A stretch of DNA of 64,000 nucleotides from Piromyces finnis finn (taxonomy: Eukaryota > Fungi > Neocallimastigomycota). This document shows positions 1-64,000 of the stretch, piece by piece (position 1 is the first letter of the stretch; each line of letters starts with the position of its first letter). The notes under the pieces are model-generated. The model was not told the origin of the DNA. It was given only the letters and a program-made list of their open reading frames with translations, and searched no databases. The stretch is from contig MCFH01000001.1 of NCBI GenBank assembly GCA_002104945.1, positions 744,001-808,000 of the forward strand, in the 5' to 3' direction. Both the position numbers and the translations under genes were made by a program.

Positions 1-227
1 TAAAAATTAAAATTAGAATGATATTCATATGCATAGTTCATTAGTTTTTTTTAGTATATTATTCTTTTACTACATATATTTAAAAACTATTTATAAATTA
101 TCATAAGAAAATAATTCGAGAAATTCCTTCTCTCTTTTTCATTTTTACCAAATTTCGTATAATTTAATTTTAAACTCTTGTAAATAGTATTAAATATCTA
201 AAGTTTTTCGAATCGTTAGGGGAAAAA

Positions 228-3200
228 ATGAATGAATTAAAAATAACTAATGAAAATTCTCTTTCAGAAACAATTTCATCATATGTTGAAATTCTTAAAA
301 AAGTACCATATTAAAATTCAATATTTTTAAATATCAAAAAATTTTGTTTTTACTAAATATTTAATAAATTTTATATTGTTGTTGTTGTTGTTGTTGTGAT
401 GTTGTTGTTATAGGTAACACATTTTAAATATATTTCAGACAAAAACTTAATTAAAATTGCATCAAGAGTTTCCGAAGTCAAATTTCAATCTAATCATGAA
501 ATCTTTAGAAAAGTAATTAACAATATTACAATGATATTTGCAATTAATATTACATATTTTCAAAACATTAACATATATGCATATATATAGGGAGATATGT
601 CAAATGACATTTATATCTTAATTGAAGGAAATGTATGCTATTCTTTATATGAATATATTTATAATTATAATTTTAAAAAAAAAAACATAAAATACTTACA
701 TATTACAATATATTTAATTACTTAATTATTATAACATATTAAAAAAGGCCTATCGTGATTATTTAAATGGAAGATCTGGAACATATATTCATAAATTTTC
801 GTATTTTGGAGAAAGAAGTGTATATATCATGATACTAAAAAAAAAAAATTAATCATAATATTTTCATGAATGAATATTTATAAAAATATTTATATTTTAA
901 TTGTATATTATTAATAATTCAATAATAAGTGCTTATTTGATGAACCAAGAAGATGCACTGTATCAACTACTTGTACTAGTCGTTGTCTTCAATTAAAAGG
1001 TGAAGATTTCATATATATGATTCTTCATGAACTCCCCTTTGCTACAGCAGTTGGTAACTATCATATAGAATTATTTTAATGTTATATAAACGTTAATTTG
1101 AAAATTAATTAAATAATATATAATAAAAAGGACGTTCTTTAAGAGTTAAGCAACATATCTTCGGTAAATTTATATTATTTATATAATCATTTAATTAAAT
1201 TACATTCAATAATTTCAATATTTTCCTATTCATATATTAATATATATTGATCAATATTTGTTTGAAAAATAGATAACTTTGAAGCTTTCAATAATTATTT
1301 ATTTAGTTGTGTTGCTAAGAAAAAAATTAATTTCCAAAAATTATTAAATCTCTACGCTAACATGAAACCTGCTATGCATCCAAACGTTAAAACAGCAAAA
1401 CTTGAAACAAGTGCTTGGGTTTATGCTATTAAGCGTTTACCAACAAATATTTGTTCAACTAGTACTATTGTTATGTCTACTAAAATCATTCCAGTAAGTT
1501 ATTAATATATATTTAGAAAAAGTAGTATTTTAATAATTAAAAATAAATATATATATCATATCCTCCAAAAAAAAAAAAAAAAAGATCCTAATGGATGAAA
1601 TGAAGAGAAATAACACCGGTAATGTTAAGACAATATGTAGAAGAAGATCTACCTGGAACTTAGGTAATGGTAAAATATTTATCCTTTTAAGAGACTCGGA
1701 AACCGATATTATTGATCTTATGACATGTCTTTGTTTACATGCCATTGAAGCTAAAAAATTAAGAAATTTATTATCTAAAAATCCAAGAAATATAAGTTTA
1801 TTGGTATATTATTTATAATATATAAATATATATAAATATATATATATAATGTATATTAAATTAATCATTTTATATAATTTTTATTCTTAGTATGATGCTA
1901 TTCAAGAAATAAAAAATGGGGCTAATGAAACTTTTGAAATGCAAGAAAAAATTTTATCCAAAATAAAAGAATTAACACCAGATGATGTTGAAGGTATTTT
2001 TATATTACAATAGCAAATATATATAATATAATAAAACTCCAAAAAACTAATATTTCTATGTTAAAAAAAATTATTTATATATATAAAACAAGGTTTAAGA
2101 AAGTAAGAATATTTTGATATATGATTTATTATTTTTTATATTGTATTTTGATTAAAAGATATATATATATTAAATAATAATTATTATTATAATAAATAAT
2201 ATTTAAAATTATAGCCTTTGGGGTGATAAGACTTTAGAAAATATATGGAATGTATTATATCAACATGGTGATTATAATATTATTATTGACAAACCACAAG
2301 ATAGTTTTGATGATGTTAATGAAATTTGGATTGACAAAGTTAGAAATGCTACAATTAAATTATTGGGTGTAAGTTTTTTTTTTAATTAAATGTGATATTT
2401 TTTTAATTACTTTAATGAAATAAAATATTACTTAATATTTTTTAATAATTTATTAAAAAAATAAAATATTAAAATATATATAGAATTATAATACAGATGA
2501 TTTAATTGTAGATATTATTTCAAGTAATACACATTCAGTTGTAAATCTTGTTTCACCATGGTTACATAAAAAGAAGCAAGAAATATTAGAATGGGGAAAG
2601 AAAATTCATCCAGAAATTGTTGAAGTAATTTTTAAAAATTTCTGAATTTTTTATTTTTGAATATTTTAGTGAATTTATCATTCTATGTTATTATTTATGA
2701 TAGCAAAATCCAGTTGATGATGAAGATCTTTTATACATCTTGCTTCAATTCTATTTAAAGTAACAACTTTATCAAATATATATAATTATTTTTAGTTTAC
2801 AATACTCAATAAAATATGTTTTAAATATTATATAATGATAATAATAACAGGGAGTTCCCAGATCAAGCAAAAGAAAGATCAAGAGAAGAATTTAACTACG
2901 GTATTCTCTCTATTTTTGAAGAAGTATGTTAACAATTAATTAAATAATAATTAAATTATATATATAAATACAGATTTTAACAATAATATTAATTTTTTAT
3001 TAATATTATTAGGATTTAACTGGTATTTCTGTTCAATTAATTGATCCAACAAAATTAAATAAGAAATATTGTGATAATTTATTAAAACTCAAATTAAACA
3101 GATTAAGACAACATAAAAGACATTTAATTGTTAATGTTGATTTTGCCTTCGGTCATCAAGCCGAAGAAATTGTTCATTGTTTAACTTTATTATTTAGAAA

Positions 3201-4297
3201 ATCTATTCGTAGTTTGAATGGTAAAAAAAAAAGTTACAATATAATTTATAAACAATTAAAATCATTTTTATTAATCGCCATTATATCTATATTTTTTTTT
3301 ATTATATATAAAAGTTGTTGGTAAAGCCGGTGGTTTGATTGGTAAGAGAGGTGATATTCTTTTACCATCTCATGTTCTTTTACAATCCCAAGATGATCTT
3401 CGTCCAATTGCACAAACTGGTATTTCACCAGAAAAAATTGCAAAGATTTGTAGTAGAGAAGTTCATGTTGGTACTGTCTTAACAATAGAAGGTACTCTTC
3501 TCCAAGACAGAGTATTATTAAATTTCTATAGGTAGGCTTTTATTAAACTTTATTCAAAATTATATTTTTAAATTTCAACTAATTTTTTTTTTTTTTTTTT
3601 TTTTTCAATTCACATAAATTTATAAATTTTAGAAAATTCTCACATTGTATAGGTCTTGAAATGGAAGGTAAAAAAAAAAAAAATAACATAATACATATAT
3701 TGCTTGATTAAACTTAAAAAAAAATTTTTTTTTTCTAATAATATTATAATTTAAAATAAAATTAATTTTAATCAGGCTCATACTTTGTAAGACAAATTGA
3801 ACAATCTATTATGAGAGGTCTTTTAGATAATGATGTAAGTACTAGATTCCTTTACTATGTAAGTGATATTCCATTAGATCTTAAATCTACTTTGTCTAAA
3901 TCTCTTAGCCCATGGGAAGGTAAATCTCATACTAATTAATAAATAAATTTTTACTTCAAATACTAAGTTAATCTATTATACACTATTATAAAATGAAGCT
4001 ATTCCACCACTTTATTCTATTATAAGATTAATCATTAATCAATTATTTGATGATGATAATATTTACTCTGATACAAGTCTTAATACACCAATTACACCTA
4101 TTGATGCTACCATGGGAGAATTTAGTAGTTGCAGAAGAAATAATAGTATTAGTCTTATGCAATCGAAAACTTTCAAAAGGAATATTGAACGTTCCTTATC
4201 AAAAGATATTGTTAGTGAAAGTCTAATAGAAATACCACGAATTATTAAAGAAGATGAAGAAGAAGAAGATACGCCAAAATTTTTAGATGATAATTAA
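228..4297 (+). CDS. cNMP-binding (CAP_ED) domain fused to a DUF6909-like PNP/AMP-nucleosidase-fold domain, about 19 exons
   Basis: Manual GT-AG splicing gives a continuous frame. N-terminus: HEIFRKGDMSNDIYILIEGN...FGERSCLFDEPRRCTV (cNMP phosphate-binding cassette). Then AWVYAIKRLP, RRRSTW...DSETDIIDL, DIISSNTHSVVNLVSP, NVDFAFGHQA, VVGKAGGLIGKRGDILLP, TIEGTLLQ, IGLEMEG, YYVSDIPL. ORF-track pieces 1591-1818, 3335-3535 and 4112-4297 are exons of this gene. Confidence 0.85.
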
Positions 4298-4663
4298 TTA
4301 TAAATAAGGATAAAAAATTATACTGTCAAATATTTGAACTTAAATTGTTATTCAATAAAAAAATAGTTTCATATTAAATATATACATATTTATATATAAA
4401 TATGTCAATAGATATAGACATATAAATTAAAATGTATAAAATAATATTATTATGTTATTGTAAAAAATGAATAATTTCTCAATTTTTATTATTCTATATA
4501 TATATTTGTAATTTATAATAAATAAATTTAATAAAATTAAATTCTTAATATTAATTATACTTTGTATTTTTGTTTTAATATTGGGTATGTGAATTGATTA
4601 AATAATGCATTTAAGGTGTTAAAATTTAAAATAAAATATGAATTTTTGTATCTATTTAATGTA

Positions 4664-5278
4664 TTATACAAGTGGTATATTTTCTTCTTTTTCTTGATTG
4701 ACTTCTGCTTTGTATAATTTAAACTTGTAGTTTATAAAACGTACAATCAATATTAGAAAAGAACTTGACGTTGTGCCTAGTAAATTTGCCTGTAATTTAA
4801 TAATAAAAAATAAATAAAATAATATTATATACATAATATTGTAAATATATATATTATAATTATAATATATTTATGATTTAATACACATACAATAATATCA
4901 CCAACATCAAACAATCTATACTGAAAATTTTAAAATTATTATAAACATTTAAAATTAATTCCGGTTTTAAATTTGACATATATATATATAGTAATAAAAA
5001 TAATAATTTACTGGAAATATAGATTGTACGGCCTCACTAATAACAGACCATGCTATCATTATAATAAAGCATCCTGTCCAATAAAGAAAAGTTCGAGTAA
5101 ATATAAAAATGTAATTTATAAGAATAGTAGTTAAAAAAAATACTGAAAAATGTAAAATTTTATCTTCTCCATCCAAAAATGATGGTAATTTTATCCACTC
5201 ATGAGGTGCAAATCCAAGAAATGCAAAATATAACAATAATAGCACTGATATAACTACTACTGGATATCTAATTTTCAT
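4664..5278 (-). CDS. VanZ-like family small membrane protein (3 exons: 5278-5012, 4920-4891, 4789-4664)
   Basis: Spliced product contains DKILHFSVFF...SVISEAVQSIFPYRLFDVGDIIANLLG, matching the VanZ-like pattern DK..HF...E..Q...P.R.FD..D..AN..G, plus hydrophobic helices. All junctions are GT-AG. Confidence 0.85.
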
Positions 5279-6074
5279 TATTATATATTTACTTTTTATT
5301 CATTATTTTAAATTAAATATTTACTTTTATTTTATTTTTTATTTTTTATTTTTTTATTTTTTATTTTTATTTTTATTTTCTTTTTTTCTTTCTTTCTTTC
5401 TTTTTTTTTTACTAGTTAAAAGTAACTTCACAAATACTTTTTTTCCTCTATTTCTTTTTTTATTATTATTATTTTTAAACTTTTTAAGTTTTGTAAATTT
5501 TATTTTTTTTTTTACCACTTTTTTTAGGTAAACTTTTAATATAACATTTCTATGTAAATATAAATTTAATTAAAAAATAAGATTTTTTAACATATTATTT
5601 ATATGATCATTTTCATGTCATGAGATTTTATGACATTCATCCTTCTTATAAAATGTAATATAATTTTATATAATGTATACATTATACAAAAGATATAAAT
5701 TTAAATTTCAACAATTTAAAATATTATATAAAATAATTATTCAATGAATTATTGTAATTAATTATTAATTATCCACCAAACCATATTAATTTAATAATCC
5801 AATTATTATAATATTAAAAATATATTTATAGTCTATATTTTAAATATATATATTATAATTTATGATATTTTATTTAAAAATTTAAACATAATATAAATAA
5901 ACTTTTATCTATCTCTCTTTTAACAAAACATATCATAATATATATATATATAAAAAAAAAAAAGGAAATATCCTAACAATATTAATATTTTCATATAATA
6001 TAAAATGACATTCAAATAAATAATAAATATAAAATAAAAGGTTATTTCATATTATTTAAAAATATAACATTCAA

Positions 6075-9000
6075 ATGGATAATTTAAATAGATATGAAGA
6101 ATTAAATTCTTTAATTAATAATGGAAATGTGAATGCAATTATTGAATTCCTAAATAACACTAAATTAAATTTAAATTCTAATGTTACAAATTCTAATGTC
6201 ATAATATATACTATTCAAAATTCTTCATTTTATTTAAAAAAGGGAAATAATAATGATAAAAATAAAATTTTAAATATACTTCAAATTTTAATTAATTACG
6301 GAGCAAATGTGAATTTGGAAATTGAAGAAGGTCGTTTTCCATTATTGGAGGCATTTGAACGAAAAGATAAAAGTATTATAAATTTTCTCCTAAAAAATGG
6401 TTCGGATTTGAATTTTCAAAATAAGCAAGGTGAAAACTTATTGATATATTATATCAAATATGAAAATAAATATGTAAGCTACCGTTATTATAAAGATATT
6501 ATTATAGAATACCTCCTCTCATATAACATTAAACTGAATGTTAAGGATATTGAAGGAAAAACTGCAATTCAGCATGCCTTTGAAAATAATGAGTATGAAA
6601 CAACAAAATTGTTAATGAACCATTTTAATCCTACAAATGAACTTATTCTTGACTTAATTCTATTGAATAAACGTAAAGTATCGGTTTCCAATAAAGACTT
6701 TAATATTTTAATTGAAAAAGGCAGTAATAAAGTTAATTTATTCTATCAAACCAATCCAATACTAAATTTATTAATATATATTAGTTGTATGAATTATACT
6801 GAAAAAATAAAAGAATATTTAGAAAAAGAAAATCGTATTAACACTATAACACAAGATTTATTAAATACGAGTTTTATGTTTTCATGCTATTTTGGTATTC
6901 TTCCAACTGCTGAATACTTATTGGAAAAAGATGTTGATATTAATTGCACCAATGAAGATAATAATACTCCACTAATGTTAGCTTGCTATAGTGGTCAAAT
7001 TGAAATAGTAAAATTTTTACTACAAAGAAATGCCAATACTAAAATAGAAAATTATTATAGAGAAAGTGCTTTAAGCATTGCAAGTGAAAAGGGTTATGAA
7101 AAAATTGTAGAATTGTTATTAAAGCATAACGCAACAGATGAAAATGAAAATAATATAATATCATTGATGATTGCTTGTGAAAGTAATGATGTTAATTTGA
7201 CTCGGTTTATTCTTGAACACTCTCCATCGATTAATATGAATGTATTGAATAGTAACAAGGACACTCCATTAATTTGTGCTTGTCAAAATAATAATGAAGA
7301 AATTGTTAAATTATTACTTCAACATAGCGTTAATGTTAATTTTAAAACAGAGAGTGGAAGATCGGTATTACATGTTGTTTGTCGAAACAATAAAATATCT
7401 CTATTAAAATTATTATTAGAATATGAAGGTATTAACATTAATATACAAGACAACTTTGGTGAAACAGCACTATGCTGGGCATGTATGTTAAATTATATAG
7501 ATGTTGTAGAACTTTTACTTCTAAAAGGGCATGCAAATCCAAATTTAAAAAATGATTTTGGACGTTCCCCTCTAATGATTGCTAGTCATAATGGAAATGA
7601 AAAAATTATAAATCTACTAATACAATCAAAAGCTATTGTAAATGATAGAGATCTAAATAAATTTTCCCCCTTAACCTATGCAATTGAAGGTAATCAAGAA
7701 AAAGCCATTGAATTATTATTACAGCATCATGCAGATACTCATACAGAAGATATTAATGGAGAATATCCTTTGATCAAAGCTGTATTAAAACAAGATGAAA
7801 AAATGGTCTCTATATTTTTAAAATATGGTTGTGTAGTAGACATTACAAACGATGGTGGTGAAACACCATTAATTATATCTTGTGAACAAGGTAATTTAAA
7901 TATGGTAAAATTACTTCTTCAATATCATGCCGATGTTAATATTCAGGATCGTTGTGGAATAAATTCATTAATAAGAGCGTGTGTTCAAGGTCATGAAGCG
8001 ATTGTTTCAACACTATTAGAAAGTCATGTTAATGTTAATTTAAAAGATAATGAAGGTAATACAGCCTTAAAATATGCATACCAATTTGGTTATGAAAATA
8101 TTGTTCGAATCCTTCTTAAACATATATTTCTTTATCTTCCTGATAGTATTGAACCTTCAACTTTAGCTATCTATAATAACTATCTTACATTTAAAAAGGT
8201 TTACAAATTATTAAATAAGATAACTTCATTAAATGAAAATAATGAAAATAGAGGAAGTAGAATGAAAATCGAATCTCAAAAAAGAATTCCGTTTCACCAA
8301 TCAAGTTTTAGTGATGATAATTTATTATTAGGTTGGATTGAAAATTCTACTGAATGTGATGATCTTATTTTCAATAAAAGTGAAAGAAAATGTATTTGTA
8401 GTGATTATGATTCACCCCCATTTGTAGTCCATCCTGTTTTTAAAAGTAAAGCTATTACTATTATGGATCGTTCTATAAATACAAATACATTTTCAGATAG
8501 TATTCATATCGATGTTAGTTCATCGTCCGAAACCATAAGTAGTGAGGAGAGTAAATCACAAAATCATACAAATCGTCGAATGAGCCTATTTAAAAGTAAA
8601 AAGGCTAATGAGTCAGGAAGTAAATCAGAAAAGAAAAATAGTAAAACTAAAAAATCTGATGAATCCTTGAATAATAAAGAAAAGAAAAATAATAAAATTC
8701 AAGAAAATGATAAACCCTCAAATAAACCAGAAAAGAAAAATAGTAAAACTAAAAAATCTGATGAATTTCTAAATAAAGCAGAAAAGAAAAATAGCAAAAC
8801 TAAAAAATCTGATGAATCCTTGAATAATAAAGAAAAGAAAAATAATAGAAATCAAGAAAATGATAAACCCTCAAATAAACCAGAAAAGAAAAATAGTAAA
8901 ACTAAAGAATCTGATGAAGCCTTAAATAACCAAGAAAAGATAAATAAGAAAATAAAAGATAGCAACGATACGATAACCATCATTGACACTCTATCAAATA

Positions 9001-9716
9001 ATAATTACAATTCTATCTACGATAATAATCTTAACCATGATAATGAAAGCAACAAGGATGAAAATGACAAAAATATTATTAATAGCAAGCATTATCCTAC
9101 TATCTTAAATACCTCAACTTCATCTCATAGTTTCAGAATTACCAGAAATCCAAGTGACCCTACCACCAAGAATTCTAAATATATGAAATCAAAGAAGAAT
9201 TCTTTTGATAATCAAGATGATTTGAATGATAACGATGTTTTCATTGCATTAGTATGGGCAATTCAATATGGTAATATTTCATTTATTCAAAAATTATTTA
9301 AACATTTTATTGTAGATCTCAACCGAATGGATGAATTTGGTGAAACACCGCTTATTTTAGCTTGTCATAACAGATATACAGATATTGTTGAATTATTATT
9401 AAAGAATTCTGCCGATCCTAATCTTAAAAATAAAGATCAGGATACTGCATTAAATATTGCTTGTGCAGGTGGTGATCTCCCAATTGTAAAATTATTATTA
9501 AATTATCATGCTGACATAAATAGTCAAGGAAAATATGGTGATTCACCTCTTATTTGTGCATGTAAAAGTGGACATGAAGATGTTGTGAAACTATTACTTA
9601 TACATCGATCTGATATTACAATTTCTAATAAAGATCAAGAAACTGCTATCATTTTAGCTAATAATTTAGGCTATGAAAGTATTGTTAATCTATTAGAATT
9701 AAGTTTTGTAATGTAA
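6075..9716 (+). CDS. Intronless 1213-aa ankyrin-repeat protein with a Lys/Asn-rich insert
   Basis: Single long ORF with many G.TPL..A...G...IV.LLL..GA repeats (about 18-20 N-terminal, about 4 C-terminal), separated by a low-complexity insert. Confidence 0.92.
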   Translation: MDNLNRYEELNSLINNGNVNAIIEFLNNTKLNLNSNVTNSNVIIYTIQNSSFYLKKGNNNDKNKILNILQILINYGANVNLEIEEGRFPLLEAFERKDKSIINFLLKNGSDLNFQNKQGENLLIYYIKYENKYVSYRYYKDIIIEYLLSYNIKLNVKDIEGKTAIQHAFENNEYETTKLLMNHFNPTNELILDLILLNKRKVSVSNKDFNILIEKGSNKVNLFYQTNPILNLLIYISCMNYTEKIKEYLEKENRINTITQDLLNTSFMFSCYFGILPTAEYLLEKDVDINCTNEDNNTPLMLACYSGQIEIVKFLLQRNANTKIENYYRESALSIASEKGYEKIVELLLKHNATDENENNIISLMIACESNDVNLTRFILEHSPSINMNVLNSNKDTPLICACQNNNEEIVKLLLQHSVNVNFKTESGRSVLHVVCRNNKISLLKLLLEYEGININIQDNFGETALCWACMLNYIDVVELLLLKGHANPNLKNDFGRSPLMIASHNGNEKIINLLIQSKAIVNDRDLNKFSPLTYAIEGNQEKAIELLLQHHADTHTEDINGEYPLIKAVLKQDEKMVSIFLKYGCVVDITNDGGETPLIISCEQGNLNMVKLLLQYHADVNIQDRCGINSLIRACVQGHEAIVSTLLESHVNVNLKDNEGNTALKYAYQFGYENIVRILLKHIFLYLPDSIEPSTLAIYNNYLTFKKVYKLLNKITSLNENNENRGSRMKIESQKRIPFHQSSFSDDNLLLGWIENSTECDDLIFNKSERKCICSDYDSPPFVVHPVFKSKAITIMDRSINTNTFSDSIHIDVSSSSETISSEESKSQNHTNRRMSLFKSKKANESGSKSEKKNSKTKKSDESLNNKEKKNNKIQENDKPSNKPEKKNSKTKKSDEFLNKAEKKNSKTKKSDESLNNKEKKNNRNQENDKPSNKPEKKNSKTKESDEALNNQEKINKKIKDSNDTITIIDTLSNNNYNSIYDNNLNHDNESNKDENDKNIINSKHYPTILNTSTSSHSFRITRNPSDPTTKNSKYMKSKKNSFDNQDDLNDNDVFIALVWAIQYGNISFIQKLFKHFIVDLNRMDEFGETPLILACHNRYTDIVELLLKNSADPNLKNKDQDTALNIACAGGDLPIVKLLLNYHADINSQGKYGDSPLICACKSGHEDVVKLLLIHRSDITISNKDQETAIILANNLGYESIVNLLELSFVM
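8628..8933 (+). repeat. In-frame 51-bp (17-aa) tandem repeat x6, order A-B-A-A-B-A
   Basis: Units read EKKNSKTKKSDESLNNK / EKKNNKIQENDKPSNKP / EKKNSKTKKSDEFLNKA / EKKNSKTKKSDESLNNK / EKKNNRNQENDKPSNKP / EKKNSKTKESDEALNNQ. Confidence 0.9.
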
Positions 9717-10416
9717 TTAAATATCTTTTTTTTTTTTTTTTTTGTTGTTGTTGTTATAAACATAAATTAACATAGTATGAATAGAAATAAAGTTGTATTT
9801 TTTTTTTTTTTTCTTTTAATATTTCGTTAGTACTTTTTAAGCATTAAAAATTAATTTACTTTTATACCAATAATAATTACAAATATATCTTTATCAAAAA
9901 TCTTTATTCTTTAAAGTTAGTAATTAATTTAAAATTAAAGTAAAATTATAATATTCATATGATAATATTAATAAAAGTATTAACCAAATAATCAAATATT
10001 TATTCAAACAAACTTAAATATATTATTAATTTTTTTTTCCTTCACTCTCTCCTTTATATAACTTTGTGTGTTACTATTATTACTTAAAATGATAAAGATT
10101 AAATTAAAAATGTATATATTAAAAAAAATAATACTTTATATAGATAATGTATATAATGATTAATTTATTAATTTAATAATAGTTTTTTTTTTATATATAT
10201 ATTTCTGTTTATTATATTTTTATTATATTTTCTGTTGTTGTTGTTGTTGTTTTTAGATTATATTTTGCTTTTCTATAACTTGTTTGTAATATACTTTAAT
10301 TATTTTAAATTAATATATATTATAAATTCAACTTTTATGTTTTATCTACTTTGTATCTTTATTTTTATATATTAATAATGAAAAAAAAAAAAAAAAGGCG
10401 TTTTAACATTCTACAT

Positions 10417-11758
10417 TTATTTACGCTTTTTGATATTTTCAGAAGCTTGGTTGTTAAATGATGAAGTTGGTGTAGTTTTAGTATTTGAAGATCCTTTAGA
10501 TTTCTTCATATTTTCGTATACTTGTTGAATTTCTTTAAAATCAAATAATCTAATATCAACAGCTAATTTACTCATAGCACGTTGTAATGAATTTAATGCT
10601 TCAGGATTATTTTCAAATGGCTCGTAACCTTGAACAAAGTGAACACTATTTTGTTTATCTAAACCAATAGATAATTTATTTAATTCTTTTAAATTTTTCT
10701 TTAAATCGTTTGATTTTTCTGGAATTAAATCAGGGCCAATATGGGTTAATGCGATAAAGAAGGTAACATTTAATTGTCTAATAATTTCAATTTTTTCAAA
10801 TATAAGTAACTTGGGTAGGAAATATGAAATAGGATCATGATCAGCAATCAAAATATTTGCTTCAAACGCTGCTGTTCCAAAATAAATTAGGAAACGCCAA
10901 TATCTACCATAACCTTTACCAAATAAAACGAAAAATATAAGTAAAACTAAACCAGTAACAGCATAGTGCATTACATACGCTGGAAGCATAAAATATAAAT
11001 AATCCTTTTCATTTTTACAATGTTTACATTCAAAAGCAGTTAAACCAAATTTTTCATAAGCCTTAAGACGAATTGGATCCTGAAGAATTTCATAGGCACT
11101 TCTTATTAAAATATATTTTTCTTGGGCTTCGGCTGTAAAATCTGATCCTAATTTATCTGGATGATATTGAAGGGATAATCTTCTAAAACTGGATTTAAGT
11201 TGTTGAGATGTAAAGTCTTTAGAAATATTTAAAGTTTCATATAAAGTTGGTGAGCGTGGTTCTTGGTACATTGACTGTTAAAATTGTATTGATAATATTT
11301 AGTATTTTAATTCAAGGATGTAAATTAATATTATATCATGATAAAAATAAAAGTTAAAATAATAGTTATTAAGGTGAATATAAAAATTATTTTAAAGTAT
11401 AATATTATTTTACTGTGTTGAATGTATTTTTTTTTTTATTACTATTACTATTACTAGTAACAATACTACTTTTATTTATTATACTTTTATTTCTTTATTT
11501 CATTAAAAAAAAAAAAATATGTTAATGTTAATAATAATTTACCTTATAAAAATTAAATATTAAATAAACAACGATAACAAGAATATGGAACTTTTTATAG
11601 TCTCTTTTAAATTTTTGAGATCCTTGTCTTGGTCTTGAAGGTGAATGTGGAGCATATTTCCAATCGTAATAACGAGCTAATAAAAAATTAGTTGCCATTC
11701 TTGGAAGAAAAGCCCACATAAGGGCTCCTGAAAACATATTTGTTTGAATATGTACCAT
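10417..11758 (-). CDS. Membrane-anchored DnaJ (J-domain) co-chaperone, 2 exons (11758-11543, 11274-10417)
   Basis: In-frame GT-AG join FYK|SMYQ. J-domain LYETLNI...FRRLSLQYHPDK...AYEIL with intact HPD. Hydrophobic segments lie before and after the J-domain. Confidence 0.9.
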
Positions 11759-12275
11759 TTTTAAGTATCTTTTCTATATATATATAATTATAAAATTCTT
11801 TCTTTTTTTTTTATATTTTGATTTTTGATTTTTTTGATTTTTTTTGTTTTTTTTATTTTTCTTTATAAAAATATATTGAAATTAATAATATAAATTATAT
11901 GTGTATAATGTTAATAAAATTATATTAATTAATTTTATGAATATAAAATTAAAAAATATTTTAATTCCAAATCTTATAGCACTAACCTACTTTTCTATGT
12001 GACCAATTTTAAAAAAAGAAAAAAGAAAAAATGACAATAATAATAATTATTATTAGGTATAAATTACTTCTTTTCAATTTCTCTATTAATATTAATTTTC
12101 TTTAATTGTTTTTTTAATATAATTTATATAAATTTAATTTATTAAATTTAAATAAAAAACTAAAAATTAAGAGTTTTTATTTTTATTTATTATTATTTCT
12201 AAAAGTATTTTTACTCTTTTTTTTTTTTCTTTTTAAATTTCTTTTTTTAGTTTTTTATTTTTTTATTTCTAATGG

Positions 12276-12306
<31 letters not shown>

Positions 12307-13096
12307 GGAAATTATAAAAATTTTTATAAATTTTTCTTATTTTAATTAAATGTAAATAAAAATGTATTATTAACAGTTTGCCATAATTTCATTAACATTT
12401 TTAGTCAGGTTACATCAATATTCCTGAAAAATATATTAATTAAAATTTAAAATAAAAATCATACACCCATAAAAAAAGATTTTAATTTAAATTTTAGGAT
12501 CAATGGGTTAGGTTATATATGTTTTATAGACGACAAAACACTATTGAAATACTTCAGTCTCTAGATAGGTTTATGTTTATTTTCAGAAATAGAGATGTTT
12601 AATAAAAATATTGAATGAAATTTCTATAAATATTTTTGCATTGCAATTTTTATTAAAATATATGCAAAACATGTACGTATAGCATTATTACAATTCTTTA
12701 TTATTATAGAGTCATTTTTTAAAATATTAATTGTTACATTATTAATACACCTAATAATTTGATCCAATATTCCTATTTAAAAACAATAATTTATAACGAA
12801 TGATAATATAGATATTCTTTAATTATTTATTATATCCATTTATTATTATTATTTAATAGTTTCATTTTCTTTTATTAGTTATCTACATAAATTAAAGTAA
12901 TAATTTTACATGATGAAATGAATAAAAAAAAAAAATAGTTTGCAATTAAGAAAATTTAAAAAAAAAAAAAGAATAGCTAATAAATAATTTATATTTTTTT
13001 ATTATTATTGTTATTATTCTTATTATATTCTTTTATATTAAAAAATAGATTTATATAGTATTCAATGATTATTATTAATAATGGTTAACTATTAAA

Positions 13097-17392
<4,296 letters not shown>

Positions 17393-19125
17393 TTTGTTCA
17401 AAAAATTGTTAAATATAATTATTTATTGTTGGGAATGTTTTATATTATACAAGTAATTATTATATTTTCCAAAAAAATAAAATTTTTTTTCTTCTTCTTT
17501 TGTTAAGTAATTGCAACCGAATAGGTTAGAATTTTGATAAATCAATTTTGGAATATATTGTTTTTATTCTTTTTATTATTGTTAATATTATTCCTGTTTT
17601 TATTATTATTATTTCTTAACTTTTTAAATTAAGTGTATGTATATATTAATAAAGAAAAGAAGTGATAATATAATTATGCATTTATTATATTTGGTAAAAA
17701 TCTTGTAAAGCTATTTCTATTTCGCTTTAGTGTAAAATATAATCAGTTTTTCTTTTTTTATTTTTCAGTAGTTTTATATATAAAATAAGAATTAATATAA
17801 TAAATAATATTAAATTCAATATTTCCAAGTTTATTGTATTGATATTTTACAAAAAAAAAAAAGAAAAGTTCAAAATTGGATTGTACATTGATTGAAATTT
17901 TGAAATTTGTTTCAAAAATTAAAATATAGATAAAATATTTATATCTAGTTAATATATATATTATTGTTATTATTAACTTGCATAATATTAAATATACCTT
18001 TGTTATATTCAATGAAAAAAAAATATTTACAACAATTGTACTTTTAACCTATTTCAATTCTTTATTTTTTTTAAAAAAAAGAAAAAAAAGAAAAAGAATA
18101 ATAAAAAAGTGGATTTGTATATAAATTAAAAATCCATTTAATTTTTGTTATTTTTAAAAAATTTTAATATATTTTAATTAATATTTTTTTTTTTTTTTAA
18201 TGATAAACAAGAAGGTAAAAAGTTTAATTGTATAAATAATAAAGTTTTTGATGGGAAGGTTTTGATGCCAATTCATATAATAAAATAAAAAATAAAATAT
18301 TAATAAAAATGAGCTTAAATCATAAAAAGCATTGTTTGCTGCTCATTAACAAAAAAAAAGTTAATATATTAATTTAGCTTTTGAGTATATTTTTGAATTA
18401 TAATATTTATTCATCTCTTATTTTATTAATAAAAAGAATGGTGTGTGCTTTCTTGATAAACTTTTTTTTTTTTTTTTTATTTTTCAGAATTATTTTAAAA
18501 AATTAAAATTTAATACTATTTTAATTCAGCAGCAGTAGCAGCAGCAGCAATCCATTATTTTGAGGATTGGATATAGGCAAAAAGTAAAAATAAAATATTA
18601 ATTTTTTAAAAGTTTAAAACCATTTTTTAATATTTAATTTTATTTTATAATATTTTTTTTTTTTTTATTTTATTTTTCTCTTTTCAACCTTTTTTTAAAA
18701 AAAAATAAAACATTATCCAAACCAAAGTTGTTTTTTTTTTAAAAAAAAAATATATGTATATATATATAAAATAAACTATTTCATTCCCTATTATACCATA
18801 AAAATAAAATTTATAGCACTTTTTATATATTCCAAACTAGATGAATTAAACCAAAATTAATAATAAAAATTAAATTATAATAATTATTGTAAATATTTTA
18901 TTAACAATAATAATAATAAATTAAGGAAAAACTATCCATTTCACTTTGACCTACTTTCTTTTAATATTTACATATAAACTATAATTATAAACTATAATTA
19001 ATAATTAAATATATCAAAAAAAAAAAAAAAAAGGAATTATAAAATTTTAGTCTGTAAAATTCATTGTTAACTATATTTAAAAAAAAAAAAAAGAAAAAAG
19101 GTATTTTTATATATAATTATTCATT

Positions 19126-19629
19126 ATGAAATTAAGAAAAAAAGAAACTGTAATGTATAATGAAGATCTTGGAGAAAAAGAAATGGAATCAGCGGGATAT
19201 TTAAGCAATGAAGAAGAAAGTTTACAAAATATTAATAATTCTGGAAATTCAAAAATTCGTACAAGAAGTACTCGTCGACAACAAGATATTAAGCAGCAGC
19301 AGCAGCAACAACAACAACCAACAAGGTATAGTCGACGTTTAAGAAGTTATACGGATAATGCAACAACAACAACAACAACAACAACAATAACAATAGATGA
19401 CCAAGAATCAACCAATAGAGTAAAAACTAGAAGTACATTAAATAAAAGTCGTAATAATACCAAAACAACTAGATATAATACAAGAAATGGAAATGACTAT
19501 GAAGATGAGGAAGAAGAAAATGAAAGTGAAATTAATTTAGATACCGAAGATAATATGGAAGAGAGTGTAGATGAAAGTGCTCTTGAGGATGACATAGATG
19601 AAATTAATGTGGAAACTGATGAAAATGAG

Positions 19630-19661
<32 letters not shown>

Positions 19662-21296
19662 CGATGAAGAGGACGATGAAGAGGAAGAAGAGGAAGAAAA
19701 TTTGGATGAGGAAGATGATGATGACTATCAAAGTCCCTCAAATTATTCAACGCGTAATAGAAAGCCAAAAAAAGTAATAAATACTAAGACAAAAGCCAAT
19801 AATAATAATAAAAGGGATAATAAAAAAAGTATAGCTGCTATTAAAAAAAAGGGTTCACCTAAAAAAAAAAGAAAAAGTAATTAAAAAATTTTATTAATAA
19901 TAGTATTGTTAATTTTGGTTATTATTATTATTATTATTTATTTATTTATTTTTATTACTATCATTACTATTTATTTTTATTACTATTTATTTTTATTTTT
20001 ATTTTTTTTTTTATTATTTTTTTTTTTTTTTTAGATTTATATATATAAAATGTATTCATGCATTTCTAATTAAAAAAAAAATAGTAATGATAATAATAAT
20101 TTTAATTATTAAAATTTTTATATAATAATACTTATTCAATATTATAATATTTTTTTGTTACATTTGTATTTAAAAGTGAGATCTGTTAGTGATAGGTAAG
20201 AATGCTAATGATGACAATAATAATATGATATTTTTTTTTAAATACCTATATATATATTATAATAATAATATATGTTAAATAATATCAAAAAAGCAAGTAA
20301 GCCATAAAATATATATATATATATTAATTAAATTCATTTTATATATATATATATATTTCATTTTTAAACATTATTTATAGTGAAGAAGAATTTTTGCAAT
20401 CACTGGAAGATGAAACTTATCGTAATCCATCGTTGAAAAGACCGGGAACGCTTAGACAAAGGCGTATGATGATGGAAAATTATGATGATGATGATTTATT
20501 AGAATTACCTCCAGGTAAAGATAGTATAAAGAATTAGAATAAAATGAATAAATTATTATCTTGAATATTGAATGCTCAACTCTTAATATCTTAAAAAAAA
20601 AAAAAAATGTGTAGAACAAAGTAAAAAGAAAAAAATTAATCCAGAAGAAGAAATGTTAAAAAAATCTGAAATGGCCAGACGTAGAAAGGATCAAAATGAA
20701 AAAAAGGAAGCTGAAATAAAAGTATATAGATATAATTTTATACATATAAAATATATAAAACTATTAAATATTTAAAAAATATATATATATAATAATAATA
20801 TTTATAACTAATTTTTTTTTTTTTTTTTCAATAATCATTACAGGAAGCAACCATTCAAAAATTATTAAAGAGACAAGCATCTAAAAATACAAGAGCAAAT
20901 CTTGAAAATGAACAAGTAAATATATTCATTAAATAATAATATGTAAATACAAGTAGTATTTTTATAATAACTTTTTTTTTTTTTGCAAAGGATAATAATG
21001 CCAAAAAACTACCGAATAAAATAAGATATCGTATGACTGCTAATGGTACTACCCTATCCTATCCAACACACATGACAAGCTATTATGAACATATTAATTT
21101 ACAATTAGGAATTTCTACCCTGTCAACATCATCAACATCAACCACTACAACTAATCCAAATCCCTTAACCTCACCTCTCATAAAACCTCGAGAAAAATGT
21201 TGTATTGTAGGTTGTCCAAATTTCAAAAAGTACAATCATTCTATTACCAAACAGCCCATTTGTAGTTTAGCCTGTTATAAAAAGATAAAGATTTAA
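19126..21296 (+). CDS. IES2: INO80 complex subunit B / Ies2 (PAPA-1 domain plus C-terminal Cys finger), acidic low-complexity N-terminus
   Basis: Spliced: TLRQRRM...LLELP...EEEMLKKSEMARRRKDQNEKK...EATIQKLLKRQ...IRYRMTANGTTLSYP...CCIVGCPNFKKY...PICSLACYKKI. Six exons including a 19-nt exon at 20177-20195. Confidence 0.85.
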
Positions 21297-21738
21297 TTTC
21301 TATACTAGCGATATACATATAAAAAAAAAAAGGTTATACTAGTAATTTATGAAATAATAAAAAGACTATTAAAATAAAATCACTGTAAATATAAATTTAA
21401 TATAATAATAAAAAGATATTATCTAATAAACAATATTCCTAAGATGGTATTTTTTAATGTTATAATAATAAGATTACCACTACCATTATTATATTAACCT
21501 ATGTAAAAAAAAAAAAAAAAAAAAATACTGAATTTTTTAAAAATTTTAAATATATATATATATATATTATAATAATAAAACGTCTTTTTTTTTTTTTTTT
21601 TTAATTTTTTTTTTATTTTTTCTACCTTTTTATTTTTGAGAAAAAAAATTAAAATATAAAAAATATTCAAATATTAGCAATTAAGGCTTAAAATAATTAA
21701 AGTTAAAGGGGGTTACTTATTTTTAAATAGTTATATTC

Positions 21739-21769
<31 letters not shown>

Positions 21770-22407
21770 TTTTTCTTTCTTATTTTAATTAGGTATTTAA
21801 ATAAAACAAGAAATTAATTTTTTAATATATTATTTACTTTTCTTTAAAAGTTATTCTATTTTTTTTTATATATTATATATAAAAATAAAAGGTAAGGAAA
21901 AAAAAATAATAAATTAAAATATTAATTTAAATTAACAAATTCATAAAAAAAAAATAATAAAATATCTTTTACTTTTACTATTTCTATAAAGGATTAATAA
22001 TACTCGCTTTAATTATTTTAAAAAGTTGTTTTTTTTTTTTTAGACTTTATATTTTAATTTTTTTTAATTTTATTTTTTTTTTAAAAAAAATAAAGGTAAA
22101 TTTAATAAATGTTGAATTCGTATTCGTTATTTAGATTTATAGATTGGCGGTTATTTTATGAATATTATATATTTTGGTTTTGTAAATTGTATGTTTTTCG
22201 TTATAATTATTTATTATTATTGCTTATTTTATTTAATGGGTTATATTTTCAAAATGATATGCTTTTTTTTTTTTTATTTTTATTATTATTATTTATTGTA
22301 TGTGTTTAGTTAATATTTATAATATTTACTTGATATTTTCGATTAATTTATAGTATTATTTTGTTATGCATTGTATTATTTTTTTTTATTATTATTATTA
22401 TTATTAT

Positions 22408-23569
22408 TTATTTGTAAGACTTTGATTGTCTATTATTGTTATTACTATTATTTTGTTGGGTGTTATTTGATAATTTATTTCTACAGAATTCTTGAACTTT
22501 AAATAGTACAGCTTTATTACGACTAACTCTTTGTTTAGTTTCTGCTGTTTCAATTGGATACTTACGATTAGTAACCGATAATAATTCTTGTATTAATTCA
22601 AGACGATTACTTTCTGGGTAAGCATTTAAATGTGCAAAGTTATTTTTTAATTCTGCATATTTTTTACTATTTTTGAAATCATCAAATTGTCTTTCAAGTA
22701 CTGGGAGTAATTCTTGTTTGGAAGCTTTAAAGCATCTTCTTTGACCGGCTTTAATAGCCTTTATACAATGACAACGAGTTTTTGTTGAAACTTTACATTC
22801 TAAAGGACTATTTATGCAAAGGTAGTTAGTTAATATGTTTTGAGAAGCCTCCAAAGCAGAATTATTATCTGGATAAATGGTTTCTTCAAACTTGATAACA
22901 TCCATAAAGAAAAATAGAATTTCTGGGTTATCATGTTTAAGTAAATATTCTAAAAAGTAAGCTAATGGTACGTTTGATTGAATAAGATAACCAATACCAT
23001 TCTTTTCAATTTCTTCAAAAGGAATATCAATGGCAGCATCATTTCCAAAGAAATCATATAATTTTTGAACCATAACTGGTTGAACAATTCTATCTAATGA
23101 ATCATTATGACGTTTATGAGTCATATTATAACTAGAGCTTGAAGATGTTGAGTAATTTGAATTAATATTTTCATTTAAATTTGGTGAATTATAGTTATCA
23201 TTTAATAAAGGTGAGTTTAAATCCTGAGTCCAATGGTGAATAGAAGAATCTGATTTTCTACGTCTTGTAGAAACATCAGCATGACTTCCACCATAAATAT
23301 TTTCAACCTTTAAACGAGAACCTGCACCAGTTCTAATGGCACAATCAACACCAAAATGAGATATTAACTATAGAAATAGAAAAAAATAAAAAATTAGTTT
23401 TTAAAGTTTTATTGAACTTTTATTTTTAAAATTTTATTATACTTACTTTTTGTCTAGAAATGCAATCTCTAGCTTCATAAAGAACTAAGTCGTCAAAGAT
23501 TCCTTTAGAAGACTTTCTTTTAGAACTACTAGTTCTTCTATTATATTGACCTTCAACAGCAGTTTTCAT
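22408..23569 (-). CDS. RGS (regulator of G-protein signalling) domain protein, 2 coding exons (23569-23447, 23367-22408)
   Basis: LAYFLEYLLKHDNPEILFFFMDVIKFE...ASQNILTNYLCINSPLECKV...CFKASKQELL..LERQFDDFKNS matches the RGS pattern F..FL......E.L.F......F....I...YL...SP.E. An extra upstream exon cannot be excluded. Confidence 0.8.
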
Positions 23570-26500
23570 TTTTGATATTTCAATCTATAAAATTTTTACT
23601 TTTTTTAATTACTATTATTTTTTATTATTAATTTTGTTAATTTTTTTTATTATTATTTAAAATACTTTTATTTGAAAGCTATTTATTTAAATTTTTTGTA
23701 ATTTTGTTGGTATTTTAATTTTTTTTATTATAATTGTTTTAACTTTTAATTATTATTATGTTTATTTCTTTATTAACAATTATTAACAATGTTGGTTTTT
23801 AATTTATTTTTTTATTACAATTTTTATATATCTTTTATTATTAGTTTTTTTTTTTTTTTAATTATTATTATTATTATTACTATTATTAAAACAAACTGAA
23901 GTAGTTTTAAAAAATAATTAAAATATTTACAAATTAATTTTATTTAAACGTATATTAAATTTATTTTTTTATATAACTACTATACAGATACAAAATTTTT
24001 TATTACTTTTTTATTTTTTTTAAAATAGATATTCTCTTTTATCTTTTAAAATATTGGAATTATCTTATTAATTCAATTTATACTTTTGTGTCTTAATTTA
24101 TATAAGTAATAGGTATTGAATTAATAATATCCTTTTAATATTTTATTTATTTTATTTTTTACTGTTATTTTTTAAATTTTCTTTTTATCAATTTATTTTT
24201 ATTATTACTTGGGTAAGTTCTTTTAACCTTTTTTTTTTATCAATTATTATATTAAACAAAGTTTTTTAATTAAAAATTATACATTAAAAACTTTTTAATT
24301 ACTATTGAATTATTTAAAATAAAAATATATATATTATGGAATATGTGTTTATAATAAAAAAAAATTGGTTTAAAGTTGACTTTTTTTTTTCAGTTCCACT
24401 TATATCATAATTATTATTAAAAAAAGTTTTTAATACAAAAAAAAAAAAGAATTAAAAAAGTTTAATTATAAAAATTTGTTGACTTTTTTTGCTTTTTATA
24501 TGTCTTATAGGATTGAATTCAATAGAATAATAAATAGAATAATGTATTATTAAAATGATAGATCACATTTTATTATTACATTGTATTATCCAATAATTAT
24601 TAAACTTTATTTGTATTCCGAATGAATATACAATTTTTGTCTATTCTTTTTTCACTACATAATATATGTTTTTGAATTTATTATTATATTTTAATTTATA
24701 TCTTATTATATAATACTATTTAATTATTTATAATAGAATGTAATTATTATATTGTATAGAATATATTATAATATATGTTCAAGTATTTTTTTATGTAACA
24801 ATTGTAGTTTTTAATAATTGATATTTTGGTTAAAAGGATTAAGGATTAATTAAATGTGTATTATATAACATTTTATTATAAATTAAGATTTATTATTTTT
24901 AAATTAAATTTCTAAATTAAACTTAATTTGTTATATTTTCTTAATATATATTTTTTTAATTTAATGTTTAGCCTATTGACTATTTTAATATATTATTAAA
25001 GTTTATTTTTATAATAAATTAATATAAAATATTTTCGTATATAAATTAAACGGTTTGCTCTATATTTCTATAGAATGATTATATTATGATTATATTATAA
25101 TCATATATTATGATATGTATAGTCATGATGGATGACAAAAAGCTGATAAAATTATTTTCTATCTTCTAACCCTATCACTACTACTCTATTTTTTTTTTAT
25201 CCTTTTTTTATTTGAACAAGGAAACTTTATTTATTATAAAATGGTAAAAATCATTTGGAAAATTTTGTTGTGATTCCTCCTTTTTAATAACAAAGATTTT
25301 TACTTAATATCTTGCTATAAAATATTTTTTATTATTATTTGCGGTTCATTTTATTATTAATAACTATCTATCATCAATATTGTCATTCCATTAATTATTT
25401 GTACTTTTCATTTGCAAAAAACAAAGTGCATGAATCATACTAAAAATATATTGAATAAATGCTTTATTTTAACCTTAATTGTTTATAATATTTCATTATT
25501 ATATATTAATAATTAGGTTGTTTCTTTATATATTAAAAATTTATTTTAAAAATTTTACTTTATGAAATGGATAGGGTTGACACTATAGCATAAAGAAATA
25601 AATAGTTTATATATTTAATTGTGTCTTTTTTTTTATTTTACTTTTTTACTATTTATGTAAGATTTATTTGTTTTTATTATTTATGACTAACCCAGTTTTT
25701 TATTTTCATTAATTATTATTAATATACATCGACTTTTATTATTTTTTATTAAAAGACTATATATATTAAAAGAATATTACTTTTTTTTTTTTTTTTTTGA
25801 AATTATTATGGTTAAAGTGAATTTAATTTTGTCTATTAACAATTTGATTATTCTCTTTAAAATGAACTAACATTTATCATTTAATGTTTTTTTTTTTTAA
25901 TAAATAGCTTCAAATATTTCTAATATTATATAGTAAATTTATATAAAAAAAGAAATAGATACCTTTCTTATATCGAGAGATAAATGACTATTTAATATAA
26001 AGCTGAATAAATACTCAATTACTGAAAGAATAACTTTTACTTAGGATAATATATAATAAAATGAAAAACTAATAAATTAAAATATTAATGGCTAAAATTT
26101 ATGTCTAATAATAATAATTTCTAGTATTTGAATTTTAAAAATTTTGAATAATAATGTTTTAATTTAAAATATTTTTTGATAAATAATAATATGATAAATT
26201 TTAATGTTTAAATTTTAAATGCTATTTGTAATGATAATATGAATTTTATGATAATATTTTAATTTTAAAAATGATATTTGTAATAATATGATAATGCTTT
26301 AATTTTAAAATAATAGTAGAGTTTTTTTTAAAAAAAAAAAATGTCTAAAAGGGTAATCTTTTATTTTTAATATTTTATTTATAATATTTTGAATCGAGGT
26401 GATTTTAAAATAAATAAAATATGATAACTAAAAATAAAAGATTTAAACTATTTATTTTTTTCCCTTTTTGTTAACAGTATTTTATTATGAATTTTGAATT

Positions 26501-27411
26501 ATTAAAGCAAATACTAATAAAATTATGTATAAAATTATTTGTAATTTGAATGTAATTTGAATATTAGAAATTAGATATTAATTATTATTTTTTTAAAAAA
26601 AAAAAAAAAGAAAAAAGAAAAAAAATAATAATAAATACTAAAATATTAATAGTTTACTATTAGTGAATAAAAATAGGCAAGTACTTTTTCTTTTTCTTCT
26701 TTTTCTACTTTCTTTTTTTTTTTTTTTATTAATAATAAATTTACCATTATTTTGTATCCAATAAATATTTTTAATAAATTAAATATTATTATTTACCCTA
26801 TAAATTTTCAAAATATTTATTTTTATTTTATTTATAATTATGAATATTATTGAATCAAAGTATATTATACTAATTAATTACAAGAATAAACTATTTTTAT
26901 CTTTGTTCTTTCTTTATTGTTACCTCTTAAAGATATCATTGTCAAATTTATAAATAGAGTGAATTGTGCAACATTTCATTCAACGACACTTTTTCTCAAG
27001 TTCCTGCCTAAATAATGAGAACTAAGCCTATAACCTAATAGTTTCATCATAGAAAAATATTATTATTTATTAATAGAACTTTCAACTTTTTTAGCATTAT
27101 CGACTTAACACCATTAATAGTATATTATTTAATTTAATCAATATGTTATTCAATATAAATAATATATAATAATATATATTTCAATTAATTTACTATTAAT
27201 ATAATATATGAAATTTAATTTATGAATATATTCTAATAATAAACTTTTGTACTACGATAGTTTGTGTAAAAGATAAAGATTAATTCCCAATTAAAAAATA
27301 AACATTGTTATTTATAAATATACTTTAAATATAATTTAATAGGAAGACAAAAACAACAGTATTTATAAACATATAATAAATATTAAGTTAAGGCTTAGAT
27401 TAAATACACTA

Positions 27412-27481
27412 TGAGAAAATTGTTGGAATTTTCAATAATTTAAACCATTTTAGTTTATTGAAAATTCCAACAATTTCCTCA
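27412..27481. repeat. Inverted repeat: 27-bp arms (1 mismatch), 16-nt loop
   Basis: Left arm tgagaaaattgttggaattttcaataa (27412-27438); right arm ttattgaaaattccaacaatttcctca (27455-27481). Confidence 0.9.
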
Positions 27482-28233
27482 ATTTTAATATACCAAAAAA
27501 AAAAAAAAAAGAAAATTGAATAGTCAATTATGGGAATAAAAAAACCTTTATCCCCTAACCCATGATTTTATTATTAAAGACTTCATCCACAACTTTGCTT
27601 AAAATTTTTTATGAACGATTGTCAATCATATGATTTAATATTTTCATTTTATTATTACAGTCTATTTATAGAAAAAAAGGAGATAATTGAAATTTTATTT
27701 ATTATAAATATATTGTAAAGTATATATTTAAAAACATTATGTTACACAGAACAATCTAAAAAAGAAAAAAGAATTTTTAAATATAAAAAAAAAGAATACG
27801 AATTATTCCTAATAATGAACAAAAGCTTTGTTCTTTCTCTATTTACAAAAAGAATGATGGTTTCTACTGTAATTAATGCTTTGAAGGGCATAGAAATACA
27901 TCGTTTAAGATATTGAAAAGTGGATTTGACCATTTTTCTAGAAAAATAAAAAGATCTCTAAGCATTTATAAAAATACCATTAAAACGAATTCTTTTTTAA
28001 TTTAATAAAAAAAAACAATCCTATTGTCAATTATCGATACTAATATTATGGATTATGAATAATTACTTTTCATCATAAATAGAATTTTATGGTGTTTTAT
28101 GTTTTTATTGATGGTAATAAAATCTCTATTAAATTCATTTCATGTTTCAGATAATGTAGCATTTTAAATATTATTTATAATATGAATTATTCATATTTTA
28201 ATTTATTCTATATTAAAAAAAATAGTATAATTA

Positions 28234-28344
28234 CATTTAAATACAGCAGCAACACTTTAGTAATAAAAGGTAAAAGCATTTAAATACAGCAGCAACACTT
28301 TAGTAATAAAAGGTAAAAGCATTTAAATACAGCAGCAACACTTT
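28234..28344 (+). repeat. Perfect 43-bp tandem repeat, about 2.6 copies
   Basis: catttaaatacagcagcaacactttagtaataaaaggtaaaag starts at 28234 and 28277, with a 25-nt partial copy at 28320. Confidence 0.92.
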
Positions 28345-30375
28345 TATTGCTTCTTTTCTTAACAAAGTTTAATTTTTATTATTATTATTAAATGAATGAG
28401 TAGTATTATTATATATTTATATATATTATATATTACCAAAATACATGTTTATATTGTTGTATTCTATTTATTAAAAGTTGTAGGAAGAATTAAGGCTTTA
28501 AAAAGTATAAATTTAAATTAATTTTTTATTTTAATTAATTAAATCTTTTTATATAAATCAATTTATTTTAATATATTTCATTTCAATATAAAATAATTTA
28601 TTTCAATATATTTTATTTCATTAAAAAAAACTATCCTTTTTATAATTTAATTAACTAAAAAAGGAAGTTATCATTACTCCACTTCAAATATAATATAAAA
28701 ATTAATATATATTAGAATATAATAAAATATATTATAAAATTATATTGAATTAGAATATAATAAAACAAAAAGTATATTGTAATTTAGAAACAGTAGAAAT
28801 AGTAGTGAAAAAAAAAAAAAGTATGGCTAGTATATAAAATGGAACAAAAAGATAAAGCTTCTCTTCTTTATATTATTCTTTCATCACCAATATAGGTAAT
28901 GAAAGAAAATAATTGCAATTTTTTTGTTCTACTTTAATGAAACATCTTAATGATTTATTTTCCACTTTATATCTACAAAGATCATTTCAATTTCCATACT
29001 ATTGTTCTATGTTAATAAACAATAATAATAATATTAATAATTAATGAGTATTCATTTATTTATAGTTACATAGAATAAAATTTGTTAGTATTATTATTAA
29101 CTTTAAATTATTTAAATCATCATAATAATCCACTATTCCGACAAGTAATAATAATAGCTAGCCTATAATTAGCCTATAATGTGGAATATGTTATAAAAGA
29201 AATAATGATGATGAATGGATGCAAAAGAAATGAATTTATCAAATTTTTTTTTATTTTAATTTTCAATATTATATGTTTCAGAAATTAATTTAATTATATT
29301 AAATAATTTAAATAATTCCTAAAATCATAAATTTCTATTATTATTATGGAAATTATTATAGAAGGATGGAAAATATTTTCGGAACTTTATTTATTATTAA
29401 AATAAAATTTCCAATTTTAAAAAATAGTAAATGGAAGTTTTTGTTTTGTCTGTAAAATAGAAATAAAAGAGGTAGTGTAGGGGTGTAAATGTTTTGAAAA
29501 ACTAAAATATCAACATACTACGATTAATTATTTTGTTAAAAATAATAATTATCAAAATAATATTTTTTATAAAGAAAATAGTAATTATCTCATTCTTAAA
29601 TAATACAATCTAATAATAGAAAGTAAAAGTCCACTCGTTTTCTTTCTTTTTTTTAAAAAAAAATAATTATTTAACTTGTATCGTCATCCAAAAGATTTTT
29701 TATAATTTATATTTAATAAAGTTTTAAACAAACACAAAATGAATATGGCAATAATAATAAAAATCTCCATAAAACTAAAGCACAAAAAAAACTTTATTTT
29801 TGTAACTGTTTAAATTTTTTTTTTTTTTTGTATTTAGAATTAGAAAATCTATTTAATTATTATTTAGTCATACAAAAGGGTTAAAAAGGTAATGAATCTA
29901 TTTGAGCTTTATTTAATTAGTAATATTTATGTAGAAATCAGGTACATTCACATAACTAGCTATACTTTGTAATATAATATCAAAAAACTATTTCTAATTA
30001 AAAAAAATATTAAATTTGATTCATTTATAAAAAGTTATTATTACTTTTTATAAATGAATTATATTTTGTGTTATTTTTTATTATGAAAAAATAATAATTT
30101 CTCAGTAAAAAAAGTTATGAAATATAATATATATTATTAATAGTTACTATTAAAAAAATAATCTTTATAAATATTTTTTTTATATGAAAAGAGTTTTAAG
30201 TTTTACCGCAAACGTCAAAAAAAAAAAAAAAATGCTCAAGAGAAATCCTAACCCGAACAATTTTTTTTTATACAAATTTTTTTATTTAAAATATAATAAT
30301 AATATATATAGATTACATATTTTAAAAAGATAAAAGATAAAAAAAAACATACTTAAAAAAGTATGATATTCTACA

Positions 30376-30407
<32 letters not shown>

Positions 30408-30890
30408 CATAACTTATTTTATAGAATACTAAGTATTTTTTTAATTCATTATTAAATGATCAAAAGTTTTTTACTTCACACAAAGAAGAGAGAGTTTAAA
30501 TATTGGAAAGTTTTTTTTTTTTTTTACATTATTAAAATTCAACTTTTCTATGTTTAAAGACCAATAAATTTTTAAGAAATTAAAATTTTTTAATATATTT
30601 AAACTAGAAAACTTGAATTTTTTTTTTTTTTTTTTTAATTAAAATTAATGAAATTTAAATATAAAAAAAAAATAAAGATTTTAGTATTAAAAAAAGAACA
30701 ACATCATTGACATATATATATATATATATACATATACTATTATTATTATTCAATTTATAAAAATTGATTTATTAAAAACAATTTTATTACTATGATATAA
30801 AAAGAATAGAGAATATAAAGATAAAAAAGTAAAGAAAAAAAAATTACACTAAAAAATACCCTATCTGAAGATAAAAAATTTAATGTGTTA

Positions 30891-30925
<35 letters not shown>

Positions 30926-30953
30926 CATTTATATACATACTATAACATTCAAA

Positions 30954-32896
30954 ATGTCGGACTTTGGACAAATTTTTTCAAATACCAGTAATACTAAAAT
31001 TCCATTTAAATGGTTTAGTATTCTAAATAGTTCATTTGATACTATTGTTAAAATATATATGATATTAATTGTAATATTTGCTATTCTCGGATTTTTAGGA
31101 TTATATTACTATTGTACACGTATACAATCAATTAATGACAAATATACTCGTTTTATTAACTCTGAACGTCTCTCAAGAAATAGCCTTGTTTATATCCATT
31201 CTTTATTTTCTTTACCTTATAAAATAACGGAAGATTTTCATATGATATCTTACAGAGATTGGGAACATCTTGTTCTTAATAAAAAAAGAAAAAAAGAACA
31301 TAAAGAATATAAAATACGAAAAAGTTCTCAACAACAAGACTATACCCAAAATCATGAAAAAAATCGTATAGTAAGTCCTCCAACGTCCTTTTTGAAAAAT
31401 AGAAAAAATAATATGAATGGAAATCATTCTAGTAACAGTAATAGAGAAGAACCATCGGAATATCTATCAAATTCACATAATTATAATAGTTCAGATATAG
31501 TGTTAAATGAAACTAAGGACAACAACAGTAACGGCAACAATAATAACAATAATAAAAGTAAAGGTATGATGATTAAAAAGTATTTTTAAATATAATAAAG
31601 TAGTAGTAGTAGTAGTAATACTAGTAATACTCTAATACTAAAAACTTTTTAATCTAAATTCTATTAAAAAAAAAAAATAATAAATTTAAAATTAAAATAA
31701 TATTATACGTTTCATAAAATGTTTTAGAGGAAAATACTACTGAGGTATCTATGGAGTCTTTAGATGCTAGTGCTGATATTACAACTCAAGTGAATAATAA
31801 TTATATAGATTATTTAAAACCAAATTTTTATAATTCATCTACAAAATTAATAAAAACAGATAGTGGTCGTCATTCCTATTCATCTAATAGTGATTTAAAT
31901 ATAGTAGATATGAATTCTTATGAAGGTAAATCTAAAATTAGTGAAAATCCGGAACACCAAAGTTCAAACATTATTATATTAATGAATACCTTATAATAAT
32001 CCTATATTTTTTTTTTTTTTTTTTTTTTTTTATCTTTTTATATATAAATTTATCTTTAAATCATTAGATATATTTACAAATTCAATATCGTTAATTTCAT
32101 CAGTTTCATCCTCCGTCAGTTCTAATATTGATGTAACAGAGGATGATGGCACAATAAATAACTCCGTTTATAGTAACAATAATAATAACAACAACAACAC
32201 CAATAATTATGTGAATATGCCATCAGAAATAAATATTGTATCAGAGGAAGAAGAAAATAATAATAATATTCATTCGAATTATAATTCTAAAGAGTTAGCA
32301 TTAAATAATTCAGATGTGTACAATAATCCGATAATGAGAAGAAATCCAACAAAGCTTGAATTTAAATCGTTAGAGGAAGTGGAAAAAGAGGATAATGAAA
32401 AAATGGATTTTAAAAATGCTACATATGAATCATCGACTAAATCTTATGATGGCAGAAAACATCGTCATAATTCGATATATACCCTTAGAGTTTATTTTTT
32501 TTTTCCAAATTTAATTTTTTATAGTCGATTTTTTTCCTATACCTTTTATTTTTTGGATATGATACTTTCTTTTTTATTATCGCTAGCTTATCTACCCTAT
32601 GTATTTTTAGGGTTTTATATTTATGGTATCATTGAAATGAAAAAAACAATACCAGAAGATCAGAATGGTTGGGTTTTGGAAAATTCTTTTGAATTATTAA
32701 AAGGTACATGCTCATTTCTTTTAGGATCTTGTGGGTATCTTATTTATCAATCTATAAAATATTATAAAGGTAGGAACTTTTTTCTTTTTTTTAATTTATT
32801 ATATATGTAAATATCTATTCATTTATTGTTTTCCATCCCCTAGTCTTTTTTATATATATATATATCTATTCATTTATTGTTTTCCATCCCCTAGTC

Positions 32897-32934
<38 letters not shown>

Positions 32935-33646
32935 TTTTTATTAATTCTTAATGTTTAATGAATATATATTTATAATAAGAATTCCATCCATTAATATATT
33001 ATATGATTTTTTAATTTTTATTAAAATGTAGTCAAAGCAATAATCAAAAAGGAAAAAAAGAAAAGGAAAAAAACTTTGAAATTAACTTTTTATAAAAAAT
33101 TAAAAAATAAGACCTATAAAAAAAAAGAGGGAAATCAATTACGTGGGGATACCCAAATTTCAGTAATTAGTAAAAATAGTGATTTAATTCTTAGTCATGA
33201 AAATAGTGGAAGTACGCATATTCAAATAAATAGTAGCAGTACTATAGATAATGAGGCATCAGATATATCAAATATTCGTCGCCTTAATCAACATAAAACA
33301 ACTGAAAATGAAGTTCAATTTCGTGATACCGATTTACAAGGAATGTCAATTTCATCACTACCACCGCCATCATCATCACCACAAAAAATAAATTATCATA
33401 ATAGAAAGACCCGAAAAATTAATAAAATGGATGAAAATGTTTACTGGAAACCAAGATTAAAACATATCTATCCCCAATATACCTATTGGTTAAAAAATAA
33501 TATTTCTAATTATTTTCAAATTATTACCATTGTTATCCAAGTTTTTCAATTAATCAATTTTCCAATTGAGGATATTTATAATAATCCATTATTACAAATA
33601 AGTATTCATGAAGTGTATAAACCAATTAAAGTAATTATCTGTTATC

Positions 33647-33727
<81 letters not shown>

Positions 33728-35198
33728 TTTATTATTTTTATTATTTTTATTTTTATTTTTATTTAAATAAACTATATAACTATAATTATTATTATAATAA
33801 TAATGAAATTATGCTAACATTTATAAACTATTATATATTACTTATATTATAAATCAAACCCCTTAATGTTAAAAAAAAAACTTAAAAAAACATTATTCCA
33901 ACTATAATAATTTTGAATAATGAACCCCATATATATATATATATATTATATCAACGATTAAAATAATAATAATAACAATAATAATGAAAAAAAAAATATA
34001 GTGGTTTACAAAAGTATCAAACTATTTTACATCTTTATTTATTGTTAAAAAAACTCCAGAGGCATCACCATTTATTTTTATTACAATATGGTGGTTAACT
34101 TTAATATTAACCGTGGCTTACATTATATTTTATTTTATGAATTATCTTATTATTAATAAATATGTAAGTAGAACAGAGCATCCAAAATTATACCGAAATA
34201 TAAAAAGAATAAGTGGATTAAAATGGAATAGTTGCTTAATTCCTATATTCAATATTTCATATATTGCGATCCTCTTCTCCTATATTAATACCTTGAGTTG
34301 TTTACTAAATTGGAATTCTTCATTAACATCCGCAACCGACCGTTATGAACGTTGTCTTTATGTTACGATGAAACCAGGTTTTTTTATCAATTATTTCATT
34401 ATTGGATTTAGCATTTCTTATTTAGTTCTATCTGCAATTGTTATTTCAAATGAACCACTATCCGAACCAGGAATGATTGCTTTCACATCTCGTTCAGTTA
34501 TTATTATAAAACATACCAATCTTTTAATCATGATTATGTATAATATTTTACAAATTGTGGTGAGTGAATGGAAAAAGTCAGTCATTTTTCATGTGATTCG
34601 ATGCGTTGGAGCCATTATTGTGACCATTCTATCGGTGATTTATATTGCCTATGTAGGAACGTGTTATATTCGTATTGTGGATGCTTGGAGAGTTTATAGT
34701 CAACTTTTGGTGGTATGGGCGTGTTGTATCTCTTTAATTTTTGCTATTTCACCAGATGGTTCAAACGATGCTATATTTAGTATTTATAAAGTATTTGGAA
34801 GAGAACAATCACCAGCTGTTCTTTTTAGTATTGGGTTTATTATTATTAGCGTCATTGTATTTTTATGTTTCAGGATTTATTTCAACAAACATCCTGGTGG
34901 TGTTGGTGAGGATGGAAAGCCGGGTCATGGGACTAAAAGTTATACAGAAGCTTTTCTTCCCCGAAGAAATAATGTAACTATTTCAACCCTTAAAAATCTA
35001 CTTTTAAATAATATTAAACATCATAAAAAGCATAGTTCCGAAGAAAAAAAACAAAACAATGAAGATCAGGAATCCTTTAATTCAAAGAAAAATTCATTCA
35101 ATGATTCAAATCCTCAATTACCAGTAATACCCAATCCAAGATTATTATATCTTCAAGATGAATATAAATATATTACAGATGATTTTAAAATATACTAA
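30954..35198 (+). CDS. Large polytopic membrane protein of unknown function (5 exons, about 1100 aa)
   Basis: Phase-consistent joins 30954-31563, 31728-about 31925, 32068-32769, 33032-33630 and 34002-35198 link four ORF-track fragments. There are multiple hydrophobic helices separated by Asn/Ser-rich loops. The exon 2 donor is ambiguous. Confidence 0.75.
32811..32912 (+). repeat. Intronic 51-bp tandem duplication
   Basis: atatctattcatttattgttttccatcccctagtcttttt(t)atatatatat occurs at 32811 and 32862. Confidence 0.85.
33647..33726 (+). repeat. (TAT)n microsatellite in an intron
   Basis: Run of tat/tta triplets with one interruption, just after the donor at 33631. Confidence 0.9.
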
Positions 35199-36208
35199 AA
35201 AATATATATATTAATCTACTAGTTATTTATTATGTTTTTTTTTTTAATTTTTAATTTTATTTTTGTAGACCTTTTTTTTTTTTAAAAAAAAAACAAAACA
35301 AAACGAAAAAAACTAAAAGAAATATTTTTTTTTTATCAAGTTTTATTGTATTATTAATTTTTGATCTATTGAATTGAATTGATATCGTTTATTTCACTTT
35401 TAAACCTATACCATATCCTAATTAATTATTATTATAAGTATTATTAATACTAATCATATAAAGTTTTATTTAATATAGATATATATGTAAAAAGAAAATT
35501 AAAAAATAAAAAGTTGATATATCTAACAACAACACCATAACAAAACATTTATTATTCATACAAAATAAAATGATATTATTTTAAAAATGCAACGTTAATA
35601 AATATTATATATATGATAAATGCATATAAAACTGTTCAAGTTCATTATAATTATTAATTATTATAATGATTATTATTATTATTACATTTTTATTAATATG
35701 TTATTTACTTATTTTTTTTTGTAAATATTAATTATTATGCATTTTCAATTCATATTGAAAAGCTTGATAAATAGGACTACCCAACATTATACTACTCTAT
35801 TATGCTAGTTAAATACAAATATATAATTGAAATTTTATTTAAATTTGGAAATTTCAAATTAGAATTTCAAATGATTTTTATTTTTATTTTTTTATTTTAT
35901 TTTTATTATTTTTTTTAAAAACAAACATATATATATATATATATATTTTAAATAGACATATGTCTTGTTTTATCATTAATAATATGAATGTATACTAGAT
36001 GTACAGGATAGAGAAAAGAAAATAGTTATTGTGTTTGCTTTTTATTTCAATATTAAAATATATACTATAAATATTATATTTAATTTATTTTTATATTAAA
36101 AAATGAAATGAAAAAAAATTAATAATTTTTATTATTATTCTTATTATTATTATTTTTAATATTTTTAGTTTTTAGTTTTATTAAATAGACAGTATAAAAA
36201 AAAAAAAA

Positions 36209-37584
36209 ATGGAAAAGGATTTTGAGGTGATTAATCAAAAAGATAAAATTAAACTTACTGGAAAAATAAGTGAAGCTATTCCAGATTCTCCACAAAGTGA
36301 ATATGGTTTTATAATTTGTCATCCATATACTTCTATGGGTAAGTGTAACCGATAGCTTAGAATCAATAATATCACTTTTTTTTTTTTTTGATATATTTTT
36401 TACCATGTTTTTTTTTTTTTTTTTTTTTTTTTTCGAATAAAATTATTTCGATAATAGGTAAAAAAAAAAAAAAAAAAAAAAAACAAGAATAAAAATTAAT
36501 AAAATATTAATAATAATAGTAGTAATAATAATAACTATTTTAATATTTAGTAATTTGTTTTTTTCTCCCTCCTCATTTATTATTCAATAAATAAATTAAT
36601 ATAGGTGGAAATTGCATGGAACCTTCAATATGTCATTTATTTAGTCATTTTGCTGCTGAAGGTTTTACAACTGTAAAATTCAATTTTAGGTAGATATAAA
36701 AATAAATAAATTAAAATTTATAATTATTAGAATATAAAATAATGATAATAGTAATAAATAAAGAAAAAAAAAAAACTTTTTTTTTTTCAATATTTACAAT
36801 TAATATTTCATTTAATAAGAATAGTAATGTAAACATTTAATTTATGAAAAACTAAATAATAGAGGAGCTGGTTCTTCTGAAGGAAGACAATCCTATAATG
36901 GTGTTGGTGAACAAGAAGATTTACGTACTGTAGTGGACTACGTTCGTCATATTGAACATCCTCCAAAAAAAATTATTTTAATTGTTAGTATTTTATGGTA
37001 CTTTGACAATAACAACCACAACAACAACCACAACAATAATTTATATACATTTTTCAAATTATAATTATTACTGATATTAATAATTTTTTATTCATTATAT
37101 ATTATATTTTCATTTATGGTATATTCTAAACTCTGTCAATATTGGTTAAAAACACTTTGTATATATGTTAATACAATAGGGTAATTCCTTCGGTTCTATG
37201 ATTGTCAGTTCAATGGCTGATGAATTTGAAGATGTTATTAGTTTTATTGCCATTGGTTTTCCTTATTCTTACTTATGGTTCCTCTCTTTCTTCCACGGAA
37301 AACAAATAGCTGCTAAGGCTTCTCAATCTAAAAAAATGAAATTTTTCATTATTGGAGATAAAGATAATTTTACTAGTGTCAAAAAATTTAAATCTTTTAT
37401 TGATACCACTGATAAAGAAAACACCAGATATACTATTGTTGAAGGTATGAACCATTTCTGGGTTGATCAATACCATGTTTTAATTCGTCATGTTAATAAA
37501 TTCCTTATCGAAAATATTGAGAATATGGATAAATTCTTAACTCTCGAGGAAAACAATACCACTGCCGCTGCTACTCAACAATAA
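36209..37584 (+). CDS. Alpha/beta-fold hydrolase (COG2945-like), 4 exons
   Basis: Spliced: IICHPYTSMGG...FTTVKFNFRGAGSSEGR...GEQEDLRTVV...IILIGNSFGS (GxSxG nucleophile)...IIGDKDNF (Asp)...GMNHFW (His). The catalytic triad is intact. Confidence 0.88.
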
Positions 37585-38388
37585 ACAGAAAGTGCCATTT
37601 TTTTTTTTTATTGAAAACAACAGGAATTTAATATAATAAATATAGCATCTATATAAAAAAGAGAAATTTGGATCGTTTATTATTAAAATATACAAATACA
37701 ATAAATTAATAATAATAGTAATAATAAAAATATTTCATCTTATCACCACCAAAAGATTAATAATTTTTTATTTTTAACTGTTATGTTATTATAATAAAAA
37801 TACCGGAAAAATGAATGTTTGTCATAATAAAAAAGAGTTATATAAGAAATAGAACTATACCTATTCAAAATATTAAAACTATTTTTTTTTTTATTAAATT
37901 ATATATTTTTAAAACAATAATTTTTATTTCTTTCTTTTTTTTTTTCTTTTTCTTTTTTTTTTTTCTTTTTCTTTTTTTTTTTCTTTTTCTTTTCTTTTTT
38001 TTTTTTTTTTTTTTTTTTTCTTTTTTTATAGCATTAAAATAATTTAGTAGTTCATAAATATATATATATATATAATAAACTAAGAAAATATTTATCGATT
38101 TTATTTTATTTTTTATTTTTTTTTTTATTTTATATATAAAACTGATTTTATAAATATGGTATAAAAAGATTATTATTAGAATAGACGTAATATTAAGAAA
38201 TTATTTTACTTAATACATATATATATTTTATAATATTTTTTTTTTTTTTTTTTTTTTAATTTTTTCAGTTATTGTTATTATTATTATTATTATTCTAAGT
38301 TTAAATTTATAGATTTATTTATATATATATATTTTAGTTATCGATATATTGGTTAATTTTTTTTTTTTAATCTTTTTTACTATTTATT

Positions 38389-40582
38389 TTAGAAATGTCT
38401 TATTTGTTGTGGCATAGAAACACAAATTTGTTCATCCCATGCACAGGTAGCAATTTGTCCTTCAACATAAAGGTTAAAGTCAACGCCTAAAACAAATTCG
38501 GTGTGATGATCATCAACAAATACTTGCGATTGAGGTCCAAGACAAGTATTCCATAAACGCATAGTCATATCATAGGAGGTAGAGGCTAAAATATCACCAC
38601 TATGAGGTGAACATTTAATATTTCTAACGGCATAATCATGTCCTCTGAGACATTGAACTTCATGATCTGGGAAACGAAGATCCCAAATTTTAATTAGATG
38701 ATCAACAGAACCGGTTATAATTACATTTTCACGGTATTTATTCCAGTCAAGAGCAAGAATTTCAGCATTATGAGCACGAATAGTTTGAGCTGATCTTGGA
38801 ATTTTAGCATCCCAAATTTTTACGGTATGATCACCAGAACATGAAGCAAAAATATCACCATCATATGGTGACCAGGTGGTGTTATAAATACAATGATTAT
38901 GTTCTTTATAGGTTTGTAATGAATGCGGTATTTCTGGGTTCCACTATTTAATTTTATATTCGATGATAGGTAGTATTAAAATATTATATTGTTGAATGAA
39001 ACATATTATTAATACGATAATGTTATTTTACAAGCATTGAATTATATTTTGATATATATTATTTTGTATTTGCGTATATAGGCCATATAGAATTTATTTA
39101 GTAATTAATAATAACCATATATATATATAAATATTATATAAAATAAAATAAGAATAAATTAATAAATACTACTATTACTACTAAAATATTAGCATTTATT
39201 TATACTATTATAATTATTTTATAATTCTTAAGAAGCAATTTGAAATAAGTATTTTTTTTTTTTTTGTGCATGTTGTGTGTATGCTATTTTAATAGTATGA
39301 AATGTAGTGTCTCTTTATTTTTACTTTTCAAAATTTATGACAATATTTCTTTTTAAAAGATATTTTAAATATTTATCCTATTTTTTTTTTTTTTTTTTGC
39401 GTGAAAAGAAACTATTATGAATTTTTTAAATTATTTTCGATAAATTTCATTATTTATTCTCTCTCTCTCTCTCTCTTTTTTAAAATATATCTTATATATC
39501 TTATAACTAAATAAAGAAAAGATGGCTATATTATGAATTTCAGAATTATAAATATTAAAATGACTTTTATAATAATTTTGAAGGAAAAATGAAAATATAT
39601 TATTAAATCATTGTAAAAAGAAATATAATTAATCCATTAATTGAAATGTTTCTCCTGTTTATTTCATTCTGTTTTTAAATGTAAAATATGTCTAGCGGTG
39701 TGGTACTAATGATTTGCTTCTTTTAAATATACATAACAATTTATATTTTAATAAAAACATTACAATCTTTATAGTTTGATCCCATGAACCTGTAATAAAT
39801 GTATCCTTTTTAACTAAATTCCAATGAACACAAAAAACTTCTCTAGTATGTTCTGCCCAATTTCTAATTGGATAATCCTTTTTTAATAATTAATAAAGAA
39901 AAAAAATATATATATTATATATATTTAATAAACCAATAATTATTAATTAATTGTTTAATATATAAAATTTAATCAAATATTTCACAATAGATATAGTGTA
40001 AAACAAAACAAACAAAAAATAAATAAATAAAAAATAAAAAATTTACTTACGGCTAAAGTTAAATCCCATAATTTTATAGAACCATCTCCACTACTTGTAA
40101 CTAATTGATTTTCATTTATTTCACTCCATGCACAATCGAACAAACCATCTTGTGTGTCATATCTATTATTATTATTTTTTTTAATATTATTTAATATTCA
40201 ATTAGTACTTTCCATTAAATTATCAACGCCATAAAATTTTTTTGTAGCATAGAATATATTAATATAAAAATATATCTATTTTAACAATAATAGGTATATT
40301 TTTATTCTTTTGAAATTATAATTTTTTATTTTTTTTTTTTATTTTTTTTTTTTTGGAAATTATATTTTATTATTGATAAAGTATTTAAAGGTATAATTAC
40401 ATTCTTTCAACTGCTAATCCTTGAGGATGAATATTTAAAACAAATAATCTGCCATTTCCTACAATACCATAATTACTTGCAGCTGCACAAGCTAATTTTC
40501 CTTCAAAAAAAGATGAAAATTCAACTGAATAACCGTTATATCCAGCTGTATGAAAAGTTAACATTGGTATTGGTGCTGCCAT
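38389..40582 (-). CDS. PEX7: Peroxisomal PTS2 receptor, WD40 protein (exons 40582-40401, 40162-40051, 39877-39764, 38943-38389)
   Basis: [106 protein letters not shown] are characteristic PEX7 motifs. Confidence 0.95.
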
Positions 40583-40725
40583 ATTATCTATATATATGGA
40601 TACTATTCAAAATATAGAATAGATAGATATTTTTATAGAGTGAGTGTTTTATAATTATTTTTTTTTTATAGATAGATAATTTTTAAATAAAAATTTTTAT
40701 ATATTTTTGAAGATTATAAAAAATT

Positions 40726-40775
40726 GTCACGAGTCACGTGTTCTGATAATTAAGTGATAAAAAGAAATAGGAAAT
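40726..40775. promoter_or_regulatory. Candidate bHLH E-box (GTCACGTG) with a tandem half-site and two GATA-like sites
   Basis: gtcacgagtcacgtgttctgataattaagtgataa lies about 145 bp upstream of the PEX7 ATG. It is a CpG-containing motif in near-pure AT sequence. Confidence 0.4.
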
Positions 40776-42301
40776 AAGTTTTATACAAAAAAAGTTTTTT
40801 TTTATAGGATTTCATCAATTGGGAATATTGGTGATAGGTATGAAAAGGAAATGGATGAAATGAAGTTTCTTTCTATTAAATTACTAAAAAAAAAAAAAAA
40901 AGAAAAATAGAAGAAGGTTAGAAAGTTTTTATTGAATGAAATAATAATATAGAATATTGTCTCTAAAAAAAAATTTTTTTCAAAGTAGAATTCAGAATTC
41001 ATCCTTTTGAAAATAAATAGGGAGATAAATTATGGAAGAGATAATTTGTTACTAAAAAAGTTTGCTTTAGGTTAAAAGTTTTAAATAAAGAATAAAATTT
41101 TTTTTATTTCGAATGAAGTTTACTTTTTTTTTTTTTATAGTTGATGGAAAATAAATCAATAGTATGTGAAGATACTAGCGAACCTTTTAAGATGGTATTG
41201 ATTTTTATATGGGAATAGTTACATTGTATAAAAAAAAAAAAGGAAAAAAAATATATATAGATATATATTAGAGAAAGGTTTTCCCTATGTTATTTAATAA
41301 AGTAACAAAGCTTTATAATATCTGCTTCAAAATATGATTTTACAAAGATTCTTAAATGAAAATTATTGGATTGGCTAAGCAAAAAAAAGGCATCAACTAT
41401 GCAGTTAAAGTAGCTCTAAACCTGGCTAATTATAATAAAAATTAAATTATTGATTTTAAAATTATTTTAAAGTTGTGTAACTCTGTTATTTCTTTTTTAT
41501 TTTTATTTTTTTTTTTTATTTATAGAAAAAGATATTGATTACTAATTTAAAAAAAAACAACAACAACCAAAAAACAAACAAAAAGAGAATAAGGGTGTAA
41601 TTATCCTATTTTTTAAAAAAAGGTAGGTAGATTAAAAATGAAACTTTTTTTGATTTTTAAGGAATTATCTTTAATATAAAACAAGCCATAAATAATATGA
41701 AATGTTACATAATAAATTCATGTTAATCAGTATTTATAGGATATAAAAGCCACATCAACTTTATTTTTTAATAATAAATTAAAAAAATTAATATTGTGAT
41801 TTTATTATAAAATTAGTTTTAAAATTCTCGTTATATAAAATTATATATATTATAATTATAGTTGATATAAAATACAATTAAATATATTATTTTTTGGGAA
41901 ATCACAAATTAGGTATTTGTTGTTTTATTTTTTAAAACAAAACCATAATACACAACCTTATTATTAAAACAACAACAACAATAACAACAACAACAACAGT
42001 ATTATTAAAAACAAAAAAACAAAAAAAAAAAACAAAAAACAAAACAAAACAAATAAACAACAACAAAACCAAGCTAAAAAAAAAGAAATATTATAAAAAA
42101 AAAAATAAATATTAAAATAAAGTAATTTATTTAATATATAATTTCTTATATTATTATTAATAAAAAATCTTTACTAAAAGAAATTTCACTTTGATTTTAA
42201 ATTGACATTTAGAAATTCGTATATAATATTAATTCAATAGTTCAATATACTTATATTCCTTTTAAGTAAACGTGTATACATATAAAAATTAATCTTTAAA
42301 A

Positions 42302-43770
42302 ATGCTTTCAGAAACTGATAAAAAGTATGAATTAAACAAAAAAAAAGAAAAAGATTATTACAATCTAAAAGAGAAATTTGTTATGGAACTATTTGTTGAA
42401 AATATAAAAATCTCATATTTAACATATATATTATTCTATATTATTAAAATATAGGTTTGCAGAAGCTGTTCATATTTTTCAAAATTTACCACAGGAATTA
42501 AGACCAACTCAAGAAGAAGAGTTAGAAGTAATTTTCAAAATTTTAAGAAAATTAAAAATTATAGATAATATCAATAAATAATTTTTATTCTATATAATTT
42601 AGATATTTTTAAAGATGATATAATAAAGAATTGTATAACCTTTTTTATATTTAAATTATTAACCATAATTTTATTTTATAATTAAATTTCAAATTTACAT
42701 TTCTAAAAATATCAAATGAAATTCTTAATATCATGTATGGTTTAAATATAAAGTTTTATGGATTATATAAAAGAGCTGTTGTTGGTAAATGGTAAATATA
42801 TCCTTTTTTTTTTTTTTTATATTTTATAAAACTTTTATAAAGTTTTTTTTTTTTTATTATTATTATTAATTTCTTATTATTCTATTTTTTCTTAATAAAT
42901 AGTAATATTCCAAAACCAGATTTTTTTAATATTCTTGCTTTAGCAAAATGGTAATATAAAAATTAATTGAAAAAGATGAAAAAAGATAATTTTATTAAAC
43001 TAATAATTGTAAAATATATAATTTATAATATTTATATTATACAGGGAAGCATGGAAAAAGCTTGATAACCTTTCGATGTTAAAAGCAAGAGAAGTTTATG
43101 TAGAACAATTAATAAAAGTAAAATAGAATTATTTTTTAATATAAGACATTTCAAATATAAAAGGATGTATTAGAGAATTAATAAATTTTTATTTTCAATA
43201 AATAATTAAAATTAGTTGTTAGAACGTTTCCCAGACAGACCAGATGTAGTAGAATTATTGGATACCTTCACAAAGTTACATCTTAATGAATCTGATGGTA
43301 TATATACTTTTTTTTTTTATGAAAATATAAATATATATAAAAGGTTTTTTTTTTTTTTTTTTTTTTTAAAATATTTTATATTCTAATATATAATTATAAT
43401 AATCGTAGTAGAAATTGTAAGTACAGAATCTCAAGGAAAAGCAAATACAATTAATTCCACAACTTCAGATGTTGTTATTAATAATGATTATTCTCTTGGA
43501 GATATTGATAATCAACATGTTGAATATGCTCCACGTGGTATTAACAACCAATCTAACAGTATAAATTTAAATAATACTAGTGTAAATAGTAGTATTAATG
43601 GTAATTTAATGAGTCCTGGTATTCTTCATAATAGTAATAGCCAATCAACTGATGATATGATCAATATAAATACTAATACTCGTATGTTTTTATTGATGTT
43701 TTAATTTTATTTATATATTATTTATATATAAGTAAAAATATAAAAATAATAAAAGGACCAGACAATTAAA

Positions 43771-43831
<61 letters not shown>

Positions 43832-44571
43832 TAAACTATTTTAGGTTCAGTTCCAAGAAATAGATCAAGAACAGATGGAAGTATATATAATACCACACCA
43901 CCAGATATTTCATTAGGCACATTGCAACCTGAAGATCCAACATCTTTCCGTTCTGACAATACATTTATTTCACCTTCAATGAATATGAATAATCCATCCA
44001 TGAACCCAAAAATTGCTAGCCCTCTTCATCCAACTATGAGCCCATTAAATCCTAATGGCATGGGCATGGGAATGGGCATGGGCATGGGTATGGGTATGAA
44101 TATGAACAATCCTAATGCTAAGATTGCTGCATCAACTTCAATGTCTATTGTTATGTTAACAAGATTACGTGATCTTGAAATTGAAGTTTCTTCATTAAAT
44201 ACTCGTCTTAATATGCTTACTAATATTATAAAGAACAACAGTAGAAATTCACTTCAAAATTGGCTAAAGGTATGATCATTATGATGAATAAGAGCACTAC
44301 AAATAATAATATTAATTTCATTAATGATTTCTAAATATATACATAATTATTAACACATTACTTTTTTATCAATAATTTTTTTTCCAATATTTAGTTTATA
44401 TTAAAAACATTTGGTGCTAATATAATAATATTCCTCTTCATGATATTAATATTGGGACCATCAGGATATGAAAAACTTATTGGACGTTTACCAGCTTGGC
44501 TTTTACGACTTCAATCGAGAAATTTATTAAACCAAAAATCTAATTCACCAAGATCTATAACTGAAAATTAA
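42302..44571 (+). CDS. Acyl-CoA-binding domain protein with coiled coil and C-terminal TM anchor (ACBD4/5-, Atg37-like architecture), about 9 exons
   Basis: Spliced: KFAEAVHIFQNLP...PTQEEELEFYGLYKRAVVGKCNIPKPDFFNILALAKWEAWKKL (ACBP domain); then low-complexity linker; RLRDLEIEVSSLNTRLNML (coiled coil); FGANIIIFLFMILILG (TM) and a short basic tail. Confidence 0.85.
43771..43830 (+). repeat. (TAT)20 intronic microsatellite
   Basis: Perfect triplet run read directly. Confidence 0.92.
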
Positions 44572-45867
44572 TCCCATTACACCATTAATTTATATATTAA
44601 AAATTCAAATTATGATATATATGTTTTTTTTTTTAAATATAACAAAACAATATAGGAATTATAGGAATGTCATTAAAGCATTAAAAATCAAATCAAATAA
44701 ATATAAATTCAAATTTAAAATATCAATAAGAAAAATAAAGATTAAAAGTAAAATAAAAAAAAAAAAAAAAAAAAAAAAAAGAATTAAAAACTAAAACTAA
44801 ACAAATACACATAGAATATAAATTTAAAAATATAATAAATACAATCCTTTTGTTTATACCAAATCAATAATAATACCTATATATTTTTAAAATAAAGAAT
44901 TTTTTAAAAGTATTTCTTTTTGAATAATATTAAAATAGTCAAAAAAAAAAAAAAAAAAAAAAAATAGCAGATATATATATAATAATTTATAGTTTTATAG
45001 TAGATACATAATTGGTTTAATGTAAGAATTACATAAAATCCAAGAAATTTATTGTTTTTATATGCTATCATTGACTATTAATGATTGTTATTTTTTCAAT
45101 ATATATTTCAATTTTTTTTTTATTACAAAAATATATATTTATAAATATTAATATATACTTTATTTATTTACAAAGAATATATATTTATAAAACATTTCTT
45201 ATTGCAACAATCTGCTTCCATGTATTTTATTATTTTATATATTATATATAAAAACCATACCATTTTATTTTATATATATATAAACCTTAAGTAAATTATT
45301 ATATTTATAATTGACTTTATAAAAAAAAAAAGATTTATAAAAATAATATTAAAATAAAAATATATCTATTTATAAATAAATGTTTAGATAATTTTTTTTT
45401 CATATATCGTAAGTTTTAATGTTTATAATGTTTTCGTATAGCCTTTAAAACAATATTATTAATTATCAAATATTATATACATCTTAAGAAATTTCTAATT
45501 TTTACTAAATAATTTATATGTTGCCTCTTTGAAAATTATATTAATTTTCATACCAAGAAATTTTTTTTTAATCTTAATATTGTTTCAGTTTTTGTTAAAA
45601 CTTTTATTTTTACCTTTTTTAAAAATTTAAATTTAATAATTTTCATACCAAGAAAACTTCTTAAACTTTAATAATGACTAGTAAATAAAGTTTAATTTAT
45701 ATAATGAATTATGCTATTATTATTTATTATTCTTAAACACCTTTACTACAGGTTTTTACTATACCATATATTTAAGATACAAGCCATAATCATAAGATTT
45801 TATAATGGTTTAATTATTATTATTATATTTTATATTTATTGATACATTTAATTTATTACATTACATT

Positions 45868-46120
<253 letters not shown>

Positions 46121-47344
46121 TAATTACATTAAATGTAATACAACAATAATGTATTTCAATATAATCATGATTTTTTTTTAGGTAGTAAAATCAGATGAAT
46201 TTTTTTTTTTTTGGCTATATTATTTATTATTATTATAATTTATTATTATAAATAAATGTAATCTTGTTTATTATGCATATATTATTTAAATTTATTCAAT
46301 TACTTAAATTTCAAGCCATAATTATTTATTGGAGTTGAATGTGTGTGTGTGTGTGTATTGTTGTTTGGTTTATAGCATGATTTTCCTAATAATAAAATTA
46401 AGGTTATTTTTATTAATTAATCAATTATTCAATCAAAGATAAAAATTCTACTGTAGAATAGAATATTAAAAAAAAATTTTTTTAAAATATATTTTTTTTT
46501 TTTTTTTATTCTGCTAACATTCAATATTCACATTATTTATTATTTTTTTTTATAATATCGAAAAAAGATAATAATAATAATACCATTTATTATTAAAAAA
46601 AAAAAAAAAAACATATTAATTAAATTATAATTAATACTGTTAATTTGTGAATATTATCATATTTTATTAAAGAAATCTATCAATTTTTACATAAAGTATT
46701 GAAATACCATAGATATCATTTAAAAAAAAAAAGTATAAATAAATTGATATTTATTTTATTATATTCATCTTTTTTTTTTTAAAAAAAAATAATAATTAAC
46801 TATTAATATTTTTATATATAAATAGTAAAATAATCTTTGTATATATTTATTAATATTCAATATTATCAATATCACAATATTATTGTTATTTCATTATAAT
46901 ATTGATTTAAACAACGACTATTTTAATTTTAATAGAAATTATAATATATATATAAAGAAAAAACATTTTATTTTTTAAAAAGAAATATAATTATTTAATA
47001 AATTTTTTATTTTAAAAAAAAAATTATCAATAATTAATCACAAATATTATACGACAAAGCCAAGAAAAAAGAATTAACAAAATTTAATATCAACAACTAT
47101 AGACCTAAGTGTAATATTTATTTTAACATATCATAAAAAAAAAAAAAAAATAAAAAATAAAATAAAAAGAAAGGTAATTTCCTCACTTTATAGTAAAAAT
47201 TTAATGATTTTTATTTTTAATTCTCATTTATAATTAACCCTCTTTTTTTAATGAGATAATAAATTTCTAATTTTTTTTTTTTTTATTTTATTTTTTAATA
47301 ATTTAATCTATATAAGCAGACGTAATTATTATATAATATTAATC

Positions 47345-48669
47345 ATGAATTTAACTGATGAACAAGAAAAACAATTAAAACTTAATGAAGTTGATGATTT
47401 GGTTTTTGGAGCTGTAATTATTTAATTAATTTTATAATTATCAAGTAAAAAAAATTATTCAAATTTTCAGAATAAAAATGTTAAAATAAAAAATAATATA
47501 TATAATTAATTCTTTTTAAATAGATTTCGGGAATAGCAGGAAAAATCGTAGAATTTCCATTTGATACAGTTAAAGTTAGACTTCAAACCAGTTCTAAAGG
47601 TACTTTTAACGGTACTTTTGATTGTATTGTAAAGACTTACAAAAATGAAGGCATATTTGGTTTCTATAAAGTAAGATTTATATATTTTTCATTGCTTTTC
47701 ATTTATAAATTATTAAAATAATAATATTTAAAATGGTTTAACTTATGATTTTTTTTTTTTTACATTTTATTTAAAATAGGGTCTTTCCTCACCGTTAGTT
47801 GGTTCTATGATTGAAAACGGTATTTTATTTTCAGGGTTTTCTTATGCTCAACATCTTATTAAAAAAATTACTAAAAAATCAGAAGATGAACCTCTTAGTA
47901 TGGCACAATATACCCTTGCCGGTGGAATTGCAGGTACTGGCGCTGCTATGCTTTTAACACCTGTTGAGTTAGTTAAATGTAAATTACAAGTTCAAGATGT
48001 TGAAGCATTATACCAACAAGCTAAATCTTCAGCTACTAGTAATATAGCGACTAACACAACCCATAATGTTTCTAAAATTTATTATAAAGGTCCAATTCAT
48101 GTTATTTATAATACTATCAAAAATCATGGTATAAGAGGTATGTATCGTGGGCATTTAGGAACTCTTATTCGAGAAGTTGGTGGTGGTGCTGCTTGGTTTG
48201 GTGTATATGAATTAGCATGTAATTACATGATGAAATCTTCACATATAAAGAATAAGGATGATCTTCCTCCTTGGAAACTTGCGATTAGTGGTGCCTTAGC
48301 AGGTGTTGCTTATAATTCAACTTCATTCCCTGTTGATATGATTAAGAGTAGAATGCAAACTGAAAAATTTATTATATCATCAACTGGTAAAAAAATAGGA
48401 CAAAAGTTGGGTAAAGGTTTTATTGCTACTGCTACTGATATTTATAAATCTGGTGGTATACGTGCTTTCTATAAAGGTTGCGGTATCACTATTGCTAGAA
48501 GTGTTCCTTCCAGTGGTATTATTTTTGTAACATATGTAAGTATTGTTGTAACGCTATTACTACTAATAATATACATTTACTATATTGGAATTGAAATTAA
48601 TATTGTATTATTATAATTTTTATATAGGAATTACTAAAAAGAAACTTTGGTAGACACGAGTATGTTTAA
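47345..48669 (+). CDS. Mitochondrial carrier family (SLC25) protein, ornithine/basic amino-acid carrier (ORT1/SLC25A15)-like, 4 exons
   Basis: Three Px[DE]xx[KR] signatures (FPFDTVKVRLQ, TPVELVKCKLQ, FPVDMIKSRMQ), plus GFYKGLSSPLVGSMIEN, LIREVGGGAAWFGVYE and IARSVPSSGIIFVTYE. Substrate assignment is inferred. Confidence 0.9.
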
Positions 48670-49260
48670 ATACAACAGTAATAAAAATCCAGTTATTACT
48701 TTGTCTATGACATTAAATATTATATATATAGATATATAAATATATCTATATATATATAACAATAATTAAAAATTAAAAAAGTGTATATATTATTTTCATA
48801 TATGAATTATTTAATAATTATGCAAATAAAATAAAAGTAAAAAATTACAAATGATAAAAGAATTAAAATATATTTGTGAAATTGTTAATAAAGCATGAAC
48901 ATAGTATTTGATGCTAATTTTTTTTTTTTTTTAAAAAAAAATACTAGTAATTACTAAAAACAAATAAGCATACATATTTATTATTGTTAACTATTTAATT
49001 AAAAATATAAATATTGGTGTTTTTTTTTTTTTTTTTTTAATTGTATAGAATATCAAAGTATTATATATATATACCGATCTATGTGTATAAATCTTTATAT
49101 TAACATATATGATATATTACAAATTAATTCTTTAATTCTTTATTATTACATATTTGGGTGGTGGTGCTATATTGAAAATACAATATTTTTTTTTTTTAAA
49201 ATGTATATAATAAAAAAAAGTTAAAATTTAAAAATTTATAAAAGTTAAATTTTTAAAACA

Positions 49261-49411
<151 letters not shown>

Positions 49412-49869
49412 GTTTAGAAAAAGTTTTACAGCAAACTATTTTCTATAATAAGACCATACAAAAATATTAAAAAGTTAATGTTATTTGAAAAATATGTCAT
49501 CTTTTTTTTTTATAATTATATTGGTAATGTTTTGTTAATATCATAAATGTATTATACTTTTAAAGAACAAACACTATCCTATTATCGTAAAAAAGTTAAA
49601 ATATTGTTTTAGGTCAATTCTTTTAAAATATTATGTTTCATTTTTGATAATAGTATTATTACTTGTTAATAATAATATATATCAAATATAAATTGTTATA
49701 CATTATATTTTTATATTTTTTTTTTATATAACATTTTTTATGAGTAGTAATTTTTTTTATTTTTTTATATTAAATTTTAAAATTAAGGATTAATTTTATT
49801 ATGAAATAAAGTTTTTTGGTTTTAATTAATTTTTATTTAAAAGTTTATTAAAAAAATAGTAATCTAATT

Positions 49870-49904
<35 letters not shown>

Positions 49905-50280
49905 TTGTATGTAAACTTAAAAAAAGAAAAGCTATCCTTTATCTCCATTCTATTCATAATATTGCCTTTATTATATATATATATATATAATATTTTTATT
50001 AAGTGACCATTAAAGAAAAAATAAAAAAATAAAATACAAAATTGTTAATATAATTAAAATTTTTAGAGTTTATCAATATATTTAAAAAAGAAATTATTCC
50101 TAAAGTAATTTTTCATATATATCATATCTATATACTTATGGTTACTACCAATATATATATATATATATAAAATAGAAGATAAAAAAAAAAAAAGACATTT
50201 CTACATTTTCATATAATTTATTTATAGTTATTGAGGTTATACAATCTATTATAATATCTTTTAGATTTTAATGTTACTAT

Positions 50281-53200
50281 ATGAAAAAAAAGGCTAGTTT
50301 AAATAATCCACAAAATGAGTTACTTCAGTTTGAAAAATTGCTTGTTAAAAATTTAGGAAAAAGTAATGGTGGTTCCATGCCGAATCTTCATAAGGAATCG
50401 TATTCCTCTAGTTCTGTGATTTTTGATAAACCATTTTCATCTAATTCAAATATTTACAAAAAAGCAAATAATAACATTTCAAATTTAATTCAATCATCAA
50501 ACAACATAATAGGCAAAACATCATTATATGATAACAATAATGTTTTAGATACTAAACAATTAAAGTATGTTATGCTAATTATTAACATTTACAATATCAT
50601 TCTTAAATTTAAATAATAAATTCAAATAATCTATAATTTATAGAATATTAAAGTCTATCGATATATTAAGGAAAATGATATATTAACATACCCATTGTTC
50701 TTTTATATATATTTATTAAATATTATATTATTAGAACTAATGTTGATTCTATTGGTATACTGAATACAAACAACATTAAAATATTTACTACCTATTTTAC
50801 AAATTTATGTAATTATTATTTTTTTTTTATCTATATGAAAGTGAATGATATGATAAATAGATATAAGATTTCATTATATTTTAAAATTTTATCAAAAAAA
50901 CCAATGAATATATTTTTTAAACTAATAATGATAATGTCAACTTTTTAATATATATATTTATTATAATAATATAAATCTATCAGCTCATAAAAAAGAATTA
51001 TCATTTAATAATGCATTTATTTCAATATCATCATATTTTTCAAATTGGTCGGAAATATTCATTAAATTTTTTAAACAAGTATGTAGAATGTCAATTTATG
51101 TTATAAAATTATAATAATTAAAAAGAAAAAAAAAACTAATTATATTTTTAATTTTTATGTTTTCAACATTTTTTTTTTTAAAAATAAAACAAAGTTTTTG
51201 ATAGAATTTGAGATACCCAAATGTCCTGAATATATTGAAAGATTAAATATTCTAAATTATGAATCTATAGAAAAAAAGAATAATTCGAATGAGAATAATA
51301 TTAAAAATTGTATATTTTCATTGTATAAATGGAATTATTTATTTTTAAATATAATGGTAGATTTTGAAGATATTTTTATAATAAATATTCAATATATATG
51401 TTGTAAAGTATTAATACTCTTTTTAATACAATACATATATACTTTTTATTTAGAAATTTGTGGAAGAAAGAGAAACATATACAAAAAAGATTGTAGAACA
51501 TTATGAATCTCAAAATGAACATTTACAATTATTAAAGGAGATAATTAATCAAAAATACGGAAAAGATTCAGCACAATCATTGATACGTGAATATCTTAAT
51601 GAGAAAAAGCAATTAATGAAAATTGAGTCCGAAAAAATACTTTATAGTAACCTAAAAAATGATGAACTTTTTGATAAAAAACAATATATAGAAAAAAGAG
51701 AAACAGAGACACAAACGGAAACAAAAGAATATTCTGATAAATCTATTGAAACAATAAATGTAACATAACATATATTACTTTTTTTTTTCTGTTAAAATAT
51801 ATTGAATATTATATGATAAAAATCAAGAAAAAATAAAATTATTAACTAATCTTTTTTCCAAAATATGAAAAGATTCATCGTAAAACAGAAAGTATACAGA
51901 CTTTGCTAAATGGAAAAGAGATTGAAGAAAATTTAAATTCTCTAAGTACAATGACATCAAAAGTAATAAATACAAGATTAATTATTTATATACACCTTAT
52001 TTCTATTATAATTCAAGTAGTTAACAACTTTTTTTTTTATCCTAATAAAGGTTAAAAGTTTAGAATTAGCACATGCTTCATCCATGAATGAGTTATCCGA
52101 TTTAAAAGAAGATTATAATGTAAAATATATATAGATTATTTAAATTTTAAAAAAGTTAATTTTATATAATAATATAATATTATTAAATTATAAATTTTAT
52201 AGAAAAAACAATCGGAATTGAAAACTCAAATGGAAAATAAAATGGCATTAATTCAGAATGAATATAAGGAATTAAAAAATAGTAAGAGTAATCTAGAAAA
52301 TGAATTAGATTTTCTATCTAATAATTATGATAAACTAAGGAAGGAATGTAAGTTATAATTTTTTTTTCATTAATATTTCATATATTTCATATTAAATAAA
52401 AAATATATTATTTCTTTTTTAATAATTATTTAAATTATTTAGGTGAAAGTATTACTTCCTCTAACGAAAAATTATGTGAATGGAAAAACTTAAATGAAAA
52501 GACTTTATCAGAAAATAAAAAATCGATGGAATTATTAAGTGAAGAATTGAAACAAAAAATTGAAGAAATAAAAAATATTCAAAATGAATATGAGGAATAT
52601 AAAAAAAGTCAAGAAGCTGAACTAGAAACAAAAATAAAAGAAATAAATGATTTAAATAATAAAATATTGAATTTAGATCAAGGAATTAGAATGCAAAAGA
52701 TCAAAGAAACATCATTAACAGAGGAAATAGATATATGGAAAGAAAATGAAAAGAAACTTAAAGAGACATATGGTGACCTTCATTATTCATTATTGATTGC
52801 TCAAGAAGAAATTATTAAACTTCAATACAAATTGGAAGAAAGTGATAAAAAATGTAAAAATTATGAAACCAAAATTAAAGATTTGCAATCTCAATTATAC
52901 ACTATAGTAGAAAATCCAGAAACTGAAGTTAATTCCAGTATTTTAATGACAGGTATTATATTATTATTATTATTATTAGTATTAGTATTAGTATTAGTAT
53001 TTCAATTTTGTTGTATAGCAAATTAATGTAGATTTTATAATTATTTTAGATTCAATTATTGAAGAAAAAATTGCAGCAAATAATATTAAGATATCAATAC
53101 TAGAAGAAATCAATGATAGTTATAGAAAAATCCAATTAGAAAAAGGTACACAAATAATATTTTATCAAAATATATATAATGAATTCTATTATTTTAATTA

Positions 53201-54322
53201 TTTTATAATTTTCGTATACTAAATACAAAAAATGTTAATATTATAGTTAACACAAAATCTATAAATTTGAAAGAAAAAATTGAAAAAACCAGAAAATCCC
53301 AAGAATTATTTGAAAATGAAAGATTAAAGAAATTATTGCAAAAGAGTAAAGCGTATGAAGAACAAATGAATAATTATTTAAATAACTATACACCACCACA
53401 TCCACCAGAAAGAAAAAGAGATATTAGAAGTGCATCATCGATTATTACGATAGAAAGTATAGATGATGAATCTAATTATAATGGAATGAGTAGAAATGAT
53501 GAAATAAGAAATCATAGATCTTCATCAAAAACATCAATTAAAAATTATCCTAATAAAATTAATAGTTTAGATTATGAAAATCATAAAAATAATACAAGTA
53601 ATAATAATGGTAATAATAATAATAACAACAATAATAATAATAATACCAATTCTTCTTACACTGAAAATTATTTTATTAAACCAAGCAACTCTGGTAACAG
53701 TAATCTATCCAAAAATATAGTTAACAATTCCAATAGTAATAATCATGACAATATTAATATAAGTAATAAGAATAAGAATCATTTTCCAACGTTAAGTAAG
53801 GAAAATGACCCTAAAAATACGAATAACAAAATATTTTGGAACGCACCAAAAAAGAATACTAAATTTAATAATATATACCCAACCACCTATACCTCATCAA
53901 TAAAAATGGCGGAAATTATATATAAAAATTTCCCAAGACCCAATAATAAATTTAATACTTCTAATGATAATAATAAACTCAAGAATAATGTATCAGGGTC
54001 CAATAAAACCCCAATGATTCAAAAAACCACTTCTCTTACATCCAATAATAAAACGCACTCACAAAACTCAACTAATGTAAAAACATTAAATGATATACAA
54101 ACAAAATATCCTCCAACTAAATTAAGTAAATATATGATACCATCAAACATTATAAAAGATTCTATTAATAAATCTTCTCATGTATCTATATTTAATTTCA
54201 ATATAGAGCCTTTAGAATCAAATAAAAAACCTAATGATACAAAAATTACAAAATCATCAACAACAAAACATTTATCATTTAGTGATACCACCAATAGTAT
54301 CTATTCTAAAAGGAAAAAATAA
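50281..54322 (+). CDS. Multi-exon coiled-coil protein with a long Asn-rich disordered C-terminus, unknown function
   Basis: ORF fragments 50281-50616, 51460-51768, 52526-53026 and 53267-54322 plus short E/K-rich exons bounded by AG/GT sites. Heptad-like Glu/Lys/Leu composition. The 5' exon structure (50.6-51.4 kb) could not be resolved, so this may be more than one gene. Confidence 0.55.
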
Positions 54323-54601
54323 AAAAAAAAGTCATAAATAAAAAAAAAATTCATATATCATTTTTAATATGAACTTAATAAGATTATTGTTTCTTTAAAA
54401 TTTTTGAATATAATAATAAAAACTATTGAATAGATTACATATATATTATAATAAAATGTTTTTTTTTTTTTTTGGATAGTTTAATAATTTATTTTATATT
54501 AAATAAATGAAAATTCATGGTATAATTTATTTAATTTATATCAATTTAAAAAAAAAAAATAAAGAAAAATTTCTATTATTATTATTATGGATGGATGATG
54601 A

Positions 54602-57600
54602 TTAAACACTAATACATGACATATATTTTAAGGCGATAAATCCATACCCAAATATATTATTTTTATTACCATTATATTGTAATGAGATAACTGAATTTGA
54701 TGGTAATGATAGATAATCCTAAAATTTTTTAAAAAGTTTTATTAGTTAGTAGTTCAAAGATAAGGTTAAATGATAATAAGTTTTATTAAATAAGAAACTT
54801 ACAATAAGACTAAGACCAGTTGCTGAACCAGGTTTTAATTTTCCATTAGCTAGGACATAGCCAGAAGAATGATGAACAACATATGAGGATGAATTTATTG
54901 CTGACATTACTGTTTCTCCATTAATTATAAGTTTTATCGTTGGCTTGACCTTGGTAAAGAAAGCAAATGAAATTTCGTATATTCCTTCATTTTGAACTTT
55001 AATGTTACTATTATTTATTTCCCAAATAAAATTGTTTCCATCTGTATTATAAGTTTCAATATTCCATGGAATGCTTGAATCAAAGTTTAATGTTTCAGAA
55101 TTCCATATCCATTGTCCACATTGACAGAAAGGTTTTCTTAAAGATTGTTGATAAATATCTTTGCAATTGTTTATATCCGATGCTATTGATCATAAACGTA
55201 TTATAGTATAAATATTATATTAAAATTTGAAAAAAATTTTTTTCTTTCTTTTTCTTTCTTTTTTTTTTTTTTATTTGTTTATACTAGTATTTTTATATTT
55301 TTTTCACAAATTATTAAAAATAAAATATAATTACCGAGTAAGAATAATTTTTCATCAAAACTATTTTCTAATTTTTCAATTTCAATTTGCATATTTTGAG
55401 GTATAATATAATTATTATTATTATTTTTATTTTCATTGAAATCAACGCTAGTATTATTGTTTTCTAGATTGCATATATTAAGGGAATTCTTAATTAATAA
55501 ATTAATATACACCTTTAATAAATTATTCTCTTCATTATTACCACAATTATTATGTGAATTTGTGGATTTAGGTGTTAAATTAGATAAATTATTTTTATGA
55601 ATGGCTTCTTCTTCAATTAATTTTTTAATATAGCTATTAAATATTTTTTGGGTATCATTAAACTTAAATATATTGTGGAAATTAGAGTTTGAATCTAATG
55701 TGTGATTAAATATTGATGTATTATTATTATTATTGTATCCACAGGAGTAACATTTTCTGATACAATTAGTACAATGACAATTTTCGTTACCATCATCAAT
55801 TTTACTAAATCGGTCATTAATATTATAGGAAATATGATTTAATTCTGTTTTTAGTTCTTCTCTAGTTATAAGATGTTTCATCAATTCTTTTAACACATCA
55901 TTACTAACTTTTTCATGGAGAATATTTTTAATTTTCAATAGTTTTGGCTTTACCGATTCCTTTATAATATTAATAATTTTATCTTTAAAAATGGTTGATT
56001 TCAACATTTTATTTATTGTTTCATTTAATATTTCATTGCTTAGTTCATTATTACCACTATTACCATTACTATTCATTGTATTTACGGTGGTATTATGGGA
56101 TGAATCATTATGACTTGTGAAAAAACTGTCATTACTTAATGATTCTTTTGATCCACGATTTATATATAGATTGGATATGATCATTTGCTTTATAGCATCA
56201 TAAATAACATTGATACGATCATTGAGAGATATATATTTTTGAGAATCTATTTTATCTTTATAATATTTTATATTACTGTTATTATTATTTAATAATAGTT
56301 GAATATTATTTTCAAAATAACGTTCATCATTTTCATTAAAACTTCCTATTGAATATTGGAAGTAACTTATTTTTTTAGTTAACTCAGTTAAAATATTTTT
56401 AACACTTCCCATTTGCTGGTGGACAGGAACTATATTTTTATCAAGATGATTCCATACTTCCTGAACTGAATCGTTTATTTGATTGTCTAGTTTTTCTTTT
56501 AAAAATTTCAACTTTTCTTCCACTATTGATTCTGTATCATATTTTAATTTTGACACTATATAAGATATCATTGGACTATTATTATTAACAATAATGTTAG
56601 ATGACAAATCTTCTGATGTTATATTAAATAGTCTTACCATATAGTTTAATATATTTTCCATTCTATTCATTTTTACATTCATATCTTTATTAGCATTATC
56701 TTTGATTTGCACATTCTTTTTATCATTATCGTTATCACTATCATTATTAATCGTATTAGTTTGAGGCAGATTTAAGTTAATACTCATTACCGGTACAGTA
56801 TCTAATTCATTTTTTGTTTCATGATTAATTTTTAATATATTATTAGCAATCAGTGCACTTTTTATTGTATTCAATTGAGAATTTAAATTTTCATATTTAT
56901 ATTTAATGGATGCGAGATCTTTATTGACTACTTCATTTTGATAATGTTGTTGAGATGAATGATCCGACGGTTGAAGGAGAGAACAATCACTTTGTATCTT
57001 TTTAAGACTATTTTTTATTTCATTGATCGTATTTTGATTTTCTAGAATTGTGGAATAATTTCCTAGACTATCCAGTTCTTGTTTAAAGTAATTGATATCA
57101 ACTTTTTTTTCTAATTGTTTTCTATTTTGAGTTACACACATCATAATATGATGATAATCTTCTTCCATTTGAACCATTTGTTTCTTTAACAATATTATTT
57201 CGTCATTTTTATTGTTATTTTTATTATTTGGATTAAAATTATTTTCCATTTTACCCACATTATTACTTATTTGAAAGGAGGGGTCAGCCAATTTATTATT
57301 TATGATTTCTAAATTTTCTTTCAATAAAGAAATATCTTGGCTTAAGAGGTCCATTTGATTAAATTGATTAAATGAATTAGTGGCGTTTTTTGAATATTTA
57401 TTCATATCTTCTGTTAAAAAATTATAAAGCTCTTTATTTTTCCCATTTTGACATACAATTCTATTACTAAGCTTTGCAATATTATCTTCATCTTCTATTT
57501 TATTGTATTCCTTATACGGTGTTTGAATATTTAAAAATTTTTTGTATAATTGATTATAAATAGTATCATTCTTCTTTTTAGGATAATTTTGCGTTACTTG

Positions 57601-57876
57601 AACAGATGCTACAAATAAAATCATTTCTTTGCGTAGTTCATCCTTTAGCACTTCATGAGCATCCATTATATCATCTGTTTTTATTATTTTTATTTCCTTT
57701 TCAATATATTTTAATTTCATTTGAAGATCTTGTATAATTTTAGCTTGTTGTTTAATGGTTTGATTTTGTTCTAGCATAATATTTAACATCCCATTAAGAG
57801 ATTTATTGAGTGTTGCATCATTGCTGGTGTCAATGAGAGGCGACGAATATAATTCGTTTACTTTTAGTGTATCCAT
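54602..57876 (-). CDS. Coiled-coil protein with a C-terminal C1q/TNF-like beta-sandwich domain (exons 57876-55335, 55182-54803, 54718-54602)
   Basis: 865-aa ORF splices in phase to an unannotated tail: GQWIWNS...IPWNIETYNTDGNNFIWE...EGIYEISFAFFTKVKPTIKLIINGETVMSAINSSSYVVHHSSG...ATGLSLIDYLSLP...YGFIALK. The alternating beta-strand pattern and G.YEISF motif are C1q-like. Confidence 0.75.
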
Positions 57877-58855
57877 TATAAATATTTATTATATGTGATA
57901 TATCTTTTATATAAAACTATTTTTATTAATACATAATTTTTATTTTTATATTTTTTTATATACAAGTATATAATAGACTATTTCATGTAGTTTTTACATA
58001 TATACATATATAATTTTTTTTATTTGTTAATAATATTATCTTCAAAGTGTTAAAAAAAAAAAATTAAACAAATTTTATTTTATTAGTATTTTTATTATTC
58101 TTCAATTTAATATTTAATAATAAATAAAATTGTTTATATTTTAACTTTAATTTTTTTTTAAAGTTTATATAATGTGTAGTAAAAATTTGAATAATAAACC
58201 AATAAAATGTAACAAAATTAATTATAAATGTCAAAAAATTTAATAGTTTGACTTTTATTTTAATTCTTCTATCTTTTATTCATAACATTTAAATACCAGA
58301 AAATTCAAGTAAATTGACCTCCATGATAGTATTTTATTTTATTTTATTTTATTTTTAAGAAAAATATTATGTATATATGTTTATTTTTACATTTATAGTA
58401 TTTTTATATTCTATAGTATTTATAATTGTTTAATATTTAATCTGAAATTGAATTGTAAAAGAGTTTTTATAATTGTCTATTCAATTTTTATTTTATTTTA
58501 TTTTATTTTAATAATAAATTATTTGTATATTCTATTTTATAATTACATCTATTTTAGTAATCTATTTTATAATTAATTCTATTTTAATTTTTAAAGTGTT
58601 ATTATCCCACTTTAATTATTAAAATTTATTAAAATTCATAACTGGTAGGATTGACTATGATTCTTTATAGTCCTTTATACCATTTTTTTTTTATTTTTTT
58701 AAAAAAAAAAGTTATGTTTATCTATAATTAAAAGTACTAACGTATAATCGTTAATTACCTTTGTCATTTAATTTATTTTTATTATCATTTCTTTTCTATT
58801 AATGATAATTTTTCTAATGTATTTAAGTATTTTAATAAATTAAAAAAAAAACTTT

Positions 58856-60045
58856 TTAATTTTCTATTTTTAATTCATTTATATCCACCCAACTTGATTC
58901 ATCAATGTTATCAAAATCCTCATACAATAAAGCATTTCCAGTATACCACTCTATGGCTTGGGGAATTAAAACATCTTTAATGATTTCACCAATTTCGAAA
59001 ATTTGATTTAATGTTTCATTAATAATATTTGATTCTAATTCATCTTCATGGTCTTCTGGATTTGGTGGATAGAATATCATAAAGAAGGATGAAGATTTCT
59101 TTATTTAGACATTTTAATATAAATATTTTAAATGTTTCGAGTTAATATTTTATAAAAAAAATATAAAAATTTATTATAACAATAAAAAAAAAAAAATTAT
59201 ATAAAAGATAATTATCTATTCACTATAACTAAAAATAATAATAATATATGCTATATATTTTATAATGTATAGCATAATAATAATTTATTTATTTACTTAT
59301 AATTATAAACATTTTTGTTTTACATACATTTTGAACAGCTTCTTCAATATAATCTTTATTTTTCCAGAGAATATTTGTACCTTCAACATAAGAATGACTA
59401 TATTCTGCTTTTCCAAAAGTATTATCAAGTGTATAGTAAAAGGTTAAATATAAAGATTTATTACTGAAAAATATATTTTCTATTTCTTCATTCTTTTGAC
59501 TTTTTTGCATGAAATCGAAAACAAGTCTGAAATTTGCATTTTCCTGTAAATATTCAACTCTTATATCGGATAAAAAGGAAAGGATTTTGATATCTAATTC
59601 AGTTATATTTTCAGAAATTTTTGGATGGTGAAGCATTACTGTTAACCAAAAATCTGGAATACCTTTACATTGAATGTTGTTTAAACCATTAAATTCTGGG
59701 TATTCAGTATTATTATCTTCTTGTTTTGTTATTTCTTTATCATTATCACATTTTCCTGAAATAATATCTGCTCTTTTTTCCCAATATGGTTTTAACAAAT
59801 TCATGTATTTTTTTTCTACTTCAATTAATTCATTGCAATATTTTACTTGATAATAATAATAAAATATATATTTAATATTTTTTATATATTAAAAAAAAAG
59901 GCTTTTATATAGTTGAAAAAAAAAATAAAGTAAAATCACGAGTTTTAAATTATTACAAGAAATATAAAATAAAGATACCTTCTAAATCATATTGTTCTTT
60001 ATGGATATTCTTTAAAGCAATTAATTTACTTTTTAATGAGGTCAT
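58856..60045 (-). CDS. NAP1: Nucleosome assembly protein (NAP1 family), 3 exons
   Basis: LIALKNIHKEQYDLE|VKYCNELIEVEKKY..LLKPYWEKRADIISG, KGIPDFWLTVM, DIKILSFLSDI, FFSNKSL, SSFFMIF, FEIGEIIKDVLIPQAIEWYTG. Confidence 0.9.
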
Positions 60046-60113
60046 TTTTTATTTTTTTTAAATTTATTTTTGTAAATTATTTTTATTATTATTTATAAAT
60101 ATTTACTCTATAG

Positions 60114-60117
<4 letters not shown>

Positions 60118-60174
<57 letters not shown>
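60118..60174 (+). repeat. (TAT)19 microsatellite upstream of NAP1
   Basis: Perfect triplet run read directly. Confidence 0.9.
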
Positions 60175-60175
<1 letters not shown>

Positions 60176-61466
60176 TTTTATTTTTTTCTTGTGGTTATTG
60201 TTATATTTAACTTTGTTATCTATTTATTCTCTAAAAGTACTTTTGTAATTTAATAGTTTTTTTTTTTTCCACTATTTTTTATTTTTTATTTTTTTTAAAA
60301 AAAAAAGACAATAATTTTTTTTTTATTTATTATTGTTTTTACTATATTAAATTTCAATTGCACAAAAAATAAACATTTTTAAATCTATTGTAAAACAATA
60401 TCTTTTTAATTAAAATTATCTATATTTTTAATAATAGGAAAACAATATATTTAAAGTTTAAATAATAAAAAAAATATAAAATATTCATATGTTTTTTTTT
60501 TAAAAAAATTTTGTGGATAACAAAAAAAGATCCTCCAAGACTTACTAACTAAAAACTACAACCTCTTTTATTAATATTTGAAATAAAATTATGAAAATGA
60601 TAATCATCTGTTATTATGCTATAAATCTTTTTAATTCTTTATACCCGTGGGAACAAAAAGCTTAGGCTAATAATCAAATAAAAATTCTTTTTTTTTTTTG
60701 GCTTAAAAAATAATCCATGTGGTAATACAAATTTTCAAAAATATATACAATATTTAAAAAAAAAAAAAAAAAATCTTTTTCCTTTTCTTTTCATTAAATT
60801 CTTTAAAATTAAGAATACTTTTTTTTTTTTTCTTTTCCATTTGCTTTTTATACTTTAAATATTACTCATTTATTTAGAAAATAAAACTATCCTTGTAAAA
60901 CAATGATAATATTACTATTTTATTTTTTTATCTTTAACTATTAAGAACCATATATTTGTAAGATGTATTATTTAAATAAATAATATTATAACTATATATA
61001 AAAACCTTTATTTTTTTTATTTTTTTTTTTTTTAAATAATAAAAATAATAAAAATAATAAAAATATAAAATACGTTAATTGGCTTTTTTTTTTTTTTTCT
61101 TATCACCATCTATTATTATTATTATTATTATTTTTTTTTTACATCCAGTGGGCTTTTTTTTCTTATTAAACAAGTCAAGGCTCAAGCTCACATATAATAA
61201 CCAAGTTAAATTTCACACAGTAGCTATTCTAAACATAATTTTAAGACCAGTATTTATATTTGTAGCAGTCAATTATATTCAAACAATAAAATTTAAAAAT
61301 AAACACTTTCAGTTTCTTTATAACTCAAGATTTTAAGGAAATTCAAGCATTAAACGAAACGTCCGCCTATTTTTTTAATAACTATTTCTTAGGCAGCTTC
61401 CTATGATTATTTTAAAGAATAATAAATTTTAATTATAAAATAACATATATATATTTAAAATTAAAA

Positions 61467-61498
<32 letters not shown>

Positions 61499-62115
61499 CA
61501 TTTTCATATTCTCTATCGGTTTCTTTAAATAGTATTAATTTTTTTCTAATTTTTCATTGTCTTTCTTTTTTTTTTTTATATATATAAATTAACGTAATTT
61601 ATTTATAATTGTAATCAAAGAAATAAAAAATTATAAAAAAAATACATATATATTATGATAATTTTAAATTTCCTTATTTTCTTTTATCGTAAAAGAAGTG
61701 GAGGAGTACAACTTTTAAATTAAATAATATATAACTGTATTAAAATATTGTGATGTTTTTTTCTTTAAATAATAAAAATATGAATATGTTAAATATAAAT
61801 GAAATATTGGTAAAAATAAATCGTATTTATATTTATTTCTAATTTAATCAATAAATGAAATAATTATATATATATTGTTTTGATAATCAAAGTATAGATT
61901 ATTTTAATTAATATAATGATTATTGTTATTATAATTCTCAAAGATTGCTTTTACTTATAATATCCATGTATGATTTTTCATTTAATTTCCTTCATTTGGT
62001 GATTCACTATAAATCATTAATTTTTATAATTAAAAACACATTAAAAATTAATATAACTATTTTTTAAAAAAAAAAAATTAAATGTATTTAACTATATCTT
62101 ATTTTCTTTTAATGC

Positions 62116-63787
62116 TTACGATGGACTTTTTGGTTCATCATTCTTTTCTTTTTCTTCATTTTCAATGTCATTTTTAACATCAGTCATTTCTTGATCCTTA
62201 GTTTCAACATCTGTAGTAGCCTTTGGTTGATCTTCTTCCATTGGCTTTTCACCATTTTCACTTCTGGCTGGTGAGTTTGATTTAACAGATGGAGATCTAG
62301 AATTAGATCTTGAACGAGAGCGAGAACGGGTTCTAGAACGAGATCTAGAACGAGATCTAGAGTGAGAACGAGAGCGTGAGCGATTGTATGATGGAGATGC
62401 TGGGGATCTTGAGCGAGATCTAGAGCGAGATGAAGATTCGGATCTAGATCTGCTTCTTGATCTAGAGCGTGGTGATTGAGAGCGAGAATATGATCTACCT
62501 CTGGAATCAGAGCGAGATCTACGGCTTCTAGAGCGACGTAAGGAACGACTTCTAGATCTTCTTCTGCTTCTACGATCACGAGAGTAGGATCTAGAATCAC
62601 TTCTTGATCTAGAACTACTCTTGGATCTGGATCTAGATCTGGATCTAGATCTGGATCTGGATCTTGAACGAGATCTACTTGAGTAACTTCTTGATCTAGA
62701 TCTACGTGAACTTTTTATTTTAATAAAAAAATCAATATTTAATTTCACTTTCACATTTATATTTATCTATTTTTTATAATATTATATATAAAAATTGCTT
62801 ACTATCTTCTTCTTGGAGAATAACTTCTACTTCTTGATCTTCTTCTTTCGTGACAATCACGTGCCCAATGTCCTTTTTATTAATAACATAAAATAATTAT
62901 ATCATTAGTATTCATTTATTATTTGAAATCAATAATCTTTCTATTTAAAAGAATTATTTTATTAATTCTTTTTAAATATTATGTTATTATATTATATATT
63001 TTTTAAAATGATGTTTCTTTTTGTATTAAATTTCATATATTACCTTCTCTACCACAACGGTAACATTCATTATTATTGGTTCTTCTTGAATTACCCTTAG
63101 CCCATTCTAATAAAACATTATGAGTTTACATTGAAAATAATTTAATATGCCTCGTTATTACAAAATGTAGCAATTCATTTCATATTTTTCGAATACTTTA
63201 ATTTTATTTTTTAATTATTCTCATTAATTTATCAAAATAATACTTGCCTACAACCATTTTACTACCCTTAAGTTTAACTTTACCATTAACTTCTCTAATG
63301 GCATCTTCAGCATCTCTATTAAATTATAATTATTATTATATATTAATTGTTGTGGAAAAATGAAAATTAAAAATAATTATTTATTTTTTTACCTTTTATC
63401 TTCAAATTCAACAAAACCATAATTGACTTTTTATTAAAATTTAAATTATAGAGTTTTATAAAATTTAATAATTGAAATTTTTATATTACTTTACTAAATT
63501 ATTAATTATTGTAATTATCTTTACTTACAACTACGACCGTGCTGTTTTTACGTTTTATTGATGTATTGTTATATGTGAAATTTTAAAATTATCATACAAG
63601 TTTTCATGATCAAAATTATTATATATGTTTTTAATATCAAAGAAAATGATAAATGAAATTAGAATCGAATTTTTGTGAATTATATATACTAATTTTTGTC
63701 CCCCTTAAATTTTATTAAAACTTATTTTTTATATAATATTAACCTTTATATCACATCTTTGAATTTTTCCATATTTGTAAAACACAT
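62116..63787 (-). CDS. SR splicing factor, RRM + CCHC zinc knuckle + RS domain (SRSF7/9G8-, RSZ-like); 5' end lies beyond the window
   Basis: Spliced: DVFYKYGKIQRCDIK|HGRS|FNYGFVEFEDKR|DAEDAIREVNG...MVV|EWAKG...ECYRCGREG|HWARDC...RS repeats. No start exon was found before position 64000. Confidence 0.9.
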
Positions 63788-64000
63788 CTTTTTTTTTATT
63801 TTATTTTATAATTGTAGATTTTAATAAAATTGTTTATTATATATATGAATTTAAATTAGCAATTTAAATGAATTTTAATATATACATATATATATATAGA
63901 TAGATATTAATAATATAAAAATAATTATTAGTTATATATATAAATTGAATGTTAAAAGAGAGTTAATCAAAAATTTAAATTTTATATATAATTAATTTTA

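Follow-up and report, generated by a model that had tools for sequence, protein, structure and literature searches.

Does the locus at positions 228-4297 of the window (the whole stretch of 64,000 nucleotides of Piromyces finnis DNA analysed here) encode one protein in which a cyclic-nucleotide sensor is joined to an enzyme-like domain, and what might such a protein do? The initial annotation had proposed that one spliced frame connects a cNMP-binding domain with a domain of the PNP fold. The feature on the forward strand was confirmed to be real: it is a single gene, and sensor and enzyme-like domain reside in one protein.

The splice model started with ATG at 228, ended with a stop codon at 4295-4297 and maintained a continuous frame across 18 introns, all of the GT..AG type. 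The protein was composed of a cNMP_binding domain, DUF6909 (an N-domain and a PNP-fold domain) and a disordered tail, in this order. Its residues 1-675 were identical to the deposited P. finnis protein P0108 (BCR36DRAFT_578930), and five orthologues of 768-784 aa showed 81-87% identity to it from end to end. An intron-less 2665-nt contig of a close relative (L018, encoding P0107) was collinear with all 19 exons and confirmed every junction. As this collinearity included the micro-exon and the last exon, both domains are present on one mRNA in the relative. The claim of one spliced frame was thus borne out by the exon model, P0108, the orthologues and the contig, and the relative's transcript, on which the two domains might have appeared as separate genes, carried them together. 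All the motifs quoted in the initial annotation were also present in the translated protein (Table 1).

Two exons deserved particular attention. The residues GLRNLWG, to which the 10-nt exon 10 contributes, were found in the orthologue P0002, and the alignment blocks between the L018 cDNA and the genome left a 9-10-nt gap exactly at this position. The public gene model lacks exon 19, as P0108 runs into intron 18 and ends with ...SPWEGKSHTN; the present splice model corrects it. The tail encoded by exon 19 showed a pLDDT below 50 and a dN/dS of 0.34. The dN/dS for the gene was 0.12, and the orthologues appeared to be 1:1, with one seen per anaerobic-fungus genome.

Table 1. Positions in the window of the gene, its exons and the domains and motifs of the encoded protein.
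Feature	Position	Strand	Residues (aa)	Basis or remark
Whole gene, 19 exons	228..4297	+	774 in total	Splice model, P0108 identity, contig L018
Exons 1-7	228-302, 414-512, 591-632, 748-819, 930-1053, 1131-1163, 1273-1493	+		
Exons 8-14	1585-1803, 1891-1993, 2093-2102, 2215-2368, 2484-2624, 2704-2759, 2851-2923	+		
Exons 15-19	3013-3220, 3315-3531, 3633-3667, 3776-3919, 3999-4297	+		
Exon 10, 10-nt micro-exon	2093..2102	+		Part of ...E-GLRN-LWG...; needed for frame
Exon 19, last PNP-fold helix (AIPPLYSIIRLIINQ...) and disordered acidic tail	3999..4297	+		Five orthologues, cDNA contig L018
CNB domain and hinge helices	414..1162	+	26-148	Exons 2-6 (introns in span); Pfam, PDB profile, dN/dS
Phosphate-binding cassette FGERSCLFDEPRRCTV	805..962	+	92-107	Split by intron 4 (820-929); family conservation
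DUF6909 N-terminal domain, alpha/beta	1299..2311	+	158-365	Pfam profile 2-120 on exons 7-8, invariant columns
PNP/UDP (NP-I) fold domain	2312..4063	+	366-697	AF2 model, Foldseek, VIA-align, wide fold search
IISSNTHSV loop after strand 1	2514..2540	+	395-403	At PNP/MTAN phosphate or ribose loop position
VNVDFAFGHQAEE, strand and loop	3130..3168	+	514-526	Invariant N515, D517, F520, Q523, A524
GKAGGLIGKRGD	3320..3355	+	546-557	hhalign to MTAN and Amn
IGLEME(G), NP-I Glu-Met-Glu ribose-contact motif	3649..3667	+	622-628	Gly codon split by intron 17
YYVSDIPL, NP-I Ser-Asp catalytic acid position	3853..3876	+	654-661	Aligned to Amn

The region downstream of the sensor was assigned by Pfam profiles. 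Six exon translations matched DUF6909 (PF21850) collinearly, at profile positions 2-50, 65-120, 211-249, 311-375, 378-449 and 486-512 of 535. Five pieces gave E values of 1e-8 to 1e-11 (34.6-44.7 bits, over the gathering score of 27 bits), the sixth being weak (E 0.12), and such a collinear series lies far beyond chance. The orthologue P0002 covered positions 2-534 of the 535 with 340.5 bits, the orthologues reached E 1e-101, and PF21850 was also found in the precomputed annotation of P0108. On this profile evidence, the window protein belongs to DUF6909 as a full-length member, and the label given in the initial annotation was right.

The fold of DUF6909 was examined with a template-free AF2 model (m66686dd6ab30; pLDDT 88.9, pTM 0.86). 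The top Foldseek matches in the PDB were all NP-I enzymes (E about 1e-8, probability 1.0), and VIA-align superposed about 215 of 234 residues on NP-I enzymes with Z 19-20 and an rmsd of 2.5-2.9 A, the partners being purine nucleoside phosphorylase, MTA nucleosidase and AMP nucleosidase. An independent wide fold search over 48,161 representative chains also returned NP-I proteins as all of the 20 best matches (Z 12-19), followed by the next fold at Z 8.6. As modelled, the approximately 330 C-terminal residues of DUF6909 are of the NP-I fold, and about 60 residues (aa ~402-466) after the first strand form a helical insert. The C-terminal half thus gave NP-I matches as the initial annotation had anticipated; its PNP-fold claim stood for a true NP-I domain with the corresponding motifs, and had to be narrowed to the second half of DUF6909.

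At the sequence level, the link to NP-I enzymes is weak, and it becomes visible by fold and motifs alone. The DUF6909 profile matched no chain among the PDB sequences, and single-exon searches against the PDB returned noise. When the family profile was aligned by hhalign to the single E. coli sequences of Mtn, Amn and DeoD, E values of 0.05-0.1 were obtained with low probability, and these pairings were used for motif placement, not as proof of homology. Pfam PNP_UDP_1 (PF01048) was detected in three of the 10 homologues of the first test at 19.1-22.1 bits (E 1e-4 to 1e-3), below the 25.1-bit threshold, and neither in P0002 and the other first-test homologues nor in the window exon pieces; precomputed annotation assigns PF01048 to a few bacterial members. 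NCBIfam and PADLOC scans of the exon pieces gave nothing useful.

The motifs were conserved to a high degree. EME, SD-x-P and GKAGG..GD were invariant among approximately 80 aligned members. The segment GKAGGLIGKRGD was paired by hhalign with GSAGGL..VGD of E. coli MTAN and GHCGGL..IGD of Amn; its residues G546, K547, G553, R555 and G556 were invariant in the main family alignment, and the more distant stand-alone members kept G, K and GD, with K, I or V in the column of R555. IGLEME aligned to GVEME of DeoD and AIDME of Amn (E625, M626 and E627 invariant), and YYVSDIPL to LCVSDKPL of E. coli Amn, placing D658 at Amn D428 (S657, D658 and P660 invariant). In the IISSNTHSV loop, which was retained in distant stand-alone members and kinetoplastids, S397 and S398 were invariant and N, T, H, S and V were conserved to at least 90%. 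The motifs persisted in stand-alone members at 20-25% identity, and EME and SD were invariant from bacteria to trypanosomatids. The phosphate-binding Arg positions canonical in hexameric PNP were not conserved in the DUF6909 family.

The genomic context of stand-alone members offered a hint of the pathway. At all four distinct Chloroflexota loci examined, the stand-alone DUF6909 gene adjoined, or was translationally coupled with, genes for xanthine-dehydrogenase-type subunits: in two of them (L013 and L015) it was flanked by the FAD/FeS genes on one side and the Mo subunit gene on the other, and in the other two (L010 and L011) it directly followed the FAD/FeS genes. This operon placement supports a role in base release, and a purine base would fit it. 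One stand-alone gene was coupled to a Na/Pi cotransporter. VanZ genes were seen near DUF6909 in two bacterial loci; an ORF at 4970-5278 on the reverse strand of the window, tested for a VanZ-like domain, showed no Pfam match.

A common fold by itself is no proof of function, and the N-terminal domain of DUF6909 has to be considered as well. In this domain of approximately 200 aa, conserved Arg, His and Lys are frequent, and the invariant residues (Y176, H184, Y199, R203, R241, R243, R258, D263, D266, E277, K280 and R282) include as many polar ones as the PNP domain has. It matched no PDB sequence, either directly or by hhalign, its profile showed no relation to E. coli Amn (hhalign probability 0.1), and no fold was found for it, both fold searches having been filled by the PNP domain without reaching it. 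The N-domain could hold the real activity or a second one. The former would make the PNP-fold domain a pseudo-enzyme that binds a ligand or acts as a scaffold, or one with chemistry other than N-ribosyl cleavage. We regard this as distinctly improbable, as the NP-I catalytic residues are invariant from bacteria to trypanosomatids even at such low identity, a pattern not readily expected of a scaffold, and the xanthine-dehydrogenase-type operons fit base release.

As for the sensor, Pfam cNMP_binding (PF00027) was detected in P0002, 81% identical to the window protein, with E 1.9e-13 (50.6 bits, over the 27.5-bit threshold), as well as in the precomputed annotation of P0108. Exon 5 of the window scored 14.5 bits when scanned alone, a low value because the exon holds a fragment of the domain. 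The family profile matched the regulatory chains of PKG and PKA in the PDB with E 1e-25 to 1e-48, these sites being the best, and the dN/dS of 0.043 indicated strong purifying selection on the CNB domain. In the phosphate-binding cassette, Gly was conserved in 50, Glu in 43 and Arg in 44 of 50 family members. All three are kept in the window protein, and the canonical 16-residue spacing of Gly-Glu...Arg is found here and in most of the fungal/bacterial clade. Judged by these matches, the CNB domain is of the PKA/PKG type with an intact cassette, in agreement with the earlier description of a complete domain. The accompanying suggestion, that an atypical residue after the cassette Arg might indicate a ligand other than cAMP or cGMP, lost its weight: this position varies within the family (R, L, V, E or A) and therefore says little on the ligand.

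From these features we infer a soluble three-module enzyme, and consider it probable that a cyclic nucleotide controls its activity, the cleavage of the N-glycosidic bond in a purine nucleoside or nucleotide. When the CNB domain binds cAMP or cGMP, the hinge helices, predicted to connect continuously to the DUF6909 N-domain, would move, and this movement would switch the catalytic domain on or off; the helical linker was of high confidence in the template-free AF2 model of the full-length protein (pLDDT 83.8, pTM 0.82). In the PNP/UDP-fold domain, Glu-Met-Glu would hold the ribose and Ser-Asp would protonate the purine, as in NP-I enzymes, to give the free base and ribose or ribose phosphate. 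Both a hydrolase and a phosphorylase appear possible, since the family does not conserve the phosphate-binding Arg positions of PNP, yet one stand-alone gene is coupled to the Na/Pi cotransporter. In this way, a cyclic-nucleotide signal would be linked to the pools of purines or adenylates.

The sensor might instead recognise something else, the enzyme being as proposed: the ligand of the CNB domain could be some other small molecule such as a nucleoside or nucleotide, perhaps the substrate or product of the enzyme itself, or the domain could have a structural or oligomerisation role only. CNB folds of the CRP/FNR type accept many ligands besides cyclic nucleotides. The non-canonical, variable residue after the cassette Arg would be compatible with such a ligand, and so would the loss of the cassette Glu and Arg in the kinetoplastid/Colponema clade, which implies that not every family member is under cyclic-nucleotide control. 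Moreover, the CNB domains of trypanosomatid PKA bind purine nucleosides and not cAMP (bioRxiv 10.1101/2023.10.24.563761). For the window protein, however, as for most of the fungal/bacterial clade, the canonical spacing of Gly, Glu and Arg, the best matches to the cyclic-nucleotide sites of PKG/PKA and the very strong constraint on the domain make a ligand other than a 3',5'-cyclic nucleotide rather unlikely.

The joining of cNMP_binding and DUF6909 was found in 10 out of 10 homologues tested first and in 45 of the 51 DUF6909 matches of the first search. The members came from spirochaete-like bacteria, zoosporic fungi, diplonemids, kinetoplastids (trypanosomes and Leishmania) and others; examples are Tc00.1047053504449.30 of T. 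cruzi and Q4QF65 of L. major, with the database name 'cyclic nucleotide-binding domain-containing protein'. The family is large, and in bacteria and in several lineages of flagellated eukaryotes including trypanosomatids the fusion is its usual architecture; it is not a peculiarity of fungi. A recent transfer from a bacterium to the fungus was rejected, given the 18 introns of the gene and a quick midpoint-rooted tree, flagged for compositional bias, in which the fungal clade, Gonapodya included, lay beside other eukaryotes and outside the bacterial clade.

The initial annotation had also drawn an analogy to immunity (Pycsar, Cap17, Detocs and NLR proteins). As an effector of immunity or of the abortive-infection type, the protein would respond to an infection-triggered cyclic nucleotide by draining the cell of ATP or of a further essential nucleotide. 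The pairing of a sensor with a PNP-fold effector does resemble Cap17 and DtcC (bioRxiv 10.1101/2023.01.24.525353), and PADLOC gave weak matches to PycTIR-type effectors (E 1e-3 to 1e-6). These matches were, however, confined to the CNB region, and no Cap17 or Detocs model matched any of the eight family members scanned. The fused genes of six distinct bacterial neighbourhoods were surrounded by housekeeping or signalling genes, with no CD-NTase or Detocs genes, no adjacent pyrimidine cyclase (PycC), no adjacent cyclase operon or defence island and no conserved partner cyclase among them. In one (L012), the fused gene adjoined a gene of the adenosine-kinase family, and a class III cyclase (Guanylate_cyc) lay 4.5 kb away with signalling genes between. 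The 1:1-looking orthologues, the clean fungal clade and the low dN/dS also argue against an immune effector, and the PF01048-based survey of PNP immune proteins by Rousset et al., outside which the DUF6909 family falls, does not mention CNB fusions (bioRxiv 10.1101/2023.01.24.525353). An immune role is thus highly improbable.

Beyond the cyclic nucleotide-gated enzyme proposed for the window, a tentative extension, possible rather than probable, is that DUF6909 represents an ancient unrecognised class of cyclic-nucleotide effectors, cAMP/cGMP-gated N-ribosidases or phosphorylases of purine nucleosides or nucleotides, which would convert a second-messenger signal directly into altered purine or adenylate pools and be common to spirochaete-like bacteria and flagellated eukaryotes. 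The trypanosomatid sensor, without the cyclic-phosphate contacts, may be nucleoside-responsive and parallel the nucleoside-regulated PKA. Direct eukaryotic effectors of cyclic nucleotides are few: PKA/PKG, Epac, CNG/HCN channels, Popdc and some others. A cyclic-nucleotide-controlled nucleosidase or phosphorylase, if true, would be a new class of effector enzyme, one whose target is the nucleotide pool and not phosphorylation or ion flux. The family extends to the human pathogens Trypanosoma cruzi and Leishmania, in which the cAMP effectors are, to our knowledge, a long-standing open question, and could supply the link that is missing from cAMP and purine signalling in trypanosomatids; in anaerobic gut fungi, it hints at cyclic-nucleotide control over purine metabolism. 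We found no paper on the DUF6909/PF21850 family or on CNB-nucleosidase proteins in the searchable literature, nor one giving the fold assignment, active-site reading or operon context for DUF6909. A Pfam domain of unknown function can now be given a specific hypothesis with named active-site residues and candidate substrates and ligands.

Among known enzymes, E. coli Amn (1t8s, 2guw, 7uwq) is also a regulated two-part enzyme with an NP-I catalytic domain at the C-terminus. It was the top Foldseek match (E 7e-9), gave Z 18-19 in VIA-align to its residues 178-468 alone, and was the best match in motifs (GxxGGL..GD, xxME and VSDxPL; 30% identity over 115 columns in hhalign). Amn is under allosteric control by a nucleotide (ATP). 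Its regulatory N-terminal domain, AMNp_N, had no Pfam match in any family member scanned, and the regulator here is a CNB domain instead. A further difference from Amn is the helical insert that follows strand 1 (about 60 aa), and the SSNTHS loop and invariant Lys of GKAGG in DUF6909 proteins have no counterpart in Amn. MTA/SAH nucleosidase and the hexameric purine nucleoside and uridine phosphorylases share the fold, with GSAGGL..GD, VEME and SD at common positions, whereas the PNP domain of DUF6909 is embedded in a protein part of about 535 aa with an additional N-domain and the CNB sensor.

Cap17 of CBASS, DtcC of Detocs and the PNP domains of fungal NLRs place a PNP-fold effector on a signalling input as in the present protein, but their sensors differ from the CNB sensor. 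N-glycosidic cleavage of adenine nucleotides has been shown for these proteins (bioRxiv 10.1101/2023.01.24.525353). In Pycsar effectors, an N-terminal CNB domain likewise controls a C-terminal effector, which is TIR or TM and not of the PNP fold as here; unlike these effectors, the DUF6909 gene is a conserved single-copy orthologue in eukaryotes.

The gene region has a G+C content of approximately 20% and contains numerous short ORF pieces spread over the three forward frames. When exon 8 alone was used in a HMMER search of the whole library, a 771-aa protein was found with 92% identity over this exon, along with approximately 100 further, more distant cluster representatives. Joining the pieces through canonical GT..AG sites gave a splice model of 19 exons, separated by 18 introns of 77-115 nt, beginning with the ATG at 228 and ending with the stop codon at 4295-4297. 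The 774-aa product aligned end to end with the 771-aa homologue at 81% identity. One micro-exon was inferred as it was required to keep the frame, and was confirmed by the orthologue proteins and by the intron-less contig L018. This JGI contig of 2665 nt encodes without interruption an orthologue (P0107) of 87% identity, is collinear with every exon of the P. finnis gene and contains none of its introns, indicating that it was derived from spliced RNA. One spliced gene thus encodes both the sensor and the enzyme-like part, as the initial annotation had proposed, with transcript-level evidence coming from a close relative.

Residues 1-675 of our model are identical to the deposited P. finnis protein BCR36DRAFT_578930 (ORX60858.1, UniRef A0A1Y1VN54), which identifies the window as DNA of P. 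finnis. The public model (681 aa) continues past the intron 18 donor into the intron (3920-3937) and ends in ...SPWEGKSHTN, and exon 19 is consequently missing from it. This exon is supported by five orthologues of 768-784 aa and by the cDNA-like L018.

Features of the P. finnis gene (window coordinates) and of stand-alone DUF6909 genes in Chloroflexota loci L010, L011, L013 and L015
Feature	Location	Strand	Content or context
Micro-exon, 10 nt	2093-2102	+	between two introns of ~100 nt; encodes part of GLRN
Exon 19	3999-4297	+	last PNP-fold helix and tail
Stand-alone DUF6909	L013:6001-7719		between FAD/FeS-subunit gene and molybdopterin-subunit gene
Stand-alone DUF6909	L015:6001-7722		between FAD/FeS-subunit gene and molybdopterin-subunit gene
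Stand-alone DUF6909	L010:7001-8707		directly after FAD/FeS genes; Mo-subunit genes upstream
Stand-alone DUF6909	L011:7001-8731		directly after FAD/FeS genes

The translations of single exons matched Pfam DUF6909 (PF21850) collinearly between profile positions 2 and 512 of 535, and all but one of the six pieces exceeded the gathering score. The full-length orthologues covered positions 2-534 of the 535-position DUF6909 profile (E 1e-101) and also matched cNMP_binding (E 2e-13). The DUF6909 label of the initial annotation was correct. A profile of 50 family members matched PKG/PKA regulatory chains in PDB with E of 1e-25 to 1e-48, and these matches were confined to the N-terminal 120 residues, where the cyclic-nucleotide-binding (CNB) domain lies. 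In the P. finnis protein, the phosphate-binding cassette FGERSCLFDEPRRCTV (aa 92-107) has the canonical 16-residue spacing, and the Gly, Glu and Arg are conserved in 50, 43 and 44 of the 50 aligned sequences, respectively. The residue following the cassette Arg had been regarded as atypical and as a possible hint at the ligand; this position simply varies within the family (R, L, V, E, A).

The DUF6909 profile gave no match to PDB sequences. AlphaFold2, run without templates on the alignment of 50 sequences, gave a confident model for the DUF6909 part of P0107 (mean pLDDT 88.9, pTM 0.86), and the best 500 Foldseek matches of this model in PDB were all NP-I enzymes, with AMP nucleosidase first, followed by uridine phosphorylase, MTA nucleosidase (MTAN) and purine nucleoside phosphorylase (PNP), at E of approximately 1e-8 and probability 1.0. 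The PNP fold proposed for the C-terminal half was thereby supported. In VIA-align, approximately 215 of 234 residues were superimposed on NP-I structures with Z of 19-20 and rmsd of 2.5-2.9 A, the aligned part being model residues 208-540 (aa 365-697 of the protein). In an independent all-against-representatives search, 20 NP-I chains scored Z 12-19 and the next fold, an unrelated one, scored 8.6. In the model, the NP-I domain is predicted to carry a helical insert of approximately 60 residues after the first strand, and aa 158-365 (the first 207 model residues) would form a separate alpha/beta domain located outside all the fold-search alignments. The full-length model was also confident (pLDDT 83.8, pTM 0.82); it predicts that the CNB and DUF6909 parts are connected by high-confidence helices and that the tail past aa 700 is disordered.

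For placing the active-site motifs, the family profile was compared with mtn, amn and deoD of E. coli, taken from the annotated genome of strain K-12. As the pairwise statistics were weak (E 0.05-0.1), these comparisons serve solely for locating motifs on the fold already established. GKAGGL..RGD aligned to GSAGGL..VGD of MTAN and GHCGGL..IGD of AMP nucleosidase (Amn), GLEME to GVEME of DeoD and AIDME of Amn, and YYVSDIPL to LCVSDKPL of Amn, in which the Asp is residue 428. Known NP-I enzymes hold the ribose hydroxyls with the second Glu of EME and protonate purine N7 with the Asp of SD (D197 in MTAN, D204 in DeoD). The residues E625, M626, E627, S657 and D658 were invariant in the 50-sequence alignment, and were also retained in stand-alone members, which lack the CNB domain and have 20-25% identity, as well as in the kinetoplastid, Colponema and Andalucia members. 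G546, K547, G556 and the loop IISSNTHSV were likewise retained, and R555 was invariant in the fused proteins and replaced in the stand-alone members. The positions of the phosphate-binding Arg residues of hexameric PNP are hydrophobic in the family, which resembles the hydrolases MTAN and Amn, whereas a Ser/Thr/His-rich loop and an invariant Lys are located where phosphate or a 5'-phosphate would be. The motifs therefore decide neither between hydrolase and phosphorylase nor between nucleoside and nucleotide.

The comparison of the P. finnis coding sequence with L018 gave an overall dN/dS of 0.116, the value being lowest in the CNB domain (0.043), followed by the DUF6909 N-domain (0.061), the PNP-fold domain (0.121) and the tail (0.34). 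The best-supported reading, which we consider probable, is a cyclic-nucleotide-regulated enzyme cleaving N-ribosyl bonds of purine nucleosides or nucleotides. The analysis established the architecture, fold, residue conservation and selection; the catalysis, substrate, ligand and direction of regulation are inferences.

Four of four distinct Chloroflexota loci examined had the stand-alone DUF6909 gene beside genes for xanthine-dehydrogenase-type subunits, abutting the upstream gene or within a few bases of it, often with start/stop overlap. The upstream genes carry FAD_binding_5/CO_deh_flav_C/Fer2_2 domains, and Ald_Xan_dh_C/MoCoBD domains are found downstream in L013 and L015 and upstream in L010. 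As these loci come from related lineages, they are counted as a single conserved association and not as four independent cases. The placement fits an enzyme that would free a purine or other N-heterocyclic base for oxidation. In a second stand-alone subgroup (L019:1991-5439), the start of the DUF6909 gene coincides with the final base of a Na/Pi-cotransporter-PhoU gene, leaving no gap, and this coupling at one locus may hint at involvement of phosphate. L011 also contains, 3.6 kb upstream of its DUF6909 gene, a metallo-beta-lactamase-fold gene (2614-3405) matching Pfam Anti-Pycsar_Apyc1, a cyclic-nucleotide phosphodiesterase family, although this may be a generic match to the MBL fold. As VanZ-like genes occur close to DUF6909 at two bacterial loci, we also checked an ORF just downstream of the P. 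finnis gene on the opposite strand (4967-5278), which resembles the first exon of a hydrophobic protein; it had no Pfam match.

The combination of cNMP_binding and DUF6909 was found in all of the first ten homologues, in 45 of the 51 DUF6909 matches of a first word-indexed search and in most of those of a second. Fungal members were found in Neocallimastix, Piromyces and Anaeromyces (one each) and Gonapodya, and bacterial members in many MAGs named Spirochaeta, Alkalispirochaeta and Myxococcales. Other eukaryotic members belong to the diplonemid Sulcionema, the alveolate Colponema, the jakobid Andalucia and kinetoplastids, including T. cruzi (Tc00.1047053504449.30), L. major (Q4QF65), Angomonas, Leptomonas, Phytomonas and several other Trypanosoma; salivarian trypanosomes (the T. 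brucei group) were absent among the 61 matches listed. Database names are limited to "cyclic nucleotide-binding (domain-containing) protein" or "DUF6909 family protein". In a rapid maximum-likelihood tree, which was midpoint-rooted, affected by composition bias and constructed with the kinetoplastid proteins left out, the anaerobic fungi and Gonapodya formed a clade beside a group with Sulcionema, the long proteins of Colponema and its relatives formed a second clade, and bacterial proteins of 650-730 aa stood apart. This placement, together with the 18 introns, argues against a recent acquisition of the fungal gene from bacteria.

The closest relatives of the kinetoplastid proteins among the matches listed were Colponema and its kin. 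In this group (P0273 of T. cruzi, P0252 of L. major, P0033 of Colponema and relatives), the cassette has other residues in place of Glu and Arg, and the NP-I motifs are intact. The CNB domains of trypanosomatid PKA bind purine nucleosides, not cAMP (bioRxiv 10.1101/2023.10.24.563761), and the cassette loss may parallel this case. Reviews of trypanosomatid cAMP signalling present CARP1 as the validated CNB protein, along with other in-silico candidates without function. A 1157-aa protein from a bacterial metagenome (P0103) joins four domains, NADAR, cNMP_binding, DUF6909 and a C-terminal CoaB-like DFP, a fusion that would point to N-glycosidic and ADP-ribose-type chemistry.

The initial annotation had likened the protein to the immune effectors Cap17, Detocs, Pycsar and NLR-PNP. 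The analogy offers a fair picture of how it might work, but every test of membership that we applied gave a negative result. The bacterial fused genes examined had varied neighbours (EamA and Mla transporters, pheST, ParA-like, chemotaxis, two-component, FHA, PP2C and kinase genes), and no CD-NTase, Pycsar cyclase or defence island was seen around them. In one 3.97-Mb genome, the fused gene follows an adenosine-kinase-family gene (PF04008), overlaps a response-regulator gene and lies 4.5 kb from a class III cyclase. A search of the accessible literature found no paper mentioning DUF6909, PF21850 or the accessions, and none combining a nucleosidase with CNB domains; a study of ATP nucleosidases (bioRxiv 10.1101/2023.01.24.525353) makes no mention of CNB fusions. 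Amn is the closest characterised enzyme by motifs, but its N-domain is absent from the DUF6909 protein, and membership of the Amn family was therefore rejected. The P. finnis protein is best described as an NP-I enzyme whose regulatory architecture is new, and it may represent a new class of cyclic-nucleotide effector.
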